From: an uncultured Methanosarcinales archaeon
GTDB lineage: Archaea; Nanobdellota; Nanobdellia; Woesearchaeales; GW2011-AR4
DNA: 64,000 bases
NCBI GenBank assembly: GCA_964650285.1
Contig: CAZYSP010000001.1
Location: 13,169 to 77,168, forward strand
Reading direction: 5' to 3'
Of the stretch, positions 1 through 64,000 are shown piece by piece. Within the stretch, counting starts at the first letter, position 1. Each line of letters starts with the position of its first letter. Both the position numbers and the translations under genes were made by a program. Under the pieces are notes generated by a model. That model searched no databases. It worked only from the letters and a program-made list of their open reading frames with translations, and had not been told where the DNA came from.

Positions 1-34
1 AAAACATTTAGTTAAAAGAATAGAGAATGAAGAT

Positions 35-424
35 GTGTATACTTTAGTAAGCATATCTTTTGTACTATTTTCATTAATCTTTGTATCTTCTGGGTTGATA
101 TACTTTACAGAACATAGAGTCAATCCAGAGGCTGTAGCAACATTTTTTGATGCAGTTTATTATTCAGTTGTTACAATGTCTACTGTTGGATTGGGGGACA
201 TTGTACCTATCTCAACTGCAGGACGTATAGTAACTATGAGTATGATAGTCAGTGCGATAATTTTAATTCCCTGGCAAATTAGTGTTTTTCTAAAGGGGCT
301 CATACGCGCAGCAACAAAAATAAAGGTTACATGCCAACACTGTGGTTTGCAACATCATGACAATGATGCCTCACATTGCAAAGAGTGTGGGCATATCTTG
401 TTTAGTCCTGACAGGAAGGGATAA
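35..424 (+). CDS. Ion-channel pore-loop protein (K+ channel-like TVGLGD filter) with C-terminal Cys4 zinc ribbon; may extend upstream of the window
   Basis: GTG start at 35 and the frame is open to nt 2. A TM helix is followed by a pore helix and 'TMSTVGLGDIVP' (cf. K+ channel TVGYGD), then a second TM. The C-terminus reads 'CQHCG...CKECG'. Confidence 0.45.
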   Translation: MYTLVSISFVLFSLIFVSSGLIYFTEHRVNPEAVATFFDAVYYSVVTMSTVGLGDIVPISTAGRIVTMSMIVSAIILIPWQISVFLKGLIRAATKIKVTCQHCGLQHHDNDASHCKECGHILFSPDRKG

Positions 425-524
425 TTTTAGTGTTATATTTTGTATTCTAATTAAAGATACTAATTCCTAAACTAGTATACGAAAACGTAACATTTATATA
501 TATGTTCAACTGTAATAAGGCAGA

Positions 525-929
525 ATGGTTGTATTATTTGACAGGTTTAACTTACCTGAGGACATATATGAAGTTATTTTCGCTACAAAGCAGCAGATTA
601 TAGTAGCTAAGCTGCTGATAGGAATGATAAAAGAAAATAATGGAGAGATAAATAAAACAGAAATGTCATTATTTGCGACAAAGCTGCATGAGGGAAATTT
701 AATTACCACACTAATAGAAGAGCCACCATATAAAGGCAAGAAAGTAAAGATAAGCTATAACAAAAGGCAGTTTTATGACAGGATTTTGACTCCAATGAAA
801 AGCATGGGATTAATAGATTATGATTTGTATAAAAAAACTTACAAAATAAGTGATAATTTCAACAAGGAGATGATAAGAATAGGAATTTTATGGCTAAAGG
901 AGATGAGAAAACCAGCAAAACCATCATGA
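525..929 (+). CDS. Hypothetical protein
   Basis: 134-aa ORF in an AT-rich genome where stop codons are frequent. No recognisable motif. It is followed directly by a GC-rich hairpin. Confidence 0.3.
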   Translation: MVVLFDRFNLPEDIYEVIFATKQQIIVAKLLIGMIKENNGEINKTEMSLFATKLHEGNLITTLIEEPPYKGKKVKISYNKRQFYDRILTPMKSMGLIDYDLYKKTYKISDNFNKEMIRIGILWLKEMRKPAKPS

Positions 930-936
930 TGTTTTA

Positions 937-993
937 GGCCCCCAACAATTCGAATTCTTTCCAAAACCACCCCAACGAATCAAAATGGGGGCC
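937..993 (+). other. GC-rich hairpin: 8-bp stem GGCCCCCA/TGGGGGCC with a 41-nt loop carrying the motif AAAACCACCCCAACG
   Basis: A perfect inverted repeat seen directly, starting 8 nt after the stop of the 525..929 ORF. The loop motif recurs in a second hairpin at 52407..52453. It lies inside a 250-nt GC-enriched non-coding block (930..1180). Confidence 0.5.
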
Positions 994-1180
994 ACTTCTT
1001 AATTGGAATAAAAAAGGGAGAAAGAGGTGAAAAGGGTGGTTAATTAGATATCTTCTAAAAAATCGGGGGTACAAAATTAGTAGAATCCTCGCAAGCTGCC
1101 AGAGCCTTTGGATTTAGCGCATAAACATGGGAATGAGGTCAAAAAAGAATACTACAAAAACCTTTAAATAGAGACATAGT

Positions 1181-1780
1181 TTGCTTTTTTTTATGAGAAG
1201 AACAAGGGATGAACAAAAAGGAAAAAAATTCGTGGTTTATTTAATGGGTATTCTTATGGTTGGTAGTGTTTTTGGAATTGTTTTCTTTGGGTTTGGATCT
1301 GGTGGTGCGACTAGCATGAAATATAATGATTTTAAATTTGTAAATAAAGGCAATTTCTGGTCAACAATTGTAGATGGAAGAGAAGCGATATTTACTTATT
1401 TTCCAAGTGATGTGGAATCTGTAGTTATTGATGGCAATGTGATTAGTAGACTGGAAAATAGGCTGGAGATTGATGCGACATCTGACTTCAATGACACATT
1501 TGCTGAACAGATTTCCCTTGCTGGATACAATATGGCCATTACATTGAATAATTTTAATATATTTGTAAGGCAGGGCTTTACAGCAGAAAATGATTATAAT
1601 TTTCCTGTTATAACATGTGAGGATCCTACTAATTTTGTTCCAGTAATTTATTTTAGAAGTTTTAATGAAACAAAGGTTTATATGGAAGATAACTGCATAA
1701 TAGCAGAAGCTTTGAGACAAGAAGATGTTGAAAGGATTAAAGACAGGATGGTGTATGGAATATTGGGAATAATTAAATGA
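1181..1780 (+). CDS. Hypothetical membrane-anchored protein; paralog of the next gene
   Basis: An N-terminal TM helix ('VVYLMGILMVGSVFGIVFFGF'). The C-terminal block 'PVITCEDPTNFVPVIYFRSFNETKVYMEDNCIIAEA' aligns with 'PIITCENTDKVVLYIREVNNTMVYYDDNCIVIEGS' in the 1800..2600 ORF. Confidence 0.45.
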   Translation: MLFFMRRTRDEQKGKKFVVYLMGILMVGSVFGIVFFGFGSGGATSMKYNDFKFVNKGNFWSTIVDGREAIFTYFPSDVESVVIDGNVISRLENRLEIDATSDFNDTFAEQISLAGYNMAITLNNFNIFVRQGFTAENDYNFPVITCEDPTNFVPVIYFRSFNETKVYMEDNCIIAEALRQEDVERIKDRMVYGILGIIK

Positions 1781-1799
1781 AAATAAAAGATAGTTTAAA

Positions 1800-2600
1800 A
1801 TGAAAGAAATAAAGTTAAAAAAACTTGAGGAAATCTATGAGCATGGACTGATAAGCAAAGAGGAGTATAAGAAAAAGAAAAAGGAGATAGAAGAAATGCC
1901 TGAGGAGAAAGTTGAGAAGCAAGAAGAAAAAATGCCCGAAAAAGAAACTAAATCAAAATCTGATAAGATGCTAATAATAGGCGTAATCTTAATTGTTTTG
2001 GTGTTTGTTAGTATTTTTGGATTAAAAGATATTATACAAGAACGTCCAGAGACAATTGATGAGCTGCACGAGTTGAATTTGAAGGGAAAATTGAAGGATG
2101 AGCAAGGCTATCTTTACAAGGATGTTTATTCTTTTGTTAAATTTGATGACTTGTGGTATACACAGATGATGAGCCCTAAAGGAACGAGGTTTTATAATGT
2201 ACAGTTTAGATACGGGCCAAGAGACGTGGAGGACATAAAAATTTATGGTTCTTTAAATACAAATCTTTTTAATGATGCTGCAGAGTATTATGTCACGTTT
2301 AACCCTACAGGAAATGATTTTTCAAGTGTGGCTTTGGCTGTAGGCGATTTCAATACGCATATGACAAAAGTGTTTTTTAAGAAACCAATTGCTGCATGCG
2401 ACAAGAATGAAACAAGCGCATGTATAGATAGGCCAATAATAACTTGTGAGAATACAGATAAGGTTGTTTTGTATATCCGGGAGGTAAATAATACTATGGT
2501 CTATTATGATGATAACTGTATAGTTATAGAAGGCTCTGGTTTAGAGCTGGTAAAAGGTGTGGATAGAGTTTTGTATGATTTCTATAAATTTATGGAGTAA
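1800..2600 (+). CDS. Hypothetical membrane-anchored protein with a SHOCT-like K/E-rich N-terminus; paralog of the 1181..1780 ORF
   Basis: N-terminal 'KLEEIYEHGLISKEEYKKKKKEI', one TM helix ('MLIIGVILIVLVFVSIFGL'), then a C-terminal domain shared with the upstream ORF (ITCE...VY.DDNCI). Confidence 0.45.
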   Translation: MKEIKLKKLEEIYEHGLISKEEYKKKKKEIEEMPEEKVEKQEEKMPEKETKSKSDKMLIIGVILIVLVFVSIFGLKDIIQERPETIDELHELNLKGKLKDEQGYLYKDVYSFVKFDDLWYTQMMSPKGTRFYNVQFRYGPRDVEDIKIYGSLNTNLFNDAAEYYVTFNPTGNDFSSVALAVGDFNTHMTKVFFKKPIAACDKNETSACIDRPIITCENTDKVVLYIREVNNTMVYYDDNCIVIEGSGLELVKGVDRVLYDFYKFME

Positions 2601-2683
2601 TAGATTATAATGAGAATAAGCAAAAGATATTTTTTAAATACATTTACAATAAATATATAAATAAAAATGAAACAGCTTGCTTT

Positions 2684-3268
2684 ATGACACCAATTACTTT
2701 GCCAGAGATAGTTGATATTATTGTTATGACAATTGCAATAGGCTATATCTTCTCAAAGTTTTTTAGGAGAGTGCCAGCAAGTTATGATCCTTTGACTTAT
2801 TACAAGAAAAATACATTAGTGGAAGATATAAAATATGGGGCAATGATAGCTGCGCCAGCAGTTGTGCTGCATGAATTGGCTCATAAATTTACTGCAATGG
2901 GTTTTGGAGCTAGTGCAACATTGCATGCTCCATCTTTTTTTGGAATTCCATATGGCATGTACCTTTTGGTTATATTGCTTATACATCTTAATTTTCCAAT
3001 CCTTTTCTTTGTAGGAGGTTATGTGAGTCATACAGCATTACCACCACTAGCATCATCAATGGTTGCATTTTCAGGACCGTTAATTAATTTAGTGTTATGG
3101 CTAGGTGGAATGTCTTTGATAAAATATAAGTTAATAGATAGAAAATATTATATGACGATAGGCATGATGGCAAAACTAAATATGTTTTTCTTTATATTCA
3201 ACATGATTCCTTTACCTGGTTTTGATGGGTTTAGTGTGTTTGCAGGATTAGTACAGGTGTTCTTTTAA
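2684..3268 (+). CDS. Site-2 protease family (peptidase M50) membrane zinc metalloprotease
   Basis: An 'HELAH' zinc motif in a TM context, a second-site 'NMIPLPGFDG' (cf. LPIPxLDGG of S2P), and multiple TM helices. Confidence 0.6.
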   Translation: MTPITLPEIVDIIVMTIAIGYIFSKFFRRVPASYDPLTYYKKNTLVEDIKYGAMIAAPAVVLHELAHKFTAMGFGASATLHAPSFFGIPYGMYLLVILLIHLNFPILFFVGGYVSHTALPPLASSMVAFSGPLINLVLWLGGMSLIKYKLIDRKYYMTIGMMAKLNMFFFIFNMIPLPGFDGFSVFAGLVQVFF

Positions 3269-3512
3269 ATTTAATTTATAAACATTAAAATAATATTCTA
3301 TTCAATAAATAAAACAATGGAATAATAATAATCAATAAACAAAAATAAAGAAACAATAAAATTCATAAAGTAATCAATAATAAAATTAAACTATATAATT
3401 TCCATATTGAAAATAATAGACAAAAACAGTAAAATATTTATATGGACGCACCTTTTTTCTATAATGCAACTAATAAATTTTTTAATTCTGATAGGTTTAG
3501 GGGATGGTATCA

Positions 3513-5228
3513 ATGACTAAATTTATTGTGGTAGCTGGGGGTGTAATGTCTGGTGTTGGCAAGGGTGTTACAACAGCTTCTATTGCAAGAATATTGTATG
3601 AGTATGGCTATAAAGTGACTCCTATTAAGATTGATCCTTACATTAATTATGATGCAGGAACCTTAAGACCAACAGAACATGGAGAAGTCTGGGTTACTGA
3701 TGATGGTGGAGAGATAGACCAGGATTTAGGAACATATGAAAGATTTCTCAATGTTGGTATTCCCAGGAAAAACAACATAACCACGGGGCAGATTTACAAA
3801 ACAATAATTGAAAAGGAAAGGAAAGGCAAATACCTTGGCAAGACAGTGCAATTTATACCCCATGTACCTGATGAAATAAAAAAAAGAGTAAAGGAAGCAA
3901 GTAAGAATTATGATATTGCAATTATTGAGATTGGAGGCACTATAGGAGATTATGAAAATATACCTTTCCTGTTTGCAATGAAAAGCATGGAAAGGGAAAT
4001 AGGAAAGGATAATGTTGCTTATGTTTTGATTACATATTTGCCTGTACCTTCGCATATAGAAGAGATGAAAACCAAGCCAACACAGCAAGCTATAAGGCTT
4101 TTAGGGGAAAACGGAATTTTTCCGGATTTTATTATCTGCAGGGCAAAAAGAGCCTTGGATAAAGTAAGAAAACAAAAAATAGAAACTTATGCAAATATCC
4201 CGTCTACGCATGTAATTTCAGAGCCGGACATTGAAACTGTTTATTCTATTCCTCTGGATTTGGAGAAGGGGCAGCTTGGCTTAAAGATTCTGAAGGAATT
4301 GAAGCTAAAGCCGAAAAAGTCTCTAAACTTGAATGAATGGAAAAGGCTTGTCAGCAGGATAGAGAACCCAAGGAAGCATGTCAAGATTGCTATTGTTGGA
4401 AAGTATATTGATATTGGAGATTATAAATTATCAGACAGCTATGTGAGCATTAACCAGTCATTATTGCACGCCGGAGCTGTATTAAATGTTGGTGTTGATA
4501 TTCATTGGGTGGATGCAAAATCATTTGAGAAGAGCAAAAATAAACTTAGTGAGCTAAAGGATTTTGATGGAATTATTGTTCCAGGGGGTTTTGGTGCAAG
4601 TGGTGTAGAGGGAAAAATAAAGGCTATTAATTTCGCAAGAACAAAAAATAAACCTTACCTTGGATTGTGTTATGGATTACAACTGGCTATAGTGGAATAT
4701 GCAAGAAATGTTTGTAAAATGAGAAATGCAAATACAACAGAAAACAGTAAAACAAAATTCCCTGTTATTGATATATTGCCAACACAAAGGAAAATAATGG
4801 AAAAAAGCGATTATGGCGGTACAATGAGGTTGGGAGCATATGCGGCTGTTTTAAAGGAAAAGAGCAAAGTTTTGAAGCTGTATCAGGAAACAGGAAGACT
4901 AAAAGAAGATATGAAAAAAATTGAAAAGTTAAAGAAAGACAAAAGCCAAGCATTCAGGTTGGGTATATTGAATAAAAACAAGAATATTATTTTGGAAAGG
5001 CACAGGCACAGATATGAGGTAAATCCAGAGTTTGTTAACGAGCTGGAAAAGAAAGGTTTGGTTTTTTCTGGCTATCATTTAAGGAAAGATAATACAAAGC
5101 TGATGGAGTTTATTGAGCTGCCAAAACATAAGTTTTTTGTTGGAACTCAGGCACATCCTGAGTTTAAGTCAAGGTTAGGAAATCCCAGTCCATTGTTTTA
5201 TGGGTTTGTCAGGGCTTGTGGGAAATAA
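3513..5228 (+). CDS. pyrG: CTP synthase
   Basis: 'MTKFIVVAGGVMSGVGKGVTTASIARIL' matches the canonical synthetase N-terminus. The C-terminal class-I GATase carries 'GLCYGLQLA' and 'HRHRYEVN'. The ORF track begins 3 codons upstream at 3504. Confidence 0.93.
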   Translation: MTKFIVVAGGVMSGVGKGVTTASIARILYEYGYKVTPIKIDPYINYDAGTLRPTEHGEVWVTDDGGEIDQDLGTYERFLNVGIPRKNNITTGQIYKTIIEKERKGKYLGKTVQFIPHVPDEIKKRVKEASKNYDIAIIEIGGTIGDYENIPFLFAMKSMEREIGKDNVAYVLITYLPVPSHIEEMKTKPTQQAIRLLGENGIFPDFIICRAKRALDKVRKQKIETYANIPSTHVISEPDIETVYSIPLDLEKGQLGLKILKELKLKPKKSLNLNEWKRLVSRIENPRKHVKIAIVGKYIDIGDYKLSDSYVSINQSLLHAGAVLNVGVDIHWVDAKSFEKSKNKLSELKDFDGIIVPGGFGASGVEGKIKAINFARTKNKPYLGLCYGLQLAIVEYARNVCKMRNANTTENSKTKFPVIDILPTQRKIMEKSDYGGTMRLGAYAAVLKEKSKVLKLYQETGRLKEDMKKIEKLKKDKSQAFRLGILNKNKNIILERHRHRYEVNPEFVNELEKKGLVFSGYHLRKDNTKLMEFIELPKHKFFVGTQAHPEFKSRLGNPSPLFYGFVRACGK

Positions 5229-5270
5229 ACAAAACGTTTATAAAAACACTATTTTTCTTTTCTACTTGTT

Positions 5271-6284
5271 ATGGAAGACAATACAGAAAATAGCCAGCAG
5301 GATACAACGGAAAACAATACAAAAATAGAAACCAATAAAGATACTGATGAAAATCAAAAAAAATTACCTAAAATAAAATTTAATTTTTCTTCTATTAAAA
5401 ATATTTATGAAAATCAATATAAAAAATTATTAATTATACCTTTTGCACTTCTTTTGATAGCGATATTGCTGATAGGGTTTAAGTTTGCGACAACCGGGGA
5501 CTTCATCAACAGGGATGTAAGCTTAAAAGGCGGTGTTACAATAACTATACCAACTACTAAACAAGTTGATATTTTACAATTAGAAAATATTATTTCTTCA
5601 AAATTTCCCGAGAAGGATATATCAACAAAATCAATAAGCCAGTTTGGAGCACAGACAGGAGTCATTCTTGAAGCGGATATTGAAGAGAGACAAGTAAATA
5701 CTTTAATTGAAGAGATAAGCAAAGCGTCGGATATAGAACTGGAAACTGCTGATTATTCTGTTGAGATTGTAGGGTCATCTTTAGGTGCTTCCTTTTTCAA
5801 GGAGGTAATTGTTGCGCTGCTTATAGCGTTCTTATTCATGGCGATAGTTGTTTTTCTTTATTTTAGAACAATTGTACCAAGTGCAGCGGTTATTTTAGCG
5901 GCTTTGTCTGATATACTAATTACCTTATCTATAGTAAATTTACTGGGAATAAGATTAAGCACAGCGGGAATTGCGGCTTTCCTGATGCTTATTGGCTATA
6001 GTGTTGATACTGATATTTTATTGTCCACCAGAGTTCTGAAAAGAAAAGAAGGTACAGAAATGGAAAGGATATATGGAGCTTTTAAAACAGGAATTACAAT
6101 GTCTTTAACAACGCTTACTGCTGTAACTATGGCATTGATATTTGCCCAGTCAGGAGTAATAAAGCAGATTATGATTATCTTGCTTATTGGACTATTAGTT
6201 GATTTAATCAACACCTGGATCCAGAATGTTGGGATTTTAAGATTATATCTGGAAAGAAAAGCCAGAAAATCAGGTATACAATGA
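5271..6284 (+). CDS. secF: Protein-export membrane protein SecF
   Basis: An N-terminal TM, a periplasmic domain, then the SecD/F 6-TM core ('GSSLGASFFKEVIVALLIAFLFMAIVVFLYFR', 'IGYSVDTDILLSTRV'). It overlaps secD by 4 nt. Confidence 0.85.
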   Translation: MEDNTENSQQDTTENNTKIETNKDTDENQKKLPKIKFNFSSIKNIYENQYKKLLIIPFALLLIAILLIGFKFATTGDFINRDVSLKGGVTITIPTTKQVDILQLENIISSKFPEKDISTKSISQFGAQTGVILEADIEERQVNTLIEEISKASDIELETADYSVEIVGSSLGASFFKEVIVALLIAFLFMAIVVFLYFRTIVPSAAVILAALSDILITLSIVNLLGIRLSTAGIAAFLMLIGYSVDTDILLSTRVLKRKEGTEMERIYGAFKTGITMSLTTLTAVTMALIFAQSGVIKQIMIILLIGLLVDLINTWIQNVGILRLYLERKARKSGIQ

Positions 6285-7924
6285 ACATCAAAATAAAAAA
6301 AATATTTACGAATGTAAGAGTAATAATTTTGCTGGTTTTCTTAGTTTTAGCAGTTGTTGCAATAAGTCCAAGACCTGGAGCAGAAGGCGTTGTAATAAGG
6401 AATGTTATAGCCAACAGCACTGCAGCAGAAGCTGGTATTATACAGCCACCACTAACTGCAAAGCCAGTAGACAGGGAAAGGGTTTTGGAAATTAACAACA
6501 AGCCTATCAGGGATGTGGAGGATTACCATAGTTATGTCAATACGTTAGAGCCAAACAAATCTGTACAGATAAAAACAAACAAGGGATTATACAGGCTGAG
6601 GACAAGGGAAAAGTTTGAGATGATAGAGGTAAATAAAACTATTTTGAAGACAATCGAAGTACCAAAAACAAAAAAGATAAGCAAAGGTACAGAAGATATT
6701 GGATTAATGGTCTTTAACACTCCAAAAACCAACATAAGGAAAGGCCTTGATTTGCAGGGGGGTACAAGAGTTTTATTACAACCAGAAGAGCTATTATCAG
6801 CACGAGATATGGCATCCTTAATAGACACCATGGAGGAAAGGCTTAATGTTTATGGTTTAAGTGATTTAATAATAAGGGATGCAACTGACTTAACAGGAAA
6901 CCAATACATCCTGGTAGAGATAGCAGGTGCTAATGAAGAAGAGATAAGGAACTTATTGGCAAAACAGGGCAAATTTGAAGCAAAAATAGCCAACAAAACT
7001 GTTTTTATAGGTGGAAAAGATATTATTTTTGTCTGCAGGTCAGCAGACTGCGCAGGAATAGATCCTAGTGTTGGGTGTTTCTCATCACAAGGACAAGAAG
7101 TTTGCGGGTTTAGATTTTCAATTTCAATAACACCGGAAGCAGCGCAGAAGTTTGCTGATGCAACAAAAGATTTAGCTGTAATAGAGGATAATGGGAAATA
7201 TTTGTCAGAGCCATTAGAGCTTTACCTTGATGATACTAAAGTGAAGGAGCTTAATATAGTAGCAGACCTAAAAGGAAGAGCAGAGACTGATATACAAATC
7301 ACAGGATCTGGTGCAGGTTTTACACAGCAGGAAGCTGCCATTAACTCAATGAACAATATGAAGAGGCTGCAGACAATTTTGATTACTGGATCATTGCCTG
7401 TTAAACTGAACATAGTTAAGATAGATGCTATAAGTCCATTGCTTGGAAAAGAATTTTTGAAAAACGCTATGATGGTTGGGTTAGTTGCATTAATTTCCGT
7501 GGGAATTGTTATCTTTATAAGATACAGAAAATTACAAGTGGCAGTGCCTGCAATCCTGATTTCAGTATCAGAAATTATAATTTTATTGGGAGTTGCTGCT
7601 CTAATAGGATGGAATATTGACCTTGCTGCAGTTGCAGGCATAATAATAGCTGTTGGAATTGGTGTAGACCATCAGATTGTGATTGCGGATGAGACTTTAA
7701 GGGGAGAAAGAATTATATATGACTGGAAACAAAGAATAAAAAATGCTTTTTTTATTATAATGGCATCTTACTTTACTGTTTTTGTAGCTATGATGCCCCT
7801 GGTATTTGCAGGAGCTGGCTTATTGAAGGGTTTTGCAATAACAACAATTTTGGGAGCGTCTATTGGAGTTTTCATTTCAAGACCTGTGTTTGCGAGGGTT
7901 ATTGAGATTTTATTAAGGGAGTAG
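6281..7924 (+). CDS. secD: Protein-export membrane protein SecD
   Basis: A large extracytoplasmic domain followed by the SecD/F TM core ('IGVDHQIVIADE', 'GLLKGFAITTILG'). Translationally coupled to secF. Confidence 0.85.
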   Translation: MNIKIKKIFTNVRVIILLVFLVLAVVAISPRPGAEGVVIRNVIANSTAAEAGIIQPPLTAKPVDRERVLEINNKPIRDVEDYHSYVNTLEPNKSVQIKTNKGLYRLRTREKFEMIEVNKTILKTIEVPKTKKISKGTEDIGLMVFNTPKTNIRKGLDLQGGTRVLLQPEELLSARDMASLIDTMEERLNVYGLSDLIIRDATDLTGNQYILVEIAGANEEEIRNLLAKQGKFEAKIANKTVFIGGKDIIFVCRSADCAGIDPSVGCFSSQGQEVCGFRFSISITPEAAQKFADATKDLAVIEDNGKYLSEPLELYLDDTKVKELNIVADLKGRAETDIQITGSGAGFTQQEAAINSMNNMKRLQTILITGSLPVKLNIVKIDAISPLLGKEFLKNAMMVGLVALISVGIVIFIRYRKLQVAVPAILISVSEIIILLGVAALIGWNIDLAAVAGIIIAVGIGVDHQIVIADETLRGERIIYDWKQRIKNAFFIIMASYFTVFVAMMPLVFAGAGLLKGFAITTILGASIGVFISRPVFARVIEILLRE

Positions 7925-7929
7925 CTAAA

Positions 7930-8313
7930 ATGGCAACAAAACTTTGGGCAGTGGGAGTTGTTTTATTCTGCACTTTGCTTACCTCTACTGCGCAGATATT
8001 CTATAAGTTCGGAGCAGCGAAATTGAGTTTCAATATTATGAGCATAATAACAAACTATGAATTGATTATGGGCCTGGTATTATATGCTATAGGCGGCATT
8101 TTACTCATATTAAGCTTTAGAGGTGGGGAAGTTTCTGTTTTGTATCCTATAATAGCAACAAGCTACATATGGGTAAGCTTTTTGTCTATCTATTTCCTGA
8201 ATGAGTTAATGAATTTATTTAAGTGGTTGGGAGTATTTACAATAGTGGCTGGAATTGTTCTAATAGGTCATGGCAGTAAAAAGGCAGCTGTTGAGGGAGC
8301 AGGAGTGATATAA
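7930..8313 (+). CDS. 4-TM half-transporter of the DMT/EamA (SMR-like) superfamily, first of a tandem pair
   Basis: 127 aa with 4 predicted TM helices and an EamA-like C-terminus ('VFTIVAGIVLIGHG'). It is homologous to the next ORF. Confidence 0.5.
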   Translation: MATKLWAVGVVLFCTLLTSTAQIFYKFGAAKLSFNIMSIITNYELIMGLVLYAIGGILLILSFRGGEVSVLYPIIATSYIWVSFLSIYFLNELMNLFKWLGVFTIVAGIVLIGHGSKKAAVEGAGVI

Positions 8314-8663
8314 TGGCAACAGAATTATGGGCAATAGGACTTGTAATTTTAGCTACTTTTATTGGTGCTTTCGGACCTATTTTGCTTAAAAAGGCGTCTG
8401 AAAAAAAGTTATCTAAAATAAGCTCTTTAATGAAGAATCATCATTTGTTTGGAGGGGTTTCCTTGTATGCAATTGGCACAATACTTTTTATTCCTGCATT
8501 AAAAGGCGGCGATTTATCAATCCTTTATCCTTTTGTTGCTTTGGCATATGTATGGGTAAGCCTGCTTTCTGTCAAATTTTTAGGGGAAAAAATGAATTTG
8601 ATGAAATGGGTTGGGATAGCTCTTATTATAGTTGGTGTTAGTTTTATTGGGATTGGGAGCTGA
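8313..8663 (+). CDS. 4-TM half-transporter of the DMT/EamA (SMR-like) superfamily, second of a tandem pair
   Basis: 116 aa. It aligns along its length with the 7930..8313 ORF ('MATKLWAVGVV'/'MATELWAIGLV'; 'LYAIGGILLILSFRGGEVSVLYP'/'LYAIGTILFIPALKGGDLSILYP'). Its start overlaps the upstream stop. Confidence 0.5.
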   Translation: MATELWAIGLVILATFIGAFGPILLKKASEKKLSKISSLMKNHHLFGGVSLYAIGTILFIPALKGGDLSILYPFVALAYVWVSLLSVKFLGEKMNLMKWVGIALIIVGVSFIGIGS

Positions 8664-9294
8664 TAATTTTCCTGGATTCTTTTAGATAAAACTTAACTTC
8701 TTCATCTTCTAATTGTGTAAATTCCTGGTAGAAAGAGCCTACTGCACCAAAGAATAGCGGGGTATGTAAGCATACAACTTCATCTACAATTGCCTTGACT
8801 TTTTCAAAACTATCCTGAGCTGCAACTGGGATAGCTACAATGACTTTTTTCGGATTTTTGCTTTTTGCATATTTAATTGCTGCCAGCATTGTATAGCCGG
8901 TTGCTAAGCCGTCATCAACGATGATTGCTATTTTATTCTTTAATTCAGGAAGTTTTCCTGTTGCGTATTCTTTATAGCGTCTTTTTATTTCTGAATTCAT
9001 TTCCCTGACTGTGTTTTTTATGTATTCTTCACCTGCTTCTGCTTGGTATTCTTTATTTATACTATAGTGTCCTCCAGGGCTTACAGCGCCTATTGCAAAC
9101 TCTGGCTCAAAGGGGTGGCCTATTTTTTTAGTTACAACAATGCTTAATGGGACTTTCAGTGTTTTTGCTATGTTGAAAGCTACTTCTACACCTCCGCGAG
9201 GAATGCCCAACACAATAACATCTTTTTTGTTTTTGAATTTTTTCAGTGCTTCAGCCAGTTTTTGCCCTGCTTCGTGTCTGTTTTTGAATATCAT
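8644..9294 (-). CDS. Type I phosphoribosyltransferase-domain protein (predicted PRTase)
   Basis: PRPP-binding motif 'IAIIVDDGLATGYTM'. Its 3' end overlaps the convergent 8313..8663 ORF by 20 nt. Confidence 0.6.
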   Translation of the reverse strand: MIFKNRHEAGQKLAEALKKFKNKKDVIVLGIPRGGVEVAFNIAKTLKVPLSIVVTKKIGHPFEPEFAIGAVSPGGHYSINKEYQAEAGEEYIKNTVREMNSEIKRRYKEYATGKLPELKNKIAIIVDDGLATGYTMLAAIKYAKSKNPKKVIVAIPVAAQDSFEKVKAIVDEVVCLHTPLFFGAVGSFYQEFTQLEDEEVKFYLKESRKIISSQSQ

Positions 9295-9411
9295 TTTGGC
9301 TTTAGAAACATTTATACAAAAGAAAATGCTTTAAAGCATTTTCTAAGCATAAATGTCTTGGAAATCTTGATTTCCAAAACATTTATATAAACAGAATTTA
9401 AATTATTTTCT

Positions 9412-10086
9412 ATGAAAAAGACAATTATAATGTCTTTAGGAGGATCGGTTATAGTTCCATACAATATAGATATAAAATTCCTGAAGGATTTTAAAAAAAT
9501 CATTGAAAAGTTTGTTAAGAAAGGTTTTAGGTTTGTTATATATTGCGGTGGTGGAAAAATAGCAAGAGATTATCAGAAAGCAGCTTTTAAGTTTAAGGTT
9601 AATAATAAAGATTTGGACTGGTTAGGGATACATGCAACAATATTAAATGCAAATTTTGTAAAAATATTATTTGGAAATCTTGCAGAAAACATTATAATTA
9701 AAGATCCGACAAAAAAAATTAAATTTAATAAAAAAATTATATTAGCAGGAGGATGGAAACCTGGCTGGTCAACAGATTATGATGCTGTTTTATTGGCAAA
9801 GAACCTTAAAGTTGATACAATAATAAATATGAGCGATATTGCTTATGTTTATGACAAAGATCCTAAAAAATATTTAAATACAAAGAGAATTAAAAATATT
9901 TGTTGGAGACATTATAGAAAAATTGCTGGAAACAAATGGAAAGCCGGCTTAAACAAGCCTTTTGGTCCTGTTGCTGCAAAAGAAGCTGAGGAATTAGGTT
10001 TAAAAGTTATGATTGTTGGGAAGAATTTGAGAAATTTTGAGAATTTATTAGGTAATAGGAAATTTAAAGGAACAATAATTAATTAA
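9412..10086 (+). CDS. pyrH: Uridylate (UMP) kinase, archaeal type
   Basis: Amino-acid-kinase fold. 'SLGGSVIVP', 'VIYCGGGKIARDY' and 'GGWKPGWSTDYDAVLLA' match the archaeal UMPK pattern (GGSVL.P, GGG.AR, PG.TTD..A.LLA). Confidence 0.75.
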   Translation: MKKTIIMSLGGSVIVPYNIDIKFLKDFKKIIEKFVKKGFRFVIYCGGGKIARDYQKAAFKFKVNNKDLDWLGIHATILNANFVKILFGNLAENIIIKDPTKKIKFNKKIILAGGWKPGWSTDYDAVLLAKNLKVDTIINMSDIAYVYDKDPKKYLNTKRIKNICWRHYRKIAGNKWKAGLNKPFGPVAAKEAEELGLKVMIVGKNLRNFENLLGNRKFKGTIIN

Positions 10087-10399
10087 AAACAATAAAAACT
10101 AATTAACAATAATTACAGTAAATAATAATAAAAAATAATGAAATAAAATGGAAGAAGAGTATAATTGGAAAGCTATCTTAATAGGGGCGATACCTGTTTC
10201 TATAGTTATGGCTATACTTTATTATTCTAATATTGCCAGAGGAGTTATAAACTTTATTTGATAATTGGAATTTTAATTGCAATGGGCATAACATATTATT
10301 TTGACAAGAAAAAGCACAATATTTTTACATCTGCATTTGTAGTTCTTATTGTTGCTTTGATAGTTTATGGGCTGAAAATCTATGGTCTTCTTTAGATAA

Positions 10400-10532
10400 C
10401 GGGCTGTGCCAGAGCGAACTTAAGCCAAAATACTAATTTTAATATAAGATTTTTACATACTTTTGCCCACCCCACCTCCCCGTGAATTGCGAGCGACTCG
10501 CAGTCGCTCGTCGCGTTCACTAGGCGCAGCCC
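10400..10532. mobile_element. 133-nt intergenic element 'A' (cGGGCTGTGCC ... GGCGCAGCCC): 10-nt terminal inverted complement, 7-bp flanking direct repeat TAGATAA; MITE-like or structured ncRNA
   Basis: Termini GGGCTGTGCC (10401-10410) and GGCGCAGCCC (10523-10532) are fully complementary, including one G·U pair. TAGATAA sits at 10393-10399 and 10533-10539. An internal GC hairpin is at about 10484-10510. Its 5' 30 nt and a C-rich 3' block match element B at 53212..53352. Confidence 0.55.
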
Positions 10533-11065
10533 TAGATAAAATCACTTATCTTGTGCTTTATTTCTTCATGCCAGAGCCATGCTAATAATATTATTGCATC
10601 AATTCCTGCAAAAAAATTACGACTAACATTTTGCAACAAATTTAATCCATATGTTGTATTAGAAAATGGATAAAAGAACATTATTCCGTAACCTGCAAAT
10701 AGGAAATCAAGGGATATATGAAATAAAATTCCAAAACATACAACAAAAAAATACATAGCTTCTTTATGTTTTTTATTATGCCATAGAATAAGTCCAGGAA
10801 TTAAAAAAATTAATGCAAATAAGGGTGTATGTGTAATAGTTCCATGACCTATGCTTAACCCAAAAAAGTTAAGAAACCAGTTTAATGGTAGGTCTATATC
10901 AGGCAATAAACCAGCTAAACCAGCAATAAAAATAGTATGCAAAGTAAAGTACTTCTTATGCTTTGCAAAATAATCCCTATAAAGATCAACTAAAATTATT
11001 GCTAATAAAACATGGGTTACTGCAAAGGACATGCTTAAAAAATCCTCCGTATTTTTTGGCACCAC
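10532..11065 (-). CDS. Membrane-bound metal-dependent hydrolase (YdjM/DUF457-like)
   Basis: A multi-TM protein with His/Asp motifs ('HVLLAII','HGTITHTPLF','HISLDFLF'). The first base of its TAG stop is the last base of element A. Confidence 0.45.
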   Translation of the reverse strand: MVPKNTEDFLSMSFAVTHVLLAIILVDLYRDYFAKHKKYFTLHTIFIAGLAGLLPDIDLPLNWFLNFFGLSIGHGTITHTPLFALIFLIPGLILWHNKKHKEAMYFFVVCFGILFHISLDFLFAGYGIMFFYPFSNTTYGLNLLQNVSRNFFAGIDAIILLAWLWHEEIKHKISDFI

Positions 11066-11075
11066 TAAAGTGGTT

Positions 11076-11426
11076 TTACTTTGACAACTGCTTCAATATC
11101 CCCTTCAAAGTCTTTTTTCCCTTGCTGCTTAATTCCTTGCCTATTGACCTTAGACTTTTCTTTACTTTTTTAAGCGGAATTTTGGATACACCTCCCAATT
11201 TTCCTGCTATTCTTTTTGCCTCATTCTCTGCAAGCTTTCTTATCCTATTACTCTCACTAAGAGCTTCTTTTTTAACCTTCTTTAGCATTTCTTTACTTTC
11301 TTTTACTGTCACTGCATTTCTTTTTACCAGCTCTTTTACAATTTTTTCTGTCTGATTCTTTGTTAAAGTTGCTGCTCCTAGACCGAGCAGAAAGCTTTTT
11401 TTTATTATTTCTTTCATCCATATCAC
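11076..11426 (-). CDS. Hypothetical K/E-rich coiled-coil protein (phasin-like)
   Basis: 116 aa, highly charged and helical. A weak resemblance to phasin/PHA-granule-associated proteins. Confidence 0.3.
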   Translation of the reverse strand: MIWMKEIIKKSFLLGLGAATLTKNQTEKIVKELVKRNAVTVKESKEMLKKVKKEALSESNRIRKLAENEAKRIAGKLGGVSKIPLKKVKKSLRSIGKELSSKGKKTLKGILKQLSK

Positions 11427-11436
11427 CTCATATTAT

Positions 11437-13110
11437 TTATTTTACAATGTTTTTTTCCCTTAAGATTGAAAATAATAAGATTAATGATAAAATCAAAGCC
11501 ACTAAAAAACTTAAAAGGGGAATTGACGGAACATTTAGAAAAACTGGATCTCCAAAATTGATTGTTAAAGCTGCGACAATGAGCAAAGCTGCTATTAGCA
11601 TGCTGTAAGTGACCCTGTTGCTGGATTTGTCTATTTCCAAAGAGAGTTTTTTTATGTCTGTGTCTTCTATGTCTACCTTAATTGTGCCTTTCTCTATCCT
11701 GTTTAGTGCTTTTGATGTCCTGTCTGGAAATTCTTCTGCAAACTTCTTGAATTTGAATATATCTTTCATAAAGTTGTTGAATACATATACTGGATTGTAT
11801 CTTTGTCTTATCAACCTCTCTATAAAAGGCCTTGAACTTTCAATTATCTTGAATTTGGGGTCATACTCAAGGGCAATACCTTCCAACGTTATAACAGTTT
11901 TTCCGAACAAAACAAATGGCATGGGTATTTTTAATCCGTAGTTTAAGGATAAACTCATAATTTCCTCAAGAGTGTAGCTTACCTTTACATTATTTATATC
12001 TCCATATTGCAGAGACTCTAATACATCGCTGATTTCATATTTTAATTCGGCTCTGTTCTCTATAGCAGTGTCGCTTAACTCAATTAATGTATTTACTATC
12101 TTCTCGGCGTTGTTTTCAATGACTCCAGAGAACAAATCTATTGACTTTGCTTTTAAATTTTCATCAAAATGACCAACTATGCCAAAATCAACAAATGCAA
12201 TTTTCTTATCATTGGTAATGATAATATTCCCAGGATGGGGATCTGCATGAAAGAAGCCGTGTATAAAAACCTGGGTTAAGATTGCTTCAAATCCCTTATC
12301 TATTAGCGGCCTTATGTTTATTTTTTTCTGTTTTATTTGTTTTATATTATGCAATTCTATGCCATCTATGAATTCCATTGTTAAAATCTTGTCTGTTGTA
12401 AAGTCATTGTATATTTTGGGTATTTTTATTGTCTTGTCTCTTGAGAAATTCTTTGCGAATCTTTTTGCATTAACTGCTTCTTTCTTAAAATCAAGCTCTT
12501 TTTCAGTCCATTTTGCAAATTCTGCAATTATTTGCACAGGGTTAAATTTTTTTATCTTTGGAATGTGTTTTTCCAGCAATTTCGCGACATAAAACATAAT
12601 TTCAGTATCAGTTTCCATTATTTCCCTTACATTAGGACGCTGTATTTTTACTGCTACTTTTTTATTATTTTTTAGAATAGCTTTATGCACCTGGCTTATG
12701 GAAGCAGAGGCAATAGGCTTTTTTTCAAAATTTAAGAATATTTCATTTATATCTTTTCCAAGCTCTTTTTTTATCTGTTGTTTTGCAATTGCATAAGGGA
12801 ATGGAGGAACTCTGTCCTGTAATTTTTCCAGCTCCTTAATGTAGCTTTTTGGGATTAAGTCTGGCCTTACACTCAAAACCTGTCCAAATTTGATAAAAGT
12901 TGGTCCTAAGCGCTCTAAAGTAAGCCTTAATCTTTTTTCTATAGAAAACTTTTTTTTCTTTTCAATTCTTGCTTTAAGTCTTTTTGTCAGAGGAACCTTA
13001 TGCTTAAGCCTTATTTTAGCAATCAAGAAATCAAATCCTTCCTCAAACAGGACTGTAAGTATTTCCCTAAACCTGTTTATATCTCTTACCTCTTTTATTA
13101 TTTTAAACAT
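11437..13110 (-). CDS. ABC1/UbiB-family atypical protein kinase
   Basis: 'ASASISQVHKA','AVKIQRPNV','HADPHPGNI','AFVDFG' are typical ABC1/AarF kinase motifs. C-terminal TM helices. Confidence 0.85.
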   Translation of the reverse strand: MFKIIKEVRDINRFREILTVLFEEGFDFLIAKIRLKHKVPLTKRLKARIEKKKKFSIEKRLRLTLERLGPTFIKFGQVLSVRPDLIPKSYIKELEKLQDRVPPFPYAIAKQQIKKELGKDINEIFLNFEKKPIASASISQVHKAILKNNKKVAVKIQRPNVREIMETDTEIMFYVAKLLEKHIPKIKKFNPVQIIAEFAKWTEKELDFKKEAVNAKRFAKNFSRDKTIKIPKIYNDFTTDKILTMEFIDGIELHNIKQIKQKKINIRPLIDKGFEAILTQVFIHGFFHADPHPGNIIITNDKKIAFVDFGIVGHFDENLKAKSIDLFSGVIENNAEKIVNTLIELSDTAIENRAELKYEISDVLESLQYGDINNVKVSYTLEEIMSLSLNYGLKIPMPFVLFGKTVITLEGIALEYDPKFKIIESSRPFIERLIRQRYNPVYVFNNFMKDIFKFKKFAEEFPDRTSKALNRIEKGTIKVDIEDTDIKKLSLEIDKSSNRVTYSMLIAALLIVAALTINFGDPVFLNVPSIPLLSFLVALILSLILLFSILREKNIVK

Positions 13111-13175
13111 AAGTTAATTGTTTGCGAGGTTGTTTATATATTTTATTGAAATGGTCTTTTTTGCTCTTATCAATT

Positions 13176-13478
13176 TTACTTAACTTCTTCATTAACCCAT
13201 TTGTCATAAGTTTCATTTGCTTCTGCATTGATTTTAATGATACATGGTATTTTGTAGCTATGAATTTTCTTTACTTCTTCCTTGATTTTTTTATAGTTTT
13301 TTTCTTTTGTCTTCGCTATTATTACAAATTCCCTTTCATCCGCTATCTTCTTATTCCACCAATACATGCTCCTGACAGGGTGTATATTTGAGCAGGCAAT
13401 TAGTTTTTTATTTAGCAAATGTTTTGAAATTTTTACTGCTTCTTGCTCATCTTTGCATGTTATATAGATAAGGATCAT
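13176..13478 (-). CDS. cutA: Divalent-cation tolerance protein CutA
   Basis: A 100-aa CutA1-fold pattern ('MILIYITCKDEQEA...LIACSNI...YWW...IIKI'). Confidence 0.7.
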   Translation of the reverse strand: MILIYITCKDEQEAVKISKHLLNKKLIACSNIHPVRSMYWWNKKIADEREFVIIAKTKEKNYKKIKEEVKKIHSYKIPCIIKINAEANETYDKWVNEEVK

Positions 13479-13594
13479 TTTTCCATCAATTATTTTACAT
13501 TTGCCATTATATTATATATTTATTTCTATTTTGTTATTTTTATTCCTAATTTAAAAGGTAAATATTTAAAAGTTAATGCTGATTTTCCCTTATT

Positions 13595-14551
13595 ATGGCC
13601 AAATTCATCTTTTCGAATATAATTGGAAGCTTTGTCTTTAATGATAATTATAAGCTTGTGGATGGGTTGCTGTTCAAGGATATTGAGCAGTATAAGGATA
13701 AAAAGAAATATGAGGAAAAATTAAGGCAGAAACATAATGATTTGAAAACACCAACAGATGAGGATTTATACAATATATTAATGTTCTTTAAAGACAAGAA
13801 ATATTATCCTCAATTTTATAAAAAGAATGTGGAGATTACCAGGAATTCTGTCAAAGAATCTGTAAATAATGATGCTTTGATAATGCAGACAATAAACAGC
13901 ATCGAGGAGATTGATAAAACAATTAATTTGCTTACAAAAAGATTAAGGGAATGGTATTCATTGTATAATCCTGAAATTTCAAATAAGATTGAGGACCATG
14001 AAAAGTTTGTTTCTGCAATAATAAAAAACTCGAAGAAGCAATTATTGAAAGAACTAAATATTGATGAAAACAATTCTATGGGTGCAAATTTAAAGGAAAA
14101 AGATGTTTCTTCTATTTTATTGTTGGCAACCCAGATAAATAATTTTTACAAATCAAAGAAACACTATGAAGATTACCTTAAAGAATTAGAAAAAATAACA
14201 TGCCCTAATTTTGCTACAATTGCCGGTGTAACAATTGCTGCAAAATTAATAAGCCATGCCGGGAGTTTGAGAAGATTAGTAGAGATGCCAGCTTCTACAA
14301 TACAAATTCTTGGAGCAGAAAAAGCTTTGTTTAGGCATATGAGGAACAAAAGAAGAAATTTACCTCCTAAATACGGAATTTTGCATGAGCACCAGTTAAT
14401 ACAGAAATCAAAGGAAAAAATGCATGGCAAGGTTGCAAGGGCTTTGGCTGATAAATTAGGTATTGCTGTTAAGGTTGATTATTTCAAAGGGAAATTTATT
14501 GGGGACAAGTTAAAGAAAGGGTTGGTAAATAAATTTAAAATCCAATATTAG
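13595..14551 (+). CDS. nop5: C/D box snoRNP protein Nop5/Nop56
   Basis: NOP domain 'ATIAGVTIAAKLISHAGSLRRLVEMPASTIQILGAEKALFRH'. Upstream of fibrillarin, the conserved archaeal operon. Confidence 0.85.
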   Translation: MAKFIFSNIIGSFVFNDNYKLVDGLLFKDIEQYKDKKKYEEKLRQKHNDLKTPTDEDLYNILMFFKDKKYYPQFYKKNVEITRNSVKESVNNDALIMQTINSIEEIDKTINLLTKRLREWYSLYNPEISNKIEDHEKFVSAIIKNSKKQLLKELNIDENNSMGANLKEKDVSSILLLATQINNFYKSKKHYEDYLKELEKITCPNFATIAGVTIAAKLISHAGSLRRLVEMPASTIQILGAEKALFRHMRNKRRNLPPKYGILHEHQLIQKSKEKMHGKVARALADKLGIAVKVDYFKGKFIGDKLKKGLVNKFKIQY

Positions 14552-14720
14552 TGATAAGTACAATGATTAAAACTAATTAATTCAAAAATAAATTCGATAA
14601 AAAATAAAATAATATTAAAAAATAAAACTCCAATAAATGAAAAATACAATAATAAAAAACAATATCAATAAAAAAATAAATAAAATAATAATTAATAAAA
14701 AATAATAAAATAATATAAAA
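14552..14720 (+). repeat. AT-rich modular intergenic repeat (family M-a/M-b copy)
   Basis: Shares 'GTACAAT...' and 'AAAAATACAATAATAAAAAACAATATCAATAAAAAAATAAATAAAATAATAATTAAT' blocks with 18508..18668, 28346..28443 and 60784..60908. It abuts the fibrillarin ATG. Confidence 0.5.
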
Positions 14721-15389
14721 ATGATAACAAAATCAAAAATATTTGAGGTTTATGAGGATAGGGCAAGGAAGAATCTCTACACGCTAAATTTAACTCCTGG
14801 AAAAAGGGTTTATGATGAGCAGCTGGTTAGGCAGAATAATATTGAGTATAGGGAATGGGATGCTTATAGCAGCAAACTTGCAGCTGTAATCCTGAATAAA
14901 TGTAACAATATTTTTTTAAGAAAAGGGGATGTTGTTTTATATCTTGGAAGTGCTTCCGGAACTACTGTAAGCCATGTTTCTGATATTGTAGGGAAAGATG
15001 GTTTTGTTTTTGCTGTTGATGTTGCTCCAAGAGTAATGAGGGATTTGATTTTTAATTGCGGAGCAAGGAAAAATATTAGTCCTATATTAGCTAATGCAAA
15101 CCATACAAAAGAAATGATAGAGAGAGTAAGCATGGTTGATGTGGTTTACCAGGATGTCGCGCAGAAAGACCAGGTTGATATTTTGCTAAAAAATATGAAG
15201 ATGTTTTTGAAAAAAGACGGTTACGCAATAATTGCGATAAAGGCAAGAAGCATTGATGTTACCGGGCATCCAAAACAGATTTTTAGAGAAGTTATGGAAA
15301 AATTAGAAAAAGAACTTATAGTAGTAGACTACAAGATCCTTGAGCCATACCAAAAAGACCATGCAATGTTTATATGCAAGAATAAGTGA
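14721..15389 (+). CDS. flpA: Fibrillarin (rRNA/tRNA 2'-O-methyltransferase)
   Basis: SAM-MTase motif 'VLYLGSASGTTVSHVSDIV' and the overall fibrillarin pattern. Paired with nop5. Confidence 0.9.
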   Translation: MITKSKIFEVYEDRARKNLYTLNLTPGKRVYDEQLVRQNNIEYREWDAYSSKLAAVILNKCNNIFLRKGDVVLYLGSASGTTVSHVSDIVGKDGFVFAVDVAPRVMRDLIFNCGARKNISPILANANHTKEMIERVSMVDVVYQDVAQKDQVDILLKNMKMFLKKDGYAIIAIKARSIDVTGHPKQIFREVMEKLEKELIVVDYKILEPYQKDHAMFICKNK

Positions 15390-15393
15390 AAAA

Positions 15394-16047
15394 ATGCCAA
15401 AAATTAAAATTGTTCCATCAATATTGTCTGCAAACTTAGATAGATTAAAAGAAGAGATGGAAGAAGTAGAAGATTATTCTGATTGGTTCCAGGTTGATGT
15501 TATGGACAACAAATTTGTTCCCAATATAACTCCGCAAGCTGAACTTTTGAAGGAAATTGATACAAAAGTTCCTCTTGATATTCATTTAATGGTGCAGGAG
15601 CCAAGTGAAGAGTACATCAAAAGCTTTATTGATGCAAATCCGAATCTGAAGATTAATAATATAACTGTGCATCAGGAGGCTTGCAGCAATCTTGGAAAAA
15701 CACTGGAATTTATTAAAAATAATAATATTAAGGCTGCAGTTGCAATAAATCCAAAAACACCATTGGATGCTATAAAAGATGTTCTGGATAAAGTTGATAT
15801 GGTATTGATTATGACTGTTGTTCCTGGATTTTCAGGGCAGAAGTTTATTGAGGATGTTTTACCGAAAATATCACAATTGAGAAGCATGAAACCAGAACTT
15901 GATATAGAGGTTGATGGTGGAGTAAATGACAAGACAGCAAGATTAGCTGTAAAAGCAGGTGCAAATGTCCTGACTGTTAGCTCTTTTATATTCAAAAGTG
16001 AAAATAAAGTCAGGGCAATTAAAGATATTTTGAAGAATTTAAAATAA
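15394..16047 (+). CDS. rpe: Ribulose-phosphate 3-epimerase
   Basis: 'IVPSILSAN','QVDVMDNKFVPN','IHLMV','VDGGV'. The ORF track starts at 15340 and overlaps fibrillarin; the ATG at 15394 (MPKIKIV) is the likelier start. Confidence 0.8.
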   Translation: MPKIKIVPSILSANLDRLKEEMEEVEDYSDWFQVDVMDNKFVPNITPQAELLKEIDTKVPLDIHLMVQEPSEEYIKSFIDANPNLKINNITVHQEACSNLGKTLEFIKNNNIKAAVAINPKTPLDAIKDVLDKVDMVLIMTVVPGFSGQKFIEDVLPKISQLRSMKPELDIEVDGGVNDKTARLAVKAGANVLTVSSFIFKSENKVRAIKDILKNLK

Positions 16048-16048
16048 A

Positions 16049-16909
16049 ATGCTGTGGGTTCTTTATTCATTGTTGAGTGCATTCAGCCTGGCTACAGCAG
16101 ATGCATTTACAAAGAAAGTTCCTGATGTTGATGATTCTATTTTAATGTCAGCCAGATTTTTGTATGCTACTCCTTTAGCTTTATTATTGTTATTTTTTGT
16201 ATCTATGCCCAAATTAGATATGAGTTTTTGGCTTATATCATTACTTTTTATTCCACTTGAGGCCCTATTACAGGTGTTATACGTAAAAGCCATAAGAATT
16301 TCTCCTTTGTCTCTTGTTGTACCCCTAATGTCTTTAACTCCTGTTTTCCTGGTTTTTACAAGTTTTATTATGTTGGGGGAACTTCCAAGCATTATGGGGT
16401 TTTTTGGAATTTTAGTAGTGGTAGCTGGCGCCTATATTTTGAATTTTAAAGATTTTGGAAAAGGGATTTTAGAGCCTTTCAAAGCTATATTAAAAGAAAG
16501 GGGTTGTGTTTATATGTTAATTGCTGCCTTTTTGGCCAGTATTACCACCAATGTAGGCAAAATTCTGATCCAGAAATCGTCACCGTTGTTTTTTAGTATA
16601 GTATATCTGCCTTTATTTGCAATGGTGTTTTTAATAATAGCTTTTTTTACATCCAAAAAAAAGATAGTGCAATTAAAATCTAATTTTAAAGGCTTATTTC
16701 CTATTGGATTATTTTTTGGCTTAATGGTGATATTTCATAGTTTTGCTATAAGGCTAGTTATTGTACCATATATGATGTCAATAAAGAGGACAGGTTCCAT
16801 ATTTTCGGTTCTGTATGGGTGGCTTTTGTTTAAAGAGAAAAATATTATGGGGAGGGTTATTGGGACTGTGATTATGCTGATTGGAGCTGCTTTGATAATA
16901 TTGTTCTAA
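16049..16909 (+). CDS. EamA-family (DMT superfamily) 10-TM transporter
   Basis: 286 aa, about 10 TM helices, two EamA-like halves. Confidence 0.65.
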   Translation: MLWVLYSLLSAFSLATADAFTKKVPDVDDSILMSARFLYATPLALLLLFFVSMPKLDMSFWLISLLFIPLEALLQVLYVKAIRISPLSLVVPLMSLTPVFLVFTSFIMLGELPSIMGFFGILVVVAGAYILNFKDFGKGILEPFKAILKERGCVYMLIAAFLASITTNVGKILIQKSSPLFFSIVYLPLFAMVFLIIAFFTSKKKIVQLKSNFKGLFPIGLFFGLMVIFHSFAIRLVIVPYMMSIKRTGSIFSVLYGWLLFKEKNIMGRVIGTVIMLIGAALIILF

Positions 16910-16949
16910 AACAGAATATTTATATATAAACATTCTTAGGAATAGTTAT

Positions 16950-17255
16950 ATGTTCAATAAAAGAAAAGCACAAGGACTTTCTATTACTACAATTATAGTA
17001 GCTGTTATAGTTCTTATTGTTTTGGTTGTTATTGCTATAAGCACTTATCTTACTGAAAATTGGATATGCTGTGGAGCAACCCCCTTTTCCTCATGTGAAA
17101 ATTCTTGTGGACATTTTGCGATGGAAAACAGTAAGAATATTTATGTGAAATCTGATTGTGAAGATACCGAAGGCATTGAACGTCGATGGGTAGAAGCAAG
17201 AACTATTGATGTACCAGAAGGTGGGTGTTGCTGCGAGATAAACCAAGGAATATAG
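16950..17255 (+). CDS. Small Cys-rich secreted protein with an archaeal class-III (pilin-like) signal-peptide-like N-terminus
   Basis: 'MFNKRKAQG|LSITTIIVAVIVLIVLVVIAIS': a basic stretch, Gly, then a hydrophobic helix. The C-terminal 60 aa contain 9 Cys (CCG, C..C, C, CCCE). Confidence 0.3.
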   Translation: MFNKRKAQGLSITTIIVAVIVLIVLVVIAISTYLTENWICCGATPFSSCENSCGHFAMENSKNIYVKSDCEDTEGIERRWVEARTIDVPEGGCCCEINQGI

Positions 17256-17409
17256 ACAGTGAAAATCACCCAAAACAAAATGATATCCTCTTCCAACAAA
17301 AAATCATTTTTCGCAAATATTTATATAATAACTATACAGGTAAATAGAATATGAAAACATACTCGCTATCGTTCGTAGCTTTCATTTCGAATATCCATAA
17401 TAATTTAGG

Positions 17410-18507
17410 GTGTTTGAAATGAAAAAGATAATTGACCCATGGGGTAGTGGGTTACTTGAGGATTATGAGAAGATCATAAAGGACTTTGGCCTGGAAGTTT
17501 TTAATCCTAAGCTATTTCCAGAACCAAACAGGATAATGCGCCGGGGAGTAGTGTTTGCAGGCAGGGACTTAAAGATTATTTCTGATTGCATAAAAAATAA
17601 AAAGCCGTATTATGTGTTATCCGGGATAGTTCCATCTAATGATAAGATTCATTTTGGAAACAAGATGGTTGTTGAGGATATTAAGTATTTCCAGGAACAT
17701 GGTGCAGATACGTATATACTTATTGCAGATTTAGAGGCTGCATCTGCCAGGGGAATTTCCCTGGATGAAGCGAAAAAACGTGCTTTAGAATTCCATATCC
17801 CGGCTTATATTGCTTTAGGCCTGGATATCAAAAAAACTACATTCTATTTTCAATCTGAAAATAGGGAAGTCATGAATAATGCATATGAATTTGCAAAAAA
17901 AATAACCTATAATGAATTCAATGCTATATACGGGGGTGTAAATCCCGGAAAAATGATGGCTGCAATAGTGCAGGTAGCAGATATTTTATATCCTCAATTA
18001 AAAGAGAGAATGCCCGGGATAATTCCTGTTGGTATTGACCAAGATCCACATATCAGGTTGACAAGGGATGTTGTCAGAAGAGTAAAGGAAAAGAAATTCT
18101 TTTTGCCTTCCTCATTGTATAATAAATATACTCCTGCTTTGGATGGTTCCATTAAGATGAGCAAATCTAAACCAGAAAGCTGCATAGAGCTGCCAGAGGA
18201 TGTTAAAAATGTCGAGAAAAAAATCAAGAGAGCATTAAGCGGTGGTCGTGACACTCTGGAAGAGCACAGGAAGAAAGGTGCTATTATAGAGAAGGACATG
18301 GTTTTTGAGCTGATGAAACAGCATTTGGTTGAGGATGACAAAGAGCTTAATAAAATTTATAAAGATTATAAGTCCGGAAAAATGACTTCCGGAGAATTAA
18401 AGGAAATTGCATGTGATAAAATGGAGAAATTTATGAATAGTTTTGTTAAAGGTGTTGAGAAAGCAAGGAAGCAAATAGGAAGGCTAAAATTCGTTAAATT
18501 TAAATAA
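17410..18507 (+). CDS. trpS: Tryptophanyl-tRNA synthetase (class Ic)
   Basis: HIGH-like 'KIHFGN', 'GIDQDPHIRLTRDV' (the TrpRS-type GxDQ box), 'KMSKSKP'. Its 365-aa length fits archaeal TrpRS. Confidence 0.75.
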   Translation: MFEMKKIIDPWGSGLLEDYEKIIKDFGLEVFNPKLFPEPNRIMRRGVVFAGRDLKIISDCIKNKKPYYVLSGIVPSNDKIHFGNKMVVEDIKYFQEHGADTYILIADLEAASARGISLDEAKKRALEFHIPAYIALGLDIKKTTFYFQSENREVMNNAYEFAKKITYNEFNAIYGGVNPGKMMAAIVQVADILYPQLKERMPGIIPVGIDQDPHIRLTRDVVRRVKEKKFFLPSSLYNKYTPALDGSIKMSKSKPESCIELPEDVKNVEKKIKRALSGGRDTLEEHRKKGAIIEKDMVFELMKQHLVEDDKELNKIYKDYKSGKMTSGELKEIACDKMEKFMNSFVKGVEKARKQIGRLKFVKFK

Positions 18508-18668
18508 TTTAGAATAAAGTGTAAAAATAAAGTACAATAATAAAAATTCAATGAAAAATTATAAATAAAAAATTTCAATATAAAATAAAAACAATATCAA
18601 CAATTAAAAAATAAATAAAATAATAATTAATGAAAAATAAAAAAATAATAAAAAAAGAGGTGGGTAGT
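18508..18668 (+). repeat. AT-rich modular intergenic repeat (family M-a/M-b copy)
   Basis: 'AGTACAATAATAAAAATTCAAT' and 'AAAAACAATATCAACAA...AAATAAATAAAATAATAATTAATGAAAAATAA' blocks shared with the other copies. It ends with the SD-like GAGGTGG before the ATG at 18669. Confidence 0.5.
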
Positions 18669-18881
18669 ATGGTACTAAGCAATGTTGCTCCATTAAAAGG
18701 CGGCTATATGATTACAAGCATAGTTGGCTTTCTTATTTCTGCAGTCTATGTTTTTCCACGAAGCTATACGTGGGGATTGACTTTCCTGATATTTTTTGCC
18801 CTGATGTTTGTGGCTTCCATGATATCGATGACTTACGGGCCTGACGAGGCTATGTATCATGTTGGGAATAAGGAACAATAA
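18669..18881 (+). CDS. Small 2-TM membrane protein, hypothetical
   Basis: The ORF track starts at 18630, but that segment is part of the conserved intergenic repeat. The ATG at 18669 follows a GAGGTGG SD-like motif. Confidence 0.3.
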   Translation: MVLSNVAPLKGGYMITSIVGFLISAVYVFPRSYTWGLTFLIFFALMFVASMISMTYGPDEAMYHVGNKEQ

Positions 18882-18961
18882 TTATTATTTTATTTATTGT
18901 CTACTTTAACTATACCCTTATTCAAAAAATGGTGGGTAAAATCAATTCATAAGAAATAAAA

Positions 18962-19264
18962 TCACTTATTAAACATCTCATCAAACTTTTCTTTTGCCTT
19001 GTTTTCTTTCCAATAGACTTCATGAGATGCGCGTTTTTCAAATAATGAAACTGCAATGTTGATTAAATCAGTCTGATAATCTTTAATGCCCTTTTCCTGT
19101 ATAATTGATTTAGCGTCATCAATGCAGTCTTTAAACAGCTTTATGTTTTCTTCTTTTAATTTTTGAGATACTTGTTTTTCTTCTTCCTCTGTCAGAAATA
19201 CCTCTTCCCATTGCGGATATGTAGAAGTTTTGCTCTGTTTTGGAAATGATTTTGAAAATGGCAT
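18962..19264 (-). CDS. Hypothetical acidic helical protein
   Basis: A 100-aa ORF with no recognisable motif. Confidence 0.25.
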   Translation of the reverse strand: MPFSKSFPKQSKTSTYPQWEEVFLTEEEEKQVSQKLKEENIKLFKDCIDDAKSIIQEKGIKDYQTDLINIAVSLFEKRASHEVYWKENKAKEKFDEMFNK

Positions 19265-19355
19265 AATAAATTAGTAAGTAAATAGCATTTATAAATTTTC
19301 TTAAAAGTACGAATAAACAAAAAATATTTAAACAAATAATAGAATAATAAGAATA

Positions 19356-19763
19356 ATGGTAATTGATACAGAAATTTTGTTAAGGCTGGTTATTGCTGCA
19401 TTAGCAGGGGGCTTAGTTGGTTTTGAGAGGAAAAAAGTACGCAAGCCAGCAGGAATAAGGACACTTATGCTAGTGGGTATGGGGGCTGCTTTATTTACTG
19501 TTGTTAGCATAACAGCTTTTACAGATATAGATCCTTCCAAAATAATAGCCGGAATTGTTACAGGTATAGGGTTTCTAGGTGCTGGAACTATTTTCCGTGC
19601 AAAAGATCATGTAAAAGGCCTTACAACAGCTGCTTCCATGTGGGCAGTTGCTGCTATTGGTATTACAGCTGGTTTAGGTGAATATGTCCTTACGGCAGCA
19701 GCAACAATACTTGTAATATTGATATTACAGCTTAATAAAATAAAAATATTAAGAGAAGTTTAA
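19356..19763 (+). CDS. MgtC/SapB-family membrane protein
   Basis: 'LVIAALAGGLVGFERKKVRKPAGIRTLMLVGMGAALFT...GIGFLGAGTIFR' matches the MgtC N-terminal domain. Confidence 0.75.
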   Translation: MVIDTEILLRLVIAALAGGLVGFERKKVRKPAGIRTLMLVGMGAALFTVVSITAFTDIDPSKIIAGIVTGIGFLGAGTIFRAKDHVKGLTTAASMWAVAAIGITAGLGEYVLTAAATILVILILQLNKIKILREV

Positions 19764-21073
19764 AACTCGAATATCTTTTTCTTCTTTAAGATAACAGAAG
19801 GTGTTGCACCACCATGCCATGTGTATCTTGGCCTTATCCTTATTGGGTATATTTTCTCATTTATGTCATCAAATATCAATGCTGCTCCTTTAACCCTTGG
19901 AAGATAATTTAATTGTTTATCAAGGCTTTCCCTCATATAGCTTTGCATTAAAGAGCCTAACGCCTGCGTATCTATTTTTGCTGTTATCCTGTGAGAAATA
20001 ACAACATCTGATTGAGTTATCACATCATTATTGATTTTTCCCGGCTGCTGGGAAGCCAGAACTAAACTTATTCCAGGCTGTCGTCCTTCCCTTAAGATTG
20101 TTATTAGCGGCTGTGTAGCTACTGTTTTACCCTGGTTTGGAAGAAATTCATGAGCTTCGTCTATAAAAAGCCATATCAAAGGTTCTTTTTCTTCTTCCTC
20201 TCTCTCAATTAGATGCGTTTCTTTGTATATTGATTCATATTCTTCACCTTTTCTTACTGCCATTCTTTGCGTGAACATCTTTTGCGCTACTAAACCTATG
20301 ACTAAAGCTCTTAAGCCCTGTGCACCTGGAATGTAAGTATAACAACTTACATCGAGGACTGTTATCTGCCCCGGTATTATTAGGTCCCCTAACAAAGTGC
20401 CTTGTTTGCTGAACAGGCCCCAATGTTTTGCAGATAAGAAGCGGTTTTCAGCTGCATCTTTTATTTCTTTAGAAGTTCTGTCATCTTTTTGTATTGCCTC
20501 AATAATTTCACCAATGTCGTAATTTTTTTTGCTTTCCTTTAGATTTTCTATCACGCGCTCAATTAAAGATCCAATTGGAGTGTTTAAATCAATTTCAAAT
20601 ACTTCAGACCATTCAAATGCGCCTAGCTCAGAAGTTCTTATTGAGAATGGAAAATCTGTTGGAATGTCTTCTTCTTTGAATTTTTTATAATAACCAACAG
20701 GTGTAAAAATATTTACATTCAATGGCTTGGCTTCTAGGTTCCATTCTTTTAGCAGTTCTTTATCCTGCTTATTTGGATATTTCATAGTCCAGTAAATGCC
20801 CATTGTATCCAGCATTATTATCGATAGATTTTTTCTTATTTCTTCCGGCAGGTCCAGCATTGATTCTGCAATTACGCCTAAAGTGTATGATTTTCCAGAT
20901 CCGCGCTTGCCGACAACAAAAACAACATGGCTTTTTGCAACATCCATGAATATCTTATTTGATAAAGAAGTAGTCTGACCCATCTTTACATAATGCCTGC
21001 CTATAAAAATTGTTCCTAATGTTCCGTATTTTTTTGCATCTTCTGGGTTTCTTCCAATAGTTATATCATACAT
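19760..21073 (-). CDS. HerA/FtsK-like P-loop ATPase (DUF87 'AAA-like' domain)
   Basis: Walker A 'VVGKRGSGKSYT' and Walker B 'LIWLFIDEAHEF'. Its size and layout are typical of archaeal DUF87 ATPases. Confidence 0.55.
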   Translation of the reverse strand: MYDITIGRNPEDAKKYGTLGTIFIGRHYVKMGQTTSLSNKIFMDVAKSHVVFVVGKRGSGKSYTLGVIAESMLDLPEEIRKNLSIIMLDTMGIYWTMKYPNKQDKELLKEWNLEAKPLNVNIFTPVGYYKKFKEEDIPTDFPFSIRTSELGAFEWSEVFEIDLNTPIGSLIERVIENLKESKKNYDIGEIIEAIQKDDRTSKEIKDAAENRFLSAKHWGLFSKQGTLLGDLIIPGQITVLDVSCYTYIPGAQGLRALVIGLVAQKMFTQRMAVRKGEEYESIYKETHLIEREEEEKEPLIWLFIDEAHEFLPNQGKTVATQPLITILREGRQPGISLVLASQQPGKINNDVITQSDVVISHRITAKIDTQALGSLMQSYMRESLDKQLNYLPRVKGAALIFDDINEKIYPIRIRPRYTWHGGATPSVILKKKKIFEF

Positions 21074-21222
21074 TTTATTTATTCATTAAATTGTTAATAT
21101 AAAAATCTTTGTATCATAACTAGTAAAAAACAATGAAAATTTTCAATAAATAAAAAATTATTATAATAAAAAACTAATAGAAATTCTTTTTAATAAAAAA
21201 TAATAAAAGAACCCATATTGCT

Positions 21223-22236
21223 CTAAAAACCATTCACATCCAAAGCCTTATTTGTCATCTCTATTGATTTTTTCCCGTCTTTAAATCCTGTTGCTGCCCT
21301 TATAGCATCTATGGTTTCCAAAATAACATCAGATTCCTGATGGATGGCTTGCAAATAAAACAGTTTTTTGTCTTTAACACCAATACCTTCTTCCCAGACA
21401 CAGATTTCAGGCATATCCCCCCTTGCCATTCCAATATCTTTTGCAAGTTCCATTATTTCAGCTGTTGATCTAACGCGCTCTGCATTTCTTACTACTCGAA
21501 TGCGGGTAGTTTTTCTGAACAGGCTCAGGATATCTTCAGCAGTTGCTTCTTTTTTCAAATCTACTATGAGGCTGTGCATGTGCATCAATGTTGTTGGAAC
21601 TGACATTGCTGTTGTAAATATGTTTAAGCCATGAAGAACTGTTCGAACATCAGGGCCATGGTGAGAGGGAAGCTCTAAAACCGGGACTACTGCATTTATG
21701 GGTCCATGGTAAATATCCCAGGGATCTGCTGCACGACGTACCATTGTTGCATGCACGCTCTCAATTCCATAATTTTCATTTATAGGACATAAGGTTCTGC
21801 ACAATCCAGTTGTGTTACAGCTTACAACCCTTATATAATTTTTATTTAATGCTTCGTCATAATTGCATTGCGCAACAAAGCTTGCGTCTGCGACATCGGG
21901 CTTTTCACCGCCTTCAAAAATTGCCTTGACTTTTTTTGGCAGGTAATATTTTTCTTTATTCTCTTTACCAATTTTTTTGGGAGTGCAGTCAACTATAATA
22001 TCAACACTATCCAATAAATTATTCACATCGCCTTCTGGTTTAATATTGTTTTTAGCAAACTCTCCTTTTGCATCTGTTGTGAATATCTTAAAGCCTTTTA
22101 GCTTTGCAATTTCCATTTTGTAATCATAGCTATGTCCAGTTACCCCAATCACTTCCATATCTTTTTGCAATGTTGCAGCGTCTGCAACTCTTTTACCTAT
22201 TGTTCCATAACCAACAATTCCTACTTTGATTGCCAT
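21223..22236 (-). CDS. gap: Glyceraldehyde-3-phosphate dehydrogenase, archaeal type II
   Basis: 'KVGIVGYGTIGKRVADA','VVSCNTTGLCR' (catalytic Cys). Length 337 aa. Confidence 0.9.
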   Translation of the reverse strand: MAIKVGIVGYGTIGKRVADAATLQKDMEVIGVTGHSYDYKMEIAKLKGFKIFTTDAKGEFAKNNIKPEGDVNNLLDSVDIIVDCTPKKIGKENKEKYYLPKKVKAIFEGGEKPDVADASFVAQCNYDEALNKNYIRVVSCNTTGLCRTLCPINENYGIESVHATMVRRAADPWDIYHGPINAVVPVLELPSHHGPDVRTVLHGLNIFTTAMSVPTTLMHMHSLIVDLKKEATAEDILSLFRKTTRIRVVRNAERVRSTAEIMELAKDIGMARGDMPEICVWEEGIGVKDKKLFYLQAIHQESDVILETIDAIRAATGFKDGKKSIEMTNKALDVNGF

Positions 22237-22260
22237 GTTAAAAACCTCCGATTTTTTATC

Positions 22261-23388
22261 TTATATCTGGATAATCTTCCTGACTATAGAAGCACTGCCT
22301 TCAGCTTTGAACGCCTTTATATAATCACAGGCAGCTTTATAGGATGTTTCTTCTATTTCCTGCCTGCATTCATCAGACATTGAATATATCCTATTGAAAA
22401 ATACCTTTATAGCATGCTTTCCATTCTTGCCGAATATTTCCTCTGGTTTTTTTCCTTCAATTGGCTTGTTCTTTATGGTCCAGTCAAACATTTCCTGCCA
22501 TAAATCAGGATGATGTTTCTTTAAAGCATCAAAAACAATATTCTGGAATAGTGTAGCAACATTTCCCTTTAATATATCTCCATGAGGGAACTTATCTTTT
22601 ATTATGTCAAGAGGGGTTCCTGTAATGCCGTGCTGTGCAATCCTTACATCAAAATTGTTGTCTCTTAAAGCTTTGGCAACAGCCTGTGTTTGCTCTATGT
22701 TAATTGTGGTTTGTGCAATTAAGTTGCCTTGCTCATCATAAATATTGCCATGAGTTGAGCCATTTGCAATTGCCAACAAATTCGGATTAATTCCAGCTTC
22801 GTTTAATTTTTTAATAAAGGTGACAGCTTCTTCTGGCTTAGTCAAAACCATTCCTTCTGAATCTTTTCTTCCTATTTCACCAACTTCAACTTCTAAGCCA
22901 AATTCTTTTCCAGCTAACTTTTCTTTTATGAAATTTCCCAGTTCTATTGTGGCCTTAATATTAGGTGCAAGTTCTTCTTCAATAGTTTTCCCTTCAAAAT
23001 TAAACAAATGAGAAGCATCAATTGCAAAGCTTGTGTAACCTGCTTCTATCTGAGCAGATATCATGTCTTTAATCGCTTGTATTTCTTCAGAGGTTCCTTT
23101 TTTTACTCCTATATGGTCTGCGTGCAATATCCATATATCATGTCCTACATCAGCGTTTGCTTTCTCTAAGTTTTGAGAAAAAGTTGCAGGAGTCAGTCCA
23201 GTATAACCTCCTTCCTGGTTGCATTCTGACCTTGCCAATTCCATTATAAGAGCAGTGTCAAGATCTTTTGCAGCTTTAAAAACGCTTTTTGCAACACCAA
23301 TTGTGATTCGAGGATTGCATGCCAATATTATACAGTTTTCATTCTTTAAAGCGTTGAAAACACTGTTTCCTGGCAGTGGCTCTTTCAT
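22261..23388 (-). CDS. fba: Class II (metal-dependent) fructose/ketose-bisphosphate aldolase
   Basis: 'ILHADHIG' (HxDH-type metal ligands), 'ANGSTHG', a TIM-barrel-length protein. It sits in an operon with glpX. Confidence 0.6.
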   Translation of the reverse strand: MKEPLPGNSVFNALKNENCIILACNPRITIGVAKSVFKAAKDLDTALIMELARSECNQEGGYTGLTPATFSQNLEKANADVGHDIWILHADHIGVKKGTSEEIQAIKDMISAQIEAGYTSFAIDASHLFNFEGKTIEEELAPNIKATIELGNFIKEKLAGKEFGLEVEVGEIGRKDSEGMVLTKPEEAVTFIKKLNEAGINPNLLAIANGSTHGNIYDEQGNLIAQTTINIEQTQAVAKALRDNNFDVRIAQHGITGTPLDIIKDKFPHGDILKGNVATLFQNIVFDALKKHHPDLWQEMFDWTIKNKPIEGKKPEEIFGKNGKHAIKVFFNRIYSMSDECRQEIEETSYKAACDYIKAFKAEGSASIVRKIIQI

Positions 23389-24347
23389 TTTTTATTACCT
23401 CTTGGAGGAACACTCTCATGATGATGGGTTTCAACATACCTTATTGTACCTGATTTTGAGCGCATGACAAGAGAATGCGTAAGATGACCGTATTTTGTGA
23501 AAACAACACCTTTAAGCAAAGGGCCATCACTTACACCTGTTGCTGCAAAAACCAAATAATTGCCTTTTGCAAGATTCTCTATCCCGTATACCTTGTCAAG
23601 GTCTAAACCGCGATCAAGCGCCTGTTGCTTGAATTCCTCTTTATGCGGTTTCAAAATGCCCTGCATGTCTCCTCCAACACATTTTAATGCGACAGCTGTT
23701 ATAACTCCTTCAGGAGCTCCTCCAATCCCCATCATTACATCTATACCTGAATCAGGTATTGCAGGTGCAATTCCTGCTGAGATTGTGCCATGCTCTATTA
23801 ATCTTATTCTTGCACCTGCTTCTCTTATTTGTTTTATCATCTCTTCATGACGCGGCCTATCAAGAATTATAACAGTCAGATCCTCTATATCTTTTTTAAG
23901 CGCGGTTGCAATATTTTTCAGGTTCTCTTTTATTGGAGCCTTAATATCAATAACCCCTTTTGCCTCAGGGCCGACTGCCAGCTGGTCCATGTAGCTTCCT
24001 GGCGCATTTAACAGGGAGCCCTTCGGGCCTGCTGCAAGAACCGATATAGCATTTGGCTTTCCGTTAGCCAGGTTTGATGTACATTCCAGAGGGTCAACAG
24101 CGATATCCATTTCAGGGCCTTTTCCAGTTCCAAGTTGCTCGCTGACATATAGCATTGGAGCTTCGTCTTTTTCCCCTTCCCCTATCACAACTTTGCCTTT
24201 GAAATCAACATAATTAAAGCGCTTTCTCATTGAATCTACTGCTGCTTTATCTGCTTTTTTTTTGTTGCCTTTTCCCATCCACTGCGCACATGAGATAGCA
24301 GCAGCTTCTGTGATTCTTACAAATTCCAATGCGAGGTTTCTGTCCAT
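23385..24347 (-). CDS. glpX: Fructose-1,6-bisphosphatase class II (GlpX)
   Basis: 'EGEKDEAPMLY','DIAVDPLECT','ILDRPRHEE','GIGGAPEGVI'. 4-nt overlap with fba. Confidence 0.85.
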   Translation of the reverse strand: MDRNLALEFVRITEAAAISCAQWMGKGNKKKADKAAVDSMRKRFNYVDFKGKVVIGEGEKDEAPMLYVSEQLGTGKGPEMDIAVDPLECTSNLANGKPNAISVLAAGPKGSLLNAPGSYMDQLAVGPEAKGVIDIKAPIKENLKNIATALKKDIEDLTVIILDRPRHEEMIKQIREAGARIRLIEHGTISAGIAPAIPDSGIDVMMGIGGAPEGVITAVALKCVGGDMQGILKPHKEEFKQQALDRGLDLDKVYGIENLAKGNYLVFAATGVSDGPLLKGVVFTKYGHLTHSLVMRSKSGTIRYVETHHHESVPPRGNKK

Positions 24348-24472
24348 TTTTCCACCTTAATAGTCCAGATTTTACACTAATATTTAAATTTTTCTATTAT
24401 CATACCTTATCATACAAAAATAGAAAGCTATATAAATAGGCTTATAAACTACATAAGAAATAGTATTTTGAT

Positions 24473-25318
24473 ATGAAAGAAAGAATTACAATAACATTGG
24501 ACAGCGAACTTATTAACCAGATAGACAAGAGGATAGATGGCGGTATAATAAAAAACAGAAGCCAGCAGATAGAATTATTTCTTACAAAAGCATTAGGAAC
24601 TTATAGGCCTGAAAAGGCTGTAATTCTTGTTGGCGGTAAGGCAAAACCTATAACATCTAAGATACCAAAATGTATGATAGAAATGCAAGGAAGAACTGTA
24701 ATGGAGCATTTATTGGACTTGTTAAAGAAATATGGCATTAGGGATATGATTATAAGTGTAGGCTATATGAAAGAAAAGGTGAAGGAATATTATGGAGATG
24801 GAAGCAAGTTCGGAGTTAGTATAACTTATGTAGAAGAGAATAAGTCGTTAGGAACAGGAGGCCCATTAAAATTAGCCAAAAGCCATCTTAAGGATAGTTT
24901 TATAGTTACAAATGGTGATGATTTAAAGAACATTAATATACCTAGAATGTTCAGACTGCATAAAAGAAAAGATGCTTTGGCAACAATTGCATTAACAACA
25001 GTAGCAGACCCAAGCCAGTATGGGGTTGCAAGGTTAAGCGGAAGCAGGATTCTGGAGTTTGTAGAGAAACCAAAAGCAAGTGAAGCTCCTTCAAATCTGA
25101 TAAATGCCGGATTTTATATTTTAGAGCCAGAAGTTATAAATATGATACTTGATGGTTACTCTATGCTTGAAAAGGATGTTTTTCCAAAGCTTGCCAAAGA
25201 AGGCCGCTTACGTGGATTTCCTTTTGCAGGCCAGTGGTTTGATATTGGGAATTTAGAAAGGTATGGAATAGCAAAGAAGAAATGGAGTGGTGTAAGCCCC
25301 TATGGAGAAGATGAATAA
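24473..25318 (+). CDS. Fusion: N-terminal ribbon-helix-helix (CopG-like) domain + sugar-phosphate nucleotidyltransferase (mannose-1-P guanylyl-/glucose-1-P NTP-transferase family)
   Basis: RHH signature 'ERITITLDSELINQIDKRIDGGIIKNRSQQIELFLTKAL' (aa 3-41). The NTP-transferase then begins 'KAVILVGGKAKPITSKIPKCMIEMQGRTV', with 'TNGDDL' and 'FVEKPK'. Confidence 0.7.
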   Translation: MKERITITLDSELINQIDKRIDGGIIKNRSQQIELFLTKALGTYRPEKAVILVGGKAKPITSKIPKCMIEMQGRTVMEHLLDLLKKYGIRDMIISVGYMKEKVKEYYGDGSKFGVSITYVEENKSLGTGGPLKLAKSHLKDSFIVTNGDDLKNINIPRMFRLHKRKDALATIALTTVADPSQYGVARLSGSRILEFVEKPKASEAPSNLINAGFYILEPEVINMILDGYSMLEKDVFPKLAKEGRLRGFPFAGQWFDIGNLERYGIAKKKWSGVSPYGEDE

Positions 25319-25502
25319 AATTATTTTAATATTTTTTGTAATTGTTTTAATATTTTCTGCTGGCTGCGTGAGCAAAGATGCGCAAAGACAGGAAGATTAT
25401 GAAAAATGTACGTCTGTTTGTTCTGCTGTTTTAACAGACAATTTTGTGACGATGATGTTGTGTGAGGATGAATGCCAAAAAGAGTTTTTGGAAGAAGAAT
25501 AG
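25302..25502 (+). CDS. Small Cys-rich lipoprotein-like protein
   Basis: A signal peptide with lipobox-like 'FSAGC'. 6 Cys in a 45-aa mature part. Confidence 0.3.
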   Translation: MEKMNKIILIFFVIVLIFSAGCVSKDAQRQEDYEKCTSVCSAVLTDNFVTMMLCEDECQKEFLEEE

Positions 25503-25511
25503 GTGATATAA

Positions 25512-25733
25512 TTGAAAAAACAAGTTGTTGAGAAAATTACTGCTTTAATGATAGCAGCTTTTGGATTGGTTGCAGCACTAGCCTGGAATGATACAATAAA
25601 GGCAATTTTCAAAGAAGTATTTCCTTCTCCTGGAAATAATATTATTGCAATGCTGGTTTATGCAGTTGTTGTTACTGTTATTGCTGTGTTAGGGGCAGTC
25701 AGTATAGGCAACATTTCTGAGAAATTGAAATAA
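25512..25733 (+). CDS. Small 2-TM membrane protein, hypothetical
   Basis: 73 aa with two hydrophobic helices. Confidence 0.3.
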   Translation: MKKQVVEKITALMIAAFGLVAALAWNDTIKAIFKEVFPSPGNNIIAMLVYAVVVTVIAVLGAVSIGNISEKLK

Positions 25734-25741
25734 AAAATCTG

Positions 25742-27088
25742 TTGAAAATGCTATCTAAAATCTTTAAGGCTTACGATGTCAGGGGAGTTTATAATAAGGA
25801 TTTAACAGACGAAATTACTTATAAGATTGGTAAGGCTTTTGTTTCTTTTTTGAAATGTAAGGATGTTGTTGTTGGTTATGATATGAGGCTTTCTTCTCCT
25901 AAATTATCAAAGGCCTTTATGAAAGGTGTTAATGATGAAGGGGCTGATGCAGTTGATATTGGCCAGGTAAGCACTGATGGATTGTATTTTGCTTCTGGTT
26001 TTTTACAGAAGCCCGCGGTTATGTTTACTGCTTCTCATAATCCTCCAGAGTGGAATGGTATGAAATTCTGCAGAGAAAAGGCAGTCCCAATAAATGAGGA
26101 TACAGGATTACAAAGAATAAAATCCATTATAGAGAAAAATAAATTTGAAAAATTAAAAAAAATAGGAAAGGTAGTTAAAAAAAATATTCTTAAGGATTAT
26201 GTTAAGCATGTTCTTTCTTTTATTCATAAAGACGGGGTAAAAAATTTGAAAATTGCAGTAGATGCTGGAAATGGCATGGCTGGGAAAATAGTTCCTTTAG
26301 TTTATAAAAACTTGAATGTTCAAGTAGTACCTTTGTATTTTAAACTGGATGGAAGATTTCCAAATCATCCGGCAGATCCTACTAAATATGAGAATCTTAA
26401 AGAACTGCAAAAAGTTGTTAAGGAAAAAAAATGCGACTTTGGCATGGCTTTTGATGGAGATGCTGACAGGATTTTATTTGTTGATGAAAATGGAAATATT
26501 GTTAATGGCTCTATTACATCTGCATTGATAATAAAAAGCATTCTTAAAAAACATAAAAATGAAAAAATCATTTATAGTTTGGTTTGCAGTAAAATTGTAC
26601 CTGAAACTATTGAAAAATATGGCGGAAAGGTAATTATGACAAGAGTAGGGCACTCCTTCATGAAGGATACAATGAGGGAAAATAAAGCGATATTCGGTTG
26701 TGAGCATTCTGCGCATTATTATTTCAAGCATAATTTCAATGCTGATTCTGGAATAATTGCAAGTTTGATTATATCTGAGATTATAAGTAAGGAAAATAAA
26801 AGGTTATCTGAGTTGTTAAAGGAATTTGAAGTGTATTACAAAATTGAAGAAACTAACTTTGAAGTTGCTGATAAAATATCCAAAATAAAAGAAATAAAAC
26901 AATATTATAAAAAAAAGAATCCAAAAAAAATAATGACTATGGATGGTGTCAGTGTTTATTTTGATGATTATTGGTTCAATGTACGTCCTAGCAATACAGA
27001 GCCTTTGTTGAGGTTGAATCTGGAGGCTGTAAATAAGGAACTTATGGAGGAGAAAACAAAAGAAGTGGTTGGGGTAATAAAGAGATAA
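25742..27088 (+). CDS. Phosphoglucomutase/phosphomannomutase (archaeal PMM/PGM)
   Basis: Active-site 'FTASHNPPEWNGMKF', 'GMAFDGDADR', 'GCEHSAHYYF'. Confidence 0.85.
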   Translation: MKMLSKIFKAYDVRGVYNKDLTDEITYKIGKAFVSFLKCKDVVVGYDMRLSSPKLSKAFMKGVNDEGADAVDIGQVSTDGLYFASGFLQKPAVMFTASHNPPEWNGMKFCREKAVPINEDTGLQRIKSIIEKNKFEKLKKIGKVVKKNILKDYVKHVLSFIHKDGVKNLKIAVDAGNGMAGKIVPLVYKNLNVQVVPLYFKLDGRFPNHPADPTKYENLKELQKVVKEKKCDFGMAFDGDADRILFVDENGNIVNGSITSALIIKSILKKHKNEKIIYSLVCSKIVPETIEKYGGKVIMTRVGHSFMKDTMRENKAIFGCEHSAHYYFKHNFNADSGIIASLIISEIISKENKRLSELLKEFEVYYKIEETNFEVADKISKIKEIKQYYKKKNPKKIMTMDGVSVYFDDYWFNVRPSNTEPLLRLNLEAVNKELMEEKTKEVVGVIKR

Positions 27089-27325
27089 AACAAATCATGG
27101 TTACCATGTTATTGGTAATCCAGTCGGTTTGTATGATAATAAATATGATCCAAATCCGAATAATTCAATAGAACAAGAAAGAGAGGTTATTGACCAGATA
27201 ACACGGTATTTAACTGAAATTGAAGGTCCTAGATACTTAAATTAACTGAATTCTATTTTTAATTTATTTGGTATCTTAAGAGGAATAATAGAAACCTTTA
27301 TATAGCCAAAAAAACCCCCTCTGAT

Positions 27326-28345
27326 ATGGTTGTACTTAAGAACTATAAAATTGCGACAATAGGATCTCATTCTGCATTGCAAATACTCAAAGGAGCGCAT
27401 GACGAGGGTTTTTCTACTATAGCGATATGTAAGAAAGGAATGGAAAGGCCATATAAGAGTTTTAAAGTTGCTGATAAGATAATTTCTGTAGATAATTATA
27501 AAGAACTTCTTAAAATACAAAATAAGCTGTTGAAAGAGAATGTGATTTTAATACCGCATGCTTCCTTTATTGCTTATATGGGTTATGAAGATGTAGAAAA
27601 GCTCAAGGTTCCGTATTATGGAAATAAAAAGATTTTGAGGTGGGAATCTGACAGGAATCTTGAAAGAAAGTGGCTAAAAGGTGCAGGTTTAAAGCTGCCT
27701 AAAATATTCAAGAACCCTAAGCAAATAGACAGGTCTGTAATTGTTAAGTTTCATGGTGCAAAAGGCGGCAAAGGTTATTTTATTGCAAAGAATTACAATG
27801 ACTTCAGGAAAAAGATAAAGCCCTATAAGGATGAGAAGGGCTATGTGATACAGGAATATATTTTAGGGGTTCCGTTGTTTATACATTATTTCTATTCTTC
27901 ATTGACTAATGAGTTAGAGATAATGGGTTTTGATAAAAGGTATGAGAGCAATGTTGACAGCTTAGGCAGGATTTCAGCAAGAGACCAGTTTGCGCTGGAA
28001 AAAGTGGATCCAAGCTATGTTATTGTTGGCAATATACCTGTTGTTGTACGTGAATCTTTTTTGCCAAGATTAATGGAAATGGGGGAAGCAGTTGTAAAAG
28101 AATCAAAGAAAATAACAGAGAAAGGCTTGTTCGGGCCTTTCTGCCTAGAGACTATTTTAACTCCAAAAGAAGAGATTATTGTTTTTGAAATCTCTGCAAG
28201 AATAGTAGCTGGAACAAATCCTTATGTAGGGGGAAGCCCTTATACCTGGATAAAATACGACGAGCCTATGAGCACTGGGAGAAGAATTGCCCGCGAGATT
28301 AAAATGGCTATTAAGGGGAATAAGTTGAATAAAGTGTTGGGGTAA
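27326..28345 (+). CDS. purP: 5-formaminoimidazole-4-carboxamide ribonucleotide (FAICAR) synthetase PurP, paralog 1
   Basis: 'IATIGSHSALQILKGAHDEGFSTIAIC' matches the PurP N-terminus. ATP-grasp fold, 339 aa. Confidence 0.8.
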   Translation: MVVLKNYKIATIGSHSALQILKGAHDEGFSTIAICKKGMERPYKSFKVADKIISVDNYKELLKIQNKLLKENVILIPHASFIAYMGYEDVEKLKVPYYGNKKILRWESDRNLERKWLKGAGLKLPKIFKNPKQIDRSVIVKFHGAKGGKGYFIAKNYNDFRKKIKPYKDEKGYVIQEYILGVPLFIHYFYSSLTNELEIMGFDKRYESNVDSLGRISARDQFALEKVDPSYVIVGNIPVVVRESFLPRLMEMGEAVVKESKKITEKGLFGPFCLETILTPKEEIIVFEISARIVAGTNPYVGGSPYTWIKYDEPMSTGRRIAREIKMAIKGNKLNKVLG

Positions 28346-28443
28346 GTACAATAAATAATATTTCAATAAAAGAGTTCCAATAATAAAAATTTCAATAAAT
28401 AAAAAATACAATAATAAAAAAACAATATCAATAAAAAATAATA
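28346..28443 (+). repeat. AT-rich modular intergenic repeat (family M-a/M-b copy)
   Basis: 'GTACAATAAATAATATTTCAAT...AAAAAATACAATAATAAAAAAACAATATCAATAAAAAATAATAAA' matches the copies at 14552, 18508 and 60784. Confidence 0.45.
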
Positions 28444-28589
28444 AAAAACATCAATAGCGACGCAAAACCAACGATTATTTAATAATAATATTTCAATGTT
28501 AAAAAGATATTATGTATAAAATAAAATAATGAGTTAACAAATAATTGTGAATCATAAGATAAAAATTCAATGAATAAAAAATAAATAAA
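28444..28589 (+). repeat. Conserved intergenic element with GC cores (M-c/M-d copy 1): ...CATCAATAGCGACGCAAAACC...AAAATAAAATAATGAGTTAACAAATAATTGTGAATCATAAGATAAAAATTCAATG...
   Basis: Near-identical blocks recur at 40345..40478 and 60294..60420, each running up to the start codon of a + strand gene. Confidence 0.6.
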
Positions 28590-29717
28590 ATGATAACATC
28601 ACAAAAAATAAAACAAATATTGGAAAATTATGATAAAAACAATATAACTATTGGGACTCTTGGAGGTCATTCTGCTCTTGATATTTGCAGGGGTGCAAAG
28701 CTGCATGGCTTTAAGACAGTAGCTGTTTGTCAACGAGGTAGGGAGAAAACATATGAAAAATATTACAGGACAAGGGGTGGTAAGGGAATAATTGATGAAA
28801 TTATTTTGGTTGATAAGTTTAAGGATATTGTCAAAAAGGATGTTCAGAAGAAGTTAAGAAGCTTGAATACAATTTTTATACACAATAGATATTTCTGGGT
28901 TTACTGCAATTTTAAGGAAATTGAGAATAAGTTTTTAGTTCCTATATTTGGTACAAGGGACATGGTAAAATTGGAAGAAAGGGATGTTCCAAAAAACCAG
29001 TATTATATGCTGCAGAAAGCTGGAATAAGGATTCCGAAAATTTTCAAGAATCCAAAACAAATAGACAGATTAGTTATTGTAAAAGTAGCAGAAGCTGCCA
29101 GAGGTTATGAAAGGGCATTCTTCTTTTGCACTAATTATAAAGGGTATTTAGAAAAATCAAAAGAACTTTTAGGGAAAAAAATAATAACAAAACAGGCACT
29201 TAAAAAAGCTGTTATTGAGGAGTATATTGTAGGAGCCCAGGTTAATTTTAATTATTTTTACAGTGCTTTGGATAATGAACTGGAATTAATGGGTACTGAT
29301 ACAAGAAGACAAACAAATTTGGATGGAATTTTAAGGTTACCAGCAACAGAGCAACTGGAAATTCTGAAATATTTAAAGCCAAAATTGATAGAGACAGGTC
29401 ATATTGCTGTTACAACAAAAGAGAGTATTTTAGAAAAAATATTTGATATTGGGGAAAAATTTGTTGCTGCAACTAAGAAATTGCATCAGCCTGGAATTAT
29501 AGGACCATTTGCACTGCAAGGTGCTGTAGTTGCAGAGAAAGGCAAGGAAGATATTGTAATATTTGATGTTTCTATGAGGATTCCTGGAAGTCCTGGAACT
29601 ATGTTTACACCGTACTCTGCTTATTTATACCACGAGCCAATTTCATATGGGGAAAGGGTTGCTATGGAAATAAGAAAAGCAGCAGATGATGATAAATTAG
29701 ACCTAATATGTACCTAA
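28590..29717 (+). CDS. PurP-family ATP-grasp enzyme, paralog 2 (FAICAR synthetase-like)
   Basis: 'ITIGTLGGHSALDICRGAKLHGFKTVAVC' is homologous to paralog 1 throughout. 375 aa. Confidence 0.75.
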   Translation: MITSQKIKQILENYDKNNITIGTLGGHSALDICRGAKLHGFKTVAVCQRGREKTYEKYYRTRGGKGIIDEIILVDKFKDIVKKDVQKKLRSLNTIFIHNRYFWVYCNFKEIENKFLVPIFGTRDMVKLEERDVPKNQYYMLQKAGIRIPKIFKNPKQIDRLVIVKVAEAARGYERAFFFCTNYKGYLEKSKELLGKKIITKQALKKAVIEEYIVGAQVNFNYFYSALDNELELMGTDTRRQTNLDGILRLPATEQLEILKYLKPKLIETGHIAVTTKESILEKIFDIGEKFVAATKKLHQPGIIGPFALQGAVVAEKGKEDIVIFDVSMRIPGSPGTMFTPYSAYLYHEPISYGERVAMEIRKAADDDKLDLICT

Positions 29718-29799
29718 AATGATTAAAGTATGTAAATTAAGTTTTAATATGGCTTTATATAATTTAAACCTACGAAATCATTAATATTAAAAATTTAAA

Positions 29800-31335
29800 A
29801 TGACTCAGATAATTGTTATTAATTTTGGATCACAAGTAGCACACTTAATAAATAGAAGAATCAGGGAATTAGGGGTTTTCTCAGAATTAGTGCCTTACAA
29901 TATAACTGCTGAAAAAATTAAAAAATTAAAACCAAAAGGGATTATTCTGTCAGGGGGTCCTGCATCGGTTTATGAAAAAAATTCTCCGCAAATTGATAAA
30001 AAAATCTTTTTATTAGGGATTCCTATCCTTGGTATTTGTTATGGCCTGCAACTTATAGGGAAAAATTATGGAAAAGTCTTGCCTGGGAAATTGAAGGAAT
30101 ACGGTAAAAGGAAATTGAAAGTTAAAAAGCAAGGAAAGTTGTTGAAAAAATTAAACAAAAAAGAGCAAATTTGGATGTCGCATGGCGACCTAGTTGCTTC
30201 ATTGCCAAAGGATTTTGAAATTTTAGGAAATACAGATACATGTAAAATAGCGGCTATGGAAAATAACAAAGCAAAGCTTTATGGCGTTCAGTTTCATCCA
30301 GAGGTCGTACATACTCCAAAGGGCATGCAGATTCTGAAAAATTTTGTTTTTGATATTTGCAAAGCAAAAAAGGACTGGAGTATTGATTTGGCATCAAAAC
30401 TGATTGGGGATGTTAAAAAAACTGTAGGGGGTAATGCTGTGATAATGGGAACTTCTGGCGGTGTTGACAGTACTGTTGCAGCTACATTAATTCATAAAGC
30501 AATTGGAAAGCGGTTATATTGTGTTTTCATTGATCATGGACTGATAAGAAAAAATGAAGCGAAAATAGTTATGGATAGGTTCAAAAAATTGAAATTTGAA
30601 AATGTGTATTTTGTAGATTCCAGCAGTGTTTTTTTGAATAAATTGAAAGGTGTTGTGGATCCTGAGGAAAAGAGAAAGATTATTGGACATACTTTTATTG
30701 AGGTTTTTGAAAAAAAGGTTTTGGAACTTGAGAAAAGGCATAAGGACATTAAATTTCTTGGGCAGGGGACTATTTATCCTGATAGAATTGAATCAGCGCA
30801 GCCAAGTAAGGAGGCTTCTAAGATAAAGAGTCATCATAATGTAACTTTACCAAAGAAAATGAAGCTAAAAATTATTGAGCCGTTGAAAGATTTGTATAAA
30901 GATGAGGTAAGGAAATTAGGCAAGGAACTAAAACTTCCCAGAGAAATTTTATACAGGCATCCATTTCCAGGTCCTGGATTGGCAATAAGAATTTTAGGAG
31001 ATGCAACAAAAGAAAGATTAGAGATTTTAAGAGATGCTGATCATATTTTTATGCAAGAATTAAAAAAATCTGGATGTTATGACAAGGTTTGGCAGGCTCT
31101 TGCAGCTTTGTTTCCAATAAAGGCAGTTGGTGTAAAAGGAGATGCAAGAACTTATGAGTATATAATAAGCTTAAGGGCTGTAACTTCAAAAGATGCAATG
31201 ACAGCAGACTGGGCAAAACTCCCTAACTCACTTCTAGAAAGAATTTCCTCAAGAATTTTGAATGAAGTCAAAGGTGTTAATAGAGTTGTTTATGACATTA
31301 GTCAGAAGCCACCTGCTACGATTGAGTATGAGTAA
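29800..31335 (+). CDS. guaA: GMP synthase, fused GATase + ATP-pyrophosphatase (bacterial-type single polypeptide)
   Basis: GATase 'GICYGLQL...HPEVVHT', PP-loop 'GTSGGVDSTV', and a C-terminal dimerisation domain ending 'PPATIEYE'. Confidence 0.9.
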   Translation: MTQIIVINFGSQVAHLINRRIRELGVFSELVPYNITAEKIKKLKPKGIILSGGPASVYEKNSPQIDKKIFLLGIPILGICYGLQLIGKNYGKVLPGKLKEYGKRKLKVKKQGKLLKKLNKKEQIWMSHGDLVASLPKDFEILGNTDTCKIAAMENNKAKLYGVQFHPEVVHTPKGMQILKNFVFDICKAKKDWSIDLASKLIGDVKKTVGGNAVIMGTSGGVDSTVAATLIHKAIGKRLYCVFIDHGLIRKNEAKIVMDRFKKLKFENVYFVDSSSVFLNKLKGVVDPEEKRKIIGHTFIEVFEKKVLELEKRHKDIKFLGQGTIYPDRIESAQPSKEASKIKSHHNVTLPKKMKLKIIEPLKDLYKDEVRKLGKELKLPREILYRHPFPGPGLAIRILGDATKERLEILRDADHIFMQELKKSGCYDKVWQALAALFPIKAVGVKGDARTYEYIISLRAVTSKDAMTADWAKLPNSLLERISSRILNEVKGVNRVVYDISQKPPATIEYE

Positions 31336-31343
31336 TAAGAGGT

Positions 31344-32777
31344 TTATTTTTCTTCCCACTTCAATATTGGTTTGCGAGCAGCAAGTACTGCATCTAATCT
31401 TTTTACAGGGGTTGTGGAAGGGGCGTTTTTTAGTAAATCGGGGTTTTGTTCTGCTTCCTGCTTTATTTTTATCATTGCTTCTGCAAATTTATCCATGGTT
31501 TGTTTTGACTCTGTTTCTGTTGGCTCTATCATTATTGCTCCATGGATAATTAATGGGAAGTAGATTGTTGGAGCATGAAAGCCGTAGTCCAATAAGCGCT
31601 TTGCAATATCTATTGTTGTTATGTTATTTGGCATGTTTTTGTCAGATAATACAAATTCATGCTTGCAGATAGTATCGTAGGGAAGATCGTAATGTTTTTT
31701 TAGCTTTGACATAAGGTAATTTGCATTCAGTACAGCGTTTTCTGCTACTTGTCTTAGACCTTCTGCACCGAGAGATTTAATATATGTATAGGCTTTTACT
31801 AAAACATTGAAGTTTCCATAAAAAACCCTAACCTGGCCAATGGAATTTTTTAAATTATAATCGAGGTAATAATTATCATTTTTCTTATTAATTAATGGTG
31901 TAGGTAAGTAATCTACTAATTCTTTAATGACGCCTACTGGACCTGAGCCTGGACCACCGCAGCCATGAGGGGTGGAAAAGGTTTTATGCAGATTAAGATG
32001 AACAATATCAAAACCCATGTCTGCAATCTTTACAATTCCGAGTATTGCATTAGCATTAGCGCCATCACAGTAGAATAATGAGCCATTGTCGTGCAGGATT
32101 CTTGCTATTTCCAGGATGTTTTTGTCAAATATACCTAAAGTATTTGGGTTTGTTAACATTAATCCTGCAACATCCTTAGTCATGTGTTTCTTTAAATCTT
32201 CTAAATCAATAATACCTTCATTGTTTGATTTGATTTGTATGGCTTCAAATTCACATAAAGCTGCAGAAGCAGGATTTGTTCCATGAGCTGAGTCAGGGAT
32301 TAGAATTTTGTTTCTTTTTTCATTTTTTATTTCAAAATATTTTTTTATGATCATTACTCCTGTAAGCTCGCCATGTGAGCCAGCTGCTGGTTGTAAAGTA
32401 AACCTTTGCATGCCAGTAATTTCGCACAAATCTTTTTCTAATTCATAAATAAGTTGTAAAGCACCCTGATTTAATTCCGGGGCAAGAGGATGTATCGCAG
32501 TAAATCCTGGAAGTTTTGCTATATCCTCATTTATTTTAGGATTGTACTTCATTGTGCATGAGCCTAGAGGATAAAATCCATCATCAACTCCAAAATTTCT
32601 TTTTGATAATTCTGTATAATGCCTGACTACATCAACTTCAGAAAGTTCTGGAAGCTCTAATTCAGTTCTAAGCAAAGATTTTGGTATTAAATCTGCTTTT
32701 TCTGGTACATCTAATTCTGGAAGCTCAACTCCTGTTCTTCCTTTTGATGTTTTTTCAAAAATTAATTTCATTTTCAA
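31344..32777 (-). CDS. gcvPB: Glycine dehydrogenase (decarboxylating) subunit 2
   Basis: PLP-lysine region '[24 protein letters not shown]'. Confidence 0.9.
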
Positions 32778-32887
32778 TAAATTTTATTTTCAATTATTTT
32801 GTTTACAATAAATTTTTTAAATTAATCAATAATAATTATTTTTATTTCAATGATTTTTTTGTATTATATAATTAAATTAATGAAACT

Positions 32888-34210
32888 TTAATCTAACTCA
32901 TTTGACAAAACCTCAACTAATTTATCAATATCCTCTTTTGAGTGCATCTCAGTAATACATACGAGCAAGTGATTTTTTAGTTCTGGATAATATTTTCCCA
33001 AATCAAGTCCTGGAACAATATTGTTTTCCTGCATTTTTGAGATTAATTTTTCAATATCATTGCATTTTATGACAAATTCATTAAAAAATGGAGAGGTAAA
33101 AGGTGCAGCAAAATTATCAATATTTTTTATTTTTTCAAAGGTATAGTGTGCTTTTTGTAAATTAATGTTTGCTAAAGTTTTTAGCTGCTTGCCCAGCATT
33201 GAGAGATAAACTGTTGCAGCAAGAGCCATTAATGCCTGGTTGGTGCATATGTTGGAAGTTGCTTTTTCTCTTCTGATATGCTGCTCGCGGGCCTGTAAAG
33301 TCAATACAAAACCTTTTTTTCCTTCAGTATCATTAGTAATACCGACTATTCTGCCAGGAATCTTTCTCGTATGCTCTTCCTTAACAGCCATGAATCCAAA
33401 AGCAGGGCCTCCGAAGTTTAATGGAATTCCAAAAGACTGGCCGTCTCCAACAACAATATCTGCATTACCAGACTTTGATATTCCAAGAGAAGCAGCTTCA
33501 ACAATGCAAGTTACTAATAGTGATTTATTTTCATGAGTAATTTTTTCAATCTCATCCATGTTTTCTATGCAGCCAAAGAAATTAGGGTTCTGGACAATAA
33601 CTGCTGAGGTGTTATCATCAATTTCATTTTTTAAATTTTCAATATCTATGATTCCGTTATTATAATTAATCTCAACACAATTAATATTATGCATTCTACA
33701 GTATGTCTGCACAACTTTTCTGTATTCTGGATGTATTGTTTTTGGAAGGATAATTTTGTTTTTGTTTGTAATATTATGTGACATAAATACTGCTTCTGCC
33801 AGTGCTGTTGAGCCGTCATACATTGATGCGTTTGCAACATCCATTCCTGTAAGTTTACAAATGTATGTCTGAAATTCAAAAATTGATTGTAATGAGCCCT
33901 GGCTTATCTCCGGCTGGTAAGGTGTGTAAGCGGTATAGAATTCTGACCTCGATATTATATGGTCAACAACTGCTGGTATAAAATGGTTATAGCAACCAGC
34001 CCCTAAGAAATTTTTCATTAATTTGTTTTTTTTGGAAATTTTTTCAGTTTTTTTCCTTACCTCAATTTCAGATAATTTAGTTGAGATTTTTAACTGCTCT
34101 TTTGATATTAAATTTTTATCAACATCACTGAAAAGGTTTAGAATATTATCTACACCAATTTCCTTAAGCATTTCATTTTTTTCTGGTTCTGTGTTTGAGA
34201 TGTAGTCCAT
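32888..34210 (-). CDS. gcvPA: Glycine dehydrogenase (decarboxylating) subunit 1
   Basis: A typical P-protein alpha-subunit N-terminal half ('YTPYQPEISQGSLQ'). Confidence 0.9.
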   Translation of the reverse strand: MDYISNTEPEKNEMLKEIGVDNILNLFSDVDKNLISKEQLKISTKLSEIEVRKKTEKISKKNKLMKNFLGAGCYNHFIPAVVDHIISRSEFYTAYTPYQPEISQGSLQSIFEFQTYICKLTGMDVANASMYDGSTALAEAVFMSHNITNKNKIILPKTIHPEYRKVVQTYCRMHNINCVEINYNNGIIDIENLKNEIDDNTSAVIVQNPNFFGCIENMDEIEKITHENKSLLVTCIVEAASLGISKSGNADIVVGDGQSFGIPLNFGGPAFGFMAVKEEHTRKIPGRIVGITNDTEGKKGFVLTLQAREQHIRREKATSNICTNQALMALAATVYLSMLGKQLKTLANINLQKAHYTFEKIKNIDNFAAPFTSPFFNEFVIKCNDIEKLISKMQENNIVPGLDLGKYYPELKNHLLVCITEMHSKEDIDKLVEVLSNELD

Positions 34211-34593
34211 TATTCTTTCTCAATTATTTTTGTATATTCTTCAGCAGATATCATGCTGTTAAGCTCATTTTTGTCTGCAAGCTTTATTTTAAAGAGCCAT
34301 CCTTTGTTGTATGGATCATTGTTTATTATCTCAGGATGGTCTTTGAGCTGCTCATTTATCCTGATTATTTCTCCGGAAACAGGGGCAAATATGTCTGAAA
34401 CAGACTTAACGGATTCTATTGTGGCAGCTGTTTTATTTTGTGTAACAGTTTTCCCTATTTCAGGGAGCTCAACAAAAACAATGTCAGTTAAGGCATTTTG
34501 TGCAAAATCCGTAATTCCTATTGTGGCTATGTCATTTTCTATTTTTACCCATTCATGCTCTTTGGTGTATTTCAATTCTTTTGGATTCTCCAT
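34210..34593 (-). CDS. gcvH: Glycine cleavage system H protein (lipoyl carrier)
   Basis: Lipoyl-lysine motif 'ESVKSVSDIFAPVSGEI'. 127 aa. Confidence 0.9.
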   Translation of the reverse strand: MENPKELKYTKEHEWVKIENDIATIGITDFAQNALTDIVFVELPEIGKTVTQNKTAATIESVKSVSDIFAPVSGEIIRINEQLKDHPEIINNDPYNKGWLFKIKLADKNELNSMISAEEYTKIIEKE

Positions 34594-34594
34594 T

Positions 34595-35704
34595 TCATTT
34601 TCCTCCTTTATACTTGTAAAAAGGCTTTTTTACAATTACAGCATTGTAGAATTTGTCCCTTATTTTTATAGTTATTTTATTTCCAATTTGAGAATGCTCT
34701 TTTTTTATTAATGCCATACCCAATGGTTTTCTAAATGTAGGTGAGAAAGTTCCGGATGTAACATAACCTATGTTTTTATCATGCACAAAAACTTCGTAAT
34801 TTGCCCGGGGAATGCCTCTGTCAATCATTTCAAATGCAACAAGTATTTTTTCTGTTCCATACTTTATTTGTTTTTCAAGAATTGATTTACTGATAAAATC
34901 TTTTTCCAGGTTTACAGCCCAGTCTAAGCCTGATTCAATTGGAGTTATCTTCTCGCTTATCTCATGGCTGTAAAGGGGATAACATGCCTCGATCCTTAAG
35001 GTGTCTCTGGCGCCTAAACCAATAGGTTTTAATCCCTGGTCTTTTCCTACTTCCATTAATGAATTCCACATTTTTTCTGCTTCTTTTGATGAAAAATATA
35101 ATTCAAAACCATCTTCTGCAGTATAGCCTGTCCTGGAGACTAGTGTTTTTATACCTATAATATCTGCTTCAATGAAATGGAATCTTTTAGGAAGTTCTGC
35201 AGTGGTTAATTTTTTCAATATTTTTTCAGCCAAAGGTCCCTGAAGGTCCAGCTTTCCGGTTTTTTCTGATATGTTGCTTATTTCCACATTAAATTTATCT
35301 GCATGGCTTTTGATCCAATTAAAATCCTTGTCTATATTGCCTGCATTTACTACAAGCATAAACTCATTTTCTTTTAATTGGTAAACAAAAATATCGTCTA
35401 CAGTTGTGCCATTCTCATAACACATCAAAGAATACATGGCTTGTCCTGGGTATATTTTATTAAGATTGCTGACAATAAGCTTCTGGAGGAATGATATTGA
35501 ATCCGGACCCTGAATAATAAATTCTCCCATGTGGCATACATCAAACAAACCTGCTTTTTCTCTTGTTGCTGTATGCTCATCCATTACATTTGTGTAATAT
35601 ACAGGCAGGTGCCAGCTGTTAAAAGCTACCATCTTGGCTCCTAACTGCTCGTGCACATGAGCTAAAGGAGTTTTTTTTAGAGAAATTATGATTATTCCAA
35701 ACAC
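34595..35704 (-). CDS. gcvT: Glycine cleavage system T protein (aminomethyltransferase)
   Basis: 'KKTPLAHVHEQLGAKMVAFNSWHLPVYY' is the canonical GcvT N-terminus. Confidence 0.9.
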   Translation of the reverse strand: MFGIIIISLKKTPLAHVHEQLGAKMVAFNSWHLPVYYTNVMDEHTATREKAGLFDVCHMGEFIIQGPDSISFLQKLIVSNLNKIYPGQAMYSLMCYENGTTVDDIFVYQLKENEFMLVVNAGNIDKDFNWIKSHADKFNVEISNISEKTGKLDLQGPLAEKILKKLTTAELPKRFHFIEADIIGIKTLVSRTGYTAEDGFELYFSSKEAEKMWNSLMEVGKDQGLKPIGLGARDTLRIEACYPLYSHEISEKITPIESGLDWAVNLEKDFISKSILEKQIKYGTEKILVAFEMIDRGIPRANYEVFVHDKNIGYVTSGTFSPTFRKPLGMALIKKEHSQIGNKITIKIRDKFYNAVIVKKPFYKYKGGK

Positions 35705-35788
35705 CCCAGCTTTCAGAAAAGAGTTCGTTTAAATAATTTTTGAATATTATGATTGTGTTAAAAATTTCAAGAACAAATATTGTGCTTT

Positions 35789-37345
35789 TCAGCATTTAAC
35801 TGCATATGTCCTTCCATTGATGCCTTTCCTGTAGTTTTCCCATGATTTCCTAAACAGTCTTTTTCCCCACGGTGTTGGATAGTCGCAGGTAATGCAGGCT
35901 GTGCATAAATTATTTTTAGGCAGTCCTATTGCTTTTACCAGCCCTTCCACTGTCTGGTATATTAATGACTCTGCTCCTGCATCTTTTGCAATCTTCTGGC
36001 AGGTTTTTTTGCTGATATTGCTGGTAACAGGCTTTTTTTCATATTTGGGAACAAGAAGCTCAGAAACAGTTGACATATCAATGCCATAAAAACAAGGACC
36101 CCTGATAGGCGGACATGTAACTCTCAGATGAACTTCTTTTGCGCCGCCTTCTTCTTTCAGGTAGCGGACAAGCTGCATTGTTGTGCTGCCGCGGACAATG
36201 CTGTCATCGACAAGCAGGACTTTTTTTCCTCCAAGAACATTTTTTAATGCCGTATATTTGTTCTGCACTTTGTCGTGCCTTGAGCCGCCTTCTATGAAGG
36301 TTCTTCCAACATACCTGTTCCTTATAATCCCTTCCTTAGAGGGGATTCCCAGCTCATAAGCATAAGCATCTCCTGCTGCTTTTGCTGTATCCGGAACAGG
36401 AACAACAATCAGATCCTTATCTATTCTTTGAGTTTCGAGTTTTGCTAATTCCTTGCCAAGGTTTGTCCTTGCAGTATATACTGACTTATTATCCAAAACT
36501 GAACCGACATTTGAGAAGTAAACCCATTCAAACATGCAGTGAGCTTTTCTTTTGGTCTGCGTGTATTTTCTAACCTCGACCTTGCCTTTTTTGATATGTA
36601 TCATATACCCTGGCTGCAACGGCTTTATATTCTTTATTCCGCAGTTTATCAAAGCAACGCTTTCGGAAGCAACCATAAATGTATTTTTGTCTTTGCTGAA
36701 TCCATAAACAAGAGGCCTAAAGCCGTAAGGGTCTCGGGCAACAGCAATTTCTCCCTCTGCGTTTATGAAAGCAATGTTGTAACAGCCGTCAAACTTTTTT
36801 GCCAGTTCTGAGAAAACCTTAACTAAATCCGGCCTTTTATCACCCTTTAATTGTCTTGCTAAAAAATGCATTATTATCTCTGTATCATTATCATAAATCA
36901 TATGATAATCTTCTCTTTTACTCAAAAGCTCCTGTTTTAACTGTGAGAAATTCGCAAGGTTGCCGTTGAGTCCAAAAGCAAACCATTTCCATTTTCTTCC
37001 ATGATGCCTTTCAAATGGCTGTGCAACACCTACATCTTCAGTTCCGGATGTTGCATAACGTACATGCCCTATTCCTTTTTTTCCTGCATATTTTTTAAAT
37101 ATTTCAAAGCTTTTTCTCTTATTGCTTGTCTTAAAGACCTCGTTTACGTGGCCTAAGTCCTTATAAGTGGCCAGTAGCTGGGACCTGTTTGGGTTGAATG
37201 TTGTAACACCTGCACTTAATTGACCTCTGTTTTGTAAGTTCAGCATCAGTTTGTATAGGTAGAACAAGGCTTTGTTTGCGGCATCTCCATCTTGTTTGAT
37301 ATAAACAGCGCAGATGCCGCACTCGTCATGTATGTCTTCCAGCAT
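35789..37345 (-). CDS. purF: Amidophosphoribosyltransferase
   Basis: An N-terminal Ntn-type Cys after a short propeptide ('MLEDIHDE|CGI'). PRTase motif 'VLLVDDSIVRGSTT'. C-terminal 'CTACITCDYP' Fe-S Cys cluster. Confidence 0.85.
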   Translation of the reverse strand: MLEDIHDECGICAVYIKQDGDAANKALFYLYKLMLNLQNRGQLSAGVTTFNPNRSQLLATYKDLGHVNEVFKTSNKRKSFEIFKKYAGKKGIGHVRYATSGTEDVGVAQPFERHHGRKWKWFAFGLNGNLANFSQLKQELLSKREDYHMIYDNDTEIIMHFLARQLKGDKRPDLVKVFSELAKKFDGCYNIAFINAEGEIAVARDPYGFRPLVYGFSKDKNTFMVASESVALINCGIKNIKPLQPGYMIHIKKGKVEVRKYTQTKRKAHCMFEWVYFSNVGSVLDNKSVYTARTNLGKELAKLETQRIDKDLIVVPVPDTAKAAGDAYAYELGIPSKEGIIRNRYVGRTFIEGGSRHDKVQNKYTALKNVLGGKKVLLVDDSIVRGSTTMQLVRYLKEEGGAKEVHLRVTCPPIRGPCFYGIDMSTVSELLVPKYEKKPVTSNISKKTCQKIAKDAGAESLIYQTVEGLVKAIGLPKNNLCTACITCDYPTPWGKRLFRKSWENYRKGINGRTYAVKC

Positions 37346-37497
37346 TTTACCCCAACAGATTATAACGGATTGTGATTTATAAACGTTTCCCTTTTTAAAA
37401 CTTTGTTAGGTTACCCAAAAAGGCAAGATTAAGACTGAATGAAACAAAAATAATTTAAAGAAAGTTAGATAATTTATCCCATATATTGTGTGGTTTT

Positions 37498-38793
37498 ATG
37501 AATATTTTGTTAATTGGCAACGGCGCAAGAGAGCATGTAGTAGCAGAGACTCTAAAGAAAAATAAAGCTGTTAAGTTATATTCTTTTATGAAGTCAAAAA
37601 ATCCAGGGATTGCTTCTTTATCTGAAGATGTTTTGGTTGGTTCTTATTCTGATCTTGATGGTATAAAAGATTTTGCAGAGAAAAATAAAATTGATTTTGC
37701 CTTTATAGGCCCTGAAGACCCATTAAATAATGGAGTAGTTGATGCATTAAAAGACATTGGAATTGATGCTGTTGGCCCGACAAAGAGCATGGCCAGGTTA
37801 GAAACAAGTAAATCATTTACAAGAGAATTGTTAAAAAAATATGATATTGAAGGTAATATCAAGTTCAAGGTTTTTAGTAAAGCTGATGGGATAAATGGTT
37901 TTCTTGATGAAATTGATGAAGTTGTTGTAAAGCCGGATGGCTTAACTGGCGGGAAAGGAGTTAAAGTGCAGGGTGACCATTTCAATACAAAAGAAGAAGC
38001 AGCTGAATACTGCAAAGAAGTTTTAGAAAATGATTCATCTGTAATAGTTGAAGAAAAACTGGATGGAGAGGAATTTTCATTGCAATGTTTAACAGACGGG
38101 AAAACTGTTGTTGGAGCACCAGTTGCGCAGGACCATAAAAGGGTTTATGATGATGATAAAGGGCCTAATACCGGAGGCATGGGATCTTATTCCTGCGAGA
38201 ATCATTTATTGCCATTTCTTAAGAAAGAGCATGTTGATAAAGCACTGGAAATAACAAAAAAGGTTGCTGATGCTATTTATCAAGAAACAGGTTTGTATTA
38301 TAAAGGAGTTATGTATGGTGGTTTTATTTTAACAAAAGAGGGTATTAAGCTTTTGGAGTATAATGCAAGACTTGGAGATCCAGAGGCTATGAATGTTCTG
38401 CCTTTGCTTAAGACAGATTTTGCAGCTATATGCCAGGCAATAATTGTGCAGGAACTTGATAGAGTTAAGGTTGAATTTGAGAAAAAAGCTACAGTATGCA
38501 AGTATGTTGTGCCAGAAGGTTATCCTGAAAATCCAGTTAAGAATGAAAAAATAACAGTAAAAATTCCTGAAAAAACAAGAATATACTATGCATCTGTTGA
38601 CCAAAAAGAAGATGGATTATATATGACTGGCTCAAGGGCAATTGCATTTTTAGGCATTGGAAATAATTTAGATGAAGCAGAAAAGGTTGTAGAAGAGTCT
38701 GTTTGTAATGTAAAAGGCAAGGTATTTCACAGGAAAGATATTGGGACTAAGGGATTGATTGAGAAAAGGATAAAGCATGTAAAAAGTTTTTAG
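37498..38793 (+). CDS. purD: Phosphoribosylamine--glycine ligase
   Basis: 'MNILLIGNGAREH' (PurD N-terminus) and an ATP-grasp core. The ORF track begins at a TTG 4 codons upstream. Confidence 0.85.
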   Translation: MNILLIGNGAREHVVAETLKKNKAVKLYSFMKSKNPGIASLSEDVLVGSYSDLDGIKDFAEKNKIDFAFIGPEDPLNNGVVDALKDIGIDAVGPTKSMARLETSKSFTRELLKKYDIEGNIKFKVFSKADGINGFLDEIDEVVVKPDGLTGGKGVKVQGDHFNTKEEAAEYCKEVLENDSSVIVEEKLDGEEFSLQCLTDGKTVVGAPVAQDHKRVYDDDKGPNTGGMGSYSCENHLLPFLKKEHVDKALEITKKVADAIYQETGLYYKGVMYGGFILTKEGIKLLEYNARLGDPEAMNVLPLLKTDFAAICQAIIVQELDRVKVEFEKKATVCKYVVPEGYPENPVKNEKITVKIPEKTRIYYASVDQKEDGLYMTGSRAIAFLGIGNNLDEAEKVVEESVCNVKGKVFHRKDIGTKGLIEKRIKHVKSF

Positions 38794-38794
38794 G

Positions 38795-39367
38795 ATGAAA
38801 CAGACATTAAAACAGGAAATTTCTGGAAAAAGAAAAACACTTAGTAAAGAAGAAGTTATTAAGAAAAGCAAGTTAATAAAGAAAAATCTATGTTCTTTAT
38901 CTGAATTTAAGAAAGCCAGGAATATTATGTTCTATGTTTCTTTTAATAATGAGGTTGATACGCATGAGGTTATTAAAGAACTGTTAAGCGAGAAAGAAAA
39001 AAATATTATTGTTCCATATGTATTAAAAAACAATCCAATCCTGCAACTTTCTGAAATAAGAGATTTTAATGAATTAGAACCTAAAAGTTTTGGTATTTTA
39101 GAGCCGAGAGAACTTTACATTAGAGAATTCAATCCTAATAAAATTGATTTGGTTATATTGCCTGGCTTGGTGTTTGACAAAAAAGGATGCAGAGTAGGCT
39201 ATGGATATGGATATTATGACAGGTTTCTTAAAAAAGTTAAGAAGGTGAAAAAAATCGGGCTTGCTTTTGAATTGCAGTTAGTTGATGAAATTCCTAAAGA
39301 AAAGCATGATGTTCCTGTCGATATTCTGGTTACTGAAAAAAGAGTTCTCAAATGTAGTGGGAAATAA
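38795..39367 (+). CDS. 5-formyltetrahydrofolate cyclo-ligase (MTHFS)
   Basis: 'ILPGLVFDKKGCRVGYGYGYYDRFL' is the 5-FTHF cyclo-ligase signature. Confidence 0.75.
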   Translation: MKQTLKQEISGKRKTLSKEEVIKKSKLIKKNLCSLSEFKKARNIMFYVSFNNEVDTHEVIKELLSEKEKNIIVPYVLKNNPILQLSEIRDFNELEPKSFGILEPRELYIREFNPNKIDLVILPGLVFDKKGCRVGYGYGYYDRFLKKVKKVKKIGLAFELQLVDEIPKEKHDVPVDILVTEKRVLKCSGK

Positions 39368-39370
39368 AAA

Positions 39371-40246
39371 ATGCCTAAGTTAATGCAAAGAAAACCGGAT
39401 TGGTTCAAGATTAAACTGCCAACTGGAGAAAAGTATAGTGAAGTAAAAGGTTTAGTAAAGACAAATAGATTGAATACTATATGCGAGGAAGCTAAATGCC
39501 CAAATATTTCTGAGTGTTGGAGTCATGGAACTGCTACTTTTCTTATTTTAGGGCATGTTTGTACAAGATATTGCAGCTATTGTAATGTTAAGACTGGAAA
39601 ACCTTTAGATGTTGATGCTGATGAAGGAAAAAAAGTTGCTGACAGTGTTAAGAAACTGGGCTTAAGGTATGTTGTTGTAACTTCTGTAACAAGGGATGAT
39701 TTAGAAGATGGTGGTGCTTCATTGTATGTTGATGTAATAAAAGAAATTAAGAAAGTAAGCTCATGTAAAGTTGAGTTATTGATTCCGGATTTGAAAACAA
39801 AAGATGGAATTGATGTTGATGCTTTAAAAAAAATAATTGATGCAAAACCAGATGTTCTTGGTCATAATATTGAAGCAGTAAGAAGTGTTTTTTCAGAAGT
39901 AAGAAAAGGTGGTAATTATGATGTTTCATTGGAGTTATTAAAAAAAATAAAAGAAATTGATGCTGATATGAGAACAAAATCGGGGATTATGGTTGGTTTT
40001 GGTGAAAGTTTTGATGAGATTAAAGAAACAATGCAGGATTTAAGGGATGTTGGTGTTGATTTTTTAACAATAGGGCAGTATTTGCAGCCTTCTGAGAAGC
40101 ATGCTAAAATCATCAGGTTTTACAGGCCAGAAGAATTTGAAGAATTAAAGAAAATCGGTTTGGAAATGGGATTTAAGCATGTTGAAGCTGGGCCATTGGT
40201 TAGGAGCTCTTACAGGGCTGATAAGCTGAATTCATTGATACAATAA
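39371..40246 (+). CDS. lipA: Lipoyl synthase
   Basis: 'CEEAKCPNISECW' (auxiliary cluster) and 'CTRYCSYCNV' (radical-SAM CxxxCxxC). Confidence 0.9.
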   Translation: MPKLMQRKPDWFKIKLPTGEKYSEVKGLVKTNRLNTICEEAKCPNISECWSHGTATFLILGHVCTRYCSYCNVKTGKPLDVDADEGKKVADSVKKLGLRYVVVTSVTRDDLEDGGASLYVDVIKEIKKVSSCKVELLIPDLKTKDGIDVDALKKIIDAKPDVLGHNIEAVRSVFSEVRKGGNYDVSLELLKKIKEIDADMRTKSGIMVGFGESFDEIKETMQDLRDVGVDFLTIGQYLQPSEKHAKIIRFYRPEEFEELKKIGLEMGFKHVEAGPLVRSSYRADKLNSLIQ

Positions 40247-40344
40247 AAAAATTCCAATAAAGTTAAGAAACATAATACTGATTATTTGATTAAGATAAAA
40301 ATTAATTTACAATTAGAAAATAAAAACGCAATAAAAATAAAATA

Positions 40345-40478
40345 AAAAACATCATTACTGCGACGCAAAATGCTTGATTTATTAATAATAAAATTTCAAT
40401 GTCCAAAAGAAATAAAGTTAAAAATAAAATAATGAATTAATAAATAATTGTGAATCATAAGATAAAAATTAATGAAAA
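40345..40478 (+). repeat. Conserved intergenic element with GC cores (M-c/M-d copy 2)
   Basis: 'AAAAACATCATTACTGCGACGCAAAATGCTTGATTTATTAATAATAAAATTTCAATG...AAAATAAAATAATGAATTAATAAATAATTGTGAATCATAAGATAAAAATTAATG', immediately 5' of the lplA ATG. Confidence 0.6.
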
Positions 40479-41279
40479 ATGAAATGCAGATTTATTGATA
40501 CTGGGTTTAATGATGCTTTTTTTAATATGGCTATAGATGAGGCTATTTTGCATTATTGTAAAATTCCTGTTTTAAGGGTTTATGGCTGGAAACCTGCTGG
40601 AGTATCTATTGGATACAATCAGGATTTACATAAAGAAATAAACATTGATTACTGCAAAAAAAACAATATAGATGTAGTAAGGAGAGTAAGTGGTGGTAAA
40701 GCGGTTTTTCATGACAAGGAACTAACTTACAGTTTCATTATTCCAGAGAGCATTAATTTATTACCAAGAGAAATTAATGAATCATACAAAGAAATAGCAA
40801 AAGCATTGGTTTTGGCATTTGAAAAATTAGGCATTAAAGCGGAAATAAAAAAAATTCCAGAGAGGATTGCAACTTCTATATGCTTTAACAGCTCAAACTG
40901 GTATGAGTTGTTGATTAATGGGAAAAAAATTTCTGGTTCTGCACAAAGAAGGATGGATGGAAAGATACTGCAGCATGGCTCAATACTTTTAGATTTTGAT
41001 TATGAGAAAAATAGCTTGTTATTTAATTCTAATAATTTAATTGACAATATTAATAATTTAAGAAAAAGGATTACATCATTAAAAAAAGAATTGAATAAAT
41101 CAATAGATTACAGTGAGCTTGGTTCTGCATTAAAATCTGGTTTTAGGGAGAATTTTGATTTTGATTTAATTGATGATTCTTTAACAAATGAAGAGATTAT
41201 TTTGGCTGAGAAATTAAGGAAAGAGAAGTATTTGACAGAAGAATGGAATTACAAATTGATATGGGAAAATTTAATATAA
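40479..41279 (+). CDS. lplA: Lipoate-protein ligase A (BPL/LPL catalytic domain)
   Basis: 'RRVSGGKAVFHD','GKKISGSAQRR' are LplA/LipB-family motifs. Confidence 0.8.
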   Translation: MKCRFIDTGFNDAFFNMAIDEAILHYCKIPVLRVYGWKPAGVSIGYNQDLHKEINIDYCKKNNIDVVRRVSGGKAVFHDKELTYSFIIPESINLLPREINESYKEIAKALVLAFEKLGIKAEIKKIPERIATSICFNSSNWYELLINGKKISGSAQRRMDGKILQHGSILLDFDYEKNSLLFNSNNLIDNINNLRKRITSLKKELNKSIDYSELGSALKSGFRENFDFDLIDDSLTNEEIILAEKLRKEKYLTEEWNYKLIWENLI

Positions 41280-41378
41280 ATTTTCCCTAGTTCAGTAAAG
41301 TTTTCACTACGTTCAAACTTTATAAACTAACAAAAACTATTTAAATAAAGTTGAATTTGGGTTTTTCAGGGTGGTTTA

Positions 41379-42680
41379 ATGTATGATATGATGGCTTCTA
41401 TTGAAAAGTCTGATTCTAAGGTATATGAGATTATAAAAAAAGAAGTTGAGAGGATGAAGAATGGTGTTGAGTTAATTCCTTCTGAGAATGTTGTCAGCAA
41501 AGCTGTGCTGCAGGCAATGGGTTCTGTTTTAACTAATAAATATTCAGAAGGCTATCCTCACAAGAGGTATTATGGCGGAAATGAGATTATTGATATGGCA
41601 GAAGACTTGGCTATTGAAAGAGCCAAGAAGCTTTTTGGAGCAGAGCATGTTAATGTACAGCCATATTCAGGAAGCCCTGCTAACCAGGCTGTTTTCTTTG
41701 CTTTGCTGAACTTAAAGGATACTTTTATGGGTTTTGACTTAAGCGCAGGCGGTCATTTAACGCATGGAAGCCCTGTTAATTTTTCCGGTAAAAACTATAA
41801 TTGTGTTGCTTATAATGTTGATAAGGAAACTGAGTTACTAGATTATGATAAGATTAAGAAGCAGGCAGAAAAAGTAAAGCCCAAGATGATTATTTCCGGG
41901 TTAACTGCTTATCCAAGGAAAATAGATTTTAAGGCTTTTCAGGAAATTTGTGATTCTGTTGGTGCTTATCATATGGCTGATATTGCGCATATAGCTGGAT
42001 TATGCGCTACTGGTGTTCATGAAAATCCTGTTAGGTATACTGATATTGTTACAACCACTACACATAAAACTTTGCGCGGTCCAAGAGGAGCAATGATAAT
42101 GTGCAAGATTGAGGATAAATTTGATAAGAATGGGAAGAAAAATCTTGCGCAGAAAATTGATTCTGCTGTTTTTCCGGGCTTACAGGGAGGTCCTCATGAC
42201 AATGTTAATATTGCAAAAGCAGTTGCATTTGGAGAGGATTTAAAGCCTGAGTTTAAGGTTTATTGCAGGCAGATTGTAAAAAATGCCAAGGTTTTGGCAG
42301 ATTCTTTGATGAGTAATGGTTTAGAGCTTGTAACTAACGGGACTGACAACCATCTGATGGTCATCAAGCTTGTAAACAAAGGTTTGACTGGTAAGGGGAA
42401 AGAGGTGCAGAATGCATTAGATAAAGCAGGAATAACTATAAATAAGAATACTGTACCATATGAGCCTGGAAGTCCGTTTCATCCTTCAGGAATAAGGTTA
42501 GGGACACCAGCTGTAACAACAAGAGGAATGAAAGAAAGTGAAATGAAAGTTATTGGTAAAAGCATAGCAAAAGTAATTGATAATTTAGATGATAATAAGG
42601 TTATTGGAAATGTTAAAAAGGATATACTGGAATTATGCAAAAGGTTTCCGCTTTATCCGGGATTTGATATTTTAAAATGA
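41379..42680 (+). CDS. glyA: Serine hydroxymethyltransferase
   Basis: 'LIPSENVVS','NKYSEGYP','TTTTHKTLRGPRG' (PLP-Lys). Confidence 0.9.
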   Translation: MYDMMASIEKSDSKVYEIIKKEVERMKNGVELIPSENVVSKAVLQAMGSVLTNKYSEGYPHKRYYGGNEIIDMAEDLAIERAKKLFGAEHVNVQPYSGSPANQAVFFALLNLKDTFMGFDLSAGGHLTHGSPVNFSGKNYNCVAYNVDKETELLDYDKIKKQAEKVKPKMIISGLTAYPRKIDFKAFQEICDSVGAYHMADIAHIAGLCATGVHENPVRYTDIVTTTTHKTLRGPRGAMIMCKIEDKFDKNGKKNLAQKIDSAVFPGLQGGPHDNVNIAKAVAFGEDLKPEFKVYCRQIVKNAKVLADSLMSNGLELVTNGTDNHLMVIKLVNKGLTGKGKEVQNALDKAGITINKNTVPYEPGSPFHPSGIRLGTPAVTTRGMKESEMKVIGKSIAKVIDNLDDNKVIGNVKKDILELCKRFPLYPGFDILK

Positions 42681-43519
42681 CTGCAAAAATAATTGATGGG
42701 AAGGCTTTGTCATTAAAGTTTCTTAATGATGTTAGGAAGAAGGCTGCTAATGTAAAACCCGGGTTGGCTATTGTTATTGTAGGGAATAATCCTGCTTCTG
42801 AGATTTATGTAGGCCTTAAGGAGAAAAAATCCAAGGAAATCGGATTTTATGTTGAAAGGTATAATCTGGATGAAAATGTTAAACAGGATGAATTGCTTAA
42901 GTTAGTTGATGAATTGAACCAGAACAGGAAAATAAATGGGTTTATTGTTCAACTGCCATTGCCTAAGCATATTGATGAGAATCTTGTAATTGATTCAATA
43001 CTGCCTCACAAGGATGTAGATGGATTTACTCCTGTTAGTTTAGGAAATTTGGTTAATGACAATAATTTATTACTGCCGGCTACTGCCAGGGCTTGTTTAG
43101 AGCTGATTAAGTCTACTGGTGTTGAGATTAAAGGCAAGAATGCAGTTGTTGTTGGCAGAAGCAATATTGTTGGAAAGCCAACTGCTTTACTTTTATTGCA
43201 GGAAAATGCTACTGTTACTGTTTGCCATTCAAAAACTAAAGATCTTAAGGAATTTACTAAAAATGCTGATATTCTGGTTGTTGCGGTTGGAAAAGCAAAG
43301 ATGCTCAAGAAAAACATGGTCAAAAAAGGTGCAGTAGTAATTGATGTCGGAATAAACAGAACTGCTTTTGGAATTGTTGGAGATGTTGATTTCGAAAACG
43401 TAAAAGAAGTTTCTGGTTTTATTACTCCGGTTCCCGGTGGAGTTGGACCAATGACAATTGCTATGCTTCTTGATAATACTTTGAAAGCTAGGGAGTTGAG
43501 GAAGGGGCTTAAGTTTTAG
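42677..43519 (+). CDS. folD: Bifunctional 5,10-methylene-THF dehydrogenase/methenyl-THF cyclohydrolase
   Basis: 'KIIDGKALS','LAIVIVGNNPASEIYV','VVGRSNIVGKP','GGVGPMTIAML'. Confidence 0.9.
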   Translation: MTAKIIDGKALSLKFLNDVRKKAANVKPGLAIVIVGNNPASEIYVGLKEKKSKEIGFYVERYNLDENVKQDELLKLVDELNQNRKINGFIVQLPLPKHIDENLVIDSILPHKDVDGFTPVSLGNLVNDNNLLLPATARACLELIKSTGVEIKGKNAVVVGRSNIVGKPTALLLLQENATVTVCHSKTKDLKEFTKNADILVVAVGKAKMLKKNMVKKGAVVIDVGINRTAFGIVGDVDFENVKEVSGFITPVPGGVGPMTIAMLLDNTLKARELRKGLKF

Positions 43520-43537
43520 AGAAAAGAATTAATAATG

Positions 43538-44023
43538 TTAAGGTTTTAATACATATGAAGAGAAAGCTTTAGATATTCTGCTGTTATAAATGGTTTCAGA
43601 TAAAGAATTCAAAAATTTGCTTCTTGGTATATAATACCACTTACCACTCATTTCAAGTTTGTTCCATTTTTCTTTATCTGAATCTTTATCTGAATTCTTA
43701 TATGCAACCTCAAATCTAGCCAAACCAGTGTCTATACCTAATGAAGTAATTATAAATCCCAGAGTAAGATTATAATCACCATTTATGGCACTTGTAAATG
43801 ACAGTAACTTAGCAATATCTGAACCTATAGCAACAACATCTAATGCGCGTGTTCTAACAAAAGTCTCCAAGTTTGGTTTAGGTATTGGTATATTCATTTT
43901 AATATGAGGTAATCCTACTGAATATTTAAAATTATTGAAAACTACTTTATCAAATTCCACCCCCAAAACCTTTATAAACTTCCATAATTTCTCTTTATTA
44001 CCGGTGGTTGTGTTGTTAAACAT
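43538..44023 (-). CDS. Hypothetical protein (start uncertain)
   Basis: A 187-aa minus-strand ORF fills the 416-nt folD-purN gap. Its N-terminal 26 codons are antisense to the purN 5' region, so the start is set at Met27 (44023). No motif recognised. Confidence 0.3.
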   Translation of the reverse strand: MFNNTTTGNKEKLWKFIKVLGVEFDKVVFNNFKYSVGLPHIKMNIPIPKPNLETFVRTRALDVVAIGSDIAKLLSFTSAINGDYNLTLGFIITSLGIDTGLARFEVAYKNSDKDSDKEKWNKLEMSGKWYYIPRSKFLNSLSETIYNSRISKAFSSYVLKP

Positions 44024-44654
44024 CGGGGTACTGGCATCTACGAGGGCAAGTGATTTGCAGGCTATAATTGATGCTATAGAAGCCAAGGAGCTTAATGTCA
44101 AGATTTCTGTTGTTGTTTCTGATAAGAAAGATGCTTATGCTCTGGAAAGGGCTAAGAAGCATGGTATTGAGGCTGTTTTTATTGATGCCAAGGCAGAAGA
44201 TATTCTTGCTGTTAAGGATAAAGAGGAAAGAAGAGAGGCTTTTGACAGAAAAGTTGCAGCAGAACTGGAAAAACATGATGTTGAGCTGATTCTGGCTATT
44301 GGCTATATGAGAATCATAGGCCAGTGGCTTGTGGATAAATTCAGAAACAAGATAATAAATATTCATCCTTCTTTACTGCCGGCATTTGCAGGCGGAATGG
44401 ACAAGGATGTCCACAAAGATGTTCTTGAATCAGGTGTAAAGGAAACAGGATGTACACTGTTTTTTATTGATGAAACTGTTGATGCAGGACCGGTAATATT
44501 CAAGAAAAAGGTTGATGTAGAAGAAAATGAAACTGTAGATACATTAAAAGAAAAAGTGCAAAAAGCAGAGCAGGAAGTACTAATAAGGGCAATAAAATTA
44601 TATGATGGAGGAAAGCTAAAAGTTGAGAATGGCAAGGTGGAAATTGTAGAATGA
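44013..44654 (+). CDS. purN: Phosphoribosylglycinamide formyltransferase
   Basis: '(M)LNIGVLASTRASDLQAIIDA' aligns with the PurN N-terminus (IAVLASGRGSNLQAII). 'INIHPSLLPAFAG','GCTLFFIDETVDAGPVI'. The start is probably the TTG at 44013 (or GTG 44004/44010); the ATG at 43935 would add an atypical 26-aa extension. Confidence 0.7.
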   Translation: MLNIGVLASTRASDLQAIIDAIEAKELNVKISVVVSDKKDAYALERAKKHGIEAVFIDAKAEDILAVKDKEERREAFDRKVAAELEKHDVELILAIGYMRIIGQWLVDKFRNKIINIHPSLLPAFAGGMDKDVHKDVLESGVKETGCTLFFIDETVDAGPVIFKKKVDVEENETVDTLKEKVQKAEQEVLIRAIKLYDGGKLKVENGKVEIVE

Positions 44655-46156
44655 AAACAGCATTAATATCAGTCTCAAACAAAACAGGCATTGTGGAATT
44701 TGCCCGCGGCTTAAAAAAATCAGGAATAAAAATACTGTCAACAGGCGGAACTGCTAAATTACTGAAGAAAAACAACATCAAAGTAACGCAGATTTCTAAA
44801 TACATAAGAAGCAAGGAAATGTTTGAAGGGAGAGTAAAAAGTTTACATCCAAAAATATATGCAGGAATCCTAGCTGTAAGAAAAAACAAAGAACATATGA
44901 AGGAATTAAAAAACAACAATATTGATCCAATAGACATTGTTGTTGTAAATCTTTACCCTTTTGAGGAAACTGTTGGGAAAAAAGCATCTTTTAAGCAAGC
45001 AATTGAAAATATTGACATTGGAGGCCCAACTTTAGTAAGGGCTGCTGCAAAAAACTTCCAGGATGTCGCAATCGTAGTTGATCCGGATGATTACAACGAT
45101 GTATTAAGAGGAAAAATAAGCAAAGAAAATCTGGCTTTAAAGGCTTTTGAGCATACTGCAAGGTATGGTGCAATAATAAACAATTATTTCAACAATAAAT
45201 TCGGGAGGAAATTCCCGGACACATTAAACTTAACTTTCAAAAAAGTGCAGGACTTAAGGTATGGTGAAAATCCGCACCAAAAAGGAGCCTTCTATAAAGA
45301 CCCTTTCATAGATGAATGCTGCATAACAAATGCAAAGCAGCTGCATGGGAAAGAATTATCTTACAATAATCTCTTAGACATGGAAAATGCTTTTGAATTG
45401 ATTAAAGAATTTACAACACCTAGTGTGGCTATAATAAAACACAATAATCCGTGCGGAATTGCTTCAAGAAAAACAATTAATGAGGCGTATAAAGCAGCAT
45501 TGGAAGCCGATCCGTTATCTGCTTTTGGCTCAATAGTAGCTTTGAACAGGAATTGCGACAAAAAAGCAGCCGAGGCAATAAAGCCCCATTTTGTAGAAGT
45601 GGTTATCTGCCCTAAATTTGATAAATATGCCTTAGACATATTAAAACAAAAAAAGAATGTAAGGCTTATGGAAACTGGTTCAATAACAAAGCCGTGTCCG
45701 GGTTATGCTATGACAAAAGTAACTGGGGGCTTGCTGATGCAGACAAGAGACCATATGAAGATATCTGAAAAAAATCTTAAGGTTGTGAGCAAAAGGAAGC
45801 CAACCAAAAAGGAAATAGAAGATATGATTTTTGCATTTAAGGTAAACAAGCATGTTAAATCCAATTCAATAGTTTTTGTAAAAAATAATGTAACAACGGG
45901 CATTGGTGCAGGACAGACATCAAGAGTGGATGCTGTTAAGATAGCTGCAGATAAATCTAAAGGTGCATCAAAAGACTCTGTAATGTCATCTGATGCTTTT
46001 TTTCCATTTAGGGATGGAATTGATGAAGCGGCAAAAGCCGGAATAACAGCAGTAATACAGCCAGGAGGCTCTATAAGGGATAAGGATGTAATAGATACTG
46101 TCAATGAATATAATATGGCAATGGTATTTACAGGCATCAGGTTGTTTAGGCATTAG
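44651..46156 (+). CDS. purH: Bifunctional AICAR transformylase / IMP cyclohydrolase
   Basis: An N-terminal MGS-like domain ('ALISVSNKTGIVEFA','STGGTAKLL') and a C-terminal AICARFT domain ('KHNNPCG','GIGAGQTSRVD'). 4-nt overlap with purN. Confidence 0.9.
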   Translation: MKTALISVSNKTGIVEFARGLKKSGIKILSTGGTAKLLKKNNIKVTQISKYIRSKEMFEGRVKSLHPKIYAGILAVRKNKEHMKELKNNNIDPIDIVVVNLYPFEETVGKKASFKQAIENIDIGGPTLVRAAAKNFQDVAIVVDPDDYNDVLRGKISKENLALKAFEHTARYGAIINNYFNNKFGRKFPDTLNLTFKKVQDLRYGENPHQKGAFYKDPFIDECCITNAKQLHGKELSYNNLLDMENAFELIKEFTTPSVAIIKHNNPCGIASRKTINEAYKAALEADPLSAFGSIVALNRNCDKKAAEAIKPHFVEVVICPKFDKYALDILKQKKNVRLMETGSITKPCPGYAMTKVTGGLLMQTRDHMKISEKNLKVVSKRKPTKKEIEDMIFAFKVNKHVKSNSIVFVKNNVTTGIGAGQTSRVDAVKIAADKSKGASKDSVMSSDAFFPFRDGIDEAAKAGITAVIQPGGSIRDKDVIDTVNEYNMAMVFTGIRLFRH

Positions 46157-46189
46157 ATTTATATATAACATATTTTTTTCTTTGGTAAA

Positions 46190-46450
46190 ATGGGCGAAAA
46201 AAAATATATATTACAGCATGACAGGCCTAATTGCATTGGATGTGGAGCTTGTGAGGCAGTTGCTCCTGATTTCTGGGAGATGAATGATGATGGCAAGTCT
46301 GATATCAAAGGGGGCAAACATCTTGACAATGAATGGCAGGAGCTTGAGATTGAAGAAAAGGACCTTGCAATAAATAAAGATGCAGCAGACTCATGCCCGG
46401 TTAATGTCATACATATAATCAAGAAGGGCAGTAAGGAGAAGATAATTTAA
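46190..46450 (+). CDS. Small single-cluster ferredoxin
   Basis: 'CIGCGACEAVAP...CPVNVI' is a ferredoxin-type Cys pattern. Confidence 0.55.
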   Translation: MGEKKYILQHDRPNCIGCGACEAVAPDFWEMNDDGKSDIKGGKHLDNEWQELEIEEKDLAINKDAADSCPVNVIHIIKKGSKEKII

Positions 46451-46498
46451 TTATTATTTCTGATTATAAAAACCTTAATAAATACATGTAGCTTATTT

Positions 46499-46696
46499 GT
46501 GAGTATGAAATGCCCTAAATGCAAATCAAGTAATGTAAAGATAGTTGATTATCTTAGTGCTAAGTGTATTAAATGCAATGATTGCGGTTTTGATGAAACT
46601 AAACAATATGATGTTTATCCTGAAGAAAAGAAATCACAAAAAGAGAAAGGAAAATACACACCGTACAAGGCCGGGGGATTTAAACGCACAAAATGA
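46499..46696 (+). CDS. Zinc-ribbon small protein
   Basis: 'CPKCKS...CIKCNDCG' Cys4 ribbon plus a basic tail. Its stop overlaps the ispH start by 4 nt. Confidence 0.4.
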   Translation: MSMKCPKCKSSNVKIVDYLSAKCIKCNDCGFDETKQYDVYPEEKKSQKEKGKYTPYKAGGFKRTK

Positions 46697-47601
46697 ATAT
46701 TATAGTTGCAAAGCATGCAGGATTTTGTTCTGGAGTTAAGAATGCAATAGATACAGCAGAAGAAGTTGCATCAGGGAAAAACGAGATTTATGTTTATGGG
46801 CAGCTGGTGCATAATGAAAGGGTCATCAGGGATTTAGAGAAAAAAGGGATAAAATTTGCAGATGATATTGAGGATATTCCTGAAAATTCTGTTACAGTGC
46901 TCAGGGCACATGGCGAACCCGGAACAACTTATGAAAAATTAAAGCAGAAGAATATTTTTGGTGATAAGCTTAAGGATGCCACATGCCCTTTAGTAAAATT
47001 AGTCCATAATGTTGCAATTAAACTGAAAGATAATGGCTATGAGGTAATAATATTCGGCAAGAAAGACCATCCGGAATCTATAGGCATAAGCTATTACATA
47101 AAAGGAAAAGATACATTAATTGTTGAAAATCCTGAAGATGCGTCTTCTGTTGTTGAGTACATAAATCAGCTTGAAAAAGCTGCTATAATTTCACAAACAA
47201 CAATGTCTGTTACAGGCTATAAGCAATTGATAGACAATATTAACAGGTTGTCTGATAAAAAATTTGAGCAATTGCATTTAAGCCTTAAAGATATTCGAAA
47301 TAATTTTGTTTTTGTGGATACAATATGCAATCCTACCAAGCAAAGACAATCAGATACAGAAGATATTGCAAAAAAGGCGGATGTAATGATTGTTATTGGC
47401 AGTAAAAAATCAAGCAATTCAAAAGAATTAGCAACAAAAAGTGAAGAGTTGGGTGTAGAAACTTACTTTATACAATCTTCAGAGCGGTTGAAAAAAGAGT
47501 GGTTTGAAAATAAAGAAAATGTTGGTGTTACTGCAGGAGCTTCTACTCCTGATATTACTATTAATGAGGTTGTTGAGAAGATAAAGAAGCTTACTTTGTA
47601 A
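46693..47601 (+). CDS. ispH: 4-hydroxy-3-methylbut-2-enyl diphosphate reductase (IspH/LytB)
   Basis: All three cluster Cys contexts ('GFCSGV','ATCPLV','DTICNPT'), 'VHNERV', 'AHGEP', 'DHPES', 'SQTTMS', 'VIGSKKSSNSKEL', 'GVTAGASTPD'. Confidence 0.85.
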   Translation: MNIIVAKHAGFCSGVKNAIDTAEEVASGKNEIYVYGQLVHNERVIRDLEKKGIKFADDIEDIPENSVTVLRAHGEPGTTYEKLKQKNIFGDKLKDATCPLVKLVHNVAIKLKDNGYEVIIFGKKDHPESIGISYYIKGKDTLIVENPEDASSVVEYINQLEKAAIISQTTMSVTGYKQLIDNINRLSDKKFEQLHLSLKDIRNNFVFVDTICNPTKQRQSDTEDIAKKADVMIVIGSKKSSNSKELATKSEELGVETYFIQSSERLKKEWFENKENVGVTAGASTPDITINEVVEKIKKLTL

Positions 47602-48046
47602 AGAATCCAGCTCTTTCAGGATCAAATTTCCATTCAGAAGCAAGCTTTCCTGTTTGTTTGTAATGCTTTGTCAGTGATTTTATCTTTGATTCTGTTAGTA
47701 TAAGACCATGTTTTGCTGTTTCATCTTTATGATTTGTTTCTAAATGCTTTCTTATTGCAACAGATCTTCTTATTAAAGATAATAAATCATCTGGAAGTTC
47801 AGGAGCTATTTTCTTTTCTTTTAATACAGCAGATATTTTTTTCTTGCACAAAAGCCTTACATCAGGAATTCCATAAGTATCTCTCAGCATAATACCTATT
47901 TCAGAAGAATTTTTGCCTTCTTTTGCTAATTTGACCATTAAAAGCTCAACTTCACTGGGCTTGTACCTTAGCCATACAGGCAAAACTTTCTTAATTGGCT
48001 TTTTAGAGCCACTTTTGCCATGTTTTTTTGAATATTTCCTTGCCAT
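47591..48046 (-). CDS. rps15: 30S ribosomal protein S15 (uS15, archaeal/S13e type)
   Basis: The characteristic N-terminal 'MARKYSKKHGKSGSKKP' and C-terminal S15 helical domain. Confidence 0.85.
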   Translation of the reverse strand: MARKYSKKHGKSGSKKPIKKVLPVWLRYKPSEVELLMVKLAKEGKNSSEIGIMLRDTYGIPDVRLLCKKKISAVLKEKKIAPELPDDLLSLIRRSVAIRKHLETNHKDETAKHGLILTESKIKSLTKHYKQTGKLASEWKFDPERAGFFTK

Positions 48047-48209
48047 TTTTATTAAACAATTATTACGGAAACAAAAGAGAATTATTTTGTCTCCAGCATA
48101 GACAAGCTAGTGAATTCAAATTCGCCAGAATTTATGGCGAGCCACTAACCGATCTATCTCTTGATGGAATTTGGAATTATTAGGGGGTTTATAAATGTTA
48201 TTGAAAAGT

Positions 48210-48312
48210 AGCCCTGCCAGGACTTTCAAGCCATACCTTGCAAGATAACGGCGTTCGAACCTGGGTCTCCGGCTCCAAAGGCCGATATCCTTGACCGCTA
48301 GACTACAGGGCT
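48210..48312 (-). tRNA. tRNA-Gln (anticodon UUG) with a putative ~31-nt non-canonical intron in the T-loop
   Basis: Minus-strand read: AGCCCTG-TA-GTCT-AGCGGTCAA-GGAT-A-TCGGC-CTTTGGA-GCCGG-AGAC-CCAGG-TTCGAA[CGCCGTTATCTTGCAAGGTATGGCTTGAAAG]T-CCTGG-CAGGGCT. Acceptor, D, anticodon and T stems all pair once the bracketed insert is removed. Confidence 0.55.
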
Positions 48313-48428
48313 GTAAGTTAATGACATCAAAGCTGATTTATAAAATTATCTATGGAGGGATTTTGATGTAGACCAAAAACAAGTGCTGAAGTAGTTAATG
48401 CTTATAGAATATTTTTAATATCTAAGCC

Positions 48429-49637
48429 TTATTTCTTAGCGCTATAAACTTGAGGAAGGGCATTCAATTGTTTAATGACGTTTGATCCAAATGGATTATG
48501 TAAGAGATATACTGTTAATGTGGTGCCATCTTTTCCAATTTGTCTTGAAGGATTCTCTCTTATATTTATATTATGTTCTCTTAACACTTCGCCTATTTCA
48601 GCAAATGCTCCTGGCGCATCCTTATGGTGTACAAATAATGGATAAACTGGTTTTTGTTCTGCTTGGATAGTTTCTCCTGCATTTACAGCATTTGTATAGT
48701 CCCCATTCAATAGATAACCAATAATAACCTCTGCCATCTCTCTTGATGTTTTTTTCTGGGCTTCATCTGTTGACGCCCCTAAATGGGAGGTTAGAACAAC
48801 ATTATCTAATCCTTTTAATCTGCTATTAAATTCGTTCCCTTCTTTTTTAGGTTCATCTGCATGAACATCCAAACCTGCACCTGCTATGCTTTTTGTTGAT
48901 AGTGCTTCATATAAAGCTTCTTCATCGACGTTAGATCCTCTTGAAGTACTAATAAGATAAGCAGTTGGTCGCATCATTGAAAGTTCTTGTTTTCCAATTA
49001 TTACACCACTTCCACCAACATGAATACTTACATAGTCTGATGTTTCAAGAACTTCTTCTTTTGATTTATAGTCTATTCTTGATTCCGGAAAAATAGATTT
49101 AACTTGATCTGAAAAAGCATCATAGCCAATCACCCTCATATCAAGTCCACTAACTAAGTTGCTTAATCTTTGCCCGATTCTACCGCAACCTATAATTCCA
49201 AGGGTTTTATGAGAAACTTCAACACCTTTGAATGGTTTTTTTAGCCAAATGCCATTTTTTAATGAGTAATGCGATTGAGGTATATTTCTTGAAACGGCCC
49301 CCATTAGAAAAAGTGCGTGTTCTGCAGCAGCATTTGTATTTCCATATGGTGCAAATTTTACCAGAATGCCATGTTCAGAAGCTGCTATATCATCTATATT
49401 ATCAACTCCAACACCAGCTCTTCCTACTATTTTTAGGTTACCTTTAGCACCAGCTTCAATAATTTCTCGCGTTACTGAGGTAGCACTTCTAACACTTAGT
49501 GCGTCATAATCTCCAACAACTTCAACTAGGGTTTTTTGATCTTTTTTTTGTGTGTCTGTTCCTATTCCTGCTATTTCAAATAATTCGATTCCTTCTTCAT
49601 CCATTCCGTCGTTTAATAATACTTTCATTGACACCAC
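48429..49637 (-). CDS. serA: D-3-phosphoglycerate dehydrogenase (with C-terminal ACT domain)
   Basis: Rossmann 'GIIGCGRIGQ' and the D-2-hydroxyacid DH catalytic region ('SIHVGG...RGSNVDEEAL'), plus about 80 aa of C-terminal ACT. Confidence 0.8.
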   Translation of the reverse strand: MVSMKVLLNDGMDEEGIELFEIAGIGTDTQKKDQKTLVEVVGDYDALSVRSATSVTREIIEAGAKGNLKIVGRAGVGVDNIDDIAASEHGILVKFAPYGNTNAAAEHALFLMGAVSRNIPQSHYSLKNGIWLKKPFKGVEVSHKTLGIIGCGRIGQRLSNLVSGLDMRVIGYDAFSDQVKSIFPESRIDYKSKEEVLETSDYVSIHVGGSGVIIGKQELSMMRPTAYLISTSRGSNVDEEALYEALSTKSIAGAGLDVHADEPKKEGNEFNSRLKGLDNVVLTSHLGASTDEAQKKTSREMAEVIIGYLLNGDYTNAVNAGETIQAEQKPVYPLFVHHKDAPGAFAEIGEVLREHNINIRENPSRQIGKDGTTLTVYLLHNPFGSNVIKQLNALPQVYSAKK

Positions 49638-49781
49638 CCTTAATTGAACTGCTAAGATTTTATTAAGATTTAAAATACTTTCGTTAAATTGACTACTTAA
49701 AAATAGATATTAAATAAAAACTTGTTTATCTTAGAAAAACATTACAAAAAATTTTTATATAACTATGATAATGATAACATT

Positions 49782-50141
49782 ATGCTAAAGATTATTTCTT
49801 TATTAATAATATTGGGAATAATTGTTTTAGGTTGTAGTAAGGAAGAAACAACAGAATCAATTACTGGAGCATATGAAATTAATGAGCTGGAAGTTATTGA
49901 AGACGCAGAGGAAGAAGAGGAAAAAATAATTACAGTAAGGCTGTGCCATGATACAGATAATGGAATTGTAAGATGGGTAAATGGAACAGTGTTTGGTTTC
50001 TACAATAATGCAACAAGGTTTGAGTTTAATGATTATTGCCAGAATTTTAATTATTTATGGGAATTCTATTGTGAAAATGAGACTCCAATGCAGAGGATAT
50101 TCTTATGCACAAATGGTTGTGAGGATAATCACTGCCTCTAA
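49782..50141 (+). CDS. Small Cys-rich lipoprotein-like secreted protein
   Basis: Signal peptide with lipobox 'VLGC', then an acidic linker and an 8-Cys domain. The ORF track starts at 49722; Met21 (49782) gives a canonical signal peptide. Confidence 0.35.
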   Translation: MLKIISLLIILGIIVLGCSKEETTESITGAYEINELEVIEDAEEEEEKIITVRLCHDTDNGIVRWVNGTVFGFYNNATRFEFNDYCQNFNYLWEFYCENETPMQRIFLCTNGCEDNHCL

Positions 50142-50896
50142 ATATAAAGCTTCATTGCCTCTTCTTCCATGAAATGGAGTTTTTTTGCAGGTACAATTAA
50201 GCAATGCATTCCTCCTTTAAAAATATATTTAAGCAGCTCTTTTGCTTTTCCAACCCTAATTATTTGATCTAAAGAGCCTAGTTTAGCGCAGCCAATGCAC
50301 AATGTGTTGTCAGTAAATACTCTTTCTCCTCTTTTTAATTCAACTTTTAATAGGTACCTTATTGCATCGCTAACGGTTAAACTATCATTTGAGTTTTCTA
50401 TTACATCAAGCAGGAACAATGTATGCAGATTATTTTTCTGATTTAAAGCAAGAACATCATACGGTGTTTCAATATTCTCATTCAAAAAGGGTATGCTGAC
50501 AGTTTTGCCGAAATTATAGAGCTGCAATCCAGTAACACCTATAGCAGTAAGAACAGATGCATTATGCACAATTCTTATTTTTATTCCAAGTTTTTTTGCC
50601 CTTAAGTATAAATCCATATGAGTTGTTGCTGAAAAGATATCACCAACAACTAAAAAAGCTACTTCCTGAGTTTTTGCCTGTAGCAACATGGTCTTTTCAG
50701 CATCCATTTCCACCAATTTTCTATCTGCCAATATAATTTTTTTGTTATATAATTTTTCTAAATAATTAATATTGCAGTTTAGCTTAGAAGTATAGTTTTC
50801 AAGATAAACAAAATCTGCTTTTTTCACTAATTCAAGGCCTTTTAGGCTGATGTCTTTTTCGTCATTTAAACCTAGACTAATGAAGTAGAGGGTCAT
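50138..50896 (-). CDS. dph5: Diphthine synthase
   Basis: 'MTLYFISLGLNDEKDISLKGLELVKKADFVYLENYTS' is the canonical Dph5 N-terminus. Confidence 0.85.
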   Translation of the reverse strand: MTLYFISLGLNDEKDISLKGLELVKKADFVYLENYTSKLNCNINYLEKLYNKKIILADRKLVEMDAEKTMLLQAKTQEVAFLVVGDIFSATTHMDLYLRAKKLGIKIRIVHNASVLTAIGVTGLQLYNFGKTVSIPFLNENIETPYDVLALNQKNNLHTLFLLDVIENSNDSLTVSDAIRYLLKVELKRGERVFTDNTLCIGCAKLGSLDQIIRVGKAKELLKYIFKGGMHCLIVPAKKLHFMEEEAMKLYI

Positions 50897-51040
50897 AATA
50901 GGGTAGAAGTTAAGTATTATTTATAATATTAATCCAAAACTACCTATAACAGTATACTAAAACATATATTTTCTACTCTAGAAATGTTTAAATATTATCT
51001 TGCAAATATATATAGAATATAAAAAAACCTAATTTGAGTT

Positions 51041-51161
51041 TTTTTGGCGAAAAACTCGACTAAACAGCTTTTTTTGGCGAAAAAGCGTGTTTGTTTGGCG
51101 TTATTTTCAGTATAAAGTAATTCTTTGGTACTTAAACGTATAAAAAAGCTATTTATTGGCG
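51041..51161. promoter_or_regulatory. Cluster of four TTGGCG motifs; two lie inside palindromic T7GGCGA5 sites, in the dph5/ftsZ divergent intergenic region
   Basis: 'GAGTTTTTTTGGCGAAAAACTCG' (51038-51060), 'CAGCTTTTTTTGGCGAAAAAGCGTG' (51066-51090), then TTTGGCG at 51095 and TTGGCG at 51156. Confidence 0.4.
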
Positions 51162-51277
51162 TAAACAACTTTTTTTCTAGGAGATAGTATATATATAATT
51201 CCGATATAAATATTTTGGTACTCTGGTGTTTATATTGGGATATATATTTTAAAAACCGCAAAACGAGGGGTGAAAAA

Positions 51278-52354
51278 ATGGAATTTTTGGTGGAAGACGC
51301 AATAAAAAAGAGTGGGGAAAATAAATTTGAGGGTGTAGATGTAGGACAGGCAAAAATAAGAGTTATGGGAGTGGGAGGAGCTGGCAACAATATGGTTGGC
51401 TGGCTATATAATAAAGGCGTTAAAGGCGCTGAGATTATAGCCTGTAACACAGACCAGCAGCATTTGAATATTATAGATGCAGACAGGAAATTTTTGCTGG
51501 GAGAAGGAGTTACCAGGGGCTTAGGATGCGGAGGCTTTCCAGAGAAGGGTGCAGAGGCTGCAAAAGAAAGCCTGCAGGAAGTAAAGCAAAGCCTTAAGGA
51601 ATCTGACATGGTTTTTGTATGCGCTGGTATGGGCGGCGGAACAGGAACAGGAGGAGCTCCTATTGTAGCAGAGGTTGCTAGAGCTACTGGTGCAATAGTT
51701 ATTGGAACTGTTACCATGCCTTTCAAAATAGAGCGGGCAAGAGTGGATAAAGCAGAATTTGGTTTAGAGCGACTAAGAGATGTTTCTGATACTGTGATTG
51801 TAATAGATAACAACAGACTAGTTAATATTGCTGGCAATTTACCTATACAACAAGCATTTGCTGTTGCGAATGAGCTTATAGCAACAATGATAAAAGGTAT
51901 TGTGGAAACAATAGCTGTACCAAGCCTGGTTAATCTGGATTATGCAGATGTAAGGGCTATTATGAAAAATGGCGGTGTTGCTGCTATTGGTGTAGGTGCC
52001 TCAGATACCACTGACAGAGTAGGTGAAGCTGTAAAAGGAGCCTTACAAAATCCACTTTTGGATATTAATTACAAAGGTGCAACAGGAGCTTTAATACATA
52101 TTATAGGCGGCCCAGATATGACACTGGATGAGATAAGCAAAGTAGGAGAATTAGTTACAGAAACTCTTGATCCTGATGCAAATGTCATCTGGGGAGCCAG
52201 GGTTTCAGATGATATGAAAGGAAAGCTTACTGTGATGACAATAGTGACAGGCGTAAAGAGCCCATGGATTTTGGGCAAAAAAAACGTACTTGCGGCAAGT
52301 CCGGAGGTTGCACAGATCAGTGAGGAATTAGGCATAGAGATACTGGATGAATGA
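51278..52354 (+). CDS. ftsZ: Cell division GTPase FtsZ
   Basis: 'IRVMGVGGAGNNMV','GMGGGTGTGGAPIVAEVA'. The ATG at 51278 follows the SD-like GAGGGGTGA. The ORF track's 51215 start adds 21 non-conserved codons. Confidence 0.9.
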   Translation: MEFLVEDAIKKSGENKFEGVDVGQAKIRVMGVGGAGNNMVGWLYNKGVKGAEIIACNTDQQHLNIIDADRKFLLGEGVTRGLGCGGFPEKGAEAAKESLQEVKQSLKESDMVFVCAGMGGGTGTGGAPIVAEVARATGAIVIGTVTMPFKIERARVDKAEFGLERLRDVSDTVIVIDNNRLVNIAGNLPIQQAFAVANELIATMIKGIVETIAVPSLVNLDYADVRAIMKNGGVAAIGVGASDTTDRVGEAVKGALQNPLLDINYKGATGALIHIIGGPDMTLDEISKVGELVTETLDPDANVIWGARVSDDMKGKLTVMTIVTGVKSPWILGKKNVLAASPEVAQISEELGIEILDE

Positions 52355-52379
52355 TCACCCTTTAGTCTTTGTGGTGGCA

Positions 52380-52488
52380 TCCTAGCAATAGGGTGTATTT
52401 TTCTATGCCTCCATTTCTAAAAAACCACCCCCAACGTTTTTAAGTATGGAGGCGTTTGTCCCTCGCAAGAGGGATTTTTTATTTTTTT
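52380..52488. terminator. Multi-hairpin region between convergent ftsZ and the nitroreductase gene, ending in a T-tract
   Basis: Three hairpins: TCCTA-GCAA-TAGGG (52380-52393); GCCTCCAT...ATGGAGGC (52407-52453, loop motif AAAAACCACCCCCAACG); and TCCCTC-GCAA-GAGGGA (52459-52474). T-tract TTTTTTATTTTTTT follows (52475-52488). Confidence 0.45.
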
Positions 52489-52506
52489 GAAATAAGAATT
52501 AGACAA

Positions 52507-53169
52507 TTATTTCTTTCTTAACCTTTTCTCAACATGCTCTTTAATCTTTTTTCCTGTCTTTTTTGCTAACTTCTTGCCCTCATCTACAATCCTTGCATTG
52601 TAAGCAGACCACCAGCCCATATGTGTTTTTGGTGCTTCTAAGCGGCCCCACCATGTTTCAGAAAATGTCATGTGCTCTATTCTGTATTTTGGTGGTGGTG
52701 CTGGGGCTTCATCTGCATAGCCTATTGTTATAATACCTTGTACGGTTTTTTCTTCTGGCAGATTTAAAATGCGGAAAATTTCATCTTCATCAAAAGCGCC
52801 TACCCAGCAGGCTCCCAACCCTAAGCTATGGGCTGTAAGCAACATGTTTTGTATTGCGGCAGCACATCCCTGTATTGTGTATAATCTTGCACCTCTTGTT
52901 CCATAATAACGTTCAGCTTTTTCAGGCTCAGCAACTACAACAATGTAAACTGGAGCAATTTCCATCCATTCCTGTTGTAAGCAGGCATTTGCAATGGCTT
53001 TTCTTTTTGTATCACTTTTAACATAAATAAATTTCCAGTTTTGCAAGTTGCCGGCAGAAGGAGCATATTTGCCTGCTTGCATTATAGTGACAATATTATC
53101 CCAAGGAACCTGCTTATCTTTATATTTCCTTATACTTCTTCTTGTTCTAATTGCTTCAAAAACTTCCAT
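52507..53169 (-). CDS. Nitroreductase-family (FMN-dependent) oxidoreductase
   Basis: 'RRSIRKYKDKQVPWD', 'GACWVGAFDE'. Confidence 0.75.
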   Translation of the reverse strand: MEVFEAIRTRRSIRKYKDKQVPWDNIVTIMQAGKYAPSAGNLQNWKFIYVKSDTKRKAIANACLQQEWMEIAPVYIVVVAEPEKAERYYGTRGARLYTIQGCAAAIQNMLLTAHSLGLGACWVGAFDEDEIFRILNLPEEKTVQGIITIGYADEAPAPPPKYRIEHMTFSETWWGRLEAPKTHMGWWSAYNARIVDEGKKLAKKTGKKIKEHVEKRLRKK

Positions 53170-53211
53170 GTTGCATATCCTTTGATTAATTATTAATAAA
53201 TTTATTGTTTT

Positions 53212-53352
53212 GGGCTGTGCCAGAGCAGACTGAAGTCAAAATGCTGCATCTTGATACCATTTTGCAGATATTATTTGGTTATAATACACAGCATTTTATT
53301 TGTAGTCATTGCTTTATTTTCCCACCCGCCACCCCTAAATTAGGCATAGCCC
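53212..53352. mobile_element. 141-nt intergenic element 'B', second copy of element A (GGGCTGTGCC ... GGCATAGCCC)
   Basis: The first 15 nt are identical to A and about 25 of 30 match. A C-rich 3' block 'CCCACCCGCCACCCC' corresponds to A's 'CCCACCCCACCTCCCC'. The terminal 10-mers pair (G·U and U·A at positions 6 and 7, where A has G·C and U·G). Confidence 0.5.
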
Positions 53353-53414
53353 TTGGGGATTATTATTTTATTTGCATAGATATATTTTTATAGTATATAA
53401 TATTGTAATTTGAT

Positions 53415-55166
53415 ATGCAATACTCAAAGCTTGTGGATGTGTATGAGAAGCTGGAAGGTACAACAAAGAGGCTTGGGCATACTCATATTATTTCAGAGTT
53501 TCTAAAGGATATAGATGTTGATGATTTGGGAACAACAATTTTGCTGCTGGAAGGAAGGGTTTTTCCAAGATGGGATGAAAGAGAGACTGGCATGGCATCA
53601 AAAATGATGCTTAAGGCAATAAGCGTGGCATCTGGTGAAAGCAAAGAAAGGATAAATTCAGAATGGAAAAAAACAGGGGATTTAGGAACAGTTTCCCATA
53701 ATTTAATTAAAAAAAAGAAGCAGCATACTTTAAAAGCTTATGAGCTTACTGTAAAAAAGGTTCTTAAAAACTTAAGACAAATTTCTACAATTGAAGGCAT
53801 GGGTTCTGTTGACAAGAAAATATCCCTGGTAGCAGAGCTATTAACATCGGCAAAACCTAATGAGGCAAAATATATTGTAAGGACAATTCTCAATGATATG
53901 CGCATAGGTGTTGGAGAGGGGAGCATAAGGGATTCTATTGTGTGGGCTTTTTTTGGCAAGGAACTTGAGGTAAAGTACAATAAAGAAGAAAACAATATTG
54001 AGATTGAAGACAGAAAAAAGTACAATGAGTATGTTGGGGCTGTACAAAAAGCTTATGATGTTACAAATGATTTTGCGCCTGTGGCAGAAGCAGCAAAAAA
54101 ACACGGACTTAAAGGACTTGAGGAATTGGAAATGAGTATAGGGATACCTTTGAAGGTTATGCTTGCGTTAAAAGTTGAGGATATTGACGAGGGTTTTGAA
54201 AGGTGCGGAAAGCCAGCGGAATTTGAGTTTAAATACGATGGCATGAGGATGCAGATACATAAGGACGGTAAGGAAGTAAAGATATTTACAAGAAGACTGG
54301 AAAACGTCACTAATCAGTTTCCAGAAGTTGTTGATTATGTAAAAAAATATGTTGATGAAAAAAAGGTTATTCTTGATTCTGAGGCAGTTGGTTGCAGTAA
54401 AAAAAGTGGAAAATATCTGCCATTCCAGAAGATTTCACAAAGAATAAAGAGAAAATATGACATTGAAAAAATGTCAGAAGAATTGCCGGTTGAGGTGAAT
54501 GTTTTTGATATAATAAACTATAAAGGCAAAAGTGTTGTCAATAAGGTTTTTGAGGCAAGGAAAAAAATAATTAAAAAAATAATTAAAAATGTGCCGAAAA
54601 AAATCAAGGTTGCAAAGAGTATTGTAACTGCAAGTAAAAAAGAAGTTGAAAGCTTTTACAAAGAGGCAGTTGATTCTGGAAATGAGGGCTTAATGATCAA
54701 AAATCTTGACGCACCTTATAAACCAGGTGCAAGGGTTGGATTTATGTGTAAATTAAAATCTGAACAAGAGGCATTTGATTTGGTAATAATTAAATCTGAG
54801 TGGGGTGAGGGCAAGCGCTCAAAATGGTTAAGCAGTTACACTCTTGCATGCAGAAATAAAGACCAGTTTCTTGAAGTTGGCAAGGCAAGCACCGGGCTTA
54901 AGGAAAAAAGAGAAGAAGGTTTAAGCTTTGCAGAAATGACAGATTTACTCAAACCCTTAATAAAGAGAGAGGAGGGAAAAGAAGTTACAGTAAAGCCAAA
55001 GGTTGTAATAGAAGTAGGTTATGAAGAAATTCAGAAAAGCCCCACTTATAGTAGCGGTTATGCTTTGCGCTTTCCCAGAGTTTTAGTCCTGCGCCGAGAT
55101 AAATCTCCAAATGATGCAACAACATTAGATATGATTAAAGAGGCTTATAGAAAGCAAAAGAAGTGA
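53415..55166 (+). CDS. lig: ATP-dependent DNA ligase
   Basis: Adenylation motif 'EFKYDGMRMQIH' (KxDG) and a 583-aa archaeal ligase layout (DBD, AdD, OBD). Confidence 0.9.
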   Translation: MQYSKLVDVYEKLEGTTKRLGHTHIISEFLKDIDVDDLGTTILLLEGRVFPRWDERETGMASKMMLKAISVASGESKERINSEWKKTGDLGTVSHNLIKKKKQHTLKAYELTVKKVLKNLRQISTIEGMGSVDKKISLVAELLTSAKPNEAKYIVRTILNDMRIGVGEGSIRDSIVWAFFGKELEVKYNKEENNIEIEDRKKYNEYVGAVQKAYDVTNDFAPVAEAAKKHGLKGLEELEMSIGIPLKVMLALKVEDIDEGFERCGKPAEFEFKYDGMRMQIHKDGKEVKIFTRRLENVTNQFPEVVDYVKKYVDEKKVILDSEAVGCSKKSGKYLPFQKISQRIKRKYDIEKMSEELPVEVNVFDIINYKGKSVVNKVFEARKKIIKKIIKNVPKKIKVAKSIVTASKKEVESFYKEAVDSGNEGLMIKNLDAPYKPGARVGFMCKLKSEQEAFDLVIIKSEWGEGKRSKWLSSYTLACRNKDQFLEVGKASTGLKEKREEGLSFAEMTDLLKPLIKREEGKEVTVKPKVVIEVGYEEIQKSPTYSSGYALRFPRVLVLRRDKSPNDATTLDMIKEAYRKQKK

Positions 55167-55443
55167 GACATACCACTGGACATTTGCGCGTCAGATTTAT
55201 AAATAACTACTTCTATTAAAATTGGGAAATGGTAAATAGATTAACTGAAGTACAAAAAGGACTAATTAAAAGTAAATTCCTAGAATACATTGATACCAAT
55301 AAGACCGCAAAAGATATACTGGTGTTTTCATATTCTTCAAAGGCTTTTATATAACCCTCTTTAGAAACTCTTCTTTCGTCTCTTCTTTTCAAAGCAATTT
55401 CTCTCGTTTAAATCTTTTTATTTCTTTGCTATGATACAAGACA

Positions 55444-55616
55444 TCAAAACCAGCGAAAACCCACAGATGAACTGACTCGGTTTTCTGGGTATTTGAAACT
55501 TTCAGTTTCAAAACCAGCGAAAAGCAACAGACTAATTTGTAACACTTTTCTGGGCTTTGAAATTTTTAGAATTTCAAAACCTTTATATATCATCAAAGAA
55601 CTACGAAGTTTGCATA
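55444..55616 (+). repeat. 2.5 tandem direct repeats of ~65 nt (TCAAAACCAGCGAAAA...TTTTCTGGG...TTTGAAA...)
   Basis: Unit starts at 55444, 55508 and 55574 (partial). The units share 'TCAAAACCAGCGAAAA', 'TTTTCTGGG' and 'TTTGAAA'. The array ends at the ATG of the NTase gene. Confidence 0.6.
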
Positions 55617-57491
55617 ATGGCCAAAAAAACAAAGAAATATGAGAAGAAAAATTCTGTTGAGGGGGTAAAAGAAGGCTCTTCTGCTCTGCAGGAAAAGGCA
55701 CTTGACAAGCTGCCCAAGGATGCGCAGGAAAAACTAAAAGCGATAAAGACAAAACTGGATAAATTCCAGAAAAAGGTCCTGGATAAATTTGATAAATATA
55801 TTGTTGGAATAGCTTTATTGCCTCCCAAAAAGCCACAGGACCAAAAGCAGTTACCAGAACAAAAGCCAGTGGATAAGGACCAGATAAGTGTTCTTGTATT
55901 AGTAGATGATTCTGACAGCAAAAAGATGTCAAAGTACGAGTTAAAGGACAAATTAACTGCTATAATGGGTAATATTGCACAGGAAATTGACAAAAATCTA
56001 ACTCCGCAGGTTGTAGTTTTATCTGAGCTCTGGCAGAATTGTTATGACGGCAAATATGAGTTTTTGCAGTTAATTGCTTTATCTGCTCCAATTTTTGACA
56101 GGGGGATGCTGGCTGCAATTAAAATAGCTGAAGTCCATAAGACTATGGTTCTCAAGAAGTTTGAGAAATACATTGTAAGCTATGTTCTTGCCGGCAGTTT
56201 AGTTCAAGGCAGAGCAACACCTACTTCAGATATTGACGTCTGGATAGTTATTGATGATACAGATGTCAAAAAGATGACTAGGGCAGAATTAAAGGACAAG
56301 TTAAGGGCTATTATAATTGGGATGGGCATTGAGGCTGGTGAGCTGACTGGAATAAAAAATAAGTTAAATATTCAAGTTTACATTTTAACGGATTTCTGGG
56401 ACAGCTTAAGGGAAGCAAATCCGATAATCTTTACTTTGCTCAGGGATGGTGTGCCTTTCTATGACAGAGGTATTTTTATGGTGTGGAAGCAGCTGCTTAA
56501 GATGGGGAAGATAAAGCCAAGTGCGGAAGCTATTGACATGTTCATGGGCTCTGGGGAGCAAATGTTAAAGAGGGTTGAGCTAAAGCTCAAGGACATTGGG
56601 ATGGAAGATATTTATTATGCAATTTTAACACCTTCTCAAGCGGCATTGATGCTGCATGGTGTTCCACCGCCTGCTCCGAAAGAAACTGCTGCTTTGATGA
56701 GAGAAATTTTTGTGCAGAAAGAAAAATTGCTGGAAGATAAGTTTGTAAAGACCCTGGAGAAAGTAATAGATGTAAGAAAATCAATTGAGCACGGCGAAAA
56801 GAAAGAAATTACCGGAAAAGAGATTGATGAATTATTAAGTGAGAGCGATAAATACCTCAAAAGAATAAAAAGACTGTTTACGCAGATAGAAAAGATAAAG
56901 GAAGAAGAGGATATGGTAAAGGTTTATGAGACAATAGTTACTATAATCAGGGATGTGTTAATGACAGAAGGAATAGAGAAAGTTGAGGATAAAGAGGTTG
57001 TTAAGCTGTTTGAGGATGAGCTGATAAGCCAGGGAAAAATACCTGCAAAGTTTTTGAGGATTTTAAATGAGATAATAAAGGCAAAGAAAGATTATGATGA
57101 CAAAAAGCTGACAAAGGTTGAAGTTGAGAAAGTAAAAAAAGGCTCTAATGAGCTCATAAAATTCTTAGTCGAGTATCTGCAGAGGAAGAGGGGGAAGGAA
57201 CTGGAGAGGACAAAGATAAGGGTCAAGCATGGCAACAGGTACGGGGAAGTTATTTTGCTGGGAAAAGAGGCTTTTATAATACATGACATAGACCATGAGG
57301 AAAAGGAAATAAGCAAGGCAAAGATAAAAGAAGATGGAAGCTTGGGAACCACACAGAAAAGCTCTTTGCAGGAGCTTGAAAAGGCATTGTCAAAAGTGGA
57401 AATACCTTCAAAAGTTTTCATTAAGGAGCCTATATTTGAGAACCTGAAGGATTTTTTCGGAAAGGATGTTGAGATTCTGGTTAATTATTGA
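55617..57491 (+). CDS. Large tandem-nucleotidyltransferase-fold protein (degenerate + intact Pol-beta-type NTase domains, helical C-terminal region)
   Basis: Internal duplication: 'DKYIVGIALL...ISVLVLVDDSDSKKMSKYELKDKLTAI...PIFDRG' against 'EKYIVSYVLAGSLVQGRATPTSDIDVWIVIDDTDVKKMTRAELKDKLRAI...PFYDRG'. Only the second copy has the GS...DxD motif. The start is set at 55617 (MAKK), downstream of the ORF-track start inside the repeats. Confidence 0.6.
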   Translation: MAKKTKKYEKKNSVEGVKEGSSALQEKALDKLPKDAQEKLKAIKTKLDKFQKKVLDKFDKYIVGIALLPPKKPQDQKQLPEQKPVDKDQISVLVLVDDSDSKKMSKYELKDKLTAIMGNIAQEIDKNLTPQVVVLSELWQNCYDGKYEFLQLIALSAPIFDRGMLAAIKIAEVHKTMVLKKFEKYIVSYVLAGSLVQGRATPTSDIDVWIVIDDTDVKKMTRAELKDKLRAIIIGMGIEAGELTGIKNKLNIQVYILTDFWDSLREANPIIFTLLRDGVPFYDRGIFMVWKQLLKMGKIKPSAEAIDMFMGSGEQMLKRVELKLKDIGMEDIYYAILTPSQAALMLHGVPPPAPKETAALMREIFVQKEKLLEDKFVKTLEKVIDVRKSIEHGEKKEITGKEIDELLSESDKYLKRIKRLFTQIEKIKEEEDMVKVYETIVTIIRDVLMTEGIEKVEDKEVVKLFEDELISQGKIPAKFLRILNEIIKAKKDYDDKKLTKVEVEKVKKGSNELIKFLVEYLQRKRGKELERTKIRVKHGNRYGEVILLGKEAFIIHDIDHEEKEISKAKIKEDGSLGTTQKSSLQELEKALSKVEIPSKVFIKEPIFENLKDFFGKDVEILVNY

Positions 57492-57595
57492 TAGTAACAT
57501 TTATAAATAAAACTTAGTTTCTTATTCTTAGCCCGAGTTCAATAAGAGCGCTTCTAGGGTTATAGCGTGCTATATTCTCGGCTATTATTTGTAGA

Positions 57596-58105
57596 ATGGA
57601 AGAACAAAAACCTCAAGAGACTAAAGAGCAGAAAGATAATTTCAGGTATTTTGTAAGAATTGCAAATACCGACCTTGATGGAAACAAAGGTATAGGCAAT
57701 GCGCTGAAAAAAATCAAGGGAGTAAGTTTCATGTTCTCTAATATGATTTGCAATATTGCTGGCGTGGATAAAACGGCTAAAACCGGTTACTTGAATGATG
57801 AACAAGTCAAAAAGCTGGATGATATTTTGAATAATCCATTAAAGTATAATAGTCCTGGCTGGATGCTCAACAGGAGAAAGAATTATGAGGATGGGAAAGA
57901 TTACCACATTATTACAGGAAATTTATCGTTTGCAGAAGAGACTGACATTAAGAGGATGAAGAAAATCAGGTCTTATAGGGGAGTAAGGCATGGCCTGGGG
58001 TTGCCGGTTAGAGGCCAGAGAACAAAATCAAATTTCAGAAAAAACAAGGGAAAAGCTTCATTAGGAGTTGTGAAAAAAGAAGAAGCTAAAGCAGGAAGAG
58101 TTTGA
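57596..58105 (+). CDS. rps13: 30S ribosomal protein S13 (uS13)
   Basis: 'FRYFVRIANTDLDG', 'IRSYRGVRHGLGLPVRGQRTK'. Confidence 0.9.
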   Translation: MEEQKPQETKEQKDNFRYFVRIANTDLDGNKGIGNALKKIKGVSFMFSNMICNIAGVDKTAKTGYLNDEQVKKLDDILNNPLKYNSPGWMLNRRKNYEDGKDYHIITGNLSFAEETDIKRMKKIRSYRGVRHGLGLPVRGQRTKSNFRKNKGKASLGVVKKEEAKAGRV

Positions 58106-58175
58106 ACAATTTAAAAATTCCATTAATAATAACTCAATGAAAGTTAAGGAGAAATAATCAAAAAAATAAATCAAA

Positions 58176-58922
58176 ATGGGATCACCAAAAAGACAAAGAA
58201 AGAAATTTTCAACGCCATCACATCCATGGCAAAAGGAAAGGATTTTGGCAGAGCAGGAACTATTGAAAGAATATGGACTAAACAGGAAGTATGAAATATG
58301 GAAAATGAACACAATCCTGAAGAATTTTACCATGCAGGCAAAAAATCTGGTTACTGTTAAAAATCCACAGGTAGAGAAGGAAAGAAACCAGCTTTTGACA
58401 AAACTTTATTCTTTGGGTTTGCTGGGCAGGGATGCAAAGATAGATGATGTATTGTCTTTAACACTGAAAGATGTTATGGAAAGGAGATTGCAGACTTTGG
58501 TTTACAGGAAAAACATGGCAGGCAGCCTTAAACAAGCCCGTCAGTTTATTGTCCACGAGCATATTGCCCTAGGAGATAAGACGGTAACAGCTCCATCATA
58601 CATTGTTCCTTTGGAAGAGGAAAATAGCATAAGCTTTGCTAAAAATTCTGTTCTTTCCAATGCAGGCCATCCTGAAAGGGTTGCAACAAAGGTGAAAAAA
58701 ACAGATAAAAAACCAAAAGAAAAGAAAGCAAGTGATAAAAAAGAAGAAGATGTGAAAGAAACAGCAAAGGAAAAGGCAGAAAAGAAAAATCCAAAAAAAG
58801 AGGCAAAGGCAAAAGACAAAACAAAGGAAAAGCCCAAGGAAAAAATTCCAAGTACGCATGAGCTGAAAAAACAGAAAGAGGATAAGAAAAAACAAGAAAA
58901 GAAACTGGAGGAAGAGAAATAA
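58176..58922 (+). CDS. rps4: 30S ribosomal protein S4 (uS4) with a ~75-aa Lys/Glu-rich C-terminal extension
   Basis: '[23 protein letters not shown]' is the archaeal S4 N-terminus. The S4 domain ends near aa 170 and is followed by a [11 protein letters not shown]... tail. Confidence 0.85.
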
Positions 58923-58923
58923 A

Positions 58924-59313
58924 ATGGCAGAAAGATGGGGAATTGCACATATTTATGCATCGTATAACAACACCATAATCCATATAACAGATATTACCGG
59001 AACAGAGACGATAAGCAAGGCATCCGGAGGAATGGTTGTTAAGAGCGACAGGATGGAAAGCAGCCCAACAGCTGCAATGATGGCTGCCAAGAGGGCTGCG
59101 GAAGGGGCTATAGAAAAGGGGGTAAATGCAATTCATGTCAAAATAAGAGCACCTGGAGGTCATAATGACCCTGTAGGTCCTGGACCAGGAGCCCAGGCTG
59201 CTGTAAGAGCATTATCAAGAATGGGTTTAAGGATAGGTTTAATAGAGGATGTCACTCCTCTGCCACATGACGGTTGCAGAAAGAAGGGTGGTAGAAGGGG
59301 TAGACGAGTTTAA
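58924..59313 (+). CDS. rps11: 30S ribosomal protein S11 (uS11)
   Basis: '[18 protein letters not shown]','[19 protein letters not shown]'. Confidence 0.9.
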
Positions 59314-59329
59314 ATGGGGTGTAAAAAAA

Positions 59330-60124
59330 ATGGAAATAAGAGTTTTATCAAATAACAAGGACGAGGGAAAGCTTTCATTTATTATTAAGGATGTAACACC
59401 TGCTTTTGCGAATGCGTTAAGGAGGATTATGACAGAAGAAGTTCCTACCATGGCTATTGAAGATTTAGAATTCAGAAAGAACAATTCAATTTTGTATGAC
59501 GAGATTATTGCGCATAGGCTTGGTTTGATTCCTTTAAAAACAGACTTAAAATCATACAATTTGCCTGAGAAATGCAAATGCAAAGGTGAGGGATGCGCAA
59601 GATGCCAGCTTAAACTTACGCTCAAAGCGTCAAAAGGATCAGGAATAATTCATGCTTCTGAACTTAAAAGCAAAGATCCTGCAGTAAAACCTGTTTATCC
59701 AAAAGTGCCCATTGTAAAATTGCTAAAAGGCCAGTCTTTAGAATTAGAAGCTACTGCTGTTTTAGGAAAAGGAAAAGTTCATTCAAAATGGAGTCCTTGT
59801 TTAGCGTATTACAAGCATAAGCCGATTATAGAAATAGGAAATGTAAAGAACCCAGAAGAGGTTGTGGAAAAAACTCATGGAAATATTTTTGAGATAAAAA
59901 ATGGAAAACTGGAAGTTATCAAAGATAATTTGTTTAAGTATGATATTGCAGGTGTAGTGGAAGATGTATCAAATGGAGAGGTCAGGGTTAAGTATGATAA
60001 TGACATTATTTTTTACATGGAATCATGGGGGCAACTGAGCTGCAAAGAGATTTTAAATCAGGCATTGAAAATTTTTGATGAAACTTTTGATGAATTTGAT
60101 GAAGAAGTAAAAAAGCTCAAATAA
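59330..60124 (+). CDS. rpoD: DNA-directed RNA polymerase subunit D (Rpo3)
   Basis: 'NALRRIMTEEVPTMAIE', 'HRLGLIPL'. A Cys cluster 'CKCKGEGCARC' like the Fe-S-domain forms of archaeal Rpo3. The ATG at 59330 (MEIRVLS) follows the S11 stop. Confidence 0.85.
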   Translation: MEIRVLSNNKDEGKLSFIIKDVTPAFANALRRIMTEEVPTMAIEDLEFRKNNSILYDEIIAHRLGLIPLKTDLKSYNLPEKCKCKGEGCARCQLKLTLKASKGSGIIHASELKSKDPAVKPVYPKVPIVKLLKGQSLELEATAVLGKGKVHSKWSPCLAYYKHKPIIEIGNVKNPEEVVEKTHGNIFEIKNGKLEVIKDNLFKYDIAGVVEDVSNGEVRVKYDNDIIFYMESWGQLSCKEILNQALKIFDETFDEFDEEVKKLK

Positions 60125-60155
60125 TCACCTCGCGCTATAAAATTATAAGTCGAGT

Positions 60156-60241
60156 GCGGGGGTGGCAGAGTCTGGTCAAATGTGCAAGGTTGAGGGCCTT
60201 GTCCTTTAGTGGGTGCGCGTGTTCAAATCACGTCCCCCGCA
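60156..60241 (+). tRNA. tRNA-Leu (anticodon GAG), long variable arm
   Basis: GCGGGGG-TG-GCAGAGTCTGGTCAAATGTGC-AAGG-TTGAGGG-CCTTG-[var arm TCCTTTAGTGGGTGCGC]-GTGTTCAAATCAC-GTCCCCCGC-A. The acceptor pairs perfectly and the anticodon loop reads TTGAGGG. Confidence 0.8.
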
Positions 60242-60293
60242 TTAAAAAAACAATCATAACGACGTAGGGCCTCGTAAAGCGACACACCCCAAG

Positions 60294-60420
60294 CAACGAC
60301 GCAAAACCATTGATTATTGATTAATAATAATTTTTTAATGAATAATGAAATTTAAGTGGAAAATAAAATAATGAATTAACAAATAATTGTGAATGTCAAA
60401 ATAAAAAATTTAATGGAAAA
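60294..60420 (+). repeat. Conserved intergenic element with GC cores (M-c/M-d copy 3)
   Basis: 'CAACGACGCAAAACCATTGATTATTGATTAATAATAATTTTTTAATG...AAAATAAAATAATGAATTAACAAATAATTGTGAATGTCAAAATAAAAAATTTAATGGAAAAATG', ending at the rpl18e ATG. Confidence 0.6.
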
Positions 60421-60783
60421 ATGAAACGAACAGGTCCGACAAATCCATTGCTTAAGGATTTAATTATGGAACTAAGAAAAAGAAGTAATGAGCAGTCTGT
60501 AAACTTATGGAAGAGAGTTGCTTTGGACCTGGAAAAGCCTACAAGGCAGAGAAGGGTTGTAAATTTATCAAAGATTAGCAGGTATACAAAGGAAAATGAA
60601 ACAATAATTGTTCCTGGCAAAGTTTTGGGTTCTGGAATGTTGAATCATAAATTGACAATAAGTGCTTACCAGGTTTCAGAGCAGGCAAAGGACAAGATAG
60701 AGAGGGCTGGTTCAGAAATAGTATCATTATTGGACATAAGTAAGGATAAACCTGATGGTAAAAAAATAAAGATAATTGGTTAA
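60421..60783 (+). CDS. rpl18e: 50S ribosomal protein L18e
   Basis: 'RTGPTNPLLKDLIMELRKRS','KISRYTKENETIIVPGKVLGSG'. Confidence 0.8.
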   Translation: MKRTGPTNPLLKDLIMELRKRSNEQSVNLWKRVALDLEKPTRQRRVVNLSKISRYTKENETIIVPGKVLGSGMLNHKLTISAYQVSEQAKDKIERAGSEIVSLLDISKDKPDGKKIKIIG

Positions 60784-60908
60784 TCAATTAAGATAGTACA
60801 ATAATAAAAATTCAATAACGACAAACAATAAAAGAACCAAACATTAAAAAGTAAACAATAATTAAAATTAATAAATTTAAAAAAATAATAAAAATTGAAA
60901 AAATTAAA
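60784..60908 (+). repeat. AT-rich modular intergenic repeat (family M-a copy)
   Basis: 'AGTACAATAATAAAAATTCAATAACG...' is identical over 22 nt to the block at 18528. Confidence 0.45.
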
Positions 60909-61328
60909 ATGATAATTGATGCAAACAATCTTGTATTGGGAAGATTAGGGGCTTATGCAGCAAAGAAAGCATTGCTAGGGGAAAAAATAGATATTGTTAA
61001 TTGTGAAAGCTGCGTGGTTACAGGCAGGAGAGATAGAATTTTTGAGGATTATGATAAATTTTTGAAGAAAGGAATACCAGCTAAAGGACCTTTTACTTAC
61101 AGGATGCCTGACAGGTTTGTTAAAAGATCAATAAGGGGGATGTTGCCATACAAAAAAGAGAGAGGAAGAAAGGCTTTTAAAAGTATAATGTGTTACATTG
61201 GTATTCCTGAAAATTTGAAAAATCAGAAGTTTGATACCATAAAAAGTGCTAATATTGAGAAAGTACCAAATCTTAAATTTATAAGAGTTAAGGAGATATG
61301 TAAACATATTGGTGGTAAAGTAGAATGA
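60909..61328 (+). CDS. rpl13: 50S ribosomal protein L13 (uL13)
   Basis: 'IIDANNLVLGRLGAYAAKKALLGEKIDIVNCE'. Confidence 0.9.
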   Translation: MIIDANNLVLGRLGAYAAKKALLGEKIDIVNCESCVVTGRRDRIFEDYDKFLKKGIPAKGPFTYRMPDRFVKRSIRGMLPYKKERGRKAFKSIMCYIGIPENLKNQKFDTIKSANIEKVPNLKFIRVKEICKHIGGKVE

Positions 61329-61726
61329 AAATTGTAACAGCTTCAGGAAAAAGAAAAAGGGCTATAGCAAGAGCCACGATAAAAGCTGGAAAAGGTATTG
61401 TTAAGATAAATAACCTGATTCTGGATTCTTATGAGCCTAAGCTTTCGAGGTTGAGGTTAAGAGAGCCATTAATCATTGCTGGAGACCTTATAAATAAGAT
61501 AGATGTAAGTGTAAATGTTGTTGGCGGAGGAATTTCAAGCCAGGCAGATGCTTCAAGGTTAGCTATTGCAAAAGGTTTGGTAGAGTTTTCAAAAAGCGAC
61601 AAGTTAAAGGAGCAATTTTTGAATTATGACAGAAATCTGCTTGTAGCGGATGTCAGGAGGAAAGAACCTGCAAAACCAAACAGGCATGGACAAGCTAGAG
61701 CTAAGAGGCAGAAGTCATATAGATAA
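61325..61726 (+). CDS. rps9: 30S ribosomal protein S9 (uS9)
   Basis: 'ASGKRKRAIARATIKAGKG', C-terminal '...ARAKRQKSYR'. Confidence 0.9.
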   Translation: MKIVTASGKRKRAIARATIKAGKGIVKINNLILDSYEPKLSRLRLREPLIIAGDLINKIDVSVNVVGGGISSQADASRLAIAKGLVEFSKSDKLKEQFLNYDRNLLVADVRRKEPAKPNRHGQARAKRQKSYR

Positions 61727-61814
61727 AACTTATAAAATAAATATGAAGAAAGGTGCTGAGAAATTTACAAGTAAGTTTCTGGCACCTCTTCGTAAACTCA
61801 GAGGTGAAACAAAA

Positions 61815-62012
61815 ATGATTATACCAATAAGATGCTGGTCGTGCGGAAAGCCAATAGGGCATTTATGGGAGAGTTACTTAGAGAAACTTGAGAAAGGAGA
61901 CGATAAGAAAAAGACTTTGGATGAATTAGGTCTGGAAAGATACTGCTGCAGGGCTATATTTATGGGGCATGTGGACTTGGTGGATACAGTAGCCCAGTTC
62001 AAGAAGTTCTAA
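61815..62012 (+). CDS. rpoN: DNA-directed RNA polymerase subunit N (Rpo10)
   Basis: 'MIIPIRCWSCGKPIGHLWESY...RYCCRAIF'. The ATG at 61815 follows SD-like GAGGTGA. The ORF track starts upstream at 61650, inside S9. Confidence 0.85.
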   Translation: MIIPIRCWSCGKPIGHLWESYLEKLEKGDDKKKTLDELGLERYCCRAIFMGHVDLVDTVAQFKKF

Positions 62013-62055
62013 ATAAACCATAAACAATTTAAATTAAGCCATATCTTTTTGTTCT

Positions 62056-64000
62056 ATGGTAGACCTGAATAAGATATCCAGGAAATGGCAGAAGAAGTGG
62101 CAAGAAAAGAAAATATTCGAAGTAAAGGAAGATCCTAAAAAGAAAAAATACTATGTTCTTGAGATGTATCCTTACCCTTCTGGCTCAGGATTGCATATGG
62201 GTCACGCAAGAAATTACTGCATTGGAGATTGTTATGCACGTTATAAGAGGATGCAGGGCTTTAATGTCCTTTACCCAATGGGCTATGACAGTTTTGGGTT
62301 ACCAGCAGAGAATGCAGCAATAAAAGCAAAGTCGCATCCCAAGATTTTTACTGAAGATTCTATTAAGAATTTTATAAAGCAGCAGAAAGAATTGGGATTG
62401 AGTTATGACTGGTCCAGGATGATTGCTTCTCATACTCTAGAATATTATAAATGGGATCAGTGGATTTTCTTAAAGATATATGAAAAAGGGCTTGCTTATA
62501 AGAAAAAGGCAGCTGTCAATTGGTGCCCTAAGTGCAATACAGTTCTTGCTAATGAGCAGGTTCATGATGGAAAGTGCTGGAGGCATACAGAGCAGAATGT
62601 GACTGTAAAAGAACTTTCGCAATGGTTCTTTAAAATTACAAAGTATGGTGATGAGCTCTTGGAAGATATTGACAAGCTAAAAGGCTGGGCAGAAGATGTC
62701 AAAATAATGCAGAAGAACTGGATTGGCAAGAGCCATGGAACTAAAATCCATTTTAAGATAGATGGAACTAATGATATAATTCCGATATTTACAACAAGAA
62801 CAGACACTTTATTTGGAGTCACGTTTATGGTTTATGCTCCTGAGCATCCAAAAGTGATGGAACTTGTAAAAGGGACAAAATATGAAAATAATGTAAAGAA
62901 ATTTGTCAGAAAGGTTGTCTTAGAAGATAAATTCACAAGAACAGCTGAAGACAGGGAAAAGGAAGGGATGTTCATTGGTAAATATGCGATTAATCCTGTA
63001 AATAATAAAAAGGTGCCTATATACATTGGAAATTTTGTTTTGTTGGAGTATGGCGCTGGCTGCGTTATGGCTGTTCCTGCCCATGACCAAAGGGATTTTG
63101 AATTTGCAAAAAAATACAACATTCCAATAAAGGTTGTTATAACTCCTCAAGACCATGAATTAAAGCCTGAGAAGATGACAAGGGCTTACTTAGATAATGG
63201 TGTTATGGTGAATTCAGGAGAGTTTAATGGTATTGGCAACAGGGATGCTGTTGGTGAGATTACCAATTTTTTGAGGAAAAATAGACTTGGCAAAAAAACC
63301 ATACAATACAAGCTTAGAGACTGGCTTATTTCAAGGCAACGCTTTTGGGGCTGTCCAATACCAATAATCTATTGTGATAAATGTGGTGTTGTTCCTGTTT
63401 CTGAAAAAGATTTACCAGTAAAACTTCCAGAAAACTATAAATTCGCAATTGGAAAAGGAAATCCTTTAGAACATTGCAAGGAATTTGTAAATACTAAATG
63501 TCCAAAGTGTAACGGAAAGGCTAAGCGTGAGACAGATACCATGGATACTTTTGTTGACAGTTCATGGTATTTTTTAAGGTATTGTGATGCTAAAAACAAC
63601 AAAGAAATTTTTGATAAAAAGAAGGCTGCTTACTGGATGCCAATTGACATGTACATTGGGGGGAAAGAGCATGCAACAATGCATTTGATTTATTTTAGAT
63701 TCTTTACAAAATTTTTGAGAGATATTGGCTTATTGAAAATTGATGAACCAACCTTAAATCTTTTCAACCAGGGAATGCTGCACAAAAATGGCGTAGTAAT
63801 GAGCAAGAGCAAGGGAAATGTTGTTACACAGAATGAGATTGCTGAAAAATATGGCATAGATACTGCAAGATTCTTTTTGCTGTTTGTGTCAGGGCCTGAC
63901 AAGGATATGGAATGGGATGATAAAGCAATACTTGGGAGCTGCAGGTTCCTGGATAAGGTTTATGCTTTGGCTGAAAAAAAGGTTACAAGCGGTAAGGATG
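62056..64000 (+). CDS. leuS: Leucyl-tRNA synthetase (5' partial, runs off the window end)
   Basis: Translation from the ATG at 62056: 'MVDLNKISRKWQKKWQEKKIFEV...YVLEMYPYPSGSGLHMGHARNY' (HMGH). An editing domain, then 'VMSKSKGNV' (KMSKS) near 63800. No stop before nt 64000. Confidence 0.9.
   Translation, partial: MVDLNKISRKWQKKWQEKKIFEVKEDPKKKKYYVLEMYPYPSGSGLHMGHARNYCIGDCYARYKRMQGFNVLYPMGYDSFGLPAENAAIKAKSHPKIFTEDSIKNFIKQQKELGLSYDWSRMIASHTLEYYKWDQWIFLKIYEKGLAYKKKAAVNWCPKCNTVLANEQVHDGKCWRHTEQNVTVKELSQWFFKITKYGDELLEDIDKLKGWAEDVKIMQKNWIGKSHGTKIHFKIDGTNDIIPIFTTRTDTLFGVTFMVYAPEHPKVMELVKGTKYENNVKKFVRKVVLEDKFTRTAEDREKEGMFIGKYAINPVNNKKVPIYIGNFVLLEYGAGCVMAVPAHDQRDFEFAKKYNIPIKVVITPQDHELKPEKMTRAYLDNGVMVNSGEFNGIGNRDAVGEITNFLRKNRLGKKTIQYKLRDWLISRQRFWGCPIPIIYCDKCGVVPVSEKDLPVKLPENYKFAIGKGNPLEHCKEFVNTKCPKCNGKAKRETDTMDTFVDSSWYFLRYCDAKNNKEIFDKKKAAYWMPIDMYIGGKEHATMHLIYFRFFTKFLRDIGLLKIDEPTLNLFNQGMLHKNGVVMSKSKGNVVTQNEIAEKYGIDTARFFLLFVSGPDKDMEWDDKAILGSCRFLDKVYALAEKKVTSGKD

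Follow-up and report, generated by a model that had tools for sequence, protein, structure and literature searches.

An intergenic repeat of marine Woesearchaeota is probably a MITE-like mobile element with co-varying termini

The MITEs of prokaryotes include archaeal representatives, namely the SM1-SM4 elements of Sulfolobus. Modular, structured intergenic repeats are also represented by ERIC/IRU, the Correia elements of Neisseria, and the BOX and RUP elements of pneumococci, for which the debate between selfish DNA and an RNA or regulatory role is open. REP/RAYT and IS200/IS605-derived PATE sequences are built differently again, with short subterminal hairpins, no terminal inverted repeats or target duplication, and a fixed tetra- or pentanucleotide target. 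DPANN archaea have very small, tightly packed genomes that are usually described as poor in mobile DNA, and nothing was found in the literature searched for MITEs or structured intergenic repeats in Woesearchaeota/Nanoarchaeota (DPANN). Here we describe element B, a 141-bp unit on the + strand (positions 53212-53352) of a 64 000-nt stretch of archaeal DNA with a GC content of 34% (hereafter the window). Element B is an insertion between two promoters, and we consider it likely to be a copy of a non-autonomous, MITE-like mobile DNA element specific to marine Woesearchaeota (DPANN); its status as an RNA gene is not proven. As far as Rfam and the searched literature extend, the family is previously undescribed: non-coding, hairpin-forming and MITE-like, in the small genomes of marine Woesearchaeota.

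Element B lies, as the preliminary description stated, between the divergent genes for a nitroreductase (52507-53169, - strand) and an ATP-dependent DNA ligase (53415-55166, + strand). It had been taken for a second copy of element A (10401-10532, + strand), and this identification holds, with similarity extending beyond the 15-mer that first linked the two. Within the window, the 15-mer GGGCTGTGCCAGAGC has exactly two occurrences, at + strand positions 10401 and 53212, against a chance expectation of 0.03 from shuffled sequence (none of 100 shuffles reached two occurrences). In addition, A and B are identical at 26 of their first 30 nt, one more than the approximate count given earlier, and their C-rich blocks, at 10466 and 53321, are the only such blocks in the window. 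In B, the left terminal repeat GGGCTGTGCC (53212-53221, + strand) forms the 5' arm of a terminal helix, P1, and the right terminal repeat GGCATAGCCC (53343-53352, + strand) its 3' arm, with a G.U pair at position 6; this helix covaries in the family. The left repeat is followed by a conserved 5' subterminal block AGAGCAGACTGAAGT (53222-53236, + strand; family consensus AGAGCGGACTTTAGN), for which no covarying partner was found, and by a hairpin, P2 (53238-53297, + strand), whose base pairs AAAATGCTG (53238-53246) with CAGCATTTT (53289-53297) beneath a 42-nt AT-rich apex, the variable module. The 3' block (53292-53352, + strand), of a length that is near-constant at 61-63 nt in nearly all copies, contains the C-rich block CCCACCCGCCACCCC (53321-53335, + strand; family consensus CCCACCCRCCTCCCC), which is predicted to be unpaired. 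The terminal 10-mers of A also pair (GGGCTGTGCC with GGCGCAGCCC, with a U.G pair at position 7). As described before, B lacks a GC-rich hairpin that A carries in addition (10482-10520), and the AT-rich middle is longer in B; P2 is short in A. The additional hairpin is a 39-nt palindrome, GTGAATTGCGAGCGACTCGCAGTCGCTCGTCGCGTTCAC, which occupies the place of TAAATTA in other copies. No part of the window is richer in GC, and no further copy of the palindrome was found among the aligned family members.

A 62-aa ORF runs across B (53205-53393, + strand), recurs at L002 9791-9979, and was called as a gene by the JGI pipeline on one contig. A protein-coding B was rejected, since the ORF has no Pfam match and its frame is lost in other copies; indeed, the apex lengths found in the family (below) break any reading frame, so that the family is non-coding and this ORF is probably an artifact of gene prediction due to the repeat. 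A small - strand ORF after the G-rich tract is present in some subtypes only. At least 22 marine metagenome contigs (TARA, JGI, Logan) encode the ligase protein, and the ten that were compared show no difference in the B region (100% identity), which indicates a clonal population and makes this comparison uninformative. In a relative (L099 1808-4579), the same ligase is a 923-aa protein with intein and LAGLIDADG matches, that is, an intein-containing version.

Further copies were gathered by a 5'-anchored scan, a scan anchored on the C-rich block, and nhmmer. The 5'-anchored scan, which used the 15-mer plus NNACT against one genome per species, gave true copies in three AT-rich MAGs, two of them named Nanoarchaeota/Woesearchaeota and one labelled Methanosarcinales (35% GC), together with chance matches in unrelated bacteria. 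The metagenome scan anchored on the C-rich block, with the 5' end left free, added 18 copies, and nhmmer two more divergent ones; B itself is matched by the family profile at E=5e-34. The family thus comprises at least 27 distinct copies, including A and B, at about 23 independent sites, with lengths of 96-195 bp. All copy-bearing contigs are marine and AT-rich (29-38% GC), and homologs of the flanking proteins carry the names Woesearchaeota or Nanoarchaeota. Three cores in one genome, CSMAG_1410, share 93-98% identity, pointing to recent amplification. A search of 98 kb from five relatives (L098-L104) detected no member of the family. Against Rfam, the window gave no match at the gathering threshold, and the best scores for A and B at E<=10 were 9-19 bits, compared with gathering scores of 36-124.

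The limits of the unit are exact, with GGGCTGTGCC at its start and GGCAYAGCCC at its end. All copies share one layout: the 10-bp terminal helix P1, a conserved 30-nt 5' block including AGAGCGGACTTTAGN, the hairpin P2, and the 3' block, which holds CCCACCCRCCTCCCC and ends with CCCACCCRCCTCCCCTAAATTA and the 3' arm of P1. The base of P2 is fixed (AAAATG/CATTTT), and its apex, which can be swapped or lost freely, occurs in at least four unrelated versions, of 4, 13, 28-30, 49-51 or 103 nt. Besides the GC hairpin before the 3' arm in A, an extra hairpin follows AGAGC in three copies (L062, L049b and L050).

The preliminary description proposed that the terminal difference between A and B was compensatory. 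This is not the case: the P1 consensus has G-C as its sixth pair and U-A as its seventh, and each copy differs from it by a single one-sided transition to a wobble (C>T in B, giving G.U; A>G in A, giving U.G). True compensation is present within the family, away from the A/B difference. Across 27 copies P1 is 97.8% paired and 5 of its 10 pairs have changed on both sides: positions 1-2 are GG/CC, TA/TA or AA/TT, position 6 is G-C, A-U or U-A, positions 3 and 4 show one change each, and position 9 is U-A in L049b, a change left uncounted by the tool because that cell is gapped in the automatic alignment. The covariation score is 0.191 compared with 0.091 in shuffles, none of 500 shuffles was as high, and the signal is lost when the partner columns are slid. 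Thus, the suspected constraint on terminal complementarity is borne out, and the independent mutation of the 10-mers that was sought in further copies did not appear. In P2, two pairs have changed on both sides, the seventh pair being C-G, U-A or G-C across copies. An all-against-all column scan for partners of the junction blocks (AGAGCGGACUUUAG and the C-rich block) returned covariation in P1 alone. Matched changes in both termini are not expected from selection for protein binding to double-stranded ends; termini that covary to stay complementary imply that the ends pair in a single-stranded state, DNA or RNA.

Further evidence on the nature of the unit comes from filled and empty sites in close relatives. 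At the B locus, the start codons of the nitroreductase and ligase genes are 245 nt apart in the window and 82 nt apart in L098, which has the same gene order, a nitroreductase 86% identical to that of the window, and no element. Its empty site corresponds to the window flanks joined (...AATAAATTTATTGTTTT|GGTAGATATATTTTTAAAG..., with the junction ..TTTATTGTTTTGG|TAGATATA..), and L101 is empty at this locus as well. B44T1L10, by comparison, is filled at the same junction with a copy of a very different subtype (L049b), and spacer arithmetic with this copy gives about 12 nt duplicated (42+52-82). The presumed left copy of the target duplication at B, TTTATTGTTTT (53201-53211), is recognized from the L098 empty site and overlaps the upstream edge of the putative nitroreductase promoter. 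On the other side, the alignment of the window with L049b and L098 suggests a filler of about 10-13 nt, TTGGGGATTATTA, followed by a decayed and degenerate right copy, TTTTATTTGCA (together 53353-53376). At the A locus, the duplication is clear: the window reads TAGATAA (10393-10399), C, the element, and TAGATAA (10533-10539), whereas L102, whose YdjM is 88% identical, has overlapping convergent genes and a single TAGATAA (...TTTTTC TAGATAA AATCAC...). L103 and L104 are likewise empty. The earlier statement that no clear duplication is visible therefore needs correction, as a duplication exists in both cases, plain at A, and decayed and visible only against the empty site at B. At a third locus it is the window that is empty (50929-50945), and B44T1L10 carries a 96-bp copy (L049:3686-3781) in the methylase-FtsZ interval; here the alignment gap coincides with the element, and about 9 further nt are duplicated according to spacer arithmetic.

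More generally, direct repeats in the flanks of 22 copies exceed in length those of mismatched flank pairs (p=0.0002 by permutation). The unit is shown to be gained or lost as one block between close relatives, with a target duplication of about 7-12 bp; the individual lengths are 7-8, about 9 and about 12 nt, at sites that have diverged by 10-15%, and in several copies a filler of 1-17 nt separates the repeat from the element end. Empty sites together with flanking duplications mark the P1-bounded unit as a discrete, MITE-like insertion, but duplications of variable length with filler would not be expected from one DDE transposase whose stagger is fixed. Across the 22 copies, no conserved nucleotides flank the 5' end. 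Orthologous copies also persist between species, in three pairs (A/L038, B/L049b and L070/L090), and all P1 changes between their members preserve the structure. L070 and L090, the one pair whose members share a subtype, are 91% identical (by eye, about 13 of 142 nt differ) compared with 87-88% for their flanks (BLAST), indicating weak constraint in place. The B44T1L10 ortholog of the A locus (L038 1815-2060, compared with window 10345-10540) is filled, but with other junctions and another P2 module: it has 17 nt of filler on the 5' side and a longer duplication (TTACTCTAGAT/TACTTTCTAGAT). Separate insertion events at a hot spot could account for this difference, as could recombination in which one copy replaced another; the B/L049b pair is likewise of different subtype.

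The preliminary description had left the terminal constraint as one of "RNA or TIR". The empty sites at three loci, the target duplications and the near-identical cores in one genome favor the second part, the terminal inverted repeat of a mobile insertion, although the unit may also have a role at the RNA level. With 96-195 bp and no coding capacity, 10-bp inverted termini, and dispersed copies with three filled/empty loci, the family has the makings of a MITE. According to this reading, an enzyme supplied in trans would mobilize the element, the conserved terminal and subterminal blocks serving as its cis signals, and either mobilization or a later function would need the two ends base-paired in single-stranded DNA or in a transcript. 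Element B would have landed between the back-to-back promoters of two apparently leaderless genes, moving their start codons from 82 to 245 nt apart and keeping both promoters intact. The family departs from a textbook MITE in its apparently variable duplication length with filler and in its covarying termini, and also in that no autonomous partner was found: neither termini 0.5-3 kb apart nor a transposase turned up in about 0.5 Mb of Woesearchaeota-type loci plus the window, and the viral collection gave no partner or transposase either. In addition, long unpaired blocks are strongly conserved across species, which could point to an RNA or host function instead.

The one gene bracketed by two 5'-type ends, in L050, was considered as an autonomous unit and rejected, as it is protease-like and no transposase. 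There, a solo 5' end (about 29 nt, 693-721, + strand) and a full copy (1756-1930, - strand) face each other across a 316-aa ORF which, by eye, looks like a serine protease of the HtrA type (GNSGGPL). A perfect 15-bp inverted repeat (GGCTTCATCCAAAAA/TTTTTGGATGAAGCC) in turn encloses the full copy, and a related outer repeat is found in L046. In CSMAG_1410, the three copies share 30-45 nt past the 3' terminus (TGTATACTTAACAAGTTTACTTTACA...; L043 276-320, L048 5574-5603 and L056 669-713). A promoter-like AAAAATTTATAAA follows this stretch in two of the three, 71 nt before the next start codon, and in L056 an inverted counterpart of the stretch lies upstream. The shared stretch may belong to a second repeat family, or to a longer variant within which the element is nested. 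A further contig, L081 (1-1285), is of visibly higher GC and begins and ends with the same stretch of about 143 nt, which would fit a circular or tandemly repeated molecule; the stretch contains CTTTATTTTTGTATTCCCACCCACCTCCCCTAAATACGGCATGGGGCC, which resembles the family 3' block beyond the search pattern, with no 5' partner visible.

The alternative that survives best, although we regard it as unlikely, is that the family consists of small structured RNA genes encoding trans-acting sRNAs, in which P1 closes the molecule, P2 is a variable arm, and the unpaired C-rich block (CCCACCC / CACCUCC / CCUCC) is a seed for G-rich, Shine-Dalgarno-like sequences, the genes having spread by duplication or mobility. 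A covariation-supported secondary structure, as is asked of structured RNA families, is present in P1 and at the seventh P2 pair, but the same pattern would arise from pairing in single-stranded DNA and so is not specific to RNA. Both A and B fold far more stably than shuffled sequence on the + strand (z-scores of -6.6 and -4.8, respectively) and less well on the - strand. Where the members of the three orthologous pairs differ in P1, the change always leaves either a G.U wobble on the + strand or a compensated pair. Over all copies and helices, however, mismatches amount to about five G.U and about five A.C, the latter being wobbles on the - strand only, so that wobble bias picks neither strand as the transcribed one. 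The unpaired blocks are more strongly conserved than the stem sequences, and GGAGG, GGGTGGT or GGGGTGA, complementary to the C-rich block, stand upstream of some start codons in the window. On the other hand, an RNA gene fits poorly with the lack of any Rfam match even at E<=10, with the way in which the unit is clearly gained or lost, as an insertion flanked by a target duplication, with the relatives that do without the element, and with the constraint on L070 and L090, which is weak. A T lies next to the 3' end in 15 of 22 copies (by eye), but T runs after this end are inconsistent and no typical oligo-T terminator was found. The TTTATAAA boxes upstream were rejected as a promoter of the element itself, since their spacing suits the divergent neighbor genes and not a start at element +1. 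Many copies begin 39-48 nt from the start codon of the divergent gene, a space taken by the TATA box of that neighbor, leaving no room for a promoter of their own at the usual distance.

Mobility and an RNA function may also be combined. The element might be a mobile structured RNA gene, or might move via a single-stranded hairpin or "panhandle" with paired ends and an enzyme not yet linked to DPANN transposition; its transcripts would expose a tandem anti-Shine-Dalgarno mimic (CCCACCC..CCUCC) acting on translation. The variable-length duplications with filler and the covarying termini lend support here. We give this possibility a small chance only. If true, the mobile RNA-gene reading would make the family an archaeal analog of a SINE that doubles as a regulatory sRNA. 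That the mobilization or RNA biology of the family is new has a similarly modest chance.

A role in cis seems still less probable. It has been proposed for ERIC, REP, BOX and Correia elements that such intergenic structures were recruited by the host as a transcript stabilizer, terminator, insulator or promoter spacer, and selection for this role would then keep the pairing; the present copies would be hairpins lying between promoters or in the 3' ends of mRNAs. The placement of the copies agrees with this. The elements fill the whole intergenic space: between the 5' end and the start codon of a divergent gene there are typically 39-48 nt, which puts the element directly against the BRE/TATA region of that gene (it abuts the neighbor promoter in about ten copies), and the 3' end is separated by 0-18 nt from a convergent stop codon (ten copies) or lies 52-80 nt upstream of a co-directional start codon. 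Some copies also lie within a further outer inverted repeat, such as the 15-bp repeat in L050, and orthologous copies are kept between species with structure-preserving changes. Yet relatives with the same gene order lack the element at all three loci tested, and the typical oligo-T terminator is missing. The sites comprise seven divergent, one convergent, eight tandem with the element antisense and four tandem with the element sense; thus, both orientations relative to the flanking genes occur, with no significant strand bias relative to host transcription, and the seven copies in divergent regions are transcribed by neither neighbor. Finally, that the likeness of A and B is due to chance or local duplication, with no family behind it, is refuted for practical purposes by the 0.03 15-mer matches expected and by the 25 further copies elsewhere with the same architecture.

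Several known identities were also considered and rejected. The 5' block resembles the D-arm of a class II tRNA (GCCGAGCGGTCTAAGGC), but a tRNA, split tRNA or tRNA-like sequence does not fit: there is no T-arm, the GCC pairs with the 3' end and covaries at position 9, Rfam was negative, and ARAGORN found no tRNA in A or B. Elsewhere in the window, ARAGORN missed a likely tRNA-Gln(UUG) gene (48205-48315, - strand) with the acceptor AGCCCTG/CAGGGCT, the anticodon loop CTTTGGA, the T-arm CCAGG-TTCGAA...CCTGG, and a TTTATAAA box 24 nt upstream; an insertion of about 31 nt lies in its T-loop, a non-canonical intron position. Directly after tRNA-Leu(GAG), at 60243-60310, an A run is followed by a relatively GC-rich stretch, ACGACGTAGGGCCTCGTAAAGCGACACACCCCAAGCAACGACGC, to which no ORF is assigned. 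For 5S rRNA, SRP RNA, RNase P RNA, Y RNA, C/D or H/ACA guide RNAs, K-turns and ribozymes, Rfam gives no support, and copy number and modularity do not fit. A viral origin was dismissed because all 27 matches of the 15-mer in viral contigs lie in unrelated GC-rich DNA without further similarity.

The family shows that a selfish or semi-domesticated element of 100-200 bp can spread, outlast speciation and split promoters in genomes as compact as these, and its profile provides a marker of strain-level genome plasticity. The family also accounts for some breaks in assemblies and for erroneous predictions of small ORFs, among them the 62-aa "gene" across B. Furthermore, its covarying termini raise the question of whether the ends pair in DNA or in RNA.

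Among known systems, a REP/RAYT or IS200/IS605-derived PATE identity was rejected, given the inverted termini, the target duplications and the lack of conserved 5' flanking nucleotides in this family. IS6/IS26 elements, a family common in archaea, have termini starting GG..CTGT.GCAAAG and an 8-bp duplication. A likeness is possible, in that the termini described here start with GG and contain CTGT, and the duplication at A is 7-8 bp; however, no IS6-type transposase was seen near any copy, and the duplications at the other loci look longer (about 9-12 nt). The bacterial sRNAs RsaE/RoxS and the CcsR "cuckoo" RNAs carry C-rich, anti-Shine-Dalgarno-like sequences, which in CcsR are the loops CCUCCUCCC. 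Like them, the present family is multi-copy, small and predicted to be structured, with an unpaired C-rich motif that is conserved and could pair with ribosome-binding sites, but its C-rich block lies in a long junction instead of a hairpin loop, and it spreads by insertion with target duplication. In its workings the element is like the MITEs of prokaryotes. With them it shares small size, lack of coding capacity, multiple intergenic copies, terminal inverted repeats, short target duplications, presence/absence polymorphism and folding into a long hairpin. It differs from them in that no autonomous IS sharing its ends was found, the inverted ends are just 10 bp long and covary, the two subterminal regions are mutually unrelated and strongly conserved, the duplication length is apparently variable with filler, and the host is a genome-reduced DPANN archaeon. 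Compared with ERIC, Correia, BOX and RUP, it has no sequence similarity and belongs to another domain of life; none of these families is known to have a counterpart of the C-rich single-stranded block, and nothing here points to a promoter facing outward or to a site for protein binding like the IHF site that Correia elements carry. Nevertheless, it resembles them in its length of about 100-200 bp, its pairing conserved ends, its internal modules that come and go or are repeated, its position near promoters and gene ends, and its persistent orthologous copies. The modular, structured and partly immobile character of the family comes closest to that of ERIC, Correia, BOX and RUP.
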